Shown: in pieces, positions 1 to 64,000 of the stretch
Numbering within the stretch: the stretch's first letter is position 1
How the letters are laid out: the number at the start of each line of letters is the position of its first letter
Assembly: GCA_963704725.1 (NCBI GenBank)
Contig: OY969934.1
Span: 2,016,001-2,080,000 of the forward strand
From: an uncultured Actinomycetes bacterium
GTDB lineage: Bacteria > Actinomycetota > UBA4738 > HRBIN12
DNA length: 64,000 nucleotides
Direction: 5' to 3'
The notes under the pieces: model-generated
The model's database searches: none
What the model was told of the DNA's origin: nothing
Seen by the model: only the letters and a program-made list of their open reading frames with translations
Translations under genes and position numbers: made by a program

Positions 1-1460
<1,460 letters not shown>

Positions 1461-2198
1461 TCAGGCGCGTCGGCCGAGGCCGTCGACGAACCGCAGCGTC
1501 GCCGAGCCCTCGATCACGCGGCTGAAGGACACGGTCTCGGCCACGACGTTGAGGACGACGGCGATCGCGGCGGCCACCGGCACCCACGGGTCGGGCAGCG
1601 TGAGGGCCAACGCCAGCCCCGCGCCGAAACCGAGAAGGTTGGAGCCGGCGTCCCCGAGCATGGCGCGCTCCCGCAGGTCGAGCGGCAGGATCGCGACCGC
1701 CCCGCCGAGCAGGCCGGCGACGGCCGGCGCCCGCATCAACGTTCCCCAGATCAGGAAGGCCGTCGCCGGCAGGACGAACGCCTTGAGCGCGCGACCCGGC
1801 CGAACGTCGAGCCCGTTCCAGACGTTGGCCGACGCGGCGATCAGAACGACCCCGGACAGGCCGGCGTAGGCCGGGCGCGAGCCCTGGAGCGTCACCACCA
1901 CGACGGCCGCCCCCGTCGTCACGAGGACCTTGAGGATCCCGGTCGTCATCCGCCCGGCGGCGAGCGACCGGAGATGGTTGCGCAGGCCGCGCGGGCCAAC
2001 GGGGACGAGGTCGTCCACGAGACCCGCGCCGAACACGAGGAGGCAGCCCGCCAGGGTCCCCCAGCCGGCCGCGTGGAGGTCCCCGGCGATCGCCCACAGC
2101 ATGGTCGCCGCCGCGGCCGCCGCGGCCAGCGCCATCCCGAGCGTCCGAGGCACGAGCGCCCCTCGGTGGTTCGGCGCCGCCAGGCGGCCCCACGTCAT
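1461..2198 (-). CDS. MraY/WecA-like polyprenyl-phosphate sugar-phosphate transferase, membrane protein
   Basis: Multiple hydrophobic helices with GLVDD, NVWNGLDVRPGRA and MLGDAGSNLLG motifs. Confidence 0.8.
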   Translation of the reverse strand: MTWGRLAAPNHRGALVPRTLGMALAAAAAAATMLWAIAGDLHAAGWGTLAGCLLVFGAGLVDDLVPVGPRGLRNHLRSLAAGRMTTGILKVLVTTGAAVVVVTLQGSRPAYAGLSGVVLIAASANVWNGLDVRPGRALKAFVLPATAFLIWGTLMRAPAVAGLLGGAVAILPLDLRERAMLGDAGSNLLGFGAGLALALTLPDPWVPVAAAIAVVLNVVAETVSFSRVIEGSATLRFVDGLGRRA

Positions 2199-2872
2199 CG
2201 GATCCCCACGGCACGGGGGACGACGGCCCGCAGGATGTCCCAGCCCTGCCGGCCACGGTGGGCGAAGCCCCGGACGTCGCGGAACGTGGGTCGGTGCTCG
2301 AGGGACGCCGAGACCTCGACGATGCGCAGCCCGGCCCGCGCGGCGTCGACCGTCATCGCGGTCTCGACCCCGAACCCCGCGGCCAGGGGCCGGACCGCCT
2401 CGAGCGCCTTCGCCGAGAGCGCCCGCTGGCCGGACAGCGGCTCGCGGACCTGCGGCCCGCCGAGGACCCGGATGGCGCGGGCCGCGGCGCGCTTCACGAG
2501 GCCGAACCCACCGCCCTGCCCCGGGGGGAACACGGCGATCGCGACGTCCACCTCCCCCAGCAGCACCGGCTCGAGCAGCACGCCGATCCGCGCGGCCGAG
2601 ACCCCGAGATCGCCGTCCGCCAGGAGCCAGGCGTCGGGCGGCGGCTCGATCCGGCGGATCGCGGCCTCGAGGGCCCGGCCCTTGCCCCGGGTGCGTTCCA
2701 GTCGAAGCACGGCCGCTCCGGCGGCCAGGGCTCGGGGCGCCGTCTCGTCTCGCGAGCCGTCGTCGACCACGACCACCTCCGTGACGGACTCGAGCGACCG
2801 GAGCCCGGTGACCGTATCGCCGATCCGATCCGCCTCGTTCCGGGCCGCCACCAGGGCGACGATCCGCGTCAC
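2195..2872 (-). CDS. Family 2 glycosyltransferase
   Basis: AARNEA, VVDDGSRD, GKGRAL, ADGD (DxD), SGQRA, GFGVE. Confidence 0.9.
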   Translation of the reverse strand: MTRIVALVAARNEADRIGDTVTGLRSLESVTEVVVVDDGSRDETAPRALAAGAAVLRLERTRGKGRALEAAIRRIEPPPDAWLLADGDLGVSAARIGVLLEPVLLGEVDVAIAVFPPGQGGGFGLVKRAAARAIRVLGGPQVREPLSGQRALSAKALEAVRPLAAGFGVETAMTVDAARAGLRIVEVSASLEHRPTFRDVRGFAHRGRQGWDILRAVVPRAVGIR

Positions 2873-3786
2873 GGCAGCGGCGGCAGCGGCTCCGCCCCGT
2901 CCCGGATGCCGTACACCCCTCCGGTGCCCGTGGACAGGAGGTCGTCGATGCCGAGCACCAGAGCCGCGGCCCCCATGCTGAGATCCAGGTCGTCGACCGT
3001 GACGGTCCCGTCGGCCCCGAGGTCTCCCACGGCGGCCACGAAGGAGACCTCGGGCGGGGTCTCGGCCGACTCGCCGGCGGCCACGGAGACCCCGGCGACC
3101 GCGAGGTCGTGCACGAGCGGAACCGCGAACGGCTCGGAGGTCGGGGCCGCCGCCTCCGACGGGCCGCCGCCGAGGACGACCACGATCTGTCCCGGGACGC
3201 CGATCTCCTGGAGCGTGGCCTCGGTCACGTCGCTGTCGAGGAACCCCGCCGACAGCAGGCGGCTGAGAAGATCGTCCTCGGGAGCGACGCCGGTCGCGCC
3301 CGAGGACAGCCGGTCGGCCAGCCCCTGCGCCGCGAGCGACGGTAGGTCGCCCACGCCCGCCCCCGGCAGGCCGAGGATCTCCGCCAGCGAGGACTGCGTG
3401 TCGGGATCGTCGGCCGCCAGTCCCGCTCGCGCCGTGAGCACCGCCACCGCGTCCGCTCCGCTCCCCTCGAGCGCCTGCTGGGTCCGGCTCACCACGTCGT
3501 CGCCGACGCCCTCCTGCGTGACGATGACCACGGTTCGCCCCAGCAGCCGGTTCTCTGTGAGGCGCGCCAGCGCGGCATCGGCGAACGCCCCGAGCGAGGC
3601 GTTGGCGTCGCCCGCGGCCGCGAGCTCGGCGTCCTGGGCGTCGATCACCCCGCGCAGTCGGTCGGTGTTGTCCTGGAGCTGCCTGGTGAGCGCGGGATCG
3701 ACGAAGGCGCTTCCGGCGAGCAGGCCCACCGCGAGCGCGAGGAAGACCGCGACGATCGTGACGATGTGATATCGGAACGGGATCAC
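2869..3786 (-). CDS. steB: SteB/MctB (DUF3186-like) membrane-anchored protein
   Basis: N-terminus FRYHIVTIVAVFLALAVG then a coiled coil; C-terminal TVDDLD...GVYG; directly after steA. Confidence 0.85.
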   Translation of the reverse strand: MIPFRYHIVTIVAVFLALAVGLLAGSAFVDPALTRQLQDNTDRLRGVIDAQDAELAAAGDANASLGAFADAALARLTENRLLGRTVVIVTQEGVGDDVVSRTQQALEGSGADAVAVLTARAGLAADDPDTQSSLAEILGLPGAGVGDLPSLAAQGLADRLSSGATGVAPEDDLLSRLLSAGFLDSDVTEATLQEIGVPGQIVVVLGGGPSEAAAPTSEPFAVPLVHDLAVAGVSVAAGESAETPPEVSFVAAVGDLGADGTVTVDDLDLSMGAAALVLGIDDLLSTGTGGVYGIRDGAEPLPPLP

Positions 3787-3796
3787 GGGAGCTCCT

Positions 3797-5011
3797 TCAC
3801 CCCAACCCGGACAGCCACTGACGGAGCTGGTCGAAGAGCTGCGTCACGTACAGACGGAGCGGCGGCGAGACCACCACGACGGCGGCCATCGCCGCGATCG
3901 CCGCGCCGACGAGGAGCAGCGCGAGGCGCGTGCGGACGCTCGGCGAGTACACGCGCGAGACGCCCTTGGCGTCCATGAGGATCTCGCCCACGCGCAGACG
4001 CACCAGGAAGGTGCTGGCCATCCCCTCCCGACCCTTGTCGAGGAACTCCCGCAGGTTCCCATGGCTCCCCACCGCCACGATCGTCTCGGCGCCCTTCTCG
4101 TGGGCGAGCAGGAACGCCACGTCCTCGCTCGTCCCGGACGCCTCCACGACCCGGAAAGGGATCCCGAGCGCCTCCAGCCGAGCCCGCCCCGGCGCCTGAC
4201 CGTCCTGGTACGCGTGCAGCAGGACCTCGGTGGGCCGGCGGCGGCGGAACCATCGGCGGCCCGCATCCATCGACAACCGAAGCGCATCATCCGACACGCT
4301 GTCCATGTCGCCCAGGATGAGGTCGGGCGTGTAGCCCGCCTCGATGAGCGCGTCGGCGCCGCCGTCCACGCCGAGCAGCACCGGGTGGACGTCCGAGATG
4401 TACGGGCCGAGCACGGCCAGGTCCTCTTTGTAGCCGTAGCCGCGGACGACCACGAGCACCGGCCGGCCGGTGAGGTCGCGGTCGAGCGCCGGGAGGCCGG
4501 AGCCTCCGAACAGGAGGTCCCGTTCGCGCTGCATGTAGTCGATCGTGTTGGTGGCGAAGCTCTCGAACCGCTCGGCGAGCGACAGGCGGGCCTGCGCCAT
4601 CGCCTCGAGCACGGCGTCCTCGCTCTGCCGGATCCCCACGCCGGCCAGCCGGTCTCCGACGAGGATGCGGTCGCCCTCCAGGTGTACGGGGTCGCCCTCA
4701 CGCACCTTGCGCAGGAGCAGCGGCCCCACGGTGTCGATCAGCGGCACGCCGGCCTGCACGAGCGTCAGCGGTCCGAGGTTGGGGTACCGCCCGCTGATCG
4801 AGCGCGCGGCGTTCACCACGCCGGCCACGCCCGCTTCCAGCAGCGCCTCGGCCGACAGGCGATCGAGATCCTCGTGGTCGATCACGGCGATCTCGCCGGG
4901 TTGGACGCGCTGCACGACGCGCTTCGTGCGCGCGTCGACGCGGGCGAGCCCCCGCTGCATCCTCGGACGCCGTAGGGGTCGCCGGAGCAGGCTCCTGGAT
5001 CTCGATGCCGT
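3797..5011 (-). CDS. steA: SteA-like cytokinetic ring protein (thiamine pyrophosphokinase-like domain); start ACG 5011 or ATG 4960
   Basis: DARTKR, SISGRYPNLGP, GVDGGADAL, GDMDSVSD, EFLDKGREGMASTFL, DAKGVS, C-terminal TM helix; downstream of recN. Confidence 0.88.
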   Translation of the reverse strand, partial: TASRSRSLLRRPLRRPRMQRGLARVDARTKRVVQRVQPGEIAVIDHEDLDRLSAEALLEAGVAGVVNAARSISGRYPNLGPLTLVQAGVPLIDTVGPLLLRKVREGDPVHLEGDRILVGDRLAGVGIRQSEDAVLEAMAQARLSLAERFESFATNTIDYMQRERDLLFGGSGLPALDRDLTGRPVLVVVRGYGYKEDLAVLGPYISDVHPVLLGVDGGADALIEAGYTPDLILGDMDSVSDDALRLSMDAGRRWFRRRRPTEVLLHAYQDGQAPGRARLEALGIPFRVVEASGTSEDVAFLLAHEKGAETIVAVGSHGNLREFLDKGREGMASTFLVRLRVGEILMDAKGVSRVYSPSVRTRLALLLVGAAIAAMAAVVVVSPPLRLYVTQLFDQLRQWLSGLG

Positions 5012-5112
5012 CGGATGCCCTCCTGGTCCGGCGCGCCGGGACCGCGGCGGCGCAGCGGCTCCCCGGCCGGCGCCCAAGCGTATCCCAAACCGGCGACTCC
5101 CCCGCCGGTGCC

Positions 5113-6765
5113 TCAGCGCGCCGCTTTCGACCGGCCGGCCTCGGCGAGCAGCTCCTCGGCGTGGGTCGCCGCGGCCTCGCTCCCCGGCAGCCCGGCGAGC
5201 ATCCGGGTGAGCTCCTCCACGCGTCCGGCCTCGTCGAGCACGGAGACGCTCGCCGTTCCCGTCTCCTTGGCGACCCGGATGTGGCGATCGGCGAACGAGG
5301 CGATCTGCGGCAGGTGGGTGACGACCAGGACCTGGCGGGACCGCGCCAACGCCGCGAGGCGGCGCCCCACCGCCACACCGGCCCGGCCGCCGATCCCGGC
5401 GTCGACCTCGTCGAAGACGAGCGTCGGCACGTCGTCCAGGTCGACGAGCACGCTCCGGCACGCCAGCATCGTGCGGGAGAGCTCGCCGCCCGACGCCACC
5501 TTGGCGAAGGGCAGCCGAGGCTGGCCGGCCCCGCCGGCGAAGCCGAGCTCGACGCGCTCCGCCCCGGCGGCGGTGATCTCGCCGAAGGGCACGAGGGTCA
5601 CCTCCACCTCGGCGCCCTCCATCCCCAGCTCCCGCAGCTCCGCCTCGAGCGCACTCCCCAGCCGCGGCCCGGCCTCGCCACGGCCGAGCGACACGGCCTC
5701 GGCCAGCGAGCGGACCCGCTCGTCCCGCTCGGCCGCCTCCTCCTCGAGCCGCTCGCGCTCGCGCTCCGCCCCGGCCAGGACCTCGGCCCGGACCCTGGCC
5801 TGCGCCAGGAAGGCCTGGACCTCCTCCTCGTCCGCCCCGTACTTGCGCAGGAGACCCTTCAGGGCGGCGACGCGCTCCCGGACCTCCTCCAGACGGGCGG
5901 GATCGCGCTCCAGACGCTCGTGGTAGGCGCGGACGTCGTGGGCCAGGTCGACCGCCGCGGCGGCGAGCTCGACCGCCCGCTCGGCGAGCTCGGCCCCGCC
6001 CCGATCGAGCTCGGCGATCGCGCGGAGCTCGGCGCCGGCCGATCGCAGGGCGTCGGCGGCCGCGCCGTCCGCACCCAGCGCCGCCTCCGCGGCCGCGGCT
6101 CGTTCCAGGAGCCGCTCGGCGTGCGCGAGGCGAGCCTCCTCCAGCTCGAGCTGGGCGATCTCACCCGCCCGCGGGGCGGCCGTCTCGATCTCGCGGACCT
6201 GATGGCCGAGGAGGTCGAGCTCGCGCTCGCGTTCGCGTTCCCGCTCGGCCAGCGCGGCGAGCTCCGCCCGCACCGCGCGCAGACCCTCGTGCTCCTGTTG
6301 GAGCGACGCGACGGCCGCGCCGTGCCGGACCCCGGCGAACCGGTCGAGGAAGGCCGTCTGCGCGGTCGAGGACAGCAGGCGCGTCCCCTCGTGCTGTCCG
6401 TGCATCTCGACGAGGCCCTCGCCCACGGCCGCGAGCGCCGACACCGGGGCGATCTGCCCGCCGATCCGCGCCGCGCTCCGGCCATCCGCCGACACCGAGC
6501 GCGCCAGCACGAGCTCGCCATCCTCCGCCCACGCCTCGGCGGCCGGGCGCCGGGTGGCGTCGAAGCCGGCCTCCACGCGGGCGGCGCTCGCGCCCGAGCG
6601 AACGAGCGACGCCGAGGCCCGCCGGCCGAGCGCCAGCGCCAGTCCCACCGTCACCATCGTCTTGCCGGCTCCCGTTTCGCCGGTGAGCACGTTCAGGCCG
6701 GGGTGGAGCTCGAGCTCGAGGTCCTCGATCACCCCGAGGCCGCTGATGTGCAGCTCGCGGAGCAC
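5113..6765 (-). CDS. recN: DNA repair protein RecN
   Basis: TGETGAGKT Walker A, HGQHE, ASGGELSR signature, FDEVDAGIGG, VTHLPQIA. Confidence 0.96.
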   Translation of the reverse strand: MLRELHISGLGVIEDLELELHPGLNVLTGETGAGKTMVTVGLALALGRRASASLVRSGASAARVEAGFDATRRPAAEAWAEDGELVLARSVSADGRSAARIGGQIAPVSALAAVGEGLVEMHGQHEGTRLLSSTAQTAFLDRFAGVRHGAAVASLQQEHEGLRAVRAELAALAERERERERELDLLGHQVREIETAAPRAGEIAQLELEEARLAHAERLLERAAAAEAALGADGAAADALRSAGAELRAIAELDRGGAELAERAVELAAAAVDLAHDVRAYHERLERDPARLEEVRERVAALKGLLRKYGADEEEVQAFLAQARVRAEVLAGAERERERLEEEAAERDERVRSLAEAVSLGRGEAGPRLGSALEAELRELGMEGAEVEVTLVPFGEITAAGAERVELGFAGGAGQPRLPFAKVASGGELSRTMLACRSVLVDLDDVPTLVFDEVDAGIGGRAGVAVGRRLAALARSRQVLVVTHLPQIASFADRHIRVAKETGTASVSVLDEAGRVEELTRMLAGLPGSEAAATHAEELLAEAGRSKAAR

Positions 6766-6790
6766 TAGCCGTGGACCCCGGACGGCGCCA

Positions 6791-7651
6791 CTACGACTTG
6801 CCCTCGCGCTCCCCGTCCCGGCCCGGGAGGCCGAACTTGCTCCGCACGAGCTCGAAGAACGCCGGGGCGTCTTCGCGCCGGACGAAGCGGGCCGGGCGGG
6901 GCGCCGCCCCGATCCGCACGCTCGAGCCCACGGGCAGCTCGAGGCTCTCCCGACCGTCGGCCGAGAGCAGCCCCGCTTCCTCACCGAGCACCTCCAGCGT
7001 GACGCGGTCGGTTGGCGCGAGGACGAGCGAGCGGTCGAACACCATGTGCGCGGCGATCGGCGTGACGACGATGCAGGGCACCCTCGGCGACACGATGGGT
7101 CCGCCGGCCGAGAACGAGTACGCGGTCGAGCCCGTCGGGGTGGCCGCGATGACGCCGTCGGCCGAGAAGGTCGTCACGTAGGCGTTCCCGACGAACACCG
7201 CGAGCCGGATCAGCCGGTGCCGGGCGCTCTTCTCCACGATCACCTCGTTCAGCGCCCACTGCGGGGCGAACGTCGCGCCCTCCGGCTCGGCCACGACGGC
7301 CAGGCGGTCGTCGATCCGCGCCGCCCCGGACAGCATCCGTGCCAGCACGGCCGGGGCCTCGTCCGGCTCGACCTCCGTGAGGAACCCCATGCGGCCCACC
7401 TTCACGCCGAGCACGGGCACGTCGCCCCGCGAGGCGAGGTGTGCGGCGCGCAGGAACGTGCCGTCGCCTCCGACGGAGACGACCAGGTCGAGGCCCTCCA
7501 CGAAGGCGCGGGCCGCGGCCTCGTCCTCCGTGCGGGCGCCGTCCGAGTGGCGGACCGCCACCTCGCGCTCACCGAGCCACCGCTCCAGCTCCCTCGCGGC
7601 GTCGATGGCCGCCGTCCGTCCCGGGTGGACGACGAACCCCACCCGGTTCAC
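6791..7651 (-). CDS. nadK: NAD kinase
   Basis: GGDGT, ALNE, DGVIAATPTGSTAYSFSAGGP. Confidence 0.96.
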   Translation of the reverse strand: MNRVGFVVHPGRTAAIDAARELERWLGEREVAVRHSDGARTEDEAAARAFVEGLDLVVSVGGDGTFLRAAHLASRGDVPVLGVKVGRMGFLTEVEPDEAPAVLARMLSGAARIDDRLAVVAEPEGATFAPQWALNEVIVEKSARHRLIRLAVFVGNAYVTTFSADGVIAATPTGSTAYSFSAGGPIVSPRVPCIVVTPIAAHMVFDRSLVLAPTDRVTLEVLGEEAGLLSADGRESLELPVGSSVRIGAAPRPARFVRREDAPAFFELVRSKFGLPGRDGEREGKS

Positions 7652-8448
7652 GAGCCGGCTCCGATCGCTCGACCTTCGGCGATCGCGGCCTCGACATCGG
7701 GTCGCCCGGACGAGCCGCCCTTCGTGGCGTGCAGCGGGAACTCAACGTTGCCCGCCGGCCCCGGCAGCGGCGACGCCATCACAGCGCGAGCGGAGATGCC
7801 GACCGCCTCGCACGCCTCGATGACGCCGACGATGGCCACGCGCCAGACCTCCGCCTCCCGCACCACCCCACCCCGTCCCACCCCGTCCGGTCCCGCCTCG
7901 AACTGCGGCTTCACCAGGAGGACGTGCTCCGACCCGGCGGCCGCGACCGCCACGAGCGCTGGGACCACCGCGCGCAGCGAGATGAACGAGAGGTCGGCGA
8001 CCACCAGGTCCGGAGCGTACGGCAGGTGCGCCGCCGTGAGCTCGCGTGCGTTCGTTCGCTCCAGCACGGTCACGCGCTCGTCGGTCCTGATCGTCCAGGC
8101 GAGCTGCCCGTAGCCGACGTCGACGGCCACGACGTGCGCGGCACCCCGCTGCAGGAGGCAATCCGTGAACCCGCCCGTCGAGGCGCCGGCGTCGAGGCAT
8201 CGCCGTCCGGCGGCGTCGACGCCGAATCGGTCGAGCGCCGCCTCGAGCTTGTCTCCTCCCCGCGACACGAACCGCCGAGCCGGCCCCACGAGCTCGAGGG
8301 GGTCGGCCGGGTCCACGAGGGTCGACGGCTTCTCCGCCTGGCGGCCCCGGACGACGACCTTGCCGTCCAGGACGGCGACCCGCGCCTCCGCGCGCGAGCG
8401 GGCGAGGCCGCGCCGCACGAGCTCGGCGTCGAGCCGGCGGCGCGCCAC
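7648..8448 (-). CDS. tlyA: TlyA family rRNA 2'-O-methyltransferase
   Basis: RRRLDAELV S4 start, FVSRGGDKL, DAGASTGGFT, DLSFIS, LVKPQFE, GNVEF. Confidence 0.95.
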   Translation of the reverse strand: MARRRLDAELVRRGLARSRAEARVAVLDGKVVVRGRQAEKPSTLVDPADPLELVGPARRFVSRGGDKLEAALDRFGVDAAGRRCLDAGASTGGFTDCLLQRGAAHVVAVDVGYGQLAWTIRTDERVTVLERTNARELTAAHLPYAPDLVVADLSFISLRAVVPALVAVAAAGSEHVLLVKPQFEAGPDGVGRGGVVREAEVWRVAIVGVIEACEAVGISARAVMASPLPGPAGNVEFPLHATKGGSSGRPDVEAAIAEGRAIGAGS

Positions 8449-8456
8449 GATGTCGG

Positions 8457-8915
8457 TCAGGCGCCGGCCGGCGCGTCGGCCCCGGTCGAGGACGCCGCCG
8501 CCCCCTCCGCCACCGATGCCGGGGCTCGCGTGGCCGTCGAGCGCTTGGCCGCGGGACGCTTTGCGGCACTGGGTTTGGCGGCGGCCGGACGCTTGGCGGC
8601 GGGTCGCTTGGCCGGCGTCGACGGGGCCGGTGCGGCCTCCGCCTTCTCGAGCTGGCGGACGCGTCGGCGCAGCGCGTCGACCTCGTCGCGCGAGGCCACC
8701 CCGACCTGCTTGAGCTGGGTCCGCACCTCCGTCCGGACGAGCTCGCCGAGCCGCTCCCGGTTCTTGTTCGACCACTCCATCAGGTCCTGGGCGGCCTTGC
8801 CGATCTGCTCCTTGCCCTGACCCTGCAGGAGGGACGAGGCGAGCTCGCGAGCCTTCTTCGGCGAGAGCTTGCCGATCGCCGCCTCCATGTACCGGCGGAC
8901 CTCGTTGACGACCAT
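8457..8915 (-). CDS. Phasin-like coiled-coil protein with basic PAAK-repeat tail
   Basis: SD GAAGGAG before ATG 8915; helical N-terminus, ASRDEVDALRRRVRQLE, then KRPAAK repeats. Confidence 0.65.
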   Translation of the reverse strand: MVVNEVRRYMEAAIGKLSPKKARELASSLLQGQGKEQIGKAAQDLMEWSNKNRERLGELVRTEVRTQLKQVGVASRDEVDALRRRVRQLEKAEAAPAPSTPAKRPAAKRPAAAKPSAAKRPAAKRSTATRAPASVAEGAAASSTGADAPAGA

Positions 8916-8998
8916 GGGGACTCCTTCGTCGCGCACTGCGACGCCAGGATACCGCCGGGGTACGCTCCCCGGATGTCGCCCGGCTCGCAGGCGATCCC

Positions 8999-9808
8999 GT
9001 GATCCCGATCAAGGACGCCAACCCCACCAGCCGCGTCCCGATCGTGACCCTCGCCCTCATCGCGGCGAACGTGGCCGTGTTCCTGCTCTGGCAGCCGTCG
9101 TTCGGCACCTCGACCGAACAGCAGGACTTCTACTTCTGCCATGCGGAGATCTCGTTCGAGGTGACGCACCAGGAGAACCTGGCCCAGGGCGGCCCCGAGG
9201 CCAGCCGGGCGATCGACGAGGCGTTCGGACAGCCCGGCGCCGGCGACTTCGTTCAGGGCAGGATGCGGCAGCTCTGCCCCGACAAGAGCTGGCTGCTCTC
9301 GATCTTCGTGGCGATGTTCCTGCACGGGAGCTGGCTCCACATCGGGGGCAACATGCTCTTCCTTTGGGTGTTCGGCAACAACGTCGAGGATCGCCTCGGG
9401 TACCTCGTCTATCCGCTCTTCTACGTGATGGGCGGCCTCGCCGCTGCCGGGCTGCAGATCGCGTTCGCCCCGAACTCCACGGTCCCGAGCCTCGGGGCGT
9501 CCGGCGCGATCGGCGCCGTCTTGGGAGCGTACGCGGTGCTGTTCCCCAACGCCCGGGTCACCACGCTGGTCATCTTCTTCTTCATCACCGTGGTCCAGAT
9601 CCGCGCCGTCTTCGTGCTCGTGGGGTGGTTCGTCCTGCAGCTCCTGAGCGGCGCCGGCCAGCTCGGCACGAACGTGAACGGCGGCGTCGCCTACTGGGCA
9701 CACGTGGGCGGGTTCGCGTTCGGGGCGGTGGTGGCGTGGGTGTTCCATCGCCCCCGGGGCCGACGGTCGACGCTCTACGGCGTGCCGCGCCGGCCCGACA
9801 CGCCCTGA
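8999..9808 (+). CDS. Rhomboid family intramembrane serine protease
   Basis: MFLHGSWLHIGGNMLFL, GASGA (catalytic Ser), AHVGG (catalytic His). Confidence 0.93.
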   Translation: MIPIKDANPTSRVPIVTLALIAANVAVFLLWQPSFGTSTEQQDFYFCHAEISFEVTHQENLAQGGPEASRAIDEAFGQPGAGDFVQGRMRQLCPDKSWLLSIFVAMFLHGSWLHIGGNMLFLWVFGNNVEDRLGYLVYPLFYVMGGLAAAGLQIAFAPNSTVPSLGASGAIGAVLGAYAVLFPNARVTTLVIFFFITVVQIRAVFVLVGWFVLQLLSGAGQLGTNVNGGVAYWAHVGGFAFGAVVAWVFHRPRGRRSTLYGVPRRPDTP

Positions 9809-10584
9809 GCCTCGCCGTCCACGAGCGCCCGGAGGTCCTCGGCCACGAACGTCGGTCTGGGCTGTGAGGCCGCCGCGTCCTCTGGGGTCGAGACGCCGGT
9901 CAGGACGAGCAGCGAGTCCCAGCCCATCCCCGCGGCCCCCGCGATGTCCGTGTCGATCCGATCCCCGATCACGAGCGGCGTCGAGGCGTTCGCGCGATCG
10001 CGGGCGGCCTCGAACAGCGGAGCGAACGGCTTGCCCACGACCTCCGCCGCCGCTCCCGTCGTCTCCGTGATCACCGCCAACAGGGCGCCGGCCCCGGGCC
10101 ACACGGCGCCGGCGGCCGGGAAGGACCGGTCGGGGTTGGTCGCCACCAGCTTCGCCCCCCGCTCAACGAGCACACACGCCGTGCGGAGCTTCGCGTACGT
10201 GACCTCGAGGTCCACGCCGACGACCACGACGTCGACCCGATCGGGCTCGCCGCCCCGGACCTCGATCCCGGCGTCGGCGAGCGCCGTGCGGATGCCGTCC
10301 TGCCCCACCACGAAGGCGGTGCCGCCACCGCGGGCGGCGAGCAGGTCTGCCGTGGCGAGCGCGGACGTGACGACCTCGAAGGGGCGGGCCTCGATCCCCA
10401 TGCCGGTGAGCTTGGCCGCAACCTGCTCCGGCGTGCGCGAGGAGTTGTTCGTCAGGAAGATCGGTCGGAGCTCCGCCGTCCGGAGCGCCGCCATCGCCTC
10501 GACGGCGTGCGGGACCGGGAGCTCTCCCCGATACAGCACCCCGTCCAGGTCGAACAGGAGGACGTCGTACCGCTCGGCCAGCAT
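9775..10584 (-). CDS. HAD-IIA (NagD-like) phosphatase
   Basis: DLDGV, TNNS, GKP, GDRIDTD, VLTG. Confidence 0.93.
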   Translation of the reverse strand: MLAERYDVLLFDLDGVLYRGELPVPHAVEAMAALRTAELRPIFLTNNSSRTPEQVAAKLTGMGIEARPFEVVTSALATADLLAARGGGTAFVVGQDGIRTALADAGIEVRGGEPDRVDVVVVGVDLEVTYAKLRTACVLVERGAKLVATNPDRSFPAAGAVWPGAGALLAVITETTGAAAEVVGKPFAPLFEAARDRANASTPLVIGDRIDTDIAGAAGMGWDSLLVLTGVSTPEDAAASQPRPTFVAEDLRALVDGEAQGVSGRRGTP

Positions 10585-10964
10585 CAGCCGGCGAGACGGG
10601 CGAGCGCGCGCTCGTAGTGCTCGACACCGGGGCGCATGGCGATGGCGAGCTTCAGGTGGCCGATCGCCCGGGAGCGCTCTCCGGTGCGCGCGCACGCCAG
10701 GGCCAGCCCGAAGCGGGCGTAGTCGCTGGCGGGGTCGAGCTGGACCGCCTTGGCGAACTCACGGCGCGCGGCGTGCGTGCGCCCGGCCATGAACAGGGCG
10801 CGCCCGAGGGCCTCGCGGATCGAGGCCTTGTCCGGCTCGAGCAGCTTGACCCGGCCCAGGAGCAGCGCGGCCTGGTGGGGATGGCCGCCGGTGAGGAAGC
10901 CGACGCCCCGCGAGAAGAGCTCGTACGCGGTCTCCCTCTCGTGCTCGGGTCGCCTGCTATACAT
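10584..10964 (-). CDS. Tetratricopeptide repeat protein
   Basis: TPR-type helices (REALGRALF...AVQLDP...ARFGLALA); TGATG coupling to the HAD gene. Confidence 0.85.
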   Translation of the reverse strand: MYSRRPEHERETAYELFSRGVGFLTGGHPHQAALLLGRVKLLEPDKASIREALGRALFMAGRTHAARREFAKAVQLDPASDYARFGLALACARTGERSRAIGHLKLAIAMRPGVEHYERALARLAG

Positions 10965-10969
10965 GGTCG

Positions 10970-12136
10970 ATGCCTCGCATCTCGCCCTTCGTCGGCCTGT
11001 GCTTCGATCCGTCGCGGGTCGGATCCCTCGAGCGCGTGACCGCACCACCTTACGACGTGATCTCCGAACGGGAGCATGCCAGGCTCCTCGCCGCGAGCCC
11101 CTACAACGTGATCCGTCTCGATCTCGGCCGGGAGCCCGGTGGCGACGGCGCGGAGCGGTACGCGAACGCGGCGCAGGACCTCGCGGAATGGCGCTCGAGC
11201 GGCGTGTTGGCACCCACCGGCATGCCGTCGTACTTCCCGTACGAGATGCGCTTCTCGCTGCACGGCCGCCGGCGCCGCGTGCGCGGCCTCGTCTGCGCGG
11301 TCGAGCTTCAGGACTGGGGCGGGGAGATCCTGCCGCACGAACACGTCATGGCCGCGCCCGTCGAGGACCGCCTGCGCCTGGTCCGCGCGACCGGGGCGAA
11401 CCTCTCGAGCGTCTACGCCGTCTTCGTGGGGCCGAACCGGCCGCTCGGGGCCTGGCTCGAGGAGCGCACCTCGGCCGAGCCCGTGGCCGCCATGGTGGAC
11501 CCGGACGGCGTGGAGCACCTGCTGTGGCGGGCGCCGGCCGATCCCGACGTGGCGGGATGGCTCCAGGGCGAGTCCCTCATGATCGCCGACGGCCACCATC
11601 GGTACACGACCGCGCTTCGGTACCGCGACGAGATGCGCGCCGCCCGCGGGCCGGGGCCGTGGGACTCGTCGATGATGCTGGTCGTCGACGCCGCCCTCGA
11701 GGACCCACCGGTGCTCCCCTACCACCGCGTCCAGCGCTCGGGGCCCGTGCCCGGCGAGGGCGTCCGCGTCAGGGACCTGGAGGAGGTGCTGGAGTCCGTC
11801 GACGACGGCAAGGTCCGGTTGGGGATCGCGACGCACGAGGACGGAGCGCTCGTGCACCGGCTTCTCGAGCTCGACGGCGGACCCCCCACCGTGTGCCGGC
11901 TCCACGAGGACATCCTGGCCGGGCTCGACGCCGAGCTCTGGTACACGCCCGACGCCGTGGCCGCGGAGGAGGCCGTGCGTGCCGGCGAGGCGGTCGCCGC
12001 CTACCTCCTGGCGCCGACCAACTCGGCGACCATCCGAACGGTCGTGGACGCCGGCGCTCGACTCCCCCGCAAGTCCACGTTCTTCTGGCCCAAGCCCCGC
12101 ACGGGCCTGGTGTTCCGCCCGCACGACCTGGCCTGA
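10970..12136 (+). CDS. DUF1015 family protein
   Basis: APPYDVIS, ILPHE, IADGHHRY, LPRKSTFFWPKP. Confidence 0.92.
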   Translation: MPRISPFVGLCFDPSRVGSLERVTAPPYDVISEREHARLLAASPYNVIRLDLGREPGGDGAERYANAAQDLAEWRSSGVLAPTGMPSYFPYEMRFSLHGRRRRVRGLVCAVELQDWGGEILPHEHVMAAPVEDRLRLVRATGANLSSVYAVFVGPNRPLGAWLEERTSAEPVAAMVDPDGVEHLLWRAPADPDVAGWLQGESLMIADGHHRYTTALRYRDEMRAARGPGPWDSSMMLVVDAALEDPPVLPYHRVQRSGPVPGEGVRVRDLEEVLESVDDGKVRLGIATHEDGALVHRLLELDGGPPTVCRLHEDILAGLDAELWYTPDAVAAEEAVRAGEAVAAYLLAPTNSATIRTVVDAGARLPRKSTFFWPKPRTGLVFRPHDLA

Positions 12137-12142
12137 CGGGGC

Positions 12143-12469
12143 CTACTCCTCCTCGGGACGCACCAGCTTCTTGATCCCCGAGGCGACGACCTCGGTGAGG
12201 CTCCGGGCCCCGGCTCCGCTCCGGTAGAACCGCCGCACGAGCTGGCCGTAGACGAGCACGTCGTCCCCCTTGGCGAGGCCCTTCAACGCGCGCTTGCCGA
12301 CGTCCCGATGCCAGGCGGCGACGGGGAGAGGGAGGAGGCGTCTGCCCGCTTCCGGAACGGAGAGCCGGAGCTCGGTGACCTCGTCGCCCGACGGCATCCG
12401 GCGCTCGACCGGTTCGGCCGCGACCCTGCCGGCGAGCACGACGACGTTGACCGCCACCACGTTGCTCAC
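12143..12469 (-). CDS. Single-stranded DNA-binding (OB-fold) protein, short, no canonical tail
   Basis: NVVVLAGRV...PSGDEV...W...KGDDVLVYGQL...TEVVA; purine-rich SD before GTG. Confidence 0.8.
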   Translation of the reverse strand: MSNVVAVNVVVLAGRVAAEPVERRMPSGDEVTELRLSVPEAGRRLLPLPVAAWHRDVGKRALKGLAKGDDVLVYGQLVRRFYRSGAGARSLTEVVASGIKKLVRPEEE

Positions 12470-12536
12470 TCCGATCCCCCCTTCCGGCGCGAAGCTAGCA
12501 GCCGCTACCGACACGCCCGTCTACACTCGGCGTCCC

Positions 12537-13487
12537 GTGGAGCCCATCGTCACCCAGATCGCGCCCGGCCTCTCGGCGATCGACACCTTCTACGCCGGTC
12601 GCGAGCGCTACACCGCTGCGTACCTGCTCGCGGCGCGGGAGCCGGCGATCGTCGAGACCGGCCCCACGACCTCGCACGACCACGTCGTGGCCGGGCTCGA
12701 GCGGCTGGGGATCGGCCCCGAGGATCTCGCGCACGTGGTGGTGACCCACATCCACCTCGACCACGCGGGCGGCGTCGGGGCGATGTGCGACCGCTACCCG
12801 CGGGCCACGGTGTGGGTCCACGAGCGCGGCGCCCGCCACCTCGCCGAGCCGGGCCGGCTCGTCGCGAGCGCCACGTCCATCTACGGGCCGACCCAGATGG
12901 AGAGGCTCTTCGGACGCGTCGACCCCGTTCCGGCGCACCGGATCCGGAGCCTGGCCGACGGCGACGTCGTCGATCTGGGAGGGCGGTCCCTCACCGCGGC
13001 TTCCACCCCGGGCCACGCCAAGCATCAGGTGGCGCTGGTGGACTCGGACACCGGAGCGGTGTTCACGGGAGACGCCCTCGGCATCCATCCTCCGGATCTG
13101 CGCGTGCTCCGGCCCGCCACGCCGCCGCCCGACTACGACCTGGAACAGGCGCTCGAAAGCATCGAGCGGATCCGGGCGCTCGCCGGCGAGCTCCTGCTGT
13201 TCTCGCACTTCGGCCCGGTGCGCGAGGTCGACCGCATCTGCGACCTGGCGGTCGAGCGGTTCCGGGGGTGGACCGAGGCGGTGCGGCGGGCCATGGAGCA
13301 CACGGACGACCTCGACGAGATCGTCGCCTCGCTCGAGGCCGAGTCGCGGCGCGACGTCGAGACCGGCGCCGAGGCCTCGATCGACCTGGACCGATTCGAG
13401 ATCCTGTCGAGCGTGCGCATGAACGCGATGGGCATCGTGCGCTACTGGCGGCAGCGGCGGGAGGCCGCCGCCGGTCAGGAGAGCTGA
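12537..13487 (+). CDS. MBL-fold metallo-hydrolase
   Basis: THIHLDHAGG, TPGH, FTGDA, FSHFG. Confidence 0.92.
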   Translation: MEPIVTQIAPGLSAIDTFYAGRERYTAAYLLAAREPAIVETGPTTSHDHVVAGLERLGIGPEDLAHVVVTHIHLDHAGGVGAMCDRYPRATVWVHERGARHLAEPGRLVASATSIYGPTQMERLFGRVDPVPAHRIRSLADGDVVDLGGRSLTAASTPGHAKHQVALVDSDTGAVFTGDALGIHPPDLRVLRPATPPPDYDLEQALESIERIRALAGELLLFSHFGPVREVDRICDLAVERFRGWTEAVRRAMEHTDDLDEIVASLEAESRRDVETGAEASIDLDRFEILSSVRMNAMGIVRYWRQRREAAAGQES

Positions 13488-14167
13488 GCGAGGCGCTCCG
13501 CGACGTCGTAGGCCGCGGCGTCGTGCCGCAGGATCTTGCGGAACTCCCGGACCGCCTCCTGGGGGCGACCGGCCTTGGCCAGGATGTCGCCGGTCACGTA
13601 CCACACCCGGATCACCTCGGGGCGCGACACGTCGTCATGCGTCCGGATCCGCCGGAGCAGCCCGAGCGCCTGGTCGAACTTGGACTGGTCGGCGAGGGCG
13701 CTGGCCGCGACGATGACGGCTTCGGTCCTGGCCGACAGGGGCACGCCCCGCGCGGACAGGGCCTCCTCCGCCAGCGGGACGGCCCGGTCCGGACGCCCCA
13801 CGAACCGCAGGCAGTCCGCGATGATGTGGTTCTGGTCGGCCCGGCCGGACATCCGGCGATACGCCTGCATCTCCGTCAGCGCCTCGCGGTAGCGGTCGAG
13901 CCCGTACAGGGCCAGGCCCAGCACCTCGCGGACGGCGGCCGAGCGGGGGGCCAGGTCCTTGGCCTTCTGTGCCTCGGCCGCGGCGCCGCGGGCGTCGTCG
14001 CGCTCCAGGAGCTCGGCCGCCCGCTCCAGGCGGGCGATCGCCGCCTCGGCCTGGTTGGCCCGCGCGGTCTGGCGGAGCTCCGACACCACCTCTGCGGGCA
14101 GGGCGGACCGCCGGCGAGCCCGGGACGGGCCGTGCGGACCGGGCTTGGATCGGAAGGCCTTGGGCAT
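13475..14167 (-). CDS. Tetratricopeptide repeat protein
   Basis: REVLGLALY...EALTEMQAYRRMSG...IADCLR; lies directly downstream of the rRNA operon. Confidence 0.85.
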   Translation of the reverse strand: MPKAFRSKPGPHGPSRARRRSALPAEVVSELRQTARANQAEAAIARLERAAELLERDDARGAAAEAQKAKDLAPRSAAVREVLGLALYGLDRYREALTEMQAYRRMSGRADQNHIIADCLRFVGRPDRAVPLAEEALSARGVPLSARTEAVIVAASALADQSKFDQALGLLRRIRTHDDVSRPEVIRVWYVTGDILAKAGRPQEAVREFRKILRHDAAAYDVAERLAQLS

Positions 14168-14212
14168 CGGACGGCCAGCGTACCCGGCGCGGCGCGGGGA
14201 ACCCCGGAAACG

Positions 14213-14244
14213 CAGAAGAGCCGCCCCGAAGGGCGGCTCTTCTG
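14213..14244 (-). terminator. rRNA operon terminator hairpin
   Basis: Perfect 14-bp stem CAGAAGAGCCGCCC-TTCG-GGGCGGCTCTTCTG just after 5S, followed by CGTTT. Confidence 0.8.
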
Positions 14245-14251
14245 AACGATG

Positions 14252-14370
14252 TCCCGGCGGCGACCTACTCTCCCACCCAGTTGCCCGGGCAGTACCATCG
14301 GCGCTGGAGGGCTTAACTTCCGGGTTCGAGATGGGACCGGGTGTTTCCCCTCCGCCATGACCACCGAAAC
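14252..14370 (-). rRNA. rrf: 5S rRNA
   Basis: CCCATCTCGAACCCGGAAGTTAAG and GGGAGAGTAGGTCGCCGCC motifs with complementary ends; ends approximate. Confidence 0.97.
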
Positions 14371-14455
14371 GGAGCTTCCCGATCGCTCGGGACGTCCGAT
14401 TGGGGGCGCGGCCCCCGAGCAGAGCTCGGGAACTGCGATAGCGAGCGCGAGCAAT

Positions 14456-17559
<3,104 letters not shown>

Positions 17560-17583
17560 GTAGATGCTCGCGCTCGCTATCGA

Positions 17584-17596
17584 GTTCTCAAGGTGC
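17584..17596 (-). promoter_or_regulatory. boxA-like antitermination element in the 16S-23S spacer (no tRNA in spacer)
   Basis: GCACCTTGAGAAC, identical to the copy in the 16S leader (19496-19508); adjacent sequence is complementary to ~14430-14453 (23S processing stem). Confidence 0.7.
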
Positions 17597-17780
17597 CCGG
17601 GAGCTCGCACCCCCAGAGCTGAACAGTGTGCCCGGCCGGCTCCCCCGGGTCGCCTCGCCGTTCGCCCCCTGAGGGGGTACTAGCGCGAGGGCGATCCGAG
17701 CTCGCCCGCCGAATAGCCAGTGCACCGACCTGGAGTCTCCGAGGCCGACCGAACGGCCGGCCTCGGGGTGCCAAGTGGCT

Positions 17781-19316
<1,536 letters not shown>

Positions 19317-19495
19317 GAACCGTCGATCCGGCCGGATGGCCGGCTTGGGTTCGGTGTTGGAAAGTCGGCTCCGCCGGGTAGCACCCCCGGCTCGGCCTCC
19401 TGTGATTCGGTTTCGTACGACCGTCTGCTGCCAGGCACGGCGAACCGCGCCTCCCAGCCGACGGGGAAACGCACTGGCTTTTGGCACACTGTTCA

Positions 19496-19508
19496 GTTCT
19501 CAAGGTGC
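19496..19508 (-). promoter_or_regulatory. boxA-like element in rRNA leader
   Basis: GCACCTTGAGAAC followed by TGAACAGTGTG, complementary to the post-16S spacer at ~17620-17630. Confidence 0.7.
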
Positions 19509-19563
19509 GTGCAGCGGCCCACGATGGAGGTGGACTCCAAAGGAAGGGTCGCGCCGACTGCTC

Positions 19564-19592
19564 ATAGTAGGCATCCCGCGAGGCTGCGTCAA
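19564..19592 (-). promoter_or_regulatory. Primary-sigma promoter of the rRNA operon
   Basis: TTGACG-17 nt-TACTAT about 250 nt upstream of 16S. Confidence 0.8.
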
Positions 19593-19636
19593 CCGTGCTG
19601 CCAGCGGGCTCCGAGGGCGCCCCGCTCCGAACGGCC

Positions 19637-19692
19637 GGCCACCCCCCTCGCGGCCCCGCGAGGGGGGTGGCCGAAGCCCTCCCCCCTCGCGG
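19637..19692. repeat. Three alternately oriented copies of CCCCCCTCGCGG (terminator-like hairpins)
   Basis: 17-bp perfect inverted repeat 19637-19653/19656-19672 plus a third copy at 19681-19692, just after the peptidase stop. Confidence 0.75.
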
Positions 19693-19704
19693 TCCGCCTC
19701 GTGC

Positions 19705-22353
19705 TCAGGCCTCGTCCGTCAGGTTCGACCAGAGGGCCGCCTGGCCGACGAAGAGCCACTCGCGCTCCGCGTCCCCCCGGGAGAACGGGTTCGTCGCGAG
19801 CGCGGCGTACCGGCTCCCCACGGTGGTGTCCCCGTGGAGCGCCATCGGGGCCCCGGCCGCCGCCGGGTTCCGGTCGAGCCACAGGCCCGCCACGAACATC
19901 GCCGTCGTGTCGGGGAGGTACTGACCGTCCACCGACGCGCTCGTCGGCACCGCCGAGAAGAACGTCACGTTCGACGGCAGGTACAGGTAGTCCTGGGCGG
20001 TGAATCCTCCGGTGAGCGGACCGTTCAGTCCCACGTTGTCCCACCTCGCGATGCCGCCTCCCGCGGAATCGCTCGTCTGCGTGAGCGGGGTCGTGACGAG
20101 CCCCGCGCCGGTCAGGAAGTTGAAGTTGTTCCCCGACTGGCTGGTTCCGATGTACCCACCGCCACGGGCGAAGAAGGCCTGCAGTCGGTCCCTCGCGACG
20201 GTGTTGGCGACGGAGGGGTAGTTCTGGCCGGCGTTGTAGATCACGTCGAAGCCGAGCAGGGGGTCGTCGGCGGCGTTCTGGAGCGAGTCGGTGCCGTTGA
20301 CCGTCGAGACGAAGGCCGTGTCCGGTCCGAAGATCTGCTGCAGCGACCACATCGTGTCGTTCACCACGGGCGCCGAGCTGTTCACCAGGACCGCGACCTT
20401 CGGAGCCTCGTCGACTTGGGTGGTGGCCGGCTTCGGCCCCGTGTGCGGCTCGAACACGATCCCCGCGGCCTGGCCCGCGGTCCTGAGCGCAGCGACCGTG
20501 GCGGCGTCGGCGGGGAAGATCAGCGAGCCGGCCGGGCTGGCGCCCGAGACCTCGGCGATCTCCGCGTCGATGCCACTGCGGAGGAGATCAAGGACCGCAC
20601 GAACCTCGGAGGGACCCCGGAGGGTCAGGGAGTACCAGGTCGGCTTTCCCTTCGAGCCCCCCACGCCCCCCGTCAGCGGGTTCGGCGTCGCCTGCGCCTG
20701 GGTGGTGGGGTTGAAGGAGGCGCTCCCCGCCGGGATCTCGACGACATCGGCCCCCCAGAGCTGCCCGTGGCTCCAGGCGCCCGGAGGAGCGTACAGCTGG
20801 CTGATCCGATCCGAGATGTCCTGGCCGGCATCGAGCGCCGTGAGGGCGAGTCCCCGGAAGGGCTGATCCATCCAGACGACGTACGAGCTCTTCGGGAACG
20901 TGATCCTCCCGGACTTCCAGTTGTAGGCCTGCTTGATGGTCTCGACCTGGATCCCGTTGTCGAGCAACCACTGCACCAGCCTGTTCGCCTCGGCATCGGA
21001 CCGCTGGCCGGAACCGTCGAACGGGATCACGAAGGCCTTCGGATACGGAACCATCCAGTTGTGCTGATCCTCCGTGAAGCCGCGCGCCGCGATGTCGGGG
21101 TCGTCACAGCAGTCGGGACGGGCCGCGCCCGTGACGCCGCGGCGGAAGATCTCGAGCTGGTCGTGAAGGATCGGGTTGCGGTGCTCGATCCAGAAGGCGG
21201 CCGACGAGTAGAAGCCGACGTACTGGGCCCGCTTCGACCCGAAGCGTCCGTCGCAGCCCGCGCCGCTGCTGCACATCTCCAGGGTCGAGCTGTCGACGCC
21301 GTAGAAGGCCATGTAGGTCTGGGTGTAGAAGGGACCCCAGTCGTCCCACCCCTCGGCGTAGGCCGGGCCGACGGGCGGGGTGTCGTCCGCGTCCGCGTTC
21401 CACTGATTCACGGGACGGGTGATGCCCATGCCCACGGCGGCCAGCGCCGCCTCGTTCGCATCCAGCCTGGGCTGGTTCCACCGCACGAACAGGTCGTAGT
21501 CGATGCCGGGGTTGTGCGGCTTGGTCAGCCCATCGATCAGCGTCGGGTTCACGTACCCGTGCATCGCGAGGCCAACCGGAGCGAGCCACTGCTGCTGGCG
21601 CGCGATCTCGTTGCGGATCTCCGACTGGGACTGCACGAGCAGGTCGCGGTTCATATCGAAGCTGTTGCCGTTGGATCGTTGCCCGATGAACCGGCCGTCC
21701 GGGTTCTCCGTGGGGACCACGACCAGGATCGCGTGATCCAGCAGGCCGTCCACGGTCGAGTTGACGCCGTACGGCGTGGTGACCAGGTCCCGGATCACCT
21801 GCATGATGGCGTCGGTTCCCTCTTCCTCGTTCCCGTGGATGTTGGCCTCGATGAAGATCGGGATCTTGACCTCGTCCCCCCACTGCGCCAGCAACGCCTG
21901 CCCGGCCGTGGGGTCGGTCAGCATGATCGAGCGGAGCTGAACCCACCGGTCGTAGTCACGCTGCTGCTCGGGGGTCTCGAGGGCGTTGACCACCACCTCG
22001 TACTGATCGAATCCCAGAGCCGACTGCCCGATGACCGAGTAGGACATCCGGGTGGGGATGCCGGCGTTCGCCGCTTCGGTCTGGAACCCGTCGAGGGTGC
22101 ATTGGATGGCCTCGAGCGGTATCAGGGCCAGCGGTGGTCCCTGCTGGTTCGCGATGTTCGATCCGGGAGCGGCGTCGGCGCACCACGCCTCGCCGTAGGT
22201 CGGGCCGAGGCCCGCGGAGATCGGGTTGCCGTCGAACGGCGGGGCGAGCTGGGCGCTCGCCGAGACCGGGACCATCAGCGCGGGGATCGCGAGCGCCAAG
22301 GCGGTCACGAGCGTCAACCAGGCCCTTGACGAGCGACTGACCGGTCGTTGCAC
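19705..22353 (-). CDS. Secreted M14 zinc carboxypeptidase-family protein with C-terminal glutamine-amidotransferase-like domain
   Basis: SD GGAGG before GTG 22353; signal peptide ending ASA-Q; IHGNEEEG, NPDG, RSN, DMNRD, MHG. Confidence 0.88.
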   Translation of the reverse strand: MQRPVSRSSRAWLTLVTALALAIPALMVPVSASAQLAPPFDGNPISAGLGPTYGEAWCADAAPGSNIANQQGPPLALIPLEAIQCTLDGFQTEAANAGIPTRMSYSVIGQSALGFDQYEVVVNALETPEQQRDYDRWVQLRSIMLTDPTAGQALLAQWGDEVKIPIFIEANIHGNEEEGTDAIMQVIRDLVTTPYGVNSTVDGLLDHAILVVVPTENPDGRFIGQRSNGNSFDMNRDLLVQSQSEIRNEIARQQQWLAPVGLAMHGYVNPTLIDGLTKPHNPGIDYDLFVRWNQPRLDANEAALAAVGMGITRPVNQWNADADDTPPVGPAYAEGWDDWGPFYTQTYMAFYGVDSSTLEMCSSGAGCDGRFGSKRAQYVGFYSSAAFWIEHRNPILHDQLEIFRRGVTGAARPDCCDDPDIAARGFTEDQHNWMVPYPKAFVIPFDGSGQRSDAEANRLVQWLLDNGIQVETIKQAYNWKSGRITFPKSSYVVWMDQPFRGLALTALDAGQDISDRISQLYAPPGAWSHGQLWGADVVEIPAGSASFNPTTQAQATPNPLTGGVGGSKGKPTWYSLTLRGPSEVRAVLDLLRSGIDAEIAEVSGASPAGSLIFPADAATVAALRTAGQAAGIVFEPHTGPKPATTQVDEAPKVAVLVNSSAPVVNDTMWSLQQIFGPDTAFVSTVNGTDSLQNAADDPLLGFDVIYNAGQNYPSVANTVARDRLQAFFARGGGYIGTSQSGNNFNFLTGAGLVTTPLTQTSDSAGGGIARWDNVGLNGPLTGGFTAQDYLYLPSNVTFFSAVPTSASVDGQYLPDTTAMFVAGLWLDRNPAAAGAPMALHGDTTVGSRYAALATNPFSRGDAEREWLFVGQAALWSNLTDEA

Positions 22354-22551
22354 GGAGCTACACCTCCCCTGTCGTGGACGAGCGCGAGCGGAGTGAGCGG
22401 TGACGACGGGGGGGACCTCGCCCCGCGCGGACCACCGGCCGCGAGGGGGCGGCGGGGTGCGCGGCAACGCGATGCACCACGGGCGGGTCCTTGGACGCGG
22501 ACGAGGGCTATCCAAGCCGAATCCGACCCGTCCGGTCAAATTGCGATCGCC

Positions 22552-23763
22552 TCAGATGAGGCGCACGAACCTCCGGCGCCCCACCGCGAGCGTGGCGCCG
22601 CGAAGCTCCTCGATCGGCATCTCCAGCCCCGGGTCGGAGAAGGGCTCGCCGTCCAGGCTGACGCCCCGGCCCTCGATCTGCCGTCGGGCATCCCCGTTCG
22701 AGGCGGCGAGGCCGAGCAAGACCAGGAGGCGCGGGAGCCACACCCGCCCATCGACGATCGCGTCCGGCGGGACCCGGGCCTCCTCCACCTGGTCGGGGAT
22801 CCGGTGCTCGCGGTGCACGGCGTCGAACCGCTCCTCGGCGCCCGCTCCGGCCCCGGGGCCGTGGTACAGGTCCACGACCTCCCGGGCCAGGCGCCGCTTC
22901 TCCGCCCAGGGATCGAGCGAGCCGTCGCCCAGACCCGCCTTCACGGCGGTCCACGCCTGCCGGTCGCCGAAGAAGTCCAGCGTGAGTCGCCGGTACTCCG
23001 GGATCAGCTCGTCGCGGACCCGGGTGAGCTTGCCGAACATCTCGTCCGGATCCTCGGTGATCCCGATGTAGTTGCCGAGGGACTGGCTCATCTTCTGCAC
23101 GCCGTCGGTCCCCACGAGCAGGGGCATCGTCATCGCCACCTGGGGGCTCTGCCCATGCTCGCGCTGCAGGTCCCGGCCGAGCAGCAGGTTGAAGAGCTGG
23201 TCGCTGCCGCCGAGCTCCACGTCCGCCTCCACGGCGACCGAGTCCATCGCCTGCAACAGCGGGTAGAGGAACTCCATGATCGAGATGGGCCGGGTCTCCG
23301 CGTACCGTTTCGCGAAGTCGTCGCGCTCGAGCATCCGAGCCACCGTGGTCGAGGCCGTGAGCTTCAGGACCGCCTCCATGTCGAGCGGCTCGAGCCACTC
23401 GGAGTTGTGGCGGACCTCGGTCCGCTCGCGGTCCAGGATCAGCCAGAACTGGTCCAGGAGGCGGCCGGCGTACTCCAGGACCACGTCCTTGGGCAGGCGG
23501 GGACGCGTCTCGCTCCGTCCCGATGGATCCCCGACGCGCGCCGTGAAGTCTCCAACGATGAGCACCGCCACGTGTCCGGCGTCCTGGAACTGCCGGAGCT
23601 TGCGCAGGACGACGGCCCACCCCAGCGTCACCGCCGGGGCCGTGGGGTCCAGGCCGAGCTTCACCCGGAGGGGACGGCCCAGGGCCAGCTTCTCGTCGAA
23701 CTCCCAGAGGGGGCGAGCGTCCGCCACCTCGGCGAGTAGTGTTTGGCGGTCGTCGGGACCCAT
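22552..23763 (-). CDS. tyrS: Tyrosine--tRNA ligase with atypical signature motifs
   Basis: VKLGLDPTAP, GDFTARVGDPSG, EFLYPLLQAMDS, GGSDQLFN, C-terminal S4 domain ending VGRRRF. Confidence 0.95.
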   Translation of the reverse strand: MGPDDRQTLLAEVADARPLWEFDEKLALGRPLRVKLGLDPTAPAVTLGWAVVLRKLRQFQDAGHVAVLIVGDFTARVGDPSGRSETRPRLPKDVVLEYAGRLLDQFWLILDRERTEVRHNSEWLEPLDMEAVLKLTASTTVARMLERDDFAKRYAETRPISIMEFLYPLLQAMDSVAVEADVELGGSDQLFNLLLGRDLQREHGQSPQVAMTMPLLVGTDGVQKMSQSLGNYIGITEDPDEMFGKLTRVRDELIPEYRRLTLDFFGDRQAWTAVKAGLGDGSLDPWAEKRRLAREVVDLYHGPGAGAGAEERFDAVHREHRIPDQVEEARVPPDAIVDGRVWLPRLLVLLGLAASNGDARRQIEGRGVSLDGEPFSDPGLEMPIEELRGATLAVGRRRFVRLI

Positions 23764-23818
23764 GGGCGCCGCGATGCTAGCAGTGGGAACCTGGGCGGTC
23801 GTGCGAAGATGGAGGCCC

Positions 23819-26281
23819 ATGGCCGGGCGTTCTCGCGCGACGTTCGTCGCGATGCTGGTGATCTGTGCCCTCGCGGCGGCCGGTTGCAACCTGCCCACGC
23901 TGCACGAGGCGCGCCAGGAGGCCGCCGCCCTCCCCCAGACCTCGTTCCTGTACGCGGCCGACGGGACGCTGATCACCCGGCTCCACGCCGGCGAGGACCG
24001 CGTCGTGGTGCGAGCCTCGCGGATCCCCGACGTCATGCGCAACGCCGTGATCGCCATCGAGGACCAGCGCTTCTACGACCATCGGGGGGTCGACCTGCGG
24101 GCCCTCCTGCGGGCCGCGTACATCGACGCCACGACCGGCCGCGTGGTCGAGGGCGGCTCCACGATCACGCAGCAGCTCGTGAAGCAGATCTACGTGGGCG
24201 GCGAGGAGTCCCTCGACCGCAAGATCCGCGAGGCCTACCTGGCCTGGCAGATGGAGCATCGGTTCACGAAGGAGCAGATCCTCACGAAGTACCTGAACAC
24301 CGTGTACTTCGGCAACGGCGCCTACGGGATCATGGCCGCAGCCCGCACCTACTTCGACGAGGACCCGATGGGGCTCACGCTCCCCCAGGCCGCGTTCCTG
24401 GCCGGGGCGATCGCCGCTCCCGTCAGGTACGACCCGGTGACGCATCCGGGGCGGGCGCGCAACCGCCGCAACCGGGTGCTGGCCCGGATGCTCGACCTGG
24501 CGATGATCGATCAGACCGCCCACGACGCCGCCATGGCGGACCCGCTCGAGCTGGACATGAACCGCGAGGAGAGCCAGCCGTATCTGGCCCCGTACTTCGT
24601 CGACTACTTCAAGGAGTGGTTCCTGTCGAACCCGACCTTCGGGGCGACGCCCCAGGAGCGTTACCAGCTCCTGTTCGAGGGGGGACTGCGGATCGTGACG
24701 ACGATCGACCCCCGCCTGCAGCACGCCGCCGAGCGGGCCATCGACTCCGTGCTGCTGTACAAGACCGACCCCTACGCCGCGGTCACGGCGATCGACCCGC
24801 GGACCGGGTTCGTCCGCGCCATGGTGGGTGGCCGGGACTACTGGGACGAGAACGACCGGTTCGCCCGGATCAACCTCGCAACCGGGGGCAGCACGGGCCG
24901 GCAGGCGGGGTCGGCGTTCAAGCCGTTCGCCCTCGTCGCGGCGCTCGAGAGCGGGCTCACCCGTTCCACCCCCCTGAACGGCTCGGTCGCACACATCCCC
25001 CTGCAGAACGGCACGTTCTGGGATCCGCACAACGCCGAGGGCAGCGGCGTGGGAACGATCTCGCTCGAGTCGGCCACGGTGAACTCCGTCAACGTGGCCT
25101 ACGCGAACCTCGAGTCTCTGATGGGAGGCGGCGACCCCTACGTCGGCGCCCAGAAGCTCGTGGATGTCGCGCTGCGGATGGGCATCCGGTGCTGCCCTCG
25201 GACGACGGAGCCGGGGACGCCGCTCGCCGCCGTGCCCGCCGCCGTCCTCGGGGTCAACGAGGTGAGCACGTTGGAGATGGCCTCCGCGTACGGGACGCTC
25301 GCGTTCGGCGGCGCGCACGTGCAGCCCACGCCCGTCATCAGCGTGACGACCAGCGACGGCACGCCGCTCTATCAGGCCACCGCCCATCCGAAGCAGGTCC
25401 TGGACCCCGCGATCGCGTCCGAGGCCGTCGACATCCTCAAGGGCGTCGTCGCGCACGGCACGGGGACGGGGGCGAACATCGGGCGTCCCCAGTTCGGCAA
25501 GACCGGGACCGCCCAGAACGCCAGCGACGCGTGGTTCATGGGTGCGGTCCCCCAGCTCGTGACCGCCGTGTGGGTGGGCTTCCCCCAAGGCCAGGTCCCG
25601 ATGTGCTGCGGCAACGTGCGCATCTCGACCGTCTACGGCGGCACGTGGCCGGCCTCGATCTGGCGCGCCTTCATGTCGGTGGCCACCGCGCGCATGCTCG
25701 TTCGGGAGTTCCCCACGGCGCCCGCCGTCCAGTACGTCACGCTGCGGGTCGACGTGACGCAGGGATGCCTGGCGAACCAGTACACGCCGCCTCAGGACAT
25801 CGACACGTTCCAGTACGTGGCCGGGACCGAGCCGTCCCTCGACACCTGCACCCAACCGACGTCCTACCAGGAGCTCACGGTGCCCTCGGTGATCGGGCTC
25901 CTCAAGCAGACCGCGATCTCGACCCTGCACGCCGCGGGCTTCAACGTCGCCATCGAGTACGAAACCTCCAACGAACGCGACGACACCGTGATCGACCAGC
26001 GTCCGGCGGGCGGCAGCCGCCTGATCCAGACCGGAACGGTCACGATCACGGTGGCACGGGGAGCGCCGGAGCTCGTGGACGTGCCGAACGTCGTCGGGAT
26101 GGGGCAGGCGGCCGCCACCGCCACGCTCCGCGCGGCCGGGTTCGAGGTCGCCGTGGTCCGAAAGCAGGAATGCGACCCGGCCGACCCCTCGTGCCTCTAC
26201 CGGCCCGGAATCGTCTGGGCCCAGCAACCCACCGGTCAGGCCGAGCCCGGCGCCACCGTCACGATCAGCGTGAACCCGTAG
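23819..26281 (+). CDS. Class A penicillin-binding protein (transglycosylase/transpeptidase) with two PASTA domains
   Basis: EDQRFYDHRG, GGSTITQQ, RKIRE, SAFK, SVN, KTGT; two VP(S/N)V(I/V)G repeats. Confidence 0.95.
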   Translation: MAGRSRATFVAMLVICALAAAGCNLPTLHEARQEAAALPQTSFLYAADGTLITRLHAGEDRVVVRASRIPDVMRNAVIAIEDQRFYDHRGVDLRALLRAAYIDATTGRVVEGGSTITQQLVKQIYVGGEESLDRKIREAYLAWQMEHRFTKEQILTKYLNTVYFGNGAYGIMAAARTYFDEDPMGLTLPQAAFLAGAIAAPVRYDPVTHPGRARNRRNRVLARMLDLAMIDQTAHDAAMADPLELDMNREESQPYLAPYFVDYFKEWFLSNPTFGATPQERYQLLFEGGLRIVTTIDPRLQHAAERAIDSVLLYKTDPYAAVTAIDPRTGFVRAMVGGRDYWDENDRFARINLATGGSTGRQAGSAFKPFALVAALESGLTRSTPLNGSVAHIPLQNGTFWDPHNAEGSGVGTISLESATVNSVNVAYANLESLMGGGDPYVGAQKLVDVALRMGIRCCPRTTEPGTPLAAVPAAVLGVNEVSTLEMASAYGTLAFGGAHVQPTPVISVTTSDGTPLYQATAHPKQVLDPAIASEAVDILKGVVAHGTGTGANIGRPQFGKTGTAQNASDAWFMGAVPQLVTAVWVGFPQGQVPMCCGNVRISTVYGGTWPASIWRAFMSVATARMLVREFPTAPAVQYVTLRVDVTQGCLANQYTPPQDIDTFQYVAGTEPSLDTCTQPTSYQELTVPSVIGLLKQTAISTLHAAGFNVAIEYETSNERDDTVIDQRPAGGSRLIQTGTVTITVARGAPELVDVPNVVGMGQAAATATLRAAGFEVAVVRKQECDPADPSCLYRPGIVWAQQPTGQAEPGATVTISVNP

Positions 26282-26876
26282 CGGGACGTCCCCGCGAGAC
26301 GAACGCGCTGCCGCGTTCGAACCAGCGCCACCGAGCCTCCACGCCGACCCGGACGCCCACGCGGGCGCTCCGTGCGATCCGCCCGGGGGGGACGGGCTCG
26401 CCCTCGCGCAGGTGCACCAGCGGGTCTCGCACGAGGTCGAGCCCGTCGTCGGATCGGTCGAGCCCGAAGGCCTGCGCCAGCCGGGCGGGCCCCGAGCACA
26501 GCAGGCCGGGGTCGTCGACGCCACGGTTCGCGGCCATCGCCTCGAGCCCCTGCATGGGCTCGGCCGCCCGGAGCAGGACGGCGCTCCCCTCCCCCAGGGC
26601 CCCCGTGACGACGTTCGCGCAATGATGCATGCCGTATGTGAAGTACACGTACAGATGCCCGGCGGCCCCGAACATCACGCCGTTGCGGGCCGTGCGGCCG
26701 CGGTAGGTGTGGCTGGCCGGATCGTCCGGGGCGTAGGCTTCGACCTCGACGAGCCGCGCCGCCAGCCGGGTGCCGTCCGGCAGGACGCGGATCAGCACGC
26801 GGCCGAGGAGCTCCGGCGCCACGACGGTCGACGGGCGGGCGAAGAAGGACCGGGGCAGGCGTCGGCCGGGCTTCAC
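26265..26876 (-). CDS. DNA-3-methyladenine glycosylase (MPG/AAG family)
   Basis: VEVEAY, DPASH, YVYFTYGMH, AVLLRAAEP, SGPARL, RVGV. Confidence 0.93.
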   Translation of the reverse strand: MKPGRRLPRSFFARPSTVVAPELLGRVLIRVLPDGTRLAARLVEVEAYAPDDPASHTYRGRTARNGVMFGAAGHLYVYFTYGMHHCANVVTGALGEGSAVLLRAAEPMQGLEAMAANRGVDDPGLLCSGPARLAQAFGLDRSDDGLDLVRDPLVHLREGEPVPPGRIARSARVGVRVGVEARWRWFERGSAFVSRGRPATGSR

Positions 26877-28594
26877 CGGCCCTTGCGCAGGAACGTCCGC
26901 AGCTTCGCGAGCGGCCAGGTGTTGATCACCTCGTCCTTCGTCAGCCACCCCCGCTGCGCGGTGGCGATCCCGTAGCGCATGAACGCCAGGTGGGTCGTCG
27001 CGTGCGAGTCCGTGTCGATGGCGAACTTCACGCCGTGGCGCCGGGCCCACAGGATGTGCTCGTCCTTCAGGTCGAGACGATCGGGATACGCGTTCACCTC
27101 GAGGGCCGTCCCGGTGCGAGCGGCGGCCTTGAAGACCTCGTCGAGGTCGAGCTCGACCGGCTGCCGCTTGTTGATCAGGCGGGTCGTGGGGTGGCCGATC
27201 ACGTGGACGTGCGGGTTCTCCATGGCCCGGATGAAGCGCCGGGTCATCTCGTCCTTGCTCTGGCCGAAATGCGAGTGCACGCTCGCCACACACAGGTCGA
27301 AGCCCTCGAGGAACTCGGGCCCCCAATCGACGCCACCGTCGGGGTCGATGTTGAGCTCCGACCCGTGCAGGAGCGTCATCTTCGGATAGCTCGCCTGCAG
27401 CGCCCGGAGCTGCTCGCGCTGCGCCAGCATCTTCTCGTCCGTCATGCGCTGCATGGCCAGGTTCGGTGCGTGATCGGTCACGGCGTAGTAGGCGTACCCC
27501 AGCCCGGACGCGGTCTCGAGCATCTGCTCCAGCGAGGCCAGCCCGTCGGTCAGATTGGTGTGCGTGTGCAGGTCACCCCGGATCTGCCTCTGCACCACGA
27601 CGTCGGGCAGCGTGCCGGCCAGCGCGGCCTCCACCTCGCCTCGATCCTCGCGGAGCGTCGGCGGGATCCAGGGGAGCCCGAGCTTTGCGTAGACCTCCTC
27701 CTCGGTGCGCGCCACGATGAGCCGCCCGGTCTTTGCGCGGAACAGGCCGTACTCGTTCAGCTTGAGCCCCTTGCGCACGGCCATCTCGCGGATGCGGATG
27801 TTGTGGGGCTTGGATCCGGTGAAGTAGATCATCGCGGCGCCCCACGCCTCGAGCGGCACGACCCGCAGATCGACCTGGAGCCCCGCGCGAGTGATGACCG
27901 AGGACTTCGCCTCGCCGTGGGCCAGGATCCGCTCCACCATCTCCCCCGCGGTGAACGCCTCCATCACCGCGACGGGGTCGGAGCTCGCCACCAGGAGGTC
28001 GAGGTCCCCGATGGTCTCGGCCATCCGCCGAAGCGAGCCGGCGTACTCGATCCGCTCGACGTCCCCCCGGCCGCCGAGCCATTCGAGGTAGGAGTCGGCG
28101 AGGTCCATCGCCACCGAGGACAGCGCGCGGCCGCCCTGCTGCTGGAGGCGCTCGATGCCGCGCCGGATGTTCTCCTCGGTCCGGGCGCCGAAGCCCTTCA
28201 GGCCGGCGAGCTGCCCCTCCTCCACCGCCGCCCGCAGCGCCTCGATGCCGTCGATCCCGAGGTCCCGGTACAGGACCATGGCCTTCTTCGGGCCCAGCCC
28301 CGGGACGGCGATCATGTCGCGGACGCCGGCCGGGATCTGCCCCCGGAGCTCGTCGAGGGCGGAGATCGTTCCCGATCGCAGGAACTCGTGGACCTTCTCG
28401 CCGATGGACTTGCCGACGCTGGGGATCTTCAGGATCTCGGGCAGGTCCATGCCATCGAGGTCGGCGGCGTAGCCGCCCACGGCCCGCGCCGCCTTCTCAT
28501 AGGCACGGGCCTTGAAGGCGTCCTCCGACAGGATCGACAGGAGGTCCGCGTACTCGATCAGCGCGGCCTCCACGGCGTCGTTCGTCCTCGGCAC
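26873..28594 (-). CDS. polX: DNA polymerase X with PHP domain
   Basis: GSLRR, GDLDLL, VDLR, YFTGS, DLHTHT, TDH, HSH, GHPT, DTDSH; catalytic Asp triad intact. Confidence 0.95.
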   Translation of the reverse strand: MPRTNDAVEAALIEYADLLSILSEDAFKARAYEKAARAVGGYAADLDGMDLPEILKIPSVGKSIGEKVHEFLRSGTISALDELRGQIPAGVRDMIAVPGLGPKKAMVLYRDLGIDGIEALRAAVEEGQLAGLKGFGARTEENIRRGIERLQQQGGRALSSVAMDLADSYLEWLGGRGDVERIEYAGSLRRMAETIGDLDLLVASSDPVAVMEAFTAGEMVERILAHGEAKSSVITRAGLQVDLRVVPLEAWGAAMIYFTGSKPHNIRIREMAVRKGLKLNEYGLFRAKTGRLIVARTEEEVYAKLGLPWIPPTLREDRGEVEAALAGTLPDVVVQRQIRGDLHTHTNLTDGLASLEQMLETASGLGYAYYAVTDHAPNLAMQRMTDEKMLAQREQLRALQASYPKMTLLHGSELNIDPDGGVDWGPEFLEGFDLCVASVHSHFGQSKDEMTRRFIRAMENPHVHVIGHPTTRLINKRQPVELDLDEVFKAAARTGTALEVNAYPDRLDLKDEHILWARRHGVKFAIDTDSHATTHLAFMRYGIATAQRGWLTKDEVINTWPLAKLRTFLRKGR

Positions 28595-28616
28595 GTTCAG
28601 CGCCTCCCGGGACGGG

Positions 28617-29537
28617 TCAGGCCGCGCCGAGCAGCCAGAGCAGGAGCGCCTTCTGCGTGTGCATCCGGTTCTCCGCCTGATCCCACACCGCCGAGTGCGG
28701 GCCGTCGATCACCTCGTCGGCGATCTCCTGCCCCCGGTGCGCGGGGAGGCAGTGCAGCACGGTGACGTCGGGCCTGGCCACGTCCACCTTGGCCCGGTCG
28801 AGGGCGAACGCCGGGAACACCAGCGCGCGCTCGTCGGTCTCCGCCTCCTGCCCCATGCTCGCCCACACGTCCGTGTAGAGCACGTCGGAGCCGGCCGACG
28901 CCTCCCGCGGGTCGTTCGTCAGCAGGACGCTGCCCCCCGTCTGCTCGGCGATCTCGGTTGCCCGCTGGACGATCTGGGGGATCGGCTCGAACCCGGGGGG
29001 GGTCGCCACTCGCAGGTGCATGCCCATCTTCGCGCCGCCCAGCAGCAGCGAGTGGGTGACGTTGTTGCCGTCGCCGAGATACGTCAGCGTCCGGCCGGCG
29101 AGATCGCCCTTGATCTCGCGCACGGTCAGCAGGTCCGCCAGACACTGGCAGGGATGCTCGAAGTCCGAGAGCGCGTTGACCACTGGGACCGAGGCCGCCC
29201 CGGCGAGCACCTCGAGCCGCTCCTGCTCGAACGTCCGCAGCACGATCGCGTCCACGTACCGCGACAGCACGCGCCCGGTGTCTTCGATCGTCTCCCCGCG
29301 CCCGAGCTGGAGCTCGCCCGAGGACAGCGCAACCGGATGCGCGCCCGCCGAGGAGATCGCGATCTCGAAGGAGACGCGCGTCCGCGTGGACGGCTTCTCG
29401 AAGATCATCCCCACGGCCTTGTTGCGCAGCGCCTCGGCCCAGTCGCCCGGCTGCGCCTTGACCTTCGCCGACAGGTCGAGCAGGCGCGCCAGCTCCTCGA
29501 CCGCGAGGTCGTCGACCGAGAGGTAATCGCGCTTCAT
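28617..29537 (-). CDS. argF: Ornithine carbamoyltransferase
   Basis: STRTR, HPCQ, GDGNN, DVWASMG, HCLP, QAENR. Confidence 0.96.
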   Translation of the reverse strand: MKRDYLSVDDLAVEELARLLDLSAKVKAQPGDWAEALRNKAVGMIFEKPSTRTRVSFEIAISSAGAHPVALSSGELQLGRGETIEDTGRVLSRYVDAIVLRTFEQERLEVLAGAASVPVVNALSDFEHPCQCLADLLTVREIKGDLAGRTLTYLGDGNNVTHSLLLGGAKMGMHLRVATPPGFEPIPQIVQRATEIAEQTGGSVLLTNDPREASAGSDVLYTDVWASMGQEAETDERALVFPAFALDRAKVDVARPDVTVLHCLPAHRGQEIADEVIDGPHSAVWDQAENRMHTQKALLLWLLGAA

Positions 29538-29582
29538 GCTGCCGCAGTCTAGCGGCCGGATGGAAGCGGGGTGCGCGACGGT

Positions 29583-31958
29583 CTACCCCGACCGGAGCTG
29601 GGCCCCGAAATCGCTCGCCAGGCGCTCGGTCACGGCGTCGACGGCGGCGCCGGCCTCGGCGTCCGTGAGGGTTCGGTCGGGCGCGCGAAGGTCGACCGAG
29701 AAGGCCAGGCTCTTCTTCCCCTCCGGCAGCGGCGGTCCCGTGTGGACGTCGAACAGGACGCACGAGTCCAGGAGGTCGCCGGCCGCCGTCTCGAGCGCGG
29801 CCAGGACCTCTCCCGCGGGGGTGGCGGTGTCCACCGTGAACGCCAGGTCCCGCCGCACGGGGGGGAAGCGAGCCGGCTCGCGGACGGCGAGCGGGCCCGA
29901 GGCGTGCCGCATGAGGGCCCCCACGTCGATCTCGCCGACGGCGACGCGGCCGGCGAGGTCGAACGCGGCCGCGGCCCGGGGGTGGAGCTCACCGAACATG
30001 CCGATCGTCTCGCCGCCCGCCTCCACGGTCGCCGAGCGCCCGGGATGCAGCGGCCCGCCGTGCGACCGACCCGTCGTCCAGGCGATCCCGAGCTCGGCGA
30101 GCATCGCCTCCACCACGCCCTTGGCGTCGAACACGTCGTACTCCCGCCCCCCGCCGGTCCACCCACCGTCGGCGGTCCCCACCAGGACGAACGCCACCGA
30201 CGCCCGCTCGCGGGCCGTGCCGTCCGCGAGACGGAACACCGTGCCCGCCTCGAAGACGGCCACGCTGCGGACGTGCCGGAAGGCGTTCCGCCGGGCCGTG
30301 TGGAGCAGACCGGGAAGCAGCCGGGTCCGCAACCAGCCCTCCTCGGCCTGCAGCGGGTTCGTCACGCGGATCGCGTCCCGGTCCCCCACGATCTCGAGAT
30401 CGCGGTCGGAGGCGAACGGGACCTGCCGTACCTCGCGCGCGCCGGCCCGGACCATCGCGCCGCGGACCCGACGCAGGAACTCGTACCGCTCGGGGAGGCC
30501 TCCGGCCTGGCGGACGGGCGGCAGGGTCGAGCCGATGCGCTCGTACCCCTGGATCCGGGCGATCTCCTCGATCAGGTCGACCTCGCGCTCCAGGTCCACC
30601 CGGTAGCCGGGAACCTCCACGCCGACGGCGCCGTCCCCCGCGACCGCGTGGACCATGCCGAGCCGGTCGAAGACCGCCTCGGCGTCGGCGGCCGAGACCG
30701 GGTAGCCGATCAGCGCGCCGGCTCGGCTCGGACGGACCGGGATCCGGCGTCGCTGCGGTGGGCCGCCCACCTCGATGACCCCACGCAGGACCGTCGCTCC
30801 ACACCAGAGCTGCATCAGGCGGCAGGCGCGGCCCGCTCCCACCGGCACCGCCTCCGGATCGACGCCACGCTCGAACCGCATCGAGGCCTCCGTCGACAGC
30901 TCGAGCCGGCGGCGCGTCCGCTGGACCCCTTCGCGCTGGAACGACGCGGCCTCCAGCAGGATCTCGGTGGTGGACTGGGAGATCTCGGCGAGCTCGCCGC
31001 CCATCACGCCGGCCACGCCGATGGGGCGCTCGACGTCGCAGATCAGCAGGTCGTCGTCGGTAAACGTGCGCTCGACGTCGTCGAGCGTGACCATCCGCTC
31101 CCCCTCCTCGGCGCGCCGGACCACGATGCCGGGGCCCTTGAGCAGGGGCAGGTCGAACGGATGCAGCGGCTGCCCCACCTCGAGCATCGCGTAGTTCGTC
31201 GCGTCGACCGCGGCCGAGATGGGGCGCATCCCGGCGGCCGTGAGCCGGGCCTGGGCCGCGATCGGCGACGGCACGTGCCGCACGTCCCGCAGGACACGGG
31301 CGAGGTAGCGGGGGCACCGGTCCCGGTCGAGGACCTCGAGCGTGGCGGTGCCCCCCGCGGGCTCGTCGGTGTCCAGCGGGGCCCAGTCGACGGGCGCGAG
31401 CGGCGTGCCCGTGGCCGCCGAGACCTCCCGGGCGATCCCGAGGACCGAGAGGAAGTCGGGGCGGTTCGGCGTGACCTCGATGTCGAGCACGGCATCGTGC
31501 AGGCCGAACGCCTCGGCCACGTCGCGCCCGGGCTCGAGCTCCGTCGGCAGGATCAGGATGCCCTCGTGCGAGGGCGAGATCCCGAGCTCGTCGGGCGCGC
31601 AGAGCATGCCGTCGGAGACGACGCCGCGGATCTCACGGGCGGTCAGCGGCTCCGGGAGCATCGGCACCCGGGCGCCGGGACCGGCCAACGGCACGAGGTC
31701 CCCCGCCGCCATGTTGCGGACGCCGACGACGACCTCCTGCTCGCCCGAGCCCGTCTGCACGCGCGCCAGGCACAGCCGGTCGCTGTTGGGGTGGTCACGG
31801 ACCTCGATCACGCGCGCGACGACGACGCCCGACAGGTTCGCCCACGGCCGCTCGATCGACTCGACCTCGGCGCCGACATGCGTGAGCAGCTCCGCCAGCT
31901 CCTCGGCGGGGAGATCCGTCGGACACAGCTCCCGGAGCCAGGTCAGGACGATCTTCAC
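29583..31958 (-). CDS. pheT: Phenylalanine--tRNA ligase beta subunit
   Basis: HPNSDRL, TPNRPD, RFERGVD, DLIEEIAR, RRDLAF, KKSLAF. Confidence 0.97.
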   Translation of the reverse strand: MKIVLTWLRELCPTDLPAEELAELLTHVGAEVESIERPWANLSGVVVARVIEVRDHPNSDRLCLARVQTGSGEQEVVVGVRNMAAGDLVPLAGPGARVPMLPEPLTAREIRGVVSDGMLCAPDELGISPSHEGILILPTELEPGRDVAEAFGLHDAVLDIEVTPNRPDFLSVLGIAREVSAATGTPLAPVDWAPLDTDEPAGGTATLEVLDRDRCPRYLARVLRDVRHVPSPIAAQARLTAAGMRPISAAVDATNYAMLEVGQPLHPFDLPLLKGPGIVVRRAEEGERMVTLDDVERTFTDDDLLICDVERPIGVAGVMGGELAEISQSTTEILLEAASFQREGVQRTRRRLELSTEASMRFERGVDPEAVPVGAGRACRLMQLWCGATVLRGVIEVGGPPQRRRIPVRPSRAGALIGYPVSAADAEAVFDRLGMVHAVAGDGAVGVEVPGYRVDLEREVDLIEEIARIQGYERIGSTLPPVRQAGGLPERYEFLRRVRGAMVRAGAREVRQVPFASDRDLEIVGDRDAIRVTNPLQAEEGWLRTRLLPGLLHTARRNAFRHVRSVAVFEAGTVFRLADGTARERASVAFVLVGTADGGWTGGGREYDVFDAKGVVEAMLAELGIAWTTGRSHGGPLHPGRSATVEAGGETIGMFGELHPRAAAAFDLAGRVAVGEIDVGALMRHASGPLAVREPARFPPVRRDLAFTVDTATPAGEVLAALETAAGDLLDSCVLFDVHTGPPLPEGKKSLAFSVDLRAPDRTLTDAEAGAAVDAVTERLASDFGAQLRSG

Positions 31959-33001
31959 GCCACGCCCTCGAACTGCTCGAGGAACCGGACGTCGCCCTCG
32001 AAGAACAGCCGAAGGTCGTGCACGCCGAATCTGACCATGGCCACCCGCTCGATGCCCAGGCCGAACGCGAACCCCGTGTACCGCTCGGAGTCGTACCCGC
32101 AGTTCTCGAGCACCTTGGGGTGCACCATGCCGGCGCCGAGCAGCTCGATCCAACCGTTGCCGCACACGCGGCATCCCGCCCCGTCGCAGATGAAGCACGA
32201 GACCGCGGCCTGGCAGCCGGGCTCGACGAACGGGAAGTAGTCGGGCGAGATCCGCACCCGCGTCCGTTCGCCGAACATCTCGCGGGCGAACGCCTCGAGC
32301 GTCCCCTTGAGGTCGGCGAACGAGATCCCCTCGTCCACGGCCAGCCCCTCGACCTGATGGAACACCGATCCGTGGGTGGCGTCCGGGTTCTCTCGCCGGT
32401 AGACGCGTCCCGGAACGACCACGGCGACGGGCGGTTGCTGCGACTCCATCGTTCGGATCTGCACGGCCGAGGTCTCCGTCCGCATCAGCAGGCCCGGAAC
32501 GTCAACGTAGAGCGAGTCCTTCATCGTTCGGGCGGGATGGTCGGACGGGATGTTCAGCGCCTCGAAGTTGTGCCAGTCGTCCTCGATCTCGGGGCCCTCG
32601 GCGACGCGGTAGCCCATCCGCGTGAAGATCTCGACGATCCGGTCCTCGACCAGCGTGAGCGGATGGAGCGAGCCGGGTCGGGGACGCCGTCCGGGCAGGG
32701 TGACGTCGACCGCGTCGGCGGAGAGCAGGGCCGCGTCCGCCCCGAGCTCGAGCCCCGTGCGGCGCGTCTCGAGGGCGTCGCGGAGATCGGAGAACGCGCG
32801 GTTCGTCAGCCGGCCGACCTCACGGCGATCGTCGTCCGCGAACGCGCCGAGCGACCTCTGCACCTCGCTCAGCCGGGACCTGCGCCCGAGGGCGGCGACC
32901 TTGGCCTCCTCGAGCGCTTCGACGGAGCCGGCGGCGCCGATCAGCTCCCGGCCCCGCGCGACCTCCTCTTCGAGGATGCGTCGAGCGTCGCTCGGGTCCA
33001 T
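31955..33001 (-). CDS. pheS: Phenylalanine--tRNA ligase alpha subunit
   Basis: HPARTMKD, FHQVEGL, YFPFVEP, CxxC...CxxC insert, GFAFGLGIER. Confidence 0.97.
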   Translation of the reverse strand: MDPSDARRILEEEVARGRELIGAAGSVEALEEAKVAALGRRSRLSEVQRSLGAFADDDRREVGRLTNRAFSDLRDALETRRTGLELGADAALLSADAVDVTLPGRRPRPGSLHPLTLVEDRIVEIFTRMGYRVAEGPEIEDDWHNFEALNIPSDHPARTMKDSLYVDVPGLLMRTETSAVQIRTMESQQPPVAVVVPGRVYRRENPDATHGSVFHQVEGLAVDEGISFADLKGTLEAFAREMFGERTRVRISPDYFPFVEPGCQAAVSCFICDGAGCRVCGNGWIELLGAGMVHPKVLENCGYDSERYTGFAFGLGIERVAMVRFGVHDLRLFFEGDVRFLEQFEGVA

Positions 33002-33055
33002 GTGTCCGGCGAGTCTAGCAAGCCACTGTGCGCGGACCGGCCGCGCCGAGCCGGG

Positions 33056-34501
33056 TCAGCCCGGCGGCCTGGGCCCGCCCGACGGCACGTCCAGGACGAA
33101 CGACAGCGTCCCGTCCTGCACGTGGACGGACGCGGTGCCGCCCTGCGACGTGGCCACGCCGAGGGCGACGAACAGCCCGATCTTGCTTCCGGCCCCCGTC
33201 CCGGGGGGGCGCGGACGGAACAGCCGCTCCGCATCGGCTTGCGACAGATCGGTCCCGTGCCGGGAGGTGACGAGCACGAAGCGGCCCTGTTGCACGGAGC
33301 CCTCGACCTCCACAGGCCCGTCGCTCGTCCACCACACGAGCGACTCGACGAAGGCCTCGAGGATCATCCGCAGCCGCTCGGGGTCGGCGAAGACCTCGAG
33401 GGCCTCCCCCCGCCACAGCACGGGCGGGTGATCTGGGTCGCGACGCAGGGACTCCGCCGTGCTCCCCACGAGCGCCGCGACGTCCACGCGCTCGGGGTAC
33501 AGGTCGAGCGACCCGGCCGCCAGGCGGGCGGCGTCGACGAGCTGGCGCAGGATGCCGTTGAGCCGGTCGGTGTCGTACACGATCCCGGCCAGCATCAGCT
33601 CGCGCTGCTCGTCGGTCATCTGCTCCCACCGGTTCGCGAGGGCGTGCCCGAACCCCTTCATCGCCGTGAGCGGCGAGCGGATGTCGTGCGCCGCCGCCGC
33701 GATCACCGTCTCGAGCACCGCGCGCCGCCCCTGGCGGCGCTGGCGGGCCCACTCGAACAGGCACACGGTGGCGGCCGCGGCCAGGTTGAGCGACTCGGCC
33801 GCGCCCTCGATCGGCACGCGAACGGTGGCGTCGGCGAGCCGGCTGACGTCGGTGGGCAGCCCCCAGGCCTCGTTGCCGAACAGGAAGGCCACGGGGTCTG
33901 CGAGGTCGAGCTCGTACAGGTCGGCGTCGCCGTGGGCGTCCATGGCCAGGACCCGGAACCCCCGGTCCTTCAGCTCCCGAGTGGCGGCTGCCGTGTCCGC
34001 GCCCCGGACGACGGGGACGTGGAAGAGCGAGCCGGCCGAGGCCCGGACGGTCTTCGGGTTGTAGACGTCTACGGAATCGGCGCTGAAGACCACGGCGCCC
34101 GCGCCGATCGCGTCCGCGGATCGAAGTATCGTCCCGGCGTTGCCGGGATCGCGGACCGAATGCAGCAGGGCGACGCATCCCGTCTCGAGCTCGAGCGACT
34201 CCAGACCGGCGTCGAGGTACCCGGCCACGCCGACCAGCCCCTGCGGCGTGACGGTCGAGGTGAGCTTGCCCATCACGTCCTCGCTCACCTCGATGAGCTC
34301 GACGCCCCCCTCCCGAGCCCGGTCCAGGAGCGGGTGCGGGCGGTCGGTGTGGTAGAGGCCGAGCAGCCCGGCGGGGTGCCCGAGCGCCTCCCCCACCCCC
34401 TGGGCGCCCTCCACGAGGAACCGCCGCTCGCCGTCCCGGAACGACCGCTTCTTCAGCTTGAGGACAACCGCCACGCGCTCGTTCCGCGTCGACGTGATCA
34501 C
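33056..34501 (-). CDS. TrmH/SpoU RNA methyltransferase fused to HisKA plus degenerate HATPase domains
   Basis: DPGNAGTILRSA, FGNEAWGL, AESLNLA, then directly HDIRSPLT and a kinase-like C-terminus in one open frame. Confidence 0.9.
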   Translation of the reverse strand: MITSTRNERVAVVLKLKKRSFRDGERRFLVEGAQGVGEALGHPAGLLGLYHTDRPHPLLDRAREGGVELIEVSEDVMGKLTSTVTPQGLVGVAGYLDAGLESLELETGCVALLHSVRDPGNAGTILRSADAIGAGAVVFSADSVDVYNPKTVRASAGSLFHVPVVRGADTAAATRELKDRGFRVLAMDAHGDADLYELDLADPVAFLFGNEAWGLPTDVSRLADATVRVPIEGAAESLNLAAAATVCLFEWARQRRQGRRAVLETVIAAAAHDIRSPLTAMKGFGHALANRWEQMTDEQRELMLAGIVYDTDRLNGILRQLVDAARLAAGSLDLYPERVDVAALVGSTAESLRRDPDHPPVLWRGEALEVFADPERLRMILEAFVESLVWWTSDGPVEVEGSVQQGRFVLVTSRHGTDLSQADAERLFRPRPPGTGAGSKIGLFVALGVATSQGGTASVHVQDGTLSFVLDVPSGGPRPPG

Positions 34502-34553
34502 GCGGGCCCCCGAGGGACGTCGAAACCGGTTCGGGGGCGACCGCCCCGGCGGC

Positions 34554-34913
34554 TCACGAAGCCAGCGCGTCCTTGGCGGTCTGCGCGAGCTGTCCGAAGG
34601 CGCCCGGGTCGTGCACCGCCAGGTCCGCGAGGATCTTCCGGTCGACCTCGACACCCGCCTTCTGCAGGCCGTGGATCATCCGCGAGTAGGACAGGCCGTT
34701 CTGGCGGGCGCCGGCCCCGATCCGCGCGATCCACAGCCGGCGGAACTGGCCCTTGCGGTCTCGCCGGTCCCGGTACGCGTACTGGCCGGAGTGGAGCAGC
34801 TGCTCCTTGGCCACCCGGTACCGGCGCGAGCGCGACCCGAAGTAGCCCTTGGCCTGTCGCAGCACCTCGCGGCGCTTCTTCTTGGCGTGGACGGAGCGCT
34901 TGACCCGTGCCAT
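34554..34913 (-). CDS. rplT: 50S ribosomal protein L20
   Basis: [31 protein letters not shown]. Confidence 0.98.
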
Positions 34914-34919
34914 CCCCGC

Positions 34920-35108
34920 CTACTTCCCCAGCAGCCGGCGGATGTTGGTGCGCTCGGCCGTGACCTCGGCCATGCCCTCCACGCGACGTCGCCGACTGCC
35001 GCTCTTCTTCGTGAGGAAGTGGTTCCCCGTCGCCTTTCGGTGCAGGATCTTCCCCGTTCGGGTGATCCGGAAGCGCTTGGCGCTCGCCCGGTGCGTCTTC
35101 TGCTTCAT
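34920..35108 (-). CDS. rpmI: 50S ribosomal protein L35
   Basis: KTHRASAKRFRITRTGK; between infC and rplT. Confidence 0.97.
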   Translation of the reverse strand: MKQKTHRASAKRFRITRTGKILHRKATGNHFLTKKSGSRRRRVEGMAEVTAERTNIRRLLGK

Positions 35109-35157
35109 CGATCCGTCCTCGCTGTCGACTCCGACGCCGGTGTGCGGCGGTTCGTGC

Positions 35158-35766
35158 TCAGGCGCCCTGTGATTCGACCGGGGCCGCCGCGGGCGGCGCC
35201 TCGGATCGGGCCGGGCTCGCGTTCGGCGAGGGCGCCTCCACCCGGTGCTCGGTCGGCTTCTTGCTCGGCGCGATCACCATGACCATGTTGCGCCCGTCCT
35301 GCTTGGGCTGCGCCTCGACGACCGCGACCCCGCTCAGGTCCTGCACCAACCGGTCGAGGATCTTGCGGCCGAGGTCCGTGTGGGCCATCTCGCGACCGCG
35401 GAACATGATCGTGACCTTGACCCGCGCACCCGCCGAAAGGAACCGCACGACGTGACCCTTCTTCGTGGCGTAGTCGTGCGGATCGATCTTCGGGCGGAAC
35501 TTGATCTCCTTGACCTCGATCCTGGCCTGCTTCTTGCGGGCCTCCTTCTGGCGGATGTCGCGCTCGTACTTGTACTTCCCGTAGTCCATGATCCTGGCCA
35601 CGGGGGGATTCGCCTGCGGCGCCACCTCCACCAGATCGAGGTCGAGCTCCTGGGCTTGCCGGAGCGCCTCCTGCGTGGAGACGATCCCGATCTGCGACCC
35701 GTCGGCACCCACCAGCCGCACCTGCGGCGAGCGGATCCGGTCGTTTATGCGCGGATCAGCCGAGAC
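35158..35766 (-). CDS. infC: Translation initiation factor IF-3 (non-canonical start, probably GTC)
   Basis: PRINDRIR, LDLVEV, MDYGKYKY, KEIKFRP, MFRGRE. Confidence 0.96.
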   Translation of the reverse strand, partial: VSADPRINDRIRSPQVRLVGADGSQIGIVSTQEALRQAQELDLDLVEVAPQANPPVARIMDYGKYKYERDIRQKEARKKQARIEVKEIKFRPKIDPHDYATKKGHVVRFLSAGARVKVTIMFRGREMAHTDLGRKILDRLVQDLSGVAVVEAQPKQDGRNMVMVIAPSKKPTEHRVEAPSPNASPARSEAPPAAAPVESQGA

Positions 35767-35774
35767 CCCGCATC

Positions 35775-35842
35775 ACCTCCCTACCGAGACAAAGGCACCG
35801 GCCGTCCGCCGGTGCCGAGGGTGGAGCACGGTGAACCGTTCC
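35775..35842 (-). promoter_or_regulatory. Structured infC leader (candidate L20-responsive element)
   Basis: ACGG-TTCA-CCGT hairpin, CTCCACC, 9-bp stem GGCACCGGC/GCCGGTGCC followed by TTTGT, then SD. Confidence 0.45.
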
Positions 35843-35847
35843 CGGGG

Positions 35848-35877
35848 AGTATAGGTGCAGGCTGGGGGCGGTGTCGA
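35848..35877 (-). promoter_or_regulatory. Promoter of the infC operon
   Basis: TCGACA-18 nt-TATACT. Confidence 0.65.
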
Positions 35878-35904
35878 CGGGATGCGCATCCCCGAGCGCG
35901 GCGC

Positions 35905-36108
35905 TTACAGGGGCCGGACGTTGGCCGCCTGCTTGCCCTTCGGGCCGTCCACCACGTCGAATTCGACGGACTGCCCCTCGGTGAGCGACCGGTACCCCTC
36001 CCCCGAGATCGCGGAGAAGTGGACGAACACGTCCTCCGCGCCCTCCCGCGAGATGAACCCGTAGCCCTTCTCGTTGCTGAACCACTTCACGGTGCCCTGC
36101 TCGGCCAA
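35905..36108 (-). CDS. Cold-shock protein
   Basis: GTVKWF, KGYGFI, DVFVHFS; TTG start with GGAGG SD. Confidence 0.96.
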
Positions 36109-36197
36109 CGGTTCCTCCAGGTACGTGAGCGGCGCGGAGCCTAGCACGAGGGTGCCCGCGGCTCAACGCGGGCCGCCGGGCCAGGAGCGGACGGCGA

Positions 36198-36548
36198 TCA
36201 CCAGTCGGGCTCGAGGGGGCGGCCGTAGTCGTCCTGCAGGCGCAGGGTGTCGTCTTCCGTCGTGTAGCCGTAGGCGATCTCCAGGACGCGCCCCCGGGCC
36301 CCGCCGCCGTTGGCGATGCGGTGGGTCGTCTCGGCCGAGACCATGAACTCCTCCCCCGGCGCGGCCTCGACCGTCTTGTTGCCGATCTGCACCGTGAGCC
36401 CGGGGTCGAGCACCACCCACATCTCGTCCCGCATCTGGTGGTAGTGGACGCTCGTCTCCTGCGCCGGCTCCACCGTGATCACCCGGACGGAGCTCGGCTG
36501 GTTGAGCGCGTACGTGACCACCTTGCCCCACGGCTTGTCGACGATCAT
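36198..36548 (-). CDS. Cupin, phosphomannose-isomerase type II C-terminal-like
   Basis: KPWG, SVHYHQMRDEMW, HRI, LEI, RLQDDYGR; ATGA overlap with ribH. Confidence 0.85.
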   Translation of the reverse strand: MIVDKPWGKVVTYALNQPSSVRVITVEPAQETSVHYHQMRDEMWVVLDPGLTVQIGNKTVEAAPGEEFMVSAETTHRIANGGGARGRVLEIAYGYTTEDDTLRLQDDYGRPLEPDW

Positions 36549-37030
36549 CGACCCTCCTGTTCGGTCCCCTTCGGCAGCTGCTCGAGGACCGAGGACGTCT
36601 CCATGGCCGCCATCGCCGCGTCCCATCCCTTGTTGCCGTGCTTGCCCCCGGCCCGGTCCATGGCCTGGTCGAAGGTGTCGGTCGTGAGCACGCCGAAGAT
36701 GACCGGCACGCCCGTGACCTCGGCCGCCGCGCGGATCCCGCTCGCGGCCTCGCCGGCCACGTAGTCGAAGTGCGCGGTCTCGCCCCGGATCACCGCGCCG
36801 AGGCAGATCACGGCGTCGATGCCCGACGCGGCCAGGCGCCGGGCCACCAGCGGCAGCTCGAACGCACCGGGGACCCACGCCACGAGGAGGTCGTCCTCGG
36901 CCACGCCGTGGGCCCGCAGGCAGGCGAGCGCCCCCTCGAGGAGCTTCGCCGTGACGATCTCGTTGAACCGGGACACGACGAGCGCGAACCGCCGTCCCCG
37001 GGCCTGGAAGTCGCCCCGGATCTCGTTCAT
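36545..37030 (-). CDS. ribH: 6,7-dimethyl-8-ribityllumazine synthase
   Basis: SRFN, VPGAFELP, IRGETAHF, GNKG. Confidence 0.97.
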   Translation of the reverse strand: MNEIRGDFQARGRRFALVVSRFNEIVTAKLLEGALACLRAHGVAEDDLLVAWVPGAFELPLVARRLAASGIDAVICLGAVIRGETAHFDYVAGEAASGIRAAAEVTGVPVIFGVLTTDTFDQAMDRAGGKHGNKGWDAAMAAMETSSVLEQLPKGTEQEGR

Positions 37031-38322
37031 GGCGCGTCTGTCGCCAGCGTCCCGAGCCCGGCCGCCAGGTCCTCGGGGAGGTCACCATCCAGCTGGTGCA
37101 GGATGTGGCCCATCTTCTCCCGCTTCGTCCGCAGGTACTCGATGTTGCGGGGGTTCGGCCGAGTCTCGAGCGGCACCCGCTCCAGGATCGACAGCCCGTA
37201 GCCCTCCAGGCCCGCCCGCTTGGACGGGTTGTTCGTGAGCAGGCGCATCGTGCGGACGCCGAGGTCGCCGAGGACCTGCGCGCCGATCCCGTAGTCGCGG
37301 GGATCGGCCGGGAACCCCAGCTCGACGTTGGCCTCGACCGTGTCCCGCCCCTGCTCCTGGAGCCGATAGGCGCGGAACTTGTGAGTCAGGCCGATGGCCC
37401 GCCCCTCGTGCCCCCGGATGTACAGGACGACGCCGCGGCCCTCCTGGCCGATCCGCTCGACCGCGCGCTGCAACTGGTCGCCGCAGTCGCATCGCAGGGA
37501 GCCGAAGACGTCGCCGGTCAGGCACTCCGAATGGACGCGCACGAGGACCTCCTCGCCGTCCCCGATCTCGCCGAGCACGAGCGCCAGATGAACGTGGCCG
37601 TCGATCAGGCTCTCGTACGTGTAGGCCGTGAAGTCGCCGTGCTCGGTGGGGATGACGGCCTCGGCCGTGCGCCGCACGAGCTGCTCGCGGTGGCGCCGGT
37701 ACTCGATGAGATCGGCGATCGAGATGATCTTGAGACCGTGCCGCTGCGCCACCCGCACGAGCTCGGGCAGCCGCGCCATCGACCCGTCGGGATGGAGCAC
37801 CTCGCACAGGACGCCCGCCGGGTACAGCCCCGCCAGGCGGGCCAGGTCGACCGTGGCCTCGGTGTGGCCGGCCCGGCGCAGGACGCCGCCCTCCTGCGCC
37901 ATCAGCGGGAAGACGTGGCCGGGCATGCGGATGTCGCCCGGGACGAGCTCGGGGTCGGCGATCGCCCGCACCGTGGCGGCGCGATCGAACGCGCTCGTGC
38001 CGGTCGTGGTCCGGCCCTTGATGTCGATCGAGACGGCGAAGGCCGTTCCGTGGCTCTCGTTGTTCTTCGAGACCATGAGCGGGATCCGGAGCTCGTCCAG
38101 CCGCTGGGCGGTCACCGGCATGCACACGATGCCCCGACCGTTCGTCACCATGAAGTTGAGCCGCTCCGGGGTGGCCATCTCGGCCGCCATGATGAAGTCG
38201 CCCTCGTTCTCGCGATCGGCGTCGTCGACCACGATGACGATCTTGCCGTCGCGGATGTCCTGCACGGCCTCGTCGATCGTGGCGAACGTGGATCGATCCA
38301 CGTCGTCCTGGGTCCGACTCAT
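37027..38322 (-). CDS. ribBA: Bifunctional DHBP synthase / GTP cyclohydrolase II
   Basis: DRENEGD, PGHVFPL, GHTEA, RVHSECLTGD, RCDCG, LLTNNP. Confidence 0.97.
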   Translation of the reverse strand: MSRTQDDVDRSTFATIDEAVQDIRDGKIVIVVDDADRENEGDFIMAAEMATPERLNFMVTNGRGIVCMPVTAQRLDELRIPLMVSKNNESHGTAFAVSIDIKGRTTTGTSAFDRAATVRAIADPELVPGDIRMPGHVFPLMAQEGGVLRRAGHTEATVDLARLAGLYPAGVLCEVLHPDGSMARLPELVRVAQRHGLKIISIADLIEYRRHREQLVRRTAEAVIPTEHGDFTAYTYESLIDGHVHLALVLGEIGDGEEVLVRVHSECLTGDVFGSLRCDCGDQLQRAVERIGQEGRGVVLYIRGHEGRAIGLTHKFRAYRLQEQGRDTVEANVELGFPADPRDYGIGAQVLGDLGVRTMRLLTNNPSKRAGLEGYGLSILERVPLETRPNPRNIEYLRTKREKMGHILHQLDGDLPEDLAAGLGTLATDAP

Positions 38323-38906
38323 GACTCTCTCCCCTCGAGCAGCGCTTCCACGTACTTCGCGAACACGTCGACCTCCAGGTTCACCGGGTCGCCGGCGCGG
38401 GCCGACCCGAGCGTCGTCACCTCCAGCGTGTGCGGGATCACCGCCACCGAGAACGTCCCATCCTCGAGCGCGGCGACGGTGAGGCTGATCCCGTCGACGC
38501 ACACGGATCCCTTCTCCACCAGGTAGCGGCGGACCTCCGGGGGCACCGCCACCGTGAGCCAGGCGCCCCCGTCCTCGGTGGGACCCAGGGACCGGACCTC
38601 GCCGACGGCGTCGACGTGGCCCTGCACCAGGTGGCCGCCGAGCCGGCTCGACAGCGTGAGCGGTCGTTCCAGGTTGACCGGGTCGCCCGAGGACAGCCGG
38701 GCGAGCCCGGTGCGACGAAGTGTCTCCTCGGAAAGGTCGAACGCGAGGCGCTCCCGGGACCGTTCGACGACCGTCAGACAGACCCCGTTGACGGCGATCG
38801 ACGCCCCGACCTCGGCGTCAGAGCTCACCGTGTGGCAGCCCACGGCGAGGCGCGACGGGCCCACCTCCCGCACGACGCCGCGCTCCTCAACGATCCCGGT
38901 GAACAT
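38319..38906 (-). CDS. ribE: Riboflavin synthase alpha chain
   Basis: MFTGIVEE, NGVCLT, VNLER, GGHLVQGHVD, DGISLT. Confidence 0.97.
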   Translation of the reverse strand: MFTGIVEERGVVREVGPSRLAVGCHTVSSDAEVGASIAVNGVCLTVVERSRERLAFDLSEETLRRTGLARLSSGDPVNLERPLTLSSRLGGHLVQGHVDAVGEVRSLGPTEDGGAWLTVAVPPEVRRYLVEKGSVCVDGISLTVAALEDGTFSVAVIPHTLEVTTLGSARAGDPVNLEVDVFAKYVEALLEGRES

Positions 38907-39984
38907 CCGCCTCCACCTTCAGGTCCCCGCCCAGCAGGTCGAACGAGCGGATCCGCAGCGGCAGCGCCTCCTCGACGGGGGCGAACCCCCGTCCGCCCAG
39001 CACGGTCGGAGCATCGGTGCCGCCGATGAGCTTCGGCGCCAGGTAGACGACCACCTCGTCGACGATGCCCTCCTCCACCGCAGCCCACGCCAGGGTCGGC
39101 CCCCCCTCGAGCAGCACGCCCTGGACGTCCCGCTTGCCGAGATGGGCGGCGAGCTCGTCCAGGGGGACGCGCTGGGCCTGGCTCTGGAACTCGACGATCT
39201 CGGCCCCGGCGGCGGCCCACTCGTCCCGCCGGGCGGCGGGCGCGAGCTCCGTCGTCGCGACGAGCGTGGGCGCGGCGTCGTCGAACAGATCGCCGGTCCC
39301 CGGGACCCGGCCGCGCCCGTCCACGAGGACCCGAAGCGGAGGCCGGCCGGCATAGCCGGGCTCGCGGACCGTGAGCGACGGATCGTCGGTCGCGGCCGTG
39401 CCGGCGCCGACCACGATGGCGTCGGACCAGGCCCGCATGCGGTGCACGTCCGCGCGGGCGGCCTCTCCCGTCACCCATCGCGACGAGCCGTCCCGCGCCG
39501 CGACCTTCCCGTCGAGCGAGGCGGCGGCCTTCCACACGACGAACGGCAGCCCGGTGCGGACATGCTTGATGAAGGCCTTGTTCAGCCGGGCGGCGGCATC
39601 GGCGAGGACCCCCACGCGCACCTCGATCCCGGCACCCTCGAGCGTGCCGATCCCCCGCCCGTCCACGATGGGGTTGGGGTCGCGGATCGCCGCGACGACC
39701 CGGGCCACGCCCGCTCGCACGATCGCCTCCGAGCACGGCGGGGTTCGCCCGTGGTGGTCGCACGGCTCGAGCGACGTGAACAGGCTTGCGCCGCGGGCGT
39801 GGTCCCCGGCCTCGTTCAGCGCGACGACCTCGGCGTGGGGGCGACCGGGCCCCTCGTGCCATCCCTCGCCCACGATCCGGCCCTCGGAGACCACGACGGC
39901 CCCCACCAGGGGGTTCGGCGAGACGAGCCCCCGGCCGCGCTCGGCCAGGCCGATCGCTCGCTCCATGTACGCCTCGTCGGACAC
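38887..39984 (-). CDS. ribD: Riboflavin deaminase/reductase
   Basis: PNPLVG, HAE, LEPCxHxGRTPPC, SLDG, EGG. Confidence 0.97.
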   Translation of the reverse strand: MSDEAYMERAIGLAERGRGLVSPNPLVGAVVVSEGRIVGEGWHEGPGRPHAEVVALNEAGDHARGASLFTSLEPCDHHGRTPPCSEAIVRAGVARVVAAIRDPNPIVDGRGIGTLEGAGIEVRVGVLADAAARLNKAFIKHVRTGLPFVVWKAAASLDGKVAARDGSSRWVTGEAARADVHRMRAWSDAIVVGAGTAATDDPSLTVREPGYAGRPPLRVLVDGRGRVPGTGDLFDDAAPTLVATTELAPAARRDEWAAAGAEIVEFQSQAQRVPLDELAAHLGKRDVQGVLLEGGPTLAWAAVEEGIVDEVVVYLAPKLIGGTDAPTVLGGRGFAPVEEALPLRIRSFDLLGGDLKVEADVHRDR

Positions 39985-40028
39985 GTCACTCCGATCCCGA
40001 GGCGCGGGTGGGGAAAAGGGCAGGTGGC

Positions 40029-40057
40029 GGCAGCGGTGGGAAGCCCACGCCGCTGCC
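40029..40057 (-). terminator. Hairpin in riboswitch expression platform
   Basis: GGCAGCGG..GTGGG-CTT-CCCAC CGCTGCC between the aptamer and ribD; U-tract is not immediately adjacent. Confidence 0.5.
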
Positions 40058-40064
40058 GGCGCCG

Positions 40065-40192
40065 CCCGTCCTCTCCCATCCCGACTCTCACGGTCGGTCC
40101 CGGAATCTCACCGGATCCACCCCTGAGCGGCTCCCAGGGGGTCGCGGACTGTCACCGCCGGTGGGGAGTTGCACCCCGCCCCGAAGACAGGC
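40065..40192 (-). ncRNA. FMN riboswitch (RFN element)
   Basis: TCGGGGCGGGGTGCAACTCCCCACCGGCGGT...AGTCCGCGA...GATCCGGTGAGATTCCGGGACCGACCGT..AGTCGGGATGGGAGAG upstream of ribD; TATACT -10 at 40205-40210. Confidence 0.95.
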
Positions 40193-40280
40193 TTCTGACC
40201 TCGAAGTATACGAGCGAGGTCCAGAACCCGCCAGGCGTCGGGGCGGCGCCGGGCCTGCGAGCGAGCGTGGCCCGGATCGA

Positions 40281-41210
40281 TCAGACGATGCGGCGGTCGA
40301 CGGCGTAGGAGGAGCGCAGCTCCCGCTTCGCGAACTGCTTCATCTCGGTGGCGACGGCGACGGCCTCGCCGTAGTGGGCGAATCGGCGGACCTGCGTCGT
40401 GGCGATCCCCACCGACACGCCCGCCAGGGGCAGCTTCTGGAGCACGCCCTTGCGATCCTCGACCTCGACGTACCCGCGCTCCAGGTCCTCCGCCTCGTAG
40501 AACTCCCGGACCTCCTCGTCGAACCGCTCGACGATGCGCTTGGCCGCGTCCTCGGCGATGTCGGGCGGCACCACGGCCACGAAGTCGTCCCCGCCGACGT
40601 GTCCCACGAACCCGTCGGAGCCGGCGAACTCCACCACCGCGTCCTGGATGATGCGCGCGGTCGCCTGGATGAGCCGGTCGCCCCGCACGAACCCCTTCTG
40701 GTCGTTGTACGCCTTGAAGTTGTCGAGGTCGCAGTACAAGACGGCGAACGGGCGATCCTCCCGGACCTCCCGCTCGATCTCCTCCTGGATCCGGATGTTG
40801 CCGGGCAGGCCCGTGAGCGGCGACAGGTTGCGCATCTCCTTGGCCCGCCGGAGCGTGCCCTTCACCCGCGCGAGCAGCTCGATGGGGTCGAAGGGCTTGA
40901 TGATGTAGTCGTCGGCGCCGGCGGTCAGGCCGAGCACCTTGTCGGTGGACAGCGCCTTCGCCGTGAGCATGATGATCGACGTGTTCGACGTCTGCGGGTT
41001 GCGCCGCAACCGTTGTGCCACCTCGAACCCGTCGATCCGCGGCATCATGACGTCCAGCAGGACGAGGTCGGGGCGGAGCGTGGCCGCCTTCTCGAGCGCC
41101 TCCTCCCCGTCGGAGGCGACGGACACGTCATAGCCGGCGCTCCGCAGGTTGACCTCGACGAACCTCGCGATGTCCGGGTCGTCGTCGACGACGAGGATCG
41201 TCTCGGGCAT
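40281..41210 (-). CDS. Response regulator receiver plus GGDEF diguanylate cyclase
   Basis: VVDDD, LLDVMMP, LTA, KPF; PLTGLPG, DLDNFKAYND, GHVGGDDF. Confidence 0.93.
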   Translation of the reverse strand: MPETILVVDDDPDIARFVEVNLRSAGYDVSVASDGEEALEKAATLRPDLVLLDVMMPRIDGFEVAQRLRRNPQTSNTSIIMLTAKALSTDKVLGLTAGADDYIIKPFDPIELLARVKGTLRRAKEMRNLSPLTGLPGNIRIQEEIEREVREDRPFAVLYCDLDNFKAYNDQKGFVRGDRLIQATARIIQDAVVEFAGSDGFVGHVGGDDFVAVVPPDIAEDAAKRIVERFDEEVREFYEAEDLERGYVEVEDRKGVLQKLPLAGVSVGIATTQVRRFAHYGEAVAVATEMKQFAKRELRSSYAVDRRIV

Positions 41211-41866
41211 CAGGCCGGCTCCACGACGGCTTTGAGATCGCGCACCGCCGCCGCGACGTCGGGGGCCCCGAAGATGGCCGAGCCCGCCACGAGGACGGTG
41301 GCGCCGGCGTCGACGCACCGGCGGGCCGCGTCGAGGTCCACGCCGCCCTCGACCTCGACGTCGGCGCTCAGGCCCCGGCGCTCGAGCTCGGCCCGCACCG
41401 CGGCGATCCGCGGCAGGGCCTCGGGCATGAACGTGTCCCCGTTCCGGCCGGGGTGGACGCTCATCACGATCACGTCGTCGACGTCCTCGAGGCTCGGGAA
41501 CACGGTCTCGATCGGCGTCTGGGGGCCCACGGCCAGTCCGACGCCCATGCCGGCGCCCCTGGCCTTGGCGATCACCGGAGACGGGTCCGCCGCGGCCTCC
41601 ACGTGGAACCCGACCAGATCCGTCCCGGCCTCGGCGAGCTCGTCGAACACTGCCTCGGGCGACTCGACCATGAGGTGCGCGTGGAGCGTTCGGTCCGTGT
41701 GGGGGCGGAGCGAGGCCACGACTACGGGTCCGATCGTGAGCGGCGCGACGAAGTGGGCGTCCATGACGTCGACGTGGATCACGTCGACGTGCCGGTCGAC
41801 CGCCCCCACCTGGTCCGCGAGGCTCGCGAGATCCGCGGACAGGATCGAGGCCGAGAGTTTGCCCAT
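41210..41866 (-). CDS. rpe: Ribulose-phosphate 3-epimerase homolog, active site divergent
   Basis: SILSAD, HVDVMD, HLMV, FHVEA, VAGSAIF; follows rsmB. Confidence 0.88.
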   Translation of the reverse strand: MGKLSASILSADLASLADQVGAVDRHVDVIHVDVMDAHFVAPLTIGPVVVASLRPHTDRTLHAHLMVESPEAVFDELAEAGTDLVGFHVEAAADPSPVIAKARGAGMGVGLAVGPQTPIETVFPSLEDVDDVIVMSVHPGRNGDTFMPEALPRIAAVRAELERRGLSADVEVEGGVDLDAARRCVDAGATVLVAGSAIFGAPDVAAAVRDLKAVVEPA

Positions 41867-41915
41867 CGCGCGCGATTCTAGGCGCAAGGCCGGGCCGCGA
41901 CCCGCACATCCGACG

Positions 41916-43295
41916 TCATCCGCGTTCGACGAGGCGACCCGGACCGTCGCCGCGACGGCGGAACCCCGCCACGAACATCGCGTCGCACCCGTGGCGATGA
42001 GGCCACAGCCGGATCCGGGTCGCCGGGCCGTCGGGACCGGGCAGCTCGACGGGCTCCAGGTCGGGACGATGCCGGACGATCGCGTCGCACGCGGCGTCGG
42101 TCTCGGCCCGGGGGAACGTGCACACGCTGTACACGAGGCGGCCGCCGGGGCGCAGGAGGCCGGCCACCCCGGCCACGATGGCCACCTGCAGCCGGGCCAG
42201 CGCGGACAGCTCCTCGCGGCGGAACCGCCACAGCAGCTCCGGCCGCCGCCGTGCCGAACCGATCCCCGAGCACGGGGCATCGACGAGGATCCGGTCGAAC
42301 GGGCCTCGCACGGCGGGCTCCCGCCCGTCCTGGACCAGCACGCGGGCGGCGACGCCCAGACGCTCGAGGGTCTGGGCGACGAGCCCGGCGCGATGCGGCC
42401 GCGCGTCCGAGGCCACGAGCGAGCCGCCCGGTCCGACCAGACACGCCAGGTGCCCGGACTTGCCCCCCGGCCCGGCGCAGGCATCGAGCACCCGCTCCCC
42501 CGTTTGCGGGTCGACGCACTCCACGACGAACGAGGAGGCCTCGTCCTGCACGGCGAACCAGCCCTGATCGAACCCCGGGAGCGAGGACGGCGCGCCGGCC
42601 GAGACGACGAGGGAGCCGGAGTGGATCCGGCCGCGCTCGACCTCCACCCCCGCGCCGCGAAGGGCCGCCTCGAGGTCCTCCACACCCGTGCGACACGTGT
42701 TCGTCCGCAGCGTGGTCCGGGCCGGCTCCGCCAGGGCCGCCGCCGCCGTCTCCGCCTCGTCGCCGAGCTGCCGGCGAAGCTCGCTCACCGCCCAGGGGTC
42801 GAGCCCCGTGCGGATCGCGATCGCCTCGTCGTCGTCGCCGTCTGCGGGCGGAGCCCCCTGCGACGCGAGCCGGCGGAGCACGGCGTTCGCCAACCCGCGA
42901 TACCGGCGCTCCGCCAGCGCCACGCTCTCCCCCACGGCGGCGTGCGGCGGGATGCGCGTGTACAGGATCTGGTAGGCCCCCAACCGGAGCACGGCCCGGG
43001 CCGCCGCCGGGGCGTCCTCGAGCGGGCGATCCAACAGCGGGGCGAGGGCGTGGTCGAGCGCCAGACGCCGCCGCAGCGTGCCGTAGGCCAGCTCGGTGGC
43101 GAGGGCGGCATCCCGGCCGGTCAGGCCCGCCGACGCGATCGTCCTCGCGACCGCGAGGTTGGAGTACGCGCCCTGGTCGGTGACGCGCCGGACGACGTCG
43201 AGCGCCACGGCCCGGGCGTCCCGCCGCTGCGGAGCGGGCCGGGCGGGCCCCCGGGCGCGGCTCGACCCACGCCGCCGGTCGGAGGGCGTGTTCAT
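41916..43295 (-). CDS. rsmB: 16S rRNA m5C967 methyltransferase
   Basis: NusB-like N-terminus, VQDEAS, DACAGPGGK, DAPCSG, YSVCT. Confidence 0.94.
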   Translation of the reverse strand: MNTPSDRRRGSSRARGPARPAPQRRDARAVALDVVRRVTDQGAYSNLAVARTIASAGLTGRDAALATELAYGTLRRRLALDHALAPLLDRPLEDAPAAARAVLRLGAYQILYTRIPPHAAVGESVALAERRYRGLANAVLRRLASQGAPPADGDDDEAIAIRTGLDPWAVSELRRQLGDEAETAAAALAEPARTTLRTNTCRTGVEDLEAALRGAGVEVERGRIHSGSLVVSAGAPSSLPGFDQGWFAVQDEASSFVVECVDPQTGERVLDACAGPGGKSGHLACLVGPGGSLVASDARPHRAGLVAQTLERLGVAARVLVQDGREPAVRGPFDRILVDAPCSGIGSARRRPELLWRFRREELSALARLQVAIVAGVAGLLRPGGRLVYSVCTFPRAETDAACDAIVRHRPDLEPVELPGPDGPATRIRLWPHRHGCDAMFVAGFRRRGDGPGRLVERG

Positions 43296-44251
43296 CCCAG
43301 GCGCTCGCCGACCCTCGGCCGTAGGCCGTTCACCAGGTCGGCACCCGACATCCGTCTCCGCCCGGCGGGCGCGACCTCGAGCGGGCGGAATCCACCTGCG
43401 GCGGTGCCGACGACGATGCCCGCCTTCGTCACCGCGACGATCTCGCCCTGCGGCCCGCCCCCGTCCACCGCGTCCGCTCGGTAGACCTTCAGGGGGTCGC
43501 CCCGGAACGACGTCTGCGCGGCCGGAGCCGGCGAGAGCGCGCGACACAGCGCCACCAGCGCCTCGGCGGGTTGGGACCAGTCGAGCGCCCGGTCCTGCGG
43601 CCCGAGCTTCGGGGCGTACGTCGCGAGCGCATCGTCCTGCGGCGTCGGAGCGAAGCCTTCGGTGCACAGCAGCCCGACGCTGTCGACCAGGATCTCCGCG
43701 CCCACCCCGGCGAGCCGCGCCCCCAGCGTCCCGGCGTCGTCCTCGGGCTCGACGACGACCTCCCGCTGCATCACGACCGGGCCCGTGTCGAGGCCCTCGT
43801 CCATGACGATCGTCGTCACCCCGGTGCGATCCATGCCGACCCGAAGGGCGGACTGGACCGGGCTCGCCCCGCGGAGCGCCGGCAGGAGCGAGAAGTGCAG
43901 GTTGACCGGGGCGACCGCCGGGAGCTCGAGCACGGTCCGGGGCAGGATCTCTCCGTAGGCGACGACGACCAGGACTTCGGGTCTCGCGCCGGCGAGCAGG
44001 TCGAACCCGTCCCCCCGCTTGACCGTGTCGACCTCGGCCAGGGGCAGGCCCAGCTCACGGGCGGCGGAGGCGACGGCCGTCGGCGTGGGGTGGTTCCCCC
44101 GACCGGCGGGCTTCGGCGGCGCGGTCGCGACCACGACGACGTCATGGATCGATCCGGCCAGCGCTCGGAGCGACGGGACGGACCACGCGTCGTTCCCGAG
44201 GAACGCGACGCGCGCGGGCCGGTCCCGTCCCGAGCCCGCGGGAGCGGGCAC
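43292..44251 (-). CDS. fmt: Methionyl-tRNA formyltransferase
   Basis: VVAYG, NLHFSLLP, GLDTG, TYAPKL; follows def with TAGTG overlap. Confidence 0.93.
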   Translation of the reverse strand: MPAPAGSGRDRPARVAFLGNDAWSVPSLRALAGSIHDVVVVATAPPKPAGRGNHPTPTAVASAARELGLPLAEVDTVKRGDGFDLLAGARPEVLVVVAYGEILPRTVLELPAVAPVNLHFSLLPALRGASPVQSALRVGMDRTGVTTIVMDEGLDTGPVVMQREVVVEPEDDAGTLGARLAGVGAEILVDSVGLLCTEGFAPTPQDDALATYAPKLGPQDRALDWSQPAEALVALCRALSPAPAAQTSFRGDPLKVYRADAVDGGGPQGEIVAVTKAGIVVGTAAGGFRPLEVAPAGRRRMSGADLVNGLRPRVGERLG

Positions 44252-44757
44252 TAGCCCCCCTGGGCGCGCTTGAGCTCCAGCTCGCGGAGCTGCCGCATCA
44301 CGTCGCGGCGACCGGCGTCGTCGAGGCGGTCGATGTAGAGCATGCCGTTCAGGTGATCGGTCTCGTGCTGGAAGATCCGCGCGAGGTATCCCTCGACCTG
44401 CAGGTCGACCGTCTCTCCGTGCACGTCCTGCGCGCGGAGCCGGACGCTCTGGGCCCGGGGCGTCTCGTGATAGGGCCCGGGGATCGACAAGCAGCCCTCC
44501 GAGTCCCGCTGCTCCCCCTCGAGGTCCGACAGCGACGGGTTGGCCAGGAAGCCGCTGTGGCCCTCGCGGTCGTCGTACGCGAAGCAGGCCAGCGACAGGC
44601 CGACCTGATTGGCCGCCAATCCCACGCCGGGAGCCTCGTACATCGTCTCGAGCATGTCCTCGGCCAGACGCGCCAGCGCGACGTCGAACACCTCGACGGG
44701 TCGGCAGGACCTTCGCAGGACTGGGTCGCCCAGCGTCCGGACCGGCATGAGCGTCAC
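44251..44757 (-). CDS. def: Peptide deformylase
   Basis: GVGLAANQ, EGCLS, QHETDHL. Confidence 0.97.
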   Translation of the reverse strand: MTLMPVRTLGDPVLRRSCRPVEVFDVALARLAEDMLETMYEAPGVGLAANQVGLSLACFAYDDREGHSGFLANPSLSDLEGEQRDSEGCLSIPGPYHETPRAQSVRLRAQDVHGETVDLQVEGYLARIFQHETDHLNGMLYIDRLDDAGRRDVMRQLRELELKRAQGG

Positions 44758-44767
44758 GCCCCACTCC

Positions 44768-46666
44768 TCACAGATGCGGTTCGGCCTCGACCCTCGTCAC
44801 GACACCGCGCTCCGCGAGCCGACGAACCGCCGCGCCGAACGCGGCCAGGTCCCCGGGGTCGAGGGCGACCAAGCATACCGTCTGGTCTCCGAGCGCCGAG
44901 ATGAGCAGCGTCCGAGGCCCCAGGCGTGTCAGCTCCGCCTCGAGCTCGTCGGTGCCGGCGACGCGGAACACCGGCGCGCCGACGGGGAACCCCGCCTCCG
45001 CGAGCCTGGGGGCCTCGGTCCGCGCGAAGCGATCCGGCCTGCCGGTCACCAACGCCTGCACGGCATGGTCGTTCGGCCGGCCGGCCTGGATGACGACCCG
45101 TCCACCGGGCCCGGTCCACGCCGCGACCTCGGCCCACGCGGAGAGCGCGCGCTCCCGCGCCGCGATGCCCGGCCGACGGAGCGAGGCGTCGGCGTTCAGG
45201 ATGCCGACGAGGTCCGCGTCGACCCGCCCGAAGTCCTTCACGGCGTCGATCCCGCCCACGACGACCTCCGCGTCCCCCGGCGGCGACGGCCGGTCGCGCG
45301 GTCCGAGCCGCCGAACGGGAACCGCGGCGACCCCCCGGGCCCATTCCTCCACCCGCTCGGCCCCGCCGCGCGCCACGCCGAAGTCGGACGCCCCGCACGT
45401 CGCGCATCGCCCCGGCGCCTCGCACACCGTGCAACGGAAGGCCCCCTCCTCGGACCGCAGGGAACCGCCACAGACGGCGCACGCCGCCAGCTCGCCGCAG
45501 GCCCGGCACACGCGAGCCATGCCGTATCCGCGCATCGGCTCGAACAGGAACGCCCGCCGCGCCTCCCGCAGCACCCGCACCAACCTCGGCGCACGCCCCT
45601 CGGGTCCCGGCTTCACCACCTCGACCGGCGGCCACCGCCGCCCCTTCGGCTCCACGTCCACGTGCGGCATCGTCTGCGCCTCCATCGACGGCATCACCGA
45701 CGCCATCACGCACACCGCCCCCTCGATCCGCGCCCGCTCCGCCGCCACCTCGCGCGCGTGGAAGTGCGGCGCCCGCTCCTCCCGATGCAGCGCATGGTGC
45801 TCCCGCGCCACCACCACGACCCCCAGGTCCTCGAGCGGCGCGAACACTGCCGGCCGGGTCCCCACCACCACCCGATACCTCCCCGCCCCGATCCCCAGCC
45901 ACATCCGGTACCGCTCCCGCTTCTCCCCCCCGAAGAAGCACGCCACCGAATCCCCGAACTCCCCCACCACCGCAGCGACGGTCACGGGTGTCGGATCCAC
46001 CTCCGGCACCACCACGATCGCCGACCTCCCCGCCGCCAGCGCCGCCCCCACGCACTCCACGACCAACGCGGCATCGTCCCCAGGAGCCGTCCGAAGAAGG
46101 AAGGTGCCCGAGCCGTCGCGAACCGCGTCCAGCAGGCGAGGCCCGTTCGCGTATCCGTCCAAGAGCTTCGGCAGGGCGGGGGCGCCGTCGCGGAGGGGTC
46201 GGGGAGGAGGAGCGAAGCTCGACGTACCCGTCTCGAGCAGGGGCCCCTCGCCGGAGCGACGAAGGAACCGCGACCCCGCATCGGCGACGCCCCCGCCCAC
46301 CCCGGCGACCTCCTCGCCGGCCACCCGAGGCGGGACACCCCGCCCGATCACCGCCGCCAGCGGCGACACGTACCGCTCCGACATCCACCGGTACAGGGAC
46401 AACAGCCGATCGTCGAAGAACCGCACGGGCGACACCAGCTTGTGGATGGGCAGCATCCGCGGAGGGACGTCGTCGGTCGTTCCGAGCACCCATCCGCGCA
46501 CGAGCTTGCCGTGGAACCGCACCTGCACGAGCGACCCGACGCCGGCGTCCAGCTCTCCGGGGAGCTCGTAGGTGAACGGACGGTCGAGCGCCAACAGGGG
46601 CCGGTCGACGCAGACGGCGACGGGGCCCGAGATCGGTGGGCTACTCGAACGCGCGGCGGAGCTCAT
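44768..46666 (-). CDS. priA: Primosomal protein N' (helicase-degenerate type)
   Basis: [15 protein letters not shown], four CxxC pairs, GAERVEE; between metK and def. Confidence 0.9.
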
Positions 46667-47828
46667 CCGCGCGGTCGGTCGCCTCCCACGGGAACTCCTT
46701 GCGGCCGAAATGTCCGTAGGCGGCCGTGTCTCGGTAGATGGGCCGCCGCAGGTCGAGGTCTCGGATGATCGCCGCGGGACGGAAGTCGAAGGCGTCCCAC
46801 ACCAGATCCGTCACGCGCTCCGGGTCCGCGTGCTCGGTCCCGAAGGTGTCGATGGCCAGAGAGACCGGGTGGGCCGTGCCGATGGCGTACGCCACCTGGA
46901 TCTGCAGCCGGTCGGCGAGGCCGGCCGCCACGAGGTTCTTCGCGACGTAGCGGGCCATGTACGCCGCCGAGCGGTCGACCTTCGTCGGATCCTTGCCCGA
47001 GAAGCAGCCGCCGCCGTGCGGCGCCATCCCTCCGTAGCTGTCGACCATGATCTTGCGGCCCGTCAGGCCCGTGTCCGCCTTGGGGCCGCCGATCTCGAAC
47101 CGGCCGGTCGGGTTCACGAGCACCCGCACGTCCTCGGCGTCGAGCTCGAACTCGCGCAGGACCGGGTCGATGACCTCGGCCTTCACGTCCGGCGCGAGCA
47201 GGGTTTCGACGTCGACCTCCTCGCGGTGCTGCGCGGCGATGAGGACGGTGTTGACTCGCCGCGGGATCCGGTCCGCGTACTCGATCGAGACCTGGCTCTT
47301 GCCGTCCGGCCGCAGGTACGGGATCACCCCGGCCTTGCGGACGTCGGACAGCCGCCGGGCCAGGCGGTGGGCCATCGCGATCGGCAGCGGCATCAGCTCG
47401 TCCGTCTCGCGGCAGGCGAACCCGAACATCATCCCCTGGTCCCCGGCGCCGAGGGCGTCGAGCTGATCGGCCGAATGCCCCTCACGATGTTCGAGCGAGT
47501 CGTCGACGCCTCGGGCGATGTCGGCCGACTGCTCCTGGATCGAGGTCACGACGCCACACGTGTGGCCGTCGATGCCAAAGTTGGAGTCCGTGTAACCGAT
47601 CTCCGTGATCGTGTCCCGGACCACCTGGGGGATGTCGACGTACTCGGAGGTCGAGATCTCTCCAGCCACGATCACGAGGCCGGTGGTGACGAGCGTCTCG
47701 CACGCCACCCGCCCCACGGGATCCACCGCGAGGATCGCGTCCAAGATGGCATCGGAGATCTGATCGGCGAGCTTGTCGGGGTGCCCCTCGGTGACGGATT
47801 CCGAGGAGAAGAGGTAGCCGTGACTCAT
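46641..47828 (-). CDS. metK: S-adenosylmethionine synthetase
   Basis: [38 protein letters not shown]. Confidence 0.98.
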
Positions 47829-47874
47829 GTCGGCGGAGCATAGCAGCCCCCTCGGACCCGCCCGAGAGCGGCGG

Positions 47875-49086
47875 TCAGCGTGTGAGGAGCTTGGCGATCC
47901 GGTCGCAGATCGCGCCGGCGAGGTCGGCCTTCGTCCAGTCCCGGATCGGCTCGTCCTCCCCCGAAGCCGACAGGATGGCGGCCCGGTTGGTGTCGGAGCC
48001 GAACCCGGTGCCCGCGCGGCCGACCTCGTTGGCCACGAGGAGGTCGAGGTGCTTGCGCTCGAGCTTGGCTCGCCCGGCGGGCTCGGGCTCTCCCGTCTCG
48101 GCCGCGAAGCCGACCAGGATGCGATCGCGCTTGTCCGACCCCAGCTCGGCCAGGATGTCCGGCGTCGGGACGAGGTGGATCTGGGGCGGCCCCGTCTCCT
48201 TCTTGAGCTTCGACTCGGATGCCGCCGCGGGTCGGAAGTCGGCGACCGCGGCCGCCATCACGATCACGTCGGCGTCCTCGGCCGCCCCGAGCACCGCGGC
48301 TCGCATCTCCTGCGCCGTCGTCACGCGGACGATCGTGGGTCCCTGCGGCGGGGGGATCGTGCCGGGACCGACCACGAGGGTGACGTCGGCCCCGCGCGCC
48401 GCGGCCTCCGCGGCCACGGCGAACCCCATGCGGCCGCTCGACCGGTTGCCGATGAACCGGACCGGGTCGAGGGGCTCCCACGTGGGGCCGGCGGTGACCA
48501 CCACACGACGCCCGGCCAGGTCCCGGCCGTGGGCGAGCGTCTCGACCACGGCCTCGAGGATCTGTTCCGGCTCGCTCATCCGTCCCATCCCCTCGTCGCC
48601 GGCGGCGAGGGAGCCGCTCACCGGACCGACCACGCGCGCCCCGCGCTCGACGAGCGCCGCCAGGTTGGCCTGCGTCGCGGCGTGCCGCCACATGCCGCTG
48701 TGCATCGCGGGGGCCAGGACGAGCGGCGCGTCCGCCTCCAGCAGCGTCGAGGTGAGGAGGTCGTCGGCGATGCCGAAGGTGAGCTTTGCGATCACGTTGG
48801 CCGTCGCCGGCGCCACCACCACCACGTCCGCCTCGTGCGCGAGCCGGACGTGCAGCACCTGGCCCGGCTCCTCGAACAGGTCCGTGTACACCCGCTGGTC
48901 GGACAGCGACGCGAAGGTGGCCGGGCCGACGAAGCGCTCCGCCGTGTGGGTCATCACCACCCGGACGGAGGCACCCCGCAGCCGCAGCAGCCGCGTGAGG
49001 ATGCAGGCCTTGTACGCGGCGATGCCGCCCGTGACCCCGAGCAGGACGCGTCGACCGCTGAGAACGGGGGAGACGTTGGGATCCAC
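47875..49086 (-). CDS. coaBC: Phosphopantothenoylcysteine decarboxylase/synthase
   Basis: [37 protein letters not shown]. Confidence 0.96.
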
Positions 49087-49120
49087 TGCCCCACCTCCGC
49101 TGGCGGCTCCCGGCGCGACG

Positions 49121-49363
49121 CTACTCGGGCGTGACCTCGGTGCGCTCGCCGCTGATCTTGCCCTCGGCGATCTCCTCGAGCGCGATCGACAGCGGCTTGT
49201 TCTTCAGGCCGGTCTCGACGAGCGGGGGGATGAACTCCGCGCGGCCCTCGCCGAGCTGGTTGTAGTACGAGTTGATCTCGCGGGCGCGCTTGGCCGCCAG
49301 GATCACCAGCGTGTACTTGGAGTCCACCTGGGCGAGCAGATCGTCGATCTTGGGATCGATCAT
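49121..49363 (-). CDS. rpoZ: RNA polymerase omega subunit
   Basis: [30 protein letters not shown]. Confidence 0.96.
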
Positions 49364-49980
49364 GGGTTCGCGGAACCTCCGGGGTCGGGCTCTCCGGTCG
49401 CGCCATCTGGCGGCCGCCGGGACCTCTGGATGATAGCAGCGACCTGCGACGATGCAGCTTCGACGTCCTCGTTGACCACCACGTGGTCGAACAGGTCGCG
49501 CTGCTCGAGCTCCGATTCGGCCTCGGCCAGCCGGCGGGCGAGGCGCTCCTCGTCCTCGCTCGCCCGCGTCCGGAGCCGCCGTTCCAGCTCCTCGGCGGAG
49601 GGCGGCTCGAGGAAGATCAGCACGGCCTCGGGGATCGCCTCGCGGACCTTCCGAGCGCCCTGCACGTCGATCTCGAGCACGACGTCGGCTCCCTCCGAAA
49701 GCGTGCGCTCCACCCACGCGCGGGGGGTGCCGTACCGCTTGCCGAACACCTCCGCCCACTCGAGCAGGCCGTCCTGCTCCACCAGTCGGTCGAACTCGTC
49801 GGGCGAGACGAAACGGTAGTCGACCCCGTCCCGCTCCCCGAGCGAGGCGCGGGGCGCTCGGGTCGTCGCCGAGATCGAGAGGCGGAGCCCCGGCACCCGT
49901 TCCAGGACGCGCCGGACGACGGTTCCCTTGCCGACGCCGGACGGACCGGCGATCACGAAGAGCGTGCCGCGCCGTTCGAT
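49360..49980 (-). CDS. gmk: Guanylate kinase (start uncertain: GTG 49956 or ATC 49980)
   Basis: [31 protein letters not shown]. Confidence 0.93.
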
Positions 49981-49989
49981 GAGCGCGCG

Positions 49990-50304
49990 CTACTTCTTGG
50001 CGAACTCGGTGAGCAGCGAGTCGCGCTGCTTGGCGCCGAGGCCACGGACCCTGCGGCTCGCAGAGATGTCGAGCTTCTCCATGATCTTGCGCGCCCGGAC
50101 CTTCCCCACACCCGGGAGCGACTCGAGGACCGTGGAGACCTTCATCTTCCCGACGGTGTCGTCGCCAGGCCGGGAGAGCATGTCCTTGAGCGTGATCTTC
50201 CCGGACTTGAGCTGGCCCTTGAGCTCGGCACGCTTCCTGCGCGCCTCGGCCGCCTTCTCCAGAGCCTGCTTGCGCTGTTCATCCGTCAGGACGGGTAGGG
50301 GCAT
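49990..50304 (-). CDS. mihF: Actinobacterial integration host factor
   Basis: [40 protein letters not shown]. Confidence 0.96.
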
Positions 50305-50343
50305 GACAACACTCCTTCACTGATGGGAGCCGGGATCGTCGCG

Positions 50344-50373
50344 AGTATAGCCACGCCCTCCCGGGCGCCGCAA
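50344..50373 (-). promoter_or_regulatory. Promoter of the mihF-gmk-rpoZ operon
   Basis: TTGCGG-18 nt-TATACT upstream of SD GAAGGAG. Confidence 0.6.
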
Positions 50374-50420
50374 CGCGAACCATGCCTCCCGACCTGCGGT
50401 TTTCCTCGGCCCCACACCGA

Positions 50421-51104
50421 TCATCGAACGCTCGCCAGGATCGCTCGGGCCGCGCCGGCCGGATCGACGGACGCCGTGATGGGCCGCCCGACGACCAGAT
50501 AGTCCGCGCCGCGCTCGATCGCCTCCTCCGGAGTGAGGATGCGGACCTGGTCGTGTCCGTTGGAGCCGGCGGGGCGGATGCCGGGGACGACGAGACACGG
50601 CTCCTCGCCGAGGACCTCGCGGACCGTGACCACGTCCTCGCCCGAGACCACGATCCCGCCCGCGCCGGCGGCGCGGGCTTCGAACGCGAGCGATGCCGCC
50701 GACGCGAGCCCCTCCCCCGCCGAGCTCGACAGCACCGTCACCGCGAGCACGATGGGTGGCGCCGCGCCGGCCTCCTCGGCACCCGTCGCCGCACCGCGGA
50801 TCGCCGCCGCGATCATGGCCTCGCCCCCCAGCGCGTGCACGGTGAACATCGCGGCGCCGAGCCGCGCGACGTTGCGCGACGCGCGCTCCACCGTGGTGGG
50901 GATGTCGTGGAACTTGAGGTCCACGAACACCGGCCCGTACGGCAGGACCCGACGGAGCGCGTCGGGGCCGGCCGCCGAGAAGAGCTCGGACCCCACCTTG
51001 AACAACCCCACCGAGCCACGGAGGCCGCGCGCCAGCTCCTCGGCCGCGTCCGCGTCCGAGACGTCGAGCGCGACGGCGAGCGGGTTGTCCGGACGGGGGA
51101 TCAT
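50421..51104 (-). CDS. pyrF: Orotidine-5'-phosphate decarboxylase
   Basis: ALD, FKVG, DLKFHDIP, PGIR, DQxR, VGRPI. Confidence 0.95.
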   Translation of the reverse strand: MIPRPDNPLAVALDVSDADAAEELARGLRGSVGLFKVGSELFSAAGPDALRRVLPYGPVFVDLKFHDIPTTVERASRNVARLGAAMFTVHALGGEAMIAAAIRGAATGAEEAGAAPPIVLAVTVLSSSAGEGLASAASLAFEARAAGAGGIVVSGEDVVTVREVLGEEPCLVVPGIRPAGSNGHDQVRILTPEEAIERGADYLVVGRPITASVDPAGAARAILASVR

Positions 51105-52087
51105 CTCAGGGCCCCGGTGGTCCTGGCGGCCCCCGCCTCCGAGCGCGAGCCGGCGGCTGGGTCCTGCCGCGTCCGGAGCCGGCCCCGCAGGTCGGCCGGG
51201 GAGGCGATCCCCTTGGCCCGCAGGTACTCGAGCACGCCCCGCGCGATCTCCTCCGGCGCCGAGGGGTTCACCAGCAGGGCGGTCCCCACCTGCACGGCCC
51301 ACGCCCCGGCCAGCAGGAACTCGACGGCGTCGATGCCGGTGGTGACGCCGCCCACCCCCATGATCGGGACGTTCGGCAGCGCCCGGGCCACGCGGTGCAC
51401 GGCGGCCAGCGCGATCGGCTTGATCGCCGGGCCGGACAGCCGCCCCTCGGTGGCGGCCAGCCGGGGGCGGAGGCGCTCGGCGTCCACGGCCAGGCCGGGC
51501 ACCCCGTCGATCAGCGTGAGGCCCGACGCCCCCGCCCGCACGCAGGCCCGGGCGGTTCCCACGAGATCGGGCAGCAGGGGCGGGAGCTTGACGAACACCG
51601 GGACGCGGGAGTGCCGGGCGACCGAGCCGACGACCTCGTTCATCCGCTCGAGGTGGGCGTAGAAGGGATCGCCGTGCCGCTCGTCGTCCGGGGCCGACAG
51701 GTTGATCTCGAGGGCCACGATGCCGGGGCGCAGGTGGAGGTAGCTCGCGACCCGGATGTACTCGTCCGGCGTGGAGCCGGCCACCGAGGCGATCACCGGC
51801 ACCTGCGACCGCAGGAGCTTCGGCAGGTCCAGCTCGACGAACTCCTCGACGCCGGGGTTCTGCAGGCCGACCCACGACAGGAACCCCGACGGCGTCTCGG
51901 CGCCGCGCGGCGTCGGCGCGCCCTTGGACGGGGCCAGCGTGAGGCTGCGCGTGACGATCCCACCCAGCCGGTGCAGATCCACCAGACCGGGGATGTCGCG
52001 GCCCGTCCCCAGGCATCCCGACGCCGCGAGCACCGGATGCGGGAAGACGATCCCGCCCCCGAGATCGACCGCCAGCGTCTGCTTCAT
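51101..52087 (-). CDS. pyrD: Class 1B dihydroorotate dehydrogenase homolog, catalytic residues replaced
   Basis: AASG, GLQNPG, VFVKL, LSGPAIKP, GVGGV, VQVGTA; between pyrK and pyrF. Confidence 0.88.
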   Translation of the reverse strand: MKQTLAVDLGGGIVFPHPVLAASGCLGTGRDIPGLVDLHRLGGIVTRSLTLAPSKGAPTPRGAETPSGFLSWVGLQNPGVEEFVELDLPKLLRSQVPVIASVAGSTPDEYIRVASYLHLRPGIVALEINLSAPDDERHGDPFYAHLERMNEVVGSVARHSRVPVFVKLPPLLPDLVGTARACVRAGASGLTLIDGVPGLAVDAERLRPRLAATEGRLSGPAIKPIALAAVHRVARALPNVPIMGVGGVTTGIDAVEFLLAGAWAVQVGTALLVNPSAPEEIARGVLEYLRAKGIASPADLRGRLRTRQDPAAGSRSEAGAARTTGALR

Positions 52088-52956
52088 CCCGGCCACGTGC
52101 GCACCACCGGGAAGCCCTCGGGCGGCGTGGGCTGCATCTGCGGCTCGTCGCCCATCCACCGATCCCACAGGATCCGCGCGGGGTTGAAGACCGGCCCGTC
52201 CGTGCACGCCCGAAGCTCGTCGTAGCCCGACCCGTCCTTGCGGATCACCGGGACCGTGCACGTGAAGCACATCCCCACGCCGCAGGCCATGCGCTCCTCC
52301 ACCGCCATCTGCGAGGGGATGCTGCGTTCGATGCAGCGCTCGGCGATCGCGCGGAGCGTGGAACGTCTGGCCGCGGCGTACACGACCTGGGCCCCGGTCG
52401 ACTCGAGCATGCCGGGCAACGCGTCCAGGACGTTGCCCTGCTCCCCGAGGCTCCCGTCCTCCGTCATGATCGCGACCGTCTGCGAGACGCGCTTGCCCTC
52501 GATCGGCTTGAAGACCTCGTCCATCGTGTCGGCGCCGACGATCATGTCGACCCGCTTGCCGCGGGCGCGGAGCTCCTGGGCCAGGTAGTAGATCGGCGCC
52601 GTGCCGTGTCCCTCCGAGACCAGCAGGCATCCCGAGAGCTTCGTGGGGTACGCGAACCCCTTGCCGAGCGGTCCGATCACGTCGAGGAACTGATGGGCCT
52701 TGGCCTCCGCCAGCCACGAGGTCCCCGCGCCCCTGGGGTCGAACACGAACTCGAGCGTGCCCGCCCATCCTCCTCGCCGCGACGCCTGGGCGATCGAGAA
52801 GTGCCGGCGCAGGAGGAACGCCCGGCCCTCGGGCATGCCCACCGAGAGGAACTGCCCGGGACGGACGCGCTCGGCCACCTCGGGCGCCACGATCGTGATC
52901 GATTGGTAGGCGCCGAACCGGCGCGCGTTCAGCACCTCCGCCCGCACGCGCCTCAC
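52084..52956 (-). CDS. pyrK: Dihydroorotate dehydrogenase electron-transfer subunit homolog
   Basis: PGQF, GPLGKGF, TEDGS, MACGVGMCFTC, CTDGPVF. Confidence 0.9.
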   Translation of the reverse strand: MRRVRAEVLNARRFGAYQSITIVAPEVAERVRPGQFLSVGMPEGRAFLLRRHFSIAQASRRGGWAGTLEFVFDPRGAGTSWLAEAKAHQFLDVIGPLGKGFAYPTKLSGCLLVSEGHGTAPIYYLAQELRARGKRVDMIVGADTMDEVFKPIEGKRVSQTVAIMTEDGSLGEQGNVLDALPGMLESTGAQVVYAAARRSTLRAIAERCIERSIPSQMAVEERMACGVGMCFTCTVPVIRKDGSGYDELRACTDGPVFNPARILWDRWMGDEPQMQPTPPEGFPVVRTWPG

Positions 52957-52960
52957 GGCC

Positions 52961-55900
52961 TCACCCTACCCGGCTCGTCGCGGCCCCGAGGGGGACCTGC
53001 ACCGGCCTCGGCGAGGCGGCGTGCTCGTGATATCGCTGCAGGTCGACGGGGGTTCCCGGCGCGCCTTGGAGCGCCTCGATCCCTCTGACCGCCGCCAGCG
53101 CGCCCGGCAGCGTCGTGATGCACGGGATGCCGGCCAGGGCCGACGCGGTCCGGACGAAGTATCCGTCGGTGCGCGGCCCGCGCCCGAACGGGGTGTTGAC
53201 GACGAGATCGACCTCGCCCTCGCGGATCAGGTCGACGATCGTGCGCCCGCCCTCCGAGACCTTGGCCACCCGCGTCACGGGGATCCCCGCCCGCTCCAGG
53301 ACGCCGGCCGTGCCCTTCGTCGCCAGGAGCCGGAACCCCAGGTCGGCCAGGCGCTTGGCCGGGAAGGCGATGGCGCGCTTGTCGCGGTTGGCCATCGAGA
53401 CGAACACGGTGCCTTCGCGCGGGAGCGCGGCACCGCTCGCCACGAGCGCCTTCGCCAGGGCCCGCCCCGGGTCTCCGTCGATCCCCATGACCTCGCCGGT
53501 CGAGCGCATCTCGGGCCCCAGCACGGTGTCGACGCCGGGGAACCGACCGAACGGCAGGACCGCCGCCTTCACACACGTGTACGGCAGGTGGCGGTAGTGA
53601 CCCGGGTCGGCGGGCACGATCCCCGACTCCGTGAGCTCGGCGAGCGAGCGCCCGAGCAGCACGAGCGCGGCCACCTTGGCCAGGGGAACGCCGACCGCCT
53701 TCGACACGAAGGGCACCGTCCGCGAGGCGCGCGGGTTCGCCTCGAGCACCCAGATCCGTTCGTCCTTCACCGCGAGCTGGACGTTGATCAGCCCGACGAC
53801 GCCGAGTCGCCGCGCCACCCGGCGCACGATGTCCTCGACCTCGTCCAGCTCCTCCTCGGCCAGCGTGGCCGGCGGGATCTGGCACGACGAGTCCCCGGAG
53901 TGCACTCCGGCCTCCTCGATGTGCTCCATCACCGCCCCCACGAAGACGTCCGCCCCGTCGCACACGGCGTCCACGTCGAGCTCGATCGCGCCCTCCAGGA
54001 ACCGATCGATCAGCACGGGGTGATCCGGCCCCGCCGCAGCGGCGGTCCTCACGAACCCCTCGAGCTCGTCCTCGCCGTACACGATCTCCATGGCCCGGCC
54101 TCCCAGCACGTACGACGGCCGAACCACGACCGGGTACCCGATCCGCTCCGCGATCTCCCGCGCCTCCCCTTGATCCCGCGCTTCCCCGTGCGCCGGCGCC
54201 GCGATCCCCAACTCCTCCAGCACCCCCGCGAACTTCCCCCGGTCCTCCGCCAGGTCGATCGCCACGGGCGACGTCCCGAGGATGCGGAACCCCGCCGCCT
54301 CGAGATCGTGCGCCAGCCGCAGCGGCGTCTGCCCCCCGAGCTGACACACGACCCCGATCGGACGTTCCGCCTCGCACACCGCGAGCACGTCCTCGGCGGA
54401 CAGCGGCTCGAGGTACAACCGCGAACTGGTGTCGTAGTCCGTGGAGACCGTCTCGGGATTCGAGTTCACCATCACGGCCTCGAACCCCGCCTCCTCCAAC
54501 GCCTCCGCCGCGTGCACACACGCGTAGTCGAACTCGATCCCCTGTCCGATCCGATTCGGCCCCGCTCCCAAGATCACGACTCGATCCCGCTCCGCCCCCC
54601 GAACCTCGTCCTCGTCCTCGTACGTCGAGTAGTGATAGGGCGTCCGTGCCGGGAACTCCCCCGCACACGTATCCACCGTCTTGAACACGACGCGCACCCC
54701 GAGCGCCGTCCGCCGAGCGCGCACGTCGGCCTCCGCCGACCCGGTGACCGAAGCGATCCGCCGATCCGACAGCCCGACCCGCTTCGCCTCGAGCAGCTCC
54801 TCGGCATCCAGCTCGTCCAGCGCCCGACCGGCGATCGCGCCGACCTCCTCGACGACCTGCGCGATCTGATCCACGAACCACGCATCGATGTGCGACACGG
54901 CAGAGATCTCATCCACCGAGCGTCCAGCTTGCAGCGCAGCCTCGACGAGGTGGAGCCGCCGCTCCGTCGGGACCGCGAGCGACCCCAAGCCGGCGGGGTC
55001 GCCGCCGGCCCCGAGGTCCGCACCACCCACCTCCAGAGCCCGCCACGCCTTCCCCAGCGCCTCCTTGAACGTGCGGCCGATCGCCATGACCTCGCCCACG
55101 CTCTTCATCGTCGACGTGAGCACCGGGTCGGCCTCGGGGAACTTCTCGAACGCGAACCGCGGGACCTTCACGACCACGTAGTCGAGCGTGGGCTCGAAGG
55201 CCGCGAGCGTCTCCCCGGTGATGTCGTTCGGGATCTCGTCGAGCGTGTATCCGACGGCCAGCAGCGCGGCGATCTTCGCGATCGGGAAGCCCGTGGCTTT
55301 CGACGCGAGGGCGCTGCTGCGCGACACGCGGGGGTTCATCTCGATGAGGACCTGGCGACCCGTCATCGGGTCGACCGCGAATTGGATGTTGGAACCGCCG
55401 GTCTCGACGCCGATAGCTCGGATGCAGGCGAGCGCCGCGTCGCGCATCGTCTGGTACTCGCGGTCCGAGAGCGTCATCTGCGGGGCGACGGTGATGGAGT
55501 CGCCGGTATGGACGCCCATGGGGTCGACGTTCTCGATGGAGCAGACGACGACGGCGTTGTCGGCGGCGTCGCGCATGACCTCGAGCTCGAATTCCTTCCA
55601 CCCGGCCACGGACTCCTCGACGAGGACCTCGGTGACCGGGCTGATCTCGAGGCTCCGTCGTGCGACGCGCGCGAGCTCGTCCGGATCGTGGGCGAAGCCG
55701 CTGCCGCCGCCGCCGAGCGTGAACGAGGGACGAACGATCACCGGGTAGCCGAGGTCGTCGCCGATCGCGAGGGCCTCGTCGACGGTGTGGGCGATGCCGG
55801 CCCTCGGCACGTCGAGGCCGGCGGCCTGCATCGTGGTCTTGAAGCCGCTGCGGTCCTCGGCGCGGCGGATGGCGTCCAGGCCGGCGCCGATGAGCTCGAC

Positions 55901-56236
55901 GCCCAGGCGGCCGAGGTCGCCGGATGAGGCCAGGGCGACGGCGACGTTGAGGGCGGTCTGGCCGCCGAGGGTGGGGAGCAGGACGTCGGGGCGCTCCCGC
56001 TCCAGGACCTGGAGGACGGACTCGGGCGTGAGGGGTTCGATGTAGGTGCGGTCGGCGAACTCAGGGTCGGTCATGATCGTCGCGGGGTTCGAGTTCACGA
56101 GCGAGACGTGGAAGCCCTCCCGCCGAAGGACCTTGCAGGCCTGGGTGCCTGAGTAGTCGAACTCGCACGCCTGGCCGATCACGATGGGGCCGGAGCCGAC
56201 GATGAGGATCCGCTCGAGGTCCGTGCGCCTCGGCAT
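52961..56236 (-). CDS. carB: Carbamoyl-phosphate synthase large subunit
   Basis: [51 protein letters not shown]. Confidence 0.98.
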
Positions 56237-57363
56237 CAGGGCGTCCCCATGAGGGCGCGGAACTCCTCGAACAGGTGCCTCGAGTCGTGGGGGCCGGGTG
56301 CGGCCTCGGGGTGGTACTGCACCGCGAGCGCCGGGACGTCGAGGCATCGCAATCCCTCGAGCGCCCCGTCGTTGAGGTTCCAGTGGCTGAGCTCGGCACG
56401 GCCGAACGCGGTCTCGGCCACGACGCCCTCGCGGGGCCATCCCTCCGGGTCGACGGCGAAGCCGTGGTTGTGGCTCGTGATCTCGACCCGCCCGGTCCGC
56501 AGGTCCTTCACCGGCTGGTTCGCGCCCCGATGGCCGAACTTCATCTTGTACGTCCGTCCGCCGAGCGCGAGCGCGAGGAGCTGGTGCCCGAGGCAGATGC
56601 CGAACACCGGCACACGCCCCAGGAGCTCGCGCGCGGCCGCGATCCCATAGCGGGTGGCGGCGGGGTCGCCCGGCCCGTTCGACAGGAACACGCCGTCGAA
56701 GCCGTCGACGTGGTTCGGCGGCGTCCGCGCCGGGAACACCGTCGCCTCGATGCCGGACGCCGCGAGCCGGCGCAGGGAGTTCCGCTTCAGCCCGAAGTCG
56801 TAGGCGGCGACCCGGAACACCGGCCCGCGCTCCGCCGAGGCCCGACCGACCACGTCGCGCGCTTCGTACGGCTCGGGTGCCGAGACGTCGCCCGCCAGGT
56901 CGGCGCCCTCCATGCCGGGCGTGGCGCGGACGCGCTCCAGGAGCGAGGCGGGATCGAGGTCCTCCGTGGACAGCCCGCACCGCATCGCGCCGCCCTCGCG
57001 GAGCCGGAGCGTGAGTCGCCTCGTGTCCACGCCCTCCACCCCGACCACGCCGGCGTCGGCGAGCTCCTCCCCCAGCGTTCGCACCGCCCGCCGGCTCGAG
57101 GCGCGCCGGGAGGCCTCGCGCACCACGAAGCCGGAGACCCGGACGCGGTCCGACTCGGGGTCCTCGAGGTTCGTCCCGTAGTTGCCCTGGTGCGGCGAGG
57201 TCATCGTGACGACCTGCCCGGCGTAGGAGGGGTCGGTGAGCACCTCCTGGTATCCGGACATGCCGGTGTTGAAGACGGCCTCCCCGAACGCCTCCCCGGT
57301 CGCCCCGAACGCCCGCCCCCGGAACACCGTGCCGTCCTCGAGGACGAGGACGGCGACCGTCAC
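56236..57363 (-). CDS. carA: Carbamoyl-phosphate synthase small subunit
   Basis: LEDG, TDPSY, SNGPGDP, GICLGHQ, QYHPE. Confidence 0.98.
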
Positions 57364-58647
57364 CGCTGCGCCTTCCCGTCGGCGACGACCAACCGGCCCC
57401 GGTACACGGTGTGGATCACGCGGCCTCGGAGCGTGCGGCCGAGGAACGCACTGTTGCGACTCTTGGAGGCGAACGGCGTCTCGACCACCCACTCGGCGCC
57501 GGGATCGAACAGGACGAGGTTCGCAGGACTTCCCGGCTCGATCGGCCCGCCGTGGTCGGCGGCCCCGAGGATCCGCGCCGGCGTCCTCGACAGGGCCTCG
57601 ACCGCCCGGGCCAGCGTCATCGTGCCCGGCTCGACGACGTGGGTCAGGACGGCGGCCAGGGCCGTCTCCAGCCCGATCGTCCCCGGTGGGGCCTGGTCGA
57701 ACTCGACCTCCTTCTCCTCGACCGCATGTGGCGCGTGGTCCGTGGCGACGGCGTCGATCGTGCCGTCGGCGAGCCCGGCCCGGAGCGCGTCCCGGTCCTC
57801 CGGCGTCCGCAGCGGCGGGTGCACCTTGAAGTTGGTGTCGTAGGTGACGAGGTCCTCGTCGCTGAACGCGAGGTGATGCGGCGTCACCTCCGCGGTCACG
57901 CGGAGCCCGTCGGCCTTGGCCCGCCGCACCAGGTCGACCGATCCGGCCGACGACAGGTGCTGGACGTGGAGCCGGCCGCCGGTGAGCCGCGCCAGGGCGA
58001 GATCGCGACCCACGATGATCTCCTCCGACTCGCGGGGCCGCCCGGCCAGCCCGAGCTCGTACGAGTGCGCCCCCTCGTGCATCTGCCCGCCCTCGGCGAG
58101 CGTGGGGTCCTCGCAGTGCTCGGCGATGATGACGCCCTCGAAGGTGCGGGCGTACGTGAGCGCGTTCCGGAGCACCCGGGCGTCCGGCACCGTGTCGCCG
58201 TCGTCGCTGAACATGCGGACCCCGGCCTCCACCATCTCGCCGAGCTCGGCCATCGCCTCGCCGCCCCGGCCGCGGGTGATGGCGCCGGCGGGGAACACGT
58301 CGCAGAGCCCGGCGCGGATGCCGAGGTCGCGGACCTCGTGGATCACGGCCGCGTTGTCCGCGACCGGGTCGGTGTTCGCCATCGGCGAGACCGCGGTGAA
58401 GCCACCGATGGCCGCGGCCCGGCACCCCGTCTCGACGGTCTCCTTGTCCTCCCGCCCTGGCTCGCGCAGGTGCGTGTGCAGGTCGACGAGCCCCGGCGAC
58501 AGCACGAGCCCGTCGCATTCGAGGACCGTGGCGCCCGCCGTGCCACCGTCGGCCGGGGCGATCCGGCCGTCGTCGACGAGCACGTCCCCGGTCTCGTCGC
58601 GTCCCGACGCCGGGTCGACGATCCGCGCGCCCCGGATCCAGATGCGC

Positions 58648-58655
<8 letters not shown>
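57360..58655 (-). CDS. pyrC: Dihydroorotase
   Basis: [34 protein letters not shown]. Confidence 0.96.
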
Positions 58656-60337
<1,682 letters not shown>

Positions 60338-60522
60338 AAGGTCGTTGCCGAGGATAGCCCCCACCCCGGGGCCCGACAACGAGCGGGACCAGACCCGCCC
60401 GAGATACGCCGTTCGGCGCAGGACATCGCGGGGACGGAAGTGGACCATCGTGCGGGGGCGAGACAGGGAGGGAGCATGATCGGCGACGAAGGCCGCCGGG
60501 CCATCCGGCGTCGGGCCCGGTG

Positions 60523-60816
60523 GTGAGCGTGGGCCAGCGGGACGACGACGTCCCGGGACGACCGAGGCCCTCGTCGGGCCCGATCGTGCTCGCGATCCTG
60601 CTCGCGGCCCTGCTGCTCGCCGGCGCCCTCGTGCTGATCGACGTCAACCGTGCCGCTCGTTGCGAGCGCTACGGGCGGAACGTGCTCGAGTTCTACCAGC
60701 GGCAGTCCGACTTCGAGAGGGCCTCCCCCGACGAGGAGCCCGTCTCCCAGGCCACCCTCACGGCCACTCTCCTCGAGGCCGTCGGCTACCCTCCCCCGGG
60801 CTGCGAGCTGCCCTGA
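60523..60816 (+). CDS. Small single-TM hypothetical protein
   Basis: One hydrophobic helix, two Cys in the C-terminal part, GC-ending codons. Confidence 0.6.
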   Translation: MSVGQRDDDVPGRPRPSSGPIVLAILLAALLLAGALVLIDVNRAARCERYGRNVLEFYQRQSDFERASPDEEPVSQATLTATLLEAVGYPPPGCELP

Positions 60817-60905
60817 TCGAGGCCGGCGGCGCCTCGGGTGGGGCCGAGTCGGTCTCCAGGGCCTACACTGGCGGCGACGTCGAGGAACGCGGAGGAGGTT
60901 GCCGA

Positions 60906-61115
60906 ATGCCTGGTGGTCCGGAGTGGGTCATCGTCCTGGTGATCTTGGTGCTGCTCTTCGGGGCGAAGAAGCTCCCGGAGCTGGCGCGATCGGTCGGCAA
61001 GTCCACCTCCGAGTTCAAGAAGGGCATGGCCGAGGGCTCGACCGAGGCCGACGCCGCCGGCGCATCGGACGACGCCGCCCCCCGGCCCGAGCACACGGCC
61101 GAGACGAAGGAGTAG
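60906..61115 (+). CDS. tatA: Twin-arginine translocase TatA/E subunit
   Basis: EWVIVLVILVLLFGAKKLPELARSVG..EFKKG; SD GGAGGAGG; TACACT -10 upstream. Confidence 0.95.
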   Translation: MPGGPEWVIVLVILVLLFGAKKLPELARSVGKSTSEFKKGMAEGSTEADAAGASDDAAPRPEHTAETKE

Positions 61116-61199
61116 GCGTCCGGGGCCGGCCGCACGGACCCGCGGCATGATCCGGCCCCGCGCGTAAGCGCGCCGCCCTCCTCGGGTGTTCACGCTCCG

Positions 61200-61724
61200 A
61201 TGGACGAGGCGCTCGATCTATACGATCCCCCGATCGCCGCGCGCGGCGCCCTGCCGCTGTTCGAGGACTTCTTCGAGGAGCATCGCGCGCGTCTGCACGC
61301 CGCCCTGTGGCTGGTCGCTCGAGACCACCACGAGGCCGAGGAGATCGCACAGGATGCGTTCGTGCGGTTGTGGGAGCGCTGGGACCGGGTCCGCACGCTC
61401 GAGGATCCCGCCGGCTACCTGTACCGGACGGCCATGAACCTGTTCCGGAACCGGCGCCGCCGCGCCGCGCTCGCCCTCCGGCGGCTCGTGCGCGCCGTCC
61501 CGGCCCCGGACGCCACCGCTCCGGTGGATGCCGCGGACGCGATCCATCGCGGGCTGCTTGCCCTCACGGCCCGGCAGCGCGCCGCGCTCGTCCTCACCGA
61601 CCTGCTCGACATGACCTCGGAGGAGGCCGGGCGAGCGCTCGGCGTGCGCCCCTCGACGGTGCGCGTGCTCGCCGCCCGCGCCCGGGCCGCCCTCCGCCGC
61701 GAGATCGGAGGCGAGGATGCGTAG
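61200..61724 (+). CDS. ECF RNA polymerase sigma-70 factor
   Basis: EAEEIAQDAF region 2, YLYRTAMN, region 4 LTARQRAALVL...STVR. Confidence 0.92.
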   Translation: MDEALDLYDPPIAARGALPLFEDFFEEHRARLHAALWLVARDHHEAEEIAQDAFVRLWERWDRVRTLEDPAGYLYRTAMNLFRNRRRRAALALRRLVRAVPAPDATAPVDAADAIHRGLLALTARQRAALVLTDLLDMTSEEAGRALGVRPSTVRVLAARARAALRREIGGEDA

Positions 61725-62712
61725 CACGAAGGACCTCCTGGAACGGGCTGCCCGCTCGGCGCCGCAGGGCGCGTTCGGCGTGGACGACCTTCGCCGGCGC
61801 CGCGACCGCCGCCGGGAGCGGCAGCGCCTCGGCACGAGCCTGGTCGCGCTTGCGCTGACGGTCCTGGTGTTCGGCGGGGTGTTCGCCGTCCTGCGCGACC
61901 GCGGCGAGGAGTCGTCCGTGGGATCGACGGGGCCCAGCGGCACAGCGACCGCCGTGCTTCCCCCCGCATCCTCCGCGCCCCTGCAGGCGGGTCCCGGCCA
62001 GTACTACTACGCAAGGACGTGGAGCCATTCCGCCCGCATCTGCACCGTGGACGGATCAGGAATGACGTGCACGTTCTCGACGGTCGAGTCCGAGAGCTGG
62101 TGGGCTGCCGACGAGTCGGGGCGGATCGCCTCGAGCGATCGCGACGAGTCCTACGGGGCCGGCGAGTACCCACACGACACGGTCACGACCGGTCTGCCGA
62201 CCGACCCGGCTCGGCTTCGCGAGGCGATGTTCGCCCGCTCCGGGTCGGGTGGCGCCTCGCCCGAGCCGCAGACGACCGTCTCGCCGGGTCAGGACGCCGA
62301 GGACGCGAGCGTCGAGCAGTCCATCGTGAACCTGCTCTCCATGCCGAACACCACGCCGGCGCTACGAGCAGGGTTGCTCGAGGTCCTCGCCGAGATGCCG
62401 GACGCGACCGTCGAACTCGCGGCCACGGACCCGGCCGGGCGGCCTGCGTACCGGATCACCGTCACGACGTTCGGCGGTCCCACGGTGCACGAGCTCTACG
62501 TCGACCCCGCCACGCACGAGCTGCTCGCGCACGTCCAGACGGGCCGGGACGGGACGCTGGTGGAGGAGTTCGTCCTCGAGGCCGCCGGTGTCGCGAACGG
62601 AACCGTCGACCCGGCCGCCGAGAGCGTCGTGCCGGCGCCGGTCAGCCTTCCCGAGGTGGACGATGCCGACCCGGGATCGGCGCCCGTGGTCGAACCCTCG
62701 CCCTCGGCATAG
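61717..62712 (+). CDS. Single-TM putative anti-sigma factor (CU044_5270-like)
   Basis: Overlaps the sigma gene; Arg-rich segment, TM helix, LPTDP, TDPAGRP, ELYVDPATHELL. Confidence 0.7.
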   Translation: MRSTKDLLERAARSAPQGAFGVDDLRRRRDRRRERQRLGTSLVALALTVLVFGGVFAVLRDRGEESSVGSTGPSGTATAVLPPASSAPLQAGPGQYYYARTWSHSARICTVDGSGMTCTFSTVESESWWAADESGRIASSDRDESYGAGEYPHDTVTTGLPTDPARLREAMFARSGSGGASPEPQTTVSPGQDAEDASVEQSIVNLLSMPNTTPALRAGLLEVLAEMPDATVELAATDPAGRPAYRITVTTFGGPTVHELYVDPATHELLAHVQTGRDGTLVEEFVLEAAGVANGTVDPAAESVVPAPVSLPEVDDADPGSAPVVEPSPSA

Positions 62713-62759
62713 CGACCTCGGATCGATCCTCGGGATCGGGCCCGCCGGGAGGCGCCGGG

Positions 62760-63200
62760 CTACCCGGGCTCGGGTGACGAGACGACGGTTCCACCGCCGG
62801 CGAGGTCGCGCGCGAGCTTGCCGAGGACGCCGTTCACGAAGCGGCCGGAATCCTCCGTGGAGAGCTCCTTCGCGGCACGGACGGCCTCGTCGATCACCAC
62901 GCCGGCGGGCATGTCGACGCCGAAGGAAAGCTCGAATGTCGCCACCCGCAGAATCGTGCGGTCGAGCGAGGGCATCCGCTCGACGCGCCAGCCCTCGGCA
63001 ACATCGCCGATCGAGCGGTCGAGGTCGTCAAGATGCGCCGAGACGCCCTCCACCAGCTCGCGCGTGAAGGGCGGGATCTCGCGGCCGGCGGCCTCCCACT
63101 CGTGGAGCACGTCGCCGCCGACGGCGTGCGTGACGTCGGCCTGATACAGGACGTCGAGGGCGAGGCGCCGGGCCTCGCGCCGCGACGGCTCGCGGGTCAC
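62760..63200 (-). CDS. nusB: Transcription antitermination factor NusB
   Basis: RREARRLALDVLYQ, LDRTILR, DEAV, FVNGVL. Confidence 0.96.
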   Translation of the reverse strand: MTREPSRREARRLALDVLYQADVTHAVGGDVLHEWEAAGREIPPFTRELVEGVSAHLDDLDRSIGDVAEGWRVERMPSLDRTILRVATFELSFGVDMPAGVVIDEAVRAAKELSTEDSGRFVNGVLGKLARDLAGGGTVVSSPEPG

Positions 63201-63760
63201 TTCACGCGCTCGATGTACGCCCCGGTGCGCGTGTCGACCTTGACCCGCTCCCCCTCCTCGACGAACAGCGGGACCTGCGCCACGTAGCCGGTCTCGAGCG
63301 TCGCGGGCTTCAGGGTGTTCGTCTTCGTGTCGCCCTTCACGGCCGGCTGGGTCTGCGTGACGGTCAGGGCCACCGAGGCGGGGAGCTCCAGCCCGATCGG
63401 CACGCCCTGGTGGACGGCGACCTGGGCCATGGACCCCTCGGACAGGTAGTGGGCGGCGTCGCCGACGATGGCGGCGGGGATGGGGAGCTGCTCGTAGGTC
63501 TCCGTGTCCATGAACGTGAAGAAGTCGCCGTCACCGTAGAGGTACTGCATCTCCTTGCGCTCGACGATGGCGAGGCCGACCTTGACGCCGGCGTTGAAGG
63601 TGCGCTCGACGACGCCGCCGGTCTTGAGGTTCCGGAGCTTCGTCCGGACGAACGCGCCCCCCTTGCCCGGCTTCACGTGCTGGAACTCGACGATCTGGAA
63701 CAGGTTCCCGTCCAGCTCGAGCGTCATGCCGTTCTTCAGGTCGTTCGTGGACACGCTCAT
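63197..63760 (-). CDS. efp: Elongation factor P
   Basis: HVKPGKGGAFVRTKL, QYLY, KPATLETG, VDTRTG. Confidence 0.98.
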   Translation of the reverse strand: MSVSTNDLKNGMTLELDGNLFQIVEFQHVKPGKGGAFVRTKLRNLKTGGVVERTFNAGVKVGLAIVERKEMQYLYGDGDFFTFMDTETYEQLPIPAAIVGDAAHYLSEGSMAQVAVHQGVPIGLELPASVALTVTQTQPAVKGDTKTNTLKPATLETGYVAQVPLFVEEGERVKVDTRTGAYIERVK

Positions 63761-64000
63761 GGCAGCACCACCAGCTCCTTGGTCGATCGCGGGATGGGGC
63801 GGCATCCGCCGGCGGTCACCTCGACCATGTCCTCGATGCGGACGCCCCCGAGTCCCGGAATGTACACGCCGGGTTCGATCGTGACGACCGCGCCGTCGGG
63901 CACGTCGTCCGTTGCGTCCCAGCGCAGGCGGGGGTCCTCGTGGATCTCGAGCCCCACCCCGTGGCCGAGGCCGTGGGGGAACTCCTTGCCGAGCCCGGCC
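63757..64000 (-). CDS. Xaa-Pro (M24B) aminopeptidase, 3' part
   Basis: HGLGHGVGLEIHE, TIEPGVY, GGVRIED; upstream of efp. Confidence 0.93.
   Translation of the reverse strand, partial: AGLGKEFPHGLGHGVGLEIHEDPRLRWDATDDVPDGAVVTIEPGVYIPGLGGVRIEDMVEVTAGGCRPIPRSTKELVVLP

What the first reader, a model, noticed from the sequence alone, without database searches (positions are those of the whole stretch)
22552..23763. TyrRS with both class I signatures rewritten (HIGH to TLGW, KMSKS to KMSQS)
Seen: DPTAPAVTLGWAV (TLGW at 23617-23628) stands where bacterial TyrRS has DPTAPDLHLGH, and KMSQS is at 23080-23094. The tyrosine pocket (K of KLG, YPLLQ..D, GGSDQ) and the S4 domain are retained, and the gene sits near rrn as usual. 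The changes are multi-nucleotide, so they are unlikely to be base-call errors. Known: both His residues and the second Lys stabilise ATP and the transition state; human TyrRS (KMSSS) compensates with K+, and some TrpRS have TIGN. Inference: this is either an alternative activation mechanism in an essential enzyme, possibly inhibitor-resistant, or a repurposed paralog.
Basis: partly seen in the sequence, partly recalled or inferred. Interest (0 to 1): 0.7.

Follow-up and report, generated by a model that had tools for sequence, protein, structure and literature searches.

The report
Working TyrRS with rewritten catalytic signatures
The only tyrosine-charging enzyme of this uncultured soil actinobacterium lacks three textbook catalytic residues, and the same conserved replacement set occurs in many relatives, so it looks like an undescribed working version of a classic active site.

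Summary
Window 22552-23763 (-) encodes a 403-aa Thermus-type tyrosyl-tRNA synthetase with TLGW for HIGH and KMSQS for KMSKS.

It is the only TyrRS found in a one-contig, 95%-complete genome. That genome also holds one normal bacterial tRNATyr.

All 120 closest homologues carry TLGW. dN/dS is 0.12-0.33, as in canonical relatives. It is therefore a housekeeping enzyme, not a decaying or repurposed paralog.

The change is a coupled set. In 226 sequences, Trp or Tyr at HIGH position 4 always comes with Gln at KMSKS position 4 (51 of 51) and never with the otherwise conserved Tyr102 (0 of 51).

Within this order both types sit at the same locus beside a PBP1A gene, and four of eight families hold both. 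The gene tree splits by type against taxonomy. Whether that reflects transfer or parallel change is not settled.

No paper in the searched library mentions KMSQS, or TLGW as a synthetase motif. Mechanism and any inhibitor resistance remain inferred.

The parts
22552..23763 (-). tyrS, 403-aa tyrosyl-tRNA synthetase of the Thermus-like type; stop codon at 22552-22554
   Evidence: TIGR00234 296 bits against a cut-off of 113.8. PF00579 E 4e-65. 1h3e E 2e-101. Homologues of 401-404 aa cover 100% of it. AF2 pLDDT 93, and the Foldseek top hit is 1h3e_A with TMq 0.86.
23617..23628 (-). TLGW (aa 46-49) in place of HIGH; T46 = B. stearothermophilus H45, W49 = H48
   Evidence: 120 of 120 nearest homologues
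23080..23094 (-). KMSQS (aa 224-228) in place of KMSKS; Q227 = B. stearothermophilus K233 / T. thermophilus K235
   Evidence: 114 of 120 KMSQS and 6 of 120 KMGQS
23443..23472 (-). One face of helix 92-106 (aa 98-107: Y98, R101, L102, F106, W107) that changes together with the motifs. L102 replaces a Tyr that is conserved in canonical enzymes.
   Evidence: Type-discriminating columns. Y102 in 0 of 51 W/Y-type rows against 163 of 175 other rows. Helix 92-106 in the model.
23488..23529 (-). Mobile loop GDPSGRSETRPRLPK (aa 78-92), the counterpart of the B. stearothermophilus K82/R86 loop. R83 and R87 are kept; R89 and K92 are lineage features.
   Evidence: Alignment to 2ts1. pLDDT 64 for aa 81-90. 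R89/K92 also occur in the HLGF/KMSKS group, so they are not specific compensators.
23197..23265 (-). Tyrosine pocket kept: YPLLQAMD (aa 167-174) and GGSDQ (aa 185-189)
   Evidence: Y167, D174, G185 and Q189 invariant in 60 rows
22555..22746 (-). C-terminal S4-like tRNA-binding domain (about aa 340-403)
   Evidence: Aligns to 1h3e 330-428, E 3.7e-15. The Pfam S4 hit is below its cut-off. The full-length fold matches 1h3e.
23882..26281 (+). Divergently transcribed class A penicillin-binding protein (transglycosylase, transpeptidase, two PASTA domains); start approximate. Conserved neighbour of tyrS in both motif types.
   Evidence: Pfam; synteny in relatives
19705..22539 (-). 944-aa ORF with an M14 carboxypeptidase domain, between tyrS and rrn. 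Found next to tyrS only in the nearest relatives.
14252..19316 (-). rrn operon (16S, 23S, 5S) downstream of tyrS
   Evidence: Rfam

Best explanation
This is the organism's single, essential, catalytically active tyrosyl-tRNA synthetase. It belongs to the Thermus-like bacterial type.

In this lineage a connected set of active-site residues has been replaced as a unit. Canonical relatives have His52, His55, Thr107, Tyr108 and Lys235 (T. thermophilus numbering). This enzyme has Thr46, Trp49, Arg101, Leu102 and Gln227, plus repacking along helix 92-106.

Shown: identity, sole copy, conservation, purifying selection, the three-way covariation and the intact fold.

Inferred: the enzyme still makes Tyr-AMP from ATP. 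The remaining transition-state residues are kept (Thr41, Arg83, Arg87, Lys224, equal to B. stearothermophilus T40, K82, R86, K230). Neutral hydrogen-bond donors would stand in for the lost charged ones: Thr OH, Trp indole NH and Gln amide. A bound cation probably takes the role of the lost lysine. That would resemble eukaryotic cytosolic TyrRS, which also pairs an aromatic HIGH position 4 with a lost second lysine (human HVAY with KMSSS).
For: **Identity**
- TIGR00234 296 bits against a cut-off of 113.8.
- 1h3e E 2e-101.
- AF2 pLDDT 93, and the Foldseek top hit is 1h3e_A with TMq 0.86.

**Sole copy**
- Only two PF00579 or TIGR00234 hits in a one-contig 3.45-Mb genome that is 95% complete. The second hit is TrpRS.
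- One tRNATyr(GUA) with a long variable arm, G1-C72 and A73.

**Conservation**
- 120 of 120 nearest homologues have TLGW.
- 21 of the 36 relatives with a TyrRS found carry the W type. No genome carries two TyrRS.

**Selection**
- NG86 dN/dS is 0.12-0.33 in 15 W-type pairs and 0.15-0.32 in 6 canonical pairs.

**Coupling**
- In 226 distinct sequences, all 51 rows with W or Y at position 49 have Q227, and none has Y102.
- Of the other 175 rows, 169 have K227 and 163 have Y102.
- On a FastTree, 3 of 3 independent pairs on supported branches go the same way.

**Kept catalytic residues**
- From the alignment to 2ts1.

**Precedents, from passages read**
- Human TyrRS has 49HVAY52 with KMSSS (PMC7613620).
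- Yeast TyrRS has KMSAS, with a Mg ion bridging the phosphate to Tyr56 and Tyr101 hydroxyls (PMC1934993).
- IleRS2 keeps its activity with a natural G/AXHH motif (PMC10485003).
Against: - No activity data exist.
- By recalled protein-engineering work on the B. stearothermophilus enzyme, H45 and K233 each contribute strongly to transition-state binding. Losing both should be costly unless it is compensated.
- I found no universal compensating basic residue. R89 and K92 also occur in HLGF/KMSKS enzymes and are missing from the other W/Q lineages.
- I could not measure distances, so physical contact among W49, L102 and Q227 is inferred only from covariation and helix periodicity.
- A single origin of all W/Q sequences is not rejected (p-AU 0.26). 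The covariation may therefore count few independent events.
- The 226 rows are the best hits to a W/Q query, so the counts are not prevalence estimates.
- The cation idea rests on a paper that I saw only as a title in reference lists.
Confidence: 0.8

Rival explanations
1. The W/Q active-site set is an adaptive, inhibitor-resistant form of TyrRS. It would have spread among soil Actinomycetota by transfer or recombination at the conserved tyrS locus, under pressure from natural TyrRS-targeting compounds. This would parallel the G/AXHH motif of IleRS2 and mupirocin. It adds to the best explanation and does not exclude it.
For: - Four of eight families in the order (f1, f2, f6, f7) hold both types at the same PBP1A-flanked locus.
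- The whole-gene tree puts all 23 W/Q rows on one side of a supported branch (99/94). It rejects family f1 as one clade (dlnL 172.7, p-AU 0.0002).
- The tree of the adjacent PBP gene follows taxonomy instead: f2 at 98 and f6 at 99.
- TrpRS in the same order also exists in types only 33-36% identical within one genus.
- This genome's only IleRS is IleRS2-like with GIHH. That is the motif linked to mupirocin hyper-resistance in PMC10485003.
- A natural-product TyrRS inhibitor exists (PDB title 1jii, SB-219383).
Against: - No inhibitor data exist and no producer cluster was sought.
- The type signal sits mainly in aa 1-112 and the KMSKS loop.
- The C-terminal 141 columns are unresolved, and f1 as one clade is not rejected there (p 0.10).
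- Without aa 1-112 and 223-231 the label needs 4 changes, and f2 as one clade is only borderline (p-AU 0.052).
- Parallel change of a tightly coupled network could mimic transfer.
Confidence: 0.2
2. The variant is a selectively neutral, compensated drift of the active site. It would have been fixed once in an ancestor and inherited, with no change in mechanism that matters and no adaptive meaning.
For: - One clade for all 19 W rows is not rejected (p-AU 0.26).
- dN/dS is the same in both types.
- Other class I enzymes of this genome also depart from the consensus: LeuRS SMSKT, MetRS KMSKT, CysRS KMAKS, TrpRS RMSTT.
- Intermediate forms exist: TLGH/KMSKS in 11 rows, HLGF/KMSKS in 9 and HLGW/KMSQS in 4 of 226.
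Against: - A strictly vertical history conflicts with taxonomy and with the adjacent gene's tree.
- The coupled residues are invariant: W and Q in 50 of 50 W rows. That points to a constrained alternative state, not to drift.
Confidence: 0.3
3. It is a repurposed or inactive TyrRS paralog, and tyrosine charging is done by another enzyme.
For: Only the loss of both HIGH histidines and of the second KMSKS lysine.
Against: - No other TyrRS-family gene is present.
- The tyrosine pocket and the tRNA-binding C-terminal domain are kept.
- It occupies the orthologous locus.
- It is under purifying selection.
- The 21 relatives with the W type have no second tyrS.
Confidence: 0.03

Closest known systems
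Thermus thermophilus TyrRS (PDB 1h3e; bacterial Thermus-like type, TIGR00234)
   Same: - Same architecture and length class.
- E 2e-101, with the catalytic domain aligned almost without gaps.
- Foldseek TMq 0.86.
- Same tyrosine pocket and the same C-terminal domain for the long variable arm.
   Different: - HLGH becomes TLGW and KMSKS becomes KMSQS.
- T107-Y108 become R101-L102, and A112-G113 become F106-W107.
- R48 becomes A42.
Human and yeast cytosolic TyrRS (49HVAY52 with KMSSS; KMSAS in yeast)
   Same: An aromatic residue at HIGH position 4 together with loss of the second KMSKS lysine (passages of PMC7613620 and PMC1934993). This is the same pairing as W49 with Q227.
   Different: - A different, archaeal/eukaryotic TyrRS lineage with a different tRNA-binding domain.
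- The first His is kept.
- The resemblance is convergent.
- That yeast Tyr56 is HIGH position 4 is my inference from the numbering and was not checked.
IleRS2 with the natural non-canonical G/AXHH motif (Brkic et al. 2023, PMC10485003)
   Same: A housekeeping class I synthetase with a rewritten HIGH signature. It is widespread in bacteria, still active, and tolerated only within a particular structural background (passages read).
   Different: - A different enzyme and a different rewrite (positions 1 and 3 swapped).
- Its link to an antibiotic has been demonstrated. Here no inhibitor link has been tested.
Bacterial TrpRS with TIGN (B. stearothermophilus; recalled, from no call)
   Same: Thr at HIGH position 1 in the sister class Ic enzyme.
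   Different: Position 4 is Asn, and KMSKS is intact in that enzyme.

Membership tests
Tyrosine--tRNA ligase (TIGR00234; class Ic, Thermus-like bacterial type) | Full-length match to the equivalog model above its curated cut-off | tested here: met
   296.3 bits against 113.8, positions 25-403 of 406
Tyrosine--tRNA ligase (TIGR00234; class Ic, Thermus-like bacterial type) | Rossmann-fold catalytic domain of the W/Y synthetases and the overall fold of a solved TyrRS | tested here: met
   PF00579 E 4e-65; AF2 pLDDT 93; 1h3e_A TMq 0.86
Tyrosine--tRNA ligase (TIGR00234; class Ic, Thermus-like bacterial type) | HIGH signature (His at positions 1 and 4) | tested here: not met
   TLGW at aa 46-49. This is a class-wide signature. 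It is not required by the equivalog model, so membership by homology stands.
Tyrosine--tRNA ligase (TIGR00234; class Ic, Thermus-like bacterial type) | KMSKS signature with the second lysine | tested here: not met
   KMSQS at aa 224-228. K224, M225, S226 and S228 are kept.
Tyrosine--tRNA ligase (TIGR00234; class Ic, Thermus-like bacterial type) | Tyrosine-binding residues (D79, Y167, Q171, D174, GGSDQ) | tested here: met
   Aligned and conserved
Tyrosine--tRNA ligase (TIGR00234; class Ic, Thermus-like bacterial type) | C-terminal S4-like domain and a cognate bacterial tRNATyr | tested here: met
   Aligns to 1h3e 330-428, although the Pfam S4 hit is below its cut-off. A single tRNATyr(GUA) has a long variable arm.
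Tyrosine--tRNA ligase (TIGR00234; class Ic, Thermus-like bacterial type) | Tyrosine activation and tRNATyr charging | not testable with these tools
   Inferred from the sole copy and purifying selection
Non-catalytic or repurposed TyrRS-like paralog | Coexists with a canonical TyrRS and/or has lost substrate or tRNA-binding parts | tested here: not met
   No second TyrRS; pocket and C-terminal domain kept
Antibiotic-resistant class I synthetase variant (IleRS2 G/AXHH-like) | Raised Ki for a natural inhibitor caused by the altered signature motif | not testable with these tools
   Only an analogy
Antibiotic-resistant class I synthetase variant (IleRS2 G/AXHH-like) | Distribution that conflicts with organismal phylogeny (transfer) | tested here: inconclusive
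   Whole gene: f1 as one clade rejected at p 0.0002. Outside the motif network: p 0.10 and 0.052.

The most novel reading that the evidence does not exclude
The Thr/Trp/Leu/Gln set is a second, cation-assisted solution for tyrosine activation in bacteria, convergent with eukaryotic TyrRS. The N-terminal active-site module that carries it is exchanged by recombination among soil Actinomycetota because it protects against natural tyrosyl-adenylate-mimicking antibiotics. It would then be a natural resistance form of an essential enzyme, like the G/AXHH IleRS2 that this same genome also carries.
Probability: 0.15. Interest if true: 0.8.

Novelty: new variant of a known kind. Interest (0 to 1): 0.6.

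Why it matters
The HIGH histidines and KMSKS lysines of TyrRS are the textbook case of transition-state stabilisation worked out by protein engineering. Here a large natural group of housekeeping TyrRS does without three of them, and a third position (Tyr102) always changes with them.

This gives enzymologists a ready-made natural multi-mutant cycle. It allows a test of whether a cation can replace the second lysine in a bacterial scaffold.

It also bears on TyrRS as an antibacterial target, because inhibitors that lean on these residues may not bind such enzymes.

There is a practical warning too: motif-based checks such as 'HIGH or KMSKS missing, therefore a pseudo-enzyme' would misjudge these genes.

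Tried and rejected
**Compensating basic residue.** R89 and K92 looked promising within the order. They are shared with HLGF/KMSKS enzymes and are absent from the other W/Q lineages, so I dropped them.

**Independent origins.** The best trees place W/Q rows in 4 or more places. The AU test does not reject a single clade (p 0.26), so I do not claim independent origins.

**Transfer against convergence.**
- Dropping 63 discriminating columns interleaves the types. That is circular by construction, and the AU run did not finish.
- A region chosen beforehand, without aa 1-112 and 223-231, gave 4 changes and p 0.052 for f2.
- The question is left open.

**Genome-wide loss of the second lysine.** This is rejected. 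IleRS, ValRS, LeuRS, MetRS, GluRS and CysRS all keep it. ArgRS was not examined.

**Link between TyrRS and TrpRS types.** None was found. For example, G009 has W/Q TyrRS with HIGH/KMSKS TrpRS, and G021 has canonical TyrRS with KMSTT TrpRS.

**Regulatory elements.** No Rfam match lies at or upstream of tyrS. There were no consensus promoter or terminator hits in 22300-24100.

**Papers and names.**
- The T. thermophilus structure paper (PMC126118) is not held. Residue contacts could therefore not be read.
- Cluster look-up of 10 distant representatives gave no organism names.

**Failed run.** timed out and was repeated with faster settings.

Full report
**What is there**

The reverse strand of window 22552-23763 encodes a 403-aa protein. 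It matches the tyrosine--tRNA ligase equivalog TIGR00234 at 296 bits against a cut-off of 113.8 and PF00579 at E 4e-65. Its best solved relative is T. thermophilus TyrRS 1h3e, E 2e-101.

In that alignment TLGW (aa 46-49, 23617-23628) lies under HLGH, and KMSQS (aa 224-228, 23080-23094) lies under KMSKS. The codons are ACG, TGG and CAG.

The longer ORF from 24057 is not the gene. Homologues of 401-404 aa cover the 403-aa form fully.

An AlphaFold model built on a 60-row alignment has pLDDT 93 and pTM 0.86. Its best Foldseek match is 1h3e_A with TMq 0.86.

**Is it the working enzyme?**

- The genome is one contig of 3.45 Mb, 95% complete. It holds two PF00579 genes: this one and a TrpRS at C1:3.239 Mb.
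- It has one tRNATyr(GUA) of 83 nt with a long variable arm, G1-C72 and A73.
- All 120 nearest homologues (72-79% identity) have TLGW. Of these, 114 have KMSQS and 6 have KMGQS.
- NG86 dN/dS is 0.12-0.33 for 15 pairs inside the W-type clade, 0.15-0.32 for 6 canonical pairs, and 0.29-0.38 between types.

There is therefore no relaxation of selection and no second copy. The 'repurposed paralog' reading fails.

**Distribution in relatives**

Of 41 genomes of the same order, including this one:
- 21 have the W type. G013 is only a fragment that shows TLGW.
- 15 have a lysine type: 10 with HLGH/KMSKS and 5 with TLGH/KMSKS.
- In 5 no TyrRS was found. Their completeness is 69-90%.
- None has two TyrRS.

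Families f1, f2, f6 and f7 each hold both types.

Three of these genomes (G011, G029, G037) are unpublished. The counts and trees below include their loci L006, L034 and L033.

Beyond the order, TLGW/KMSQS occurs in Acidimicrobiia MAGs (L064, L069, L091). Other natural variants also exist:
- HLGF/KMSKS in Acidimicrobiia
- TLGH with [SA]MSQT in Bipolaricaulota and Thermotogae
- HLGW/KMSQS
- HLGY/KMGQS
- HVGR/KMSSS
- HIGR/KMSTS

**A coupled network, not two separate motif changes**

I examined 226 distinct sequences. They are the best hits to this query, so the counts are not prevalence estimates.

| Rows | Q at 227 | K at 227 | Tyr at 102 |
|---|---|---|---|
| W or Y at position 49 (51 rows) | 51 | 0 | 0 |
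| All other rows (175 rows) | 4 | 169 | 163 |

In the 51 W/Y rows, position 102 is Leu in 31, Val in 14, Cys in 2, Ile in 2, Arg in 1 and Met in 1.

Inside the order, 22 columns separate the types, all between aa 38 and 235. They include T41/S, A42/R, V45/L, W49/H, R101/T, L102/Y, F106/A, W107/G and Q227/K. The canonical states are those of T. thermophilus.

Positions 98, 101, 102 and 106 lie on the modelled helix 92-106 with helical spacing, and 109 follows just beyond its end. TLGW sits at the start of helix 47-61. I infer a repacked interface between the two helices that also reaches the KMSKS loop. I could not measure distances.

**Mechanism**

B. stearothermophilus numbering equals the query number minus 1 in this region, apart from a local gap at the KMSKS loop. 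On that numbering:
- Kept: T40, K82 (as Arg), R86 and K230.
- Lost: H45 (to Thr), H48 (to Trp) and K233 (to Gln).

That those residues stabilise the transition state is recalled from the classic mutagenesis work and comes from no call.

Thr, Trp and Gln can all donate hydrogen bonds. Eukaryotic TyrRS shows the same pairing of an aromatic position 4 with a lost second lysine: human 49HVAY52 with KMSSS (PMC7613620 passages) and yeast KMSAS, with a Mg ion bridging the phosphate to two Tyr hydroxyls (PMC1934993 passages).

The paper reporting that potassium replaces that lysine in the human enzyme was seen only as a title in reference lists. A cation-assisted mechanism is therefore my best inference and is not shown.

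R89 and K92 are not specific compensators.

**History**

A careful tree of 38 TyrRS puts all 23 W rows on one side of a branch with support 99/94. The canonical rows of the order form a clade with support 99/96. Family f1 as one clade is rejected (dlnL 172.7, p-AU 0.0002).

Both types lie next to the same divergent PBP1A gene. The tree of that neighbour follows taxonomy: f2 at 98, f6 at 99.

The type signal is concentrated in the N-terminal 112 residues:
- The C-terminal 141 columns are unresolved (p 0.10).
- A tree without aa 1-112 and 223-231 needs 4 changes of type. It still keeps f2 genus g20 inside a 99-supported clade with f1 genera g1 and g5.
- Holding f2 together is only borderline worse (p-AU 0.052).

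Transfer or recombination of the gene, or of its active-site module, is my preferred reading. Parallel change of a coupled network is not excluded.

Across all lineages the best trees show W/Q in at least four places. One origin is not rejected (p 0.26).

**Comparison and novelty**

By homology and architecture this is a member of the TyrRS family. It fails the two class-wide signature tests.

The nearest precedent for a housekeeping class I enzyme with a rewritten HIGH motif is IleRS2 with G/AXHH, which is linked to mupirocin hyper-resistance (PMC10485003 passages).

Full-text searches found no paper with KMSQS, and TLGW only in unrelated senses. Searches for motif variants of TyrRS found nothing on this form. 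Supplements were not available and could hold alignments that show it.

My results agree for Acidimicrobiia. Its Chloroflexota claim was not tested.

**Verdict**

The mechanism and any link to resistance are inferred.

Noticed in passing
G000:C1:1853712-1855538 (-), outside the window (locus L151): The genome's only IleRS (TIGR00392, 869 bits; MupA/MupB-like, so IleRS2 type) has G-I-H-H in place of HIGH, with a normal KMSKS. This is the natural non-canonical G/AXHH motif that PMC10485003 links to mupirocin hyper-resistance.
   Followed up: partly
G000:C1:3238979-3239992 (+), outside the window (L004/L115): The TrpRS of this genome has HLGN and RMSTT, and close relatives have KMSTT. It also lacks the second KMSKS lysine. 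I did not search whether this TrpRS form has been described.
   Followed up: partly
Relatives G001-G013 and others (L116-L144): TrpRS occurs in three very different types within this order. Nine same-genus genomes have a type only 33-36% identical to this one (HIGH/HVGH with KMSKS). In at least six relatives across the order it lies about 25 kb from tyrS. This genome has lost that copy and carries the KMSTT type elsewhere. Synthetase replacement seems common in this group.
   Followed up: partly
G000 class I synthetases: Several other signature deviations occur in the same genome: LeuRS HMGH with SMSKT, MetRS HIGH with KMSKT, CysRS HIGN with KMAKS, GluRS HVGN with PLSKR. Whether these are usual for their families was not checked.
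   Followed up: no
window 40064-40192 (-): FMN riboswitch, 102.9 bits (Rfam RF00050).
   Followed up: no
window 19705-22539 (-): A 944-aa ORF with only a partial M14 carboxypeptidase domain (aa 157-299) lies between tyrS and the rrn operon. It is found next to tyrS only in the closest relatives (L006, L035, L037-L039).
   Followed up: no
G000 genome: A tRNA-SeC gene is among the tRNA genes that ARAGORN called ('54 genes found'; 53 were tallied by the script), so the organism probably uses selenocysteine.
   Followed up: no
L084, L087, L089, L114 (Bipolaricaulota and Thermotogae MAGs): Their TyrRS has TLGH with SMSQT or AMSQT, so both KMSKS lysines are gone while the fourth His is kept. This is a different and equally unstudied rewrite.
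   Followed up: no

Follow-up and report, generated by a model that had tools for sequence, protein, structure and literature searches.

The orphan histidine kinase OhkA (SCO1596) of Streptomyces coelicolor acts with the regulator OrrA (SCO3008), and in Streptomyces the pair controls antibiotic production and sporulation, the pairing being drawn in one review's summary from phenotypic, transcriptomic, and two-hybrid work (PMC9739842). Its gene has rplT and trmH upstream and pheS (SCO1595; PMC10771440) downstream, and the accounts of the pathway that we found name no input signal for it. OhkA-type kinases are encoded by separate genes and possess a PAS sensor and a canonical HATPase_c domain. 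The methyltransferases RlmR (Thermus thermophilus), RlmP (YsgA; Bacillus subtilis), and MRM3 share another layout, an L30e-like domain followed by a SPOUT domain, after which they stop. PhyT, ChpT, and Spo0B are described in PMC5898713 as kinases with degenerate ATPase domains acting as phosphotransferases; they combine a DHp domain, in which the histidine is conserved, with a CA-like domain unable to bind ATP, set a precedent for phosphotransfer or phosphatase action that does not depend on ATP, and have no enzyme where a sensor would sit.

In the window (the whole 64,000-nt stretch of DNA that was analysed) the slot between rplT (34554–34913, minus strand) and pheS (31955–33001, minus strand) holds a gene in which the second of these architectures, that of the methyltransferases, is joined in frame to a kinase-derived module (33056–34501, minus strand). 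It opens with GTG and comprises 481 codons plus a stop, an extent supported by full-length relatives; its start lies 52 nt past the rplT stop and its own stop 54 nt ahead of the pheS ATG. The flanks are completed by infC (35158–35721, minus strand) and pheT (29583–32198), which comes after pheS. An Rfam scan of positions 29000–37000, with E values up to 0.1, gave no matches. Neither a promoter-like nor a terminator-like site was found on the minus, coding strand of the infC–pheS interval, which would be compatible with co-transcription; the plus strand of this interval carries two terminator-like matches (34855–34874 and 35242–35256).

A first-pass annotation, made from the letters of this DNA, had described a single 481-residue ORF between rplT and pheS, and translation bears this out. 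All of the motifs that it quoted are present (DPGNAGT, FGNE, ESLNL, WARQRRQGRR, HDIRSPLT, ADPERLRMIL, EAFVESL, RHGTD, and GAGSKIGL), the histidine codon is at 33686–33688 (minus strand) and specifies His272, and Pfam reported no PAS, GAF, or TM family, in agreement with the sensorless architecture proposed there. Its statement that Streptomyces has separate genes at this position also proved correct, the order rplT, trmH, PAS-kinase, pheS being found in three genomes of 7.5–9.2 Mb.

The N-terminal half begins with an L30e-like RNA substrate-binding domain (residues about 7–92; 34226–34483, minus strand), which Pfam scores at 50.4 bits for PF22435 (MRM3-like_sub_bind) and 29.3 bits for PF08032, and which matches RlmR and YsgA in fold. 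The SPOUT (SpoU/TrmH) catalytic domain follows (residues 111–249; 33755–34171, minus strand) with 128.9 bits for SpoU_methylase against a cut-off of 29.7. Its three SpoU motifs, which we take to be defined by conserved Asn, Arg, Glu, and Ser-Leu-Asn residues, are intact: N121, R127, E211, and G214 are invariant among 40 aligned fused proteins, and S237 and N239 are present in 39. The best solved relatives of this half are RlmR (Um2552; E 3e-35) and RlmP/YsgA (Gm2553; E 4e-33; 33% identity), and the RlmR fold is matched over both of its domains (TM 0.89, 36% identity). The score for the RlmB equivalog (NCBIfam TIGR00186) is 122.7 bits, which falls under the cut-off of 160.15. The best reading of these similarities is that the N-terminal half is an L30e-SPOUT 23S rRNA 2′-O-methyltransferase of the RlmR/RlmP/MRM3 (A-loop) group, with U2552 or G2553 as putative target. 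Where RlmR, RlmP, and MRM3 end, however, the fused protein continues into a kinase-derived half.

The transition is a junction of residues 250–265 (EWARQRRQGRRAVLET; 33707–33754, minus strand), which lies inside a predicted continuous helix connecting the final helix of SPOUT with the first of DHp. The DHp (HisKA) domain (residues 264–330; 33512–33712, minus strand; predicted helices 240–290 and 297–329) scores 38.5 bits against a Pfam cut-off of 26.9. Its H-box, HDIRSPLT, carries the phospho-acceptor position His272, and H272, D273, R275, and P277 are each found in 40 of the 40 aligned proteins. Beyond it stands a CA-like α/β domain (residues 337–473; 33083–33493, minus strand) with a fold like that of HK853, whose HATPase_c match (residues 373–472) reaches 16.6 bits, below the cut-off of 26.4. 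Its box positions were assigned by alignment to ZraS and HK853 and to 20 canonical syntenic kinases. In these alignments Ser387 (33341–33343, minus strand) falls at the N-box Asn that binds Mg-ATP, Arg414 (33260–33262, minus strand) at the adenine-binding Asp of G1, and Lys440 (33182–33184, minus strand) at the second Gly of G2, so the boxes that the first-pass annotation had called degenerate are indeed so. By comparison, all 12 canonical comparators have Asn, Asp, and Gly there. Among the 40 fused proteins the N-box position is never Asn (Ser in 17, Ala in 17, Gly in four, Val and Thr in one each), the G1 position is always Arg, and the G2 position is Lys in 38 and Arg in two. W390 is also invariant and W391 conserved, the ATP lid is four residues shorter than that of the syntenic kinases to which it was aligned, and G438, G442, G454, G455, and F428 are retained. 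From this sequence pattern the CA domain has probably lost ATP binding.

Several lines of evidence tie the kinase-derived half to OhkA. In all 20 outgroup genomes examined, pheS immediately follows its best homologue, with a separate trmH between the kinase and rplT at 13 of these loci, and eight of ten syntenic kinase ORFs scanned are PAS-HisKA-HATPase_c proteins (HATPase_c 97–112 bits). DHp helix 1 of the fused protein and of the OhkA-type kinases shows a common signature, HE/D-[IL]-RSPLT..KGF...L..RW, and is 39–54% identical to the syntenic orthologues versus 29–39% to paralogues from the same genome; the CA domain is at a background level of 20–26% versus orthologues and paralogues alike. 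By synteny, the kinase half is a member of the OhkA orthologous group, one that lacks the PAS domain of that group. It differs from the OhkA type further in the in-frame TrmH fusion and in the replacement of its ATP-binding residues. The place of the orthologues' PAS domain is taken by SPOUT, as expected from the earlier suggestion that a SAM- and RNA-binding domain has taken the sensor position.

Modeling with AlphaFold2 gave a mean pLDDT of 89.9 and, according to DSSP, a single helix spanning residues 240–290, with pLDDT values of 73–76 at the junction. The C-terminal half matches the HK853 fold with a TM of 0.78, and the structural matches include the pseudokinase DivL. A dimer prediction, which had been proposed as a check on the architecture, returned a putative homodimer with a score of 0.73 versus 0.00 for the best of three controls, a level that 20 of 30 proteins with solved one-chain pairs attained, as did one of 23 whose solved structure is a single chain. 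At least 84% of the contacts are common to the dimer runs, the partner pLDDT is 82, and the predicted interface is continuous across SPOUT, linker, and DHp, with the junction lying within it. The prediction may recall solved SPOUT and kinase dimers.

The first-pass annotation had named two findings that would speak against it, absence of the fusion from relatives and neutral evolution of the histidine and kinase half, and had proposed a comparison of orthologues at the rplT–pheS locus. The fusion is real and class-wide. By our own count, for which a single match had to cross the junction, about 139 of the 151 class genomes have it in the same position; the match spans both halves in 39 of 40 relatives, the exception (G034) being a 61% complete genome, and over 120 protein clusters, drawn from five sources, show the open fused frame again. 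In the comparison of 40 orthologues, His272 is invariant and the N-box and G1 residues are lost throughout. dN/dS values were calculated with our own NG86 script and, dS being saturated except in the closest pairs, are given for such pairs only: for DHp, CA, and SPOUT, respectively, they are 0.03, 0.17, and 0.17 (L002–L003), 0.06, 0.21, and 0.08 (L063–L064), 0.20, 0.34, and 0.23 (L060–L061), and 0.17, 0.31, and 0.34 (L061–L062). Of the four domains, DHp shows the lowest values when close pairs are compared. The histidine and the entire kinase half (0.03–0.34) are under purifying selection and do not behave as a decaying remnant.

One question to be answered is which regulator the module would serve. 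The first-pass annotation had speculatively nominated a REC-GGDEF protein (40281–41909, minus strand), whose domains are present; nothing that links it to the fused gene was found, however, and it was dropped as a partner. A NarL-type regulator in the OrrA position, located outside the window at G000:C1:2617974–2618666, is a far better candidate, a pairing that would rest on orthology. This orthologue shares 72% identity with its Streptomyces-like counterpart (the next best reaches 44%), has the same comF-hpf-RR neighbourhood, is phosphorylatable, with the receiver residues DD, D, T, and K intact, and occurs in 143 of the 151 class genomes. In genus g52, where the kinase half has been lost, the OrrA orthologue is kept at 66–75% identity, and the regulator is therefore independent of the module. 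In genus g33 (three genomes) the kinase half is lacking and the OrrA orthologue was not found either, a double loss that could merely reflect genome reduction (1.3–1.6 Mb). No kinase phosphorylating OrrA was identified in the class, the other kinase cores of the source genome being at best 25–31% identical.

Our preferred reading, to which we assign a probability of roughly 0.45, is that the protein is a bifunctional homodimer in which the OhkA-derived module works free of ATP on an OrrA-like regulator, with phosphatase or phosphotransferase activity, and in which the state of the SPOUT domain serves as input. The last SPOUT helix would run directly into the DHp four-helix bundle of an OhkA-type kinase core, and the SPOUT dimer would stand in place of the PAS sensor, which has apparently disappeared in this class. 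With the Mg-ATP Asn, the adenine-binding Asp, and the lid Gly exchanged for Ser or Ala, Arg, and Lys, respectively, a conserved replacement, we infer that autophosphorylation with ATP has been lost. His272 would then accept the phosphoryl group from, or dephosphorylate, the conserved OrrA-like NarL-type regulator, and the SPOUT state (rRNA precursor, SAM, or SAH bound) might be relayed to it along the continuous helix. The likeness to ChpT, Spo0B, and PhyT lies in the histidine-bearing DHp and the CA-like domain lacking ATP residues, whereas the fused protein departs from them in carrying an enzyme at the place of the sensor. PhyT is furthermore of the HRxxN (HWE/HisKA2-like) type and the fused protein of the HisKA type. 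No sequence relation to these three proteins was found, and they are absent among the 12 PDB matches of the fused protein.

The kinase-derived half might instead have abandoned phosphoryl chemistry and act as a dimerisation, ribosome-binding, or RNA-binding extension of the methyltransferase, its one-time ATP pocket having become a new binding surface made of the conserved Arg, Lys, and Trp-Trp. Such a role, which we consider rather unlikely, would suit the conserved basic or aromatic nature of R414, K440, W390, and W391, the background identity of the CA domain, and the structural match to DivL. It would also suit the clean loss of the kinase half on at least two occasions with retention of trmH. 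It accounts poorly, however, for an exposed H-box that is invariant at four positions, for DHp being the most constrained domain in close pairs, for the orthologue signature kept in DHp helix 1, including its RW motif, and for the retention of a phosphorylatable OrrA-like regulator.

Control could also flow in the opposite direction, His272 being phosphorylated by back-transfer from the phosphorylated regulator and gating the rRNA methyltransferase through the continuous helix. The one predicted helix that links the SPOUT dimer helix to His272 and the unbroken predicted interface across both modules would serve this arrangement, and transfer by Spo0B is described as reversible (PMC5898713). 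The orthologues, however, carry their PAS sensor at this very position, which points to the N-terminal domain as the input, and trmH works alone in the lineages that have lost the kinase half; we regard reverse flow as distinctly unlikely.

Retention of autokinase activity, through unconventional binding of a nucleotide or another phosphodonor, is less probable still. The CA fold and its glycines and Phe428 are kept, and phosphate contacts could be made by the new Arg and Lys. On the other side, all three ATP-binding residues are absent from all 40 sequences, the lid is shortened, and the 16.6 bits for HATPase_c compare with 97–112 in the orthologues and 45–102 in fused forms of canonical type. 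EnvZ loses its kinase activity when the N-box Asn alone is substituted.

The ideas that misassembly or a frameshift error created the fusion, or that the gene is decaying neutrally, were rejected on the recurrent open frame, the dN/dS values well under 1, and the invariant H-box: one relative (G159) does have the gene in two frames, but its infC, pheS, and pheT are broken as well, which indicates assembly errors.

Returning to the preferred reading of an ATP-independent module under SPOUT control, the history of the locus bears upon its wider form. TrmH-HisKA-HATPase_c fusions with canonical N, G1, and G2 boxes occur in ten divergent proteins (P0141–P0216) and in genomes G563 and G488. These possess the same three-part architecture and, in those checked (L119 and L120), lie at the rplT–pheS locus, but they are 29–39% identical to the class protein, and the junction of at least one differs in being rich in Pro and Ala. 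The trmH-kinase fusion has happened more than once. Stop-free fusions had been expected in family f9, but among its 86 genomes none was found; in nine, trmH and kinase share a frame with one stop between them, and most of the others show separate adjacent matches. A quick tree, whose root is the midpoint only and whose careful search is unfinished, suggests the order of events: in it the sensorless f9 kinases form the sister group (support 90) of the fused clade, which has an SH-aLRT of 100 and a stem of 1.54 changes per site. Adjacency in much of the phylum together with repeated fusion is a classic Rosetta-stone pattern, pointing to cooperation between methyltransferase and OhkA-type kinase.

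Both features would be explained if the A-loop methyltransferase beside ohkA were the input of OhkA-OrrA throughout Actinomycetota, reporting ribosome assembly, A-loop methylation, or SAM/SAH status, and if the class had rewired this pathway to an ATP-independent, SPOUT-gated phosphatase or phosphotransferase whose nucleotide pocket is permanently plugged by Arg414 and Lys440. This generalization is possible but doubtful. It furnishes a hypothesis that can be tested in the genetically tractable Streptomyces, namely that the neighbouring TrmH senses ribosome or SAM status for OhkA-OrrA. We found no published account of an ATP-blind kinase derivative with an rRNA-modifying enzyme at the sensor position, and the terms "histidine kinase" and "fusion" are both absent from a review of SPOUT proteins (PMC9508554). 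What the locus offers is a methyltransferase and its adjacent kinase gene merged and conserved across a class of uncultured soil actinobacteria, with the histidine kept and the ATP pocket lost, and with it a hint that a known developmental signalling pathway takes input from the state of the ribosome or of the methyl donor. One of the fusions with an intact ATP site comes from an NCBI metagenome-assembled genome labelled Acidimicrobiales bacterium.

The gene at 33056-34501 on the minus strand is one uninterrupted ORF of 481 codons, which starts 52 nt past rplT and stops 54 nt ahead of pheS. It belongs to a same-strand run, infC-(gap)-rplT-X-pheS-pheT, where X is the fused gene, in a source genome (G000) consisting of a single 3.45-Mb contig, of which the window is C1:2016001-2080000. 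Pfam analysis reveals an MRM3-like/L30e-like substrate-binding domain (residues 7-91), SpoU_methylase (111-249; 128.9 bits), HisKA (264-330; 38.5 bits), and a sub-threshold HATPase_c match (373-472; 16.6 bits versus a cut-off of 26.4). All motifs quoted in the first-pass annotation are present in the translation, and the His272 codon lies at 33686-33688, where it had been placed. From infC to pheS, promoter-like and terminator-like sites were absent from the scan of the minus (coding) strand; the plus strand gave two terminator-like matches (34855-34874 and 35242-35256). Rfam returned zero family matches in 29000-37000.

The fusion is genuine and ancient. The first-pass annotation had considered that relatives might lack it; a match spans both halves in 39 of 40 relatives, a tally which takes in unpublished genomes G011, G029, and G037, the exception being G034, which is 61% complete. 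Across the class to which the source genome belongs (one order, families f1-f8; 151 genomes, twelve unpublished), 150 genomes match, and by our own count from the results table about 139 do so with a single match across the junction. In the protein database, more than 120 clusters of about 480 aa turned up at 66-100% identity; those with a name carry "TrmH family RNA methyltransferase" and come from MAGs given the label Actinomycetota bacterium. In genus g33 (genomes of 1.3-1.6 Mb) and in g52 (family f7), pheS comes after trmH within 40-80 nt, and no kinase-half orthologue was found elsewhere in these genomes; the kinase module can therefore be dispensed with, but trmH cannot. Genome G159 carries a split fused gene, and since infC, pheS, and pheT are frameshifted too, these breaks point to assembly indel errors rather than pseudogenes. 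At this locus (L075, G159:C1:471600-478800, on a 2.65-Mb contig) the genes from infC to pheT are all split over several frames.

The kinase half alone (DHp plus CA-like part) was searched against 250 other genomes of the phylum, where outgroup matches were 27-36% identical. The best-scoring place was fetched in each of 20 outgroup genomes picked among the better matches, including three Streptomyces-like genomes (7.5-9.2 Mb). A homologue lies directly upstream of pheS in all 20, with rplT on its other side in 19 (the exception, L038, begins at a contig end) and a separate trmH between rplT and the kinase in 13. A domain scan of ten of these ORFs gave PAS-HisKA-HATPase_c for eight and, for the other two (from families f9 and f16), a HisKA-HATPase_c protein of 227-237 aa that has no sensor; the HATPase_c domains score 97-112 bits, and the H, N, G1, and G2 boxes are canonical in all. 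Parts of PMC9739842 give OhkA as SCO1596 and its partner OrrA as SCO3008, and parts of PMC10771440 give pheS as SCO1595. By position, the kinase half is therefore the OhkA orthologue, and the first-pass annotation was right that Streptomyces carries separate trmH and OhkA genes here. At f16 loci L033, L035, L036, and L039 and f18 loci L034 and L037 the kinase adjoins pheS and trmH is absent on the rplT side; the f16 kinases are sensorless (237-243 aa in L033 and L039).

Forty fused proteins from seven families (f1-f4, f6-f8) were aligned, leaving out L004 and L028 (unpublished, and removed from every alignment used for counts), L032 (truncated where its contig ends), and L053 and L066 (start codon not found near the aligned start). 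His272, Asp273, Arg275, and Pro277 are invariant, as is Trp390 (40/40). The N-box Asn (position 387) occurs in none of the 40, being replaced by Ser (17), Ala (17), Gly (4), Val (1), or Thr (1); the G1 Asp (414) is Arg in all, and the second G2 Gly (440) is Lys in 38 and Arg in 2. These substitutes are conserved in their own right, and the ATP lid aligns as four residues shorter than that of canonical relatives. The methyltransferase half keeps its SpoU motifs intact (N121, R127, E211, and G214 in 40/40); averaged over all pairs, identity comes to 0.56 in the N-terminal domain, 0.63 in SPOUT, 0.56 in DHp, and 0.45 in CA. Our own Nei-Gojobori script, in which dS saturates near 0.8-1.0 so that only close pairs are informative, gave DHp/CA/SPOUT dN/dS values of 0.03/0.17/0.17, 0.06/0.21/0.08, 0.20/0.34/0.23, and 0.17/0.31/0.34 for four such pairs. 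By its sequence, the kinase half is a pseudokinase domain under selection. The neutrally decaying remnant which the first-pass annotation had named as a refuting outcome is rejected on the invariant His272 and the close-pair values of 0.03-0.34 in DHp/CA.

An AF2 model built on a 37-row alignment (mean pLDDT 89.9) predicts one helix (240-290) leading from the last SPOUT helix on through His272, then DHp helix 2 (297-329) and an alpha/beta CA-like domain (337-473). Foldseek matched the N half to RlmR (9h1k; TM 0.89, 36% identity) and also YsgA/RlmP, and the C half to HK853 (TM 0.78), with DivL at rank 50. By sequence, the N half is closest, among solved proteins, to RlmR (Um2552) and RlmP (Gm2553), the identities of these entries being taken from parts of PMC12123411. 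Homodimer prediction scored 0.73 versus 0.00 for the best of three controls, a value reached by 20/30 proteins solved as one-chain pairs and 1/23 solved as single chains. At least 84% of contacts were common to the runs (partner pLDDT 82), and the predicted interface is unbroken through SPOUT (124-133, 154-161, 229-257), the linker, and DHp (267-331). Since SPOUT and kinase dimers have both already been solved, the model speaks for likeness, and for two dimer modes that are compatible with one another, not for binding.

TrmH-kinase fusion is recurrent. Besides class proteins, an exhaustive representative search revealed ten proteins of 449-516 aa, 29-39% identical to the query, which combine SpoU and HisKA with a strong HATPase_c (45-102 bits) and, at the three diagnostic sites, carry Asn, Asp, and Gly; one cluster contains a protein from an NCBI MAG with the label Acidimicrobiales bacterium. 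Sampling 401 genomes of the phylum added two species outside the class with a stop-free fused gene at the rplT-pheS locus and canonical ATP-binding boxes: G563 (family f80; locus L119) and G488 (f14; L120). The G488 junction is Pro/Ala-rich, whereas that of the window protein is short and helical, and this linker suggests an independent fusion event. Family f9 has the fused gene in 0/86 genomes (26 unpublished, e.g. G445, G453, G444, and G418); in nine (G220 at L113, G439, G442, G420, G429, and four unpublished) one frame holds both trmH and a canonical kinase that has no sensor, with a single TGA, TAG, or TAA between them, which could be a recent fission, a fusion precursor, or a stop-codon read-through site. 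In a maximum-likelihood tree of 62 kinase cores, rooted at midpoint only and from a quick search, the 37 class proteins group as a single clade (SH-aLRT 100) whose stem is long (1.54 changes per site), with the sensorless f9 kinases as sister (support 90). The order PAS loss, fusion, ATP-site loss would fit this topology, without being proven by it.

The best-supported reading of the whole is that the N half would be a dimeric, active 2'-O-methyltransferase of the A-loop type, with C-terminal helices that run on into an OhkA-derived DHp, the SPOUT domain occupying the sensor position. The DHp would retain phospho-His chemistry without an ATP site and may act as phosphatase or phosphotransferase on an OrrA-like regulator, roles for which PhyT, ChpT, and Spo0B are precedents (parts of PMC5898713). 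Its main value would lie in tying an rRNA methyltransferase, as a Rosetta-stone fusion, to the developmental pathway of OhkA and OrrA; a limited literature search of main texts found no description of a SPOUT-kinase fusion.

In a Streptomyces-like genome, a NarL-type regulator (L082:1495-2190) lies three genes past mtrAB-lpqB, beside hpf, a position which agrees with the orrA description in parts of a 2026 preprint. Its orthologue in the source genome (G000:C1:2617974-2618666, minus strand, outside the window) is 72% identical (next best 44%), has intact receiver residues, and shares the comF-hpf-RR order. It was found in 143/151 class genomes and in 0/3 g33 genomes searched; g52 retains it. 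In DHp helix 1, identity to OhkA-type orthologues is 39-54%, against 29-39% to paralogues from the same genome; the CA domain gives 20-26% in both comparisons. These results favour retention of the ancestral (OrrA-type) partner. Directly next to the regulator are a short hpf, for a ribosome hibernation factor, and a gene resembling comF; with 66-100% identity across the class, the regulator is better conserved than the kinase half.

The REC-GGDEF protein earlier offered as partner does exist as an ORF (40281-41909, minus strand), but no tie to the fused gene was found. A receiver is followed by GGDEF (profile positions 5-111 of 161), and because about 237 residues precede the receiver, the true start probably lies inside the ORF, as first assumed. 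Just upstream of infC, a minus-strand ORF (35905-36147) appears by eye, from its translation, to be cold-shock-protein-like; after it, on the same strand, come a promoter-like site (35877-35848) and then a hairpin resembling a terminator (35816-35794). Further minus-strand ORFs resemble, by eye, the riboflavin genes for lumazine synthase (36545-37030) and a DHBP synthase/GTP cyclohydrolase II fusion (37027-38502).
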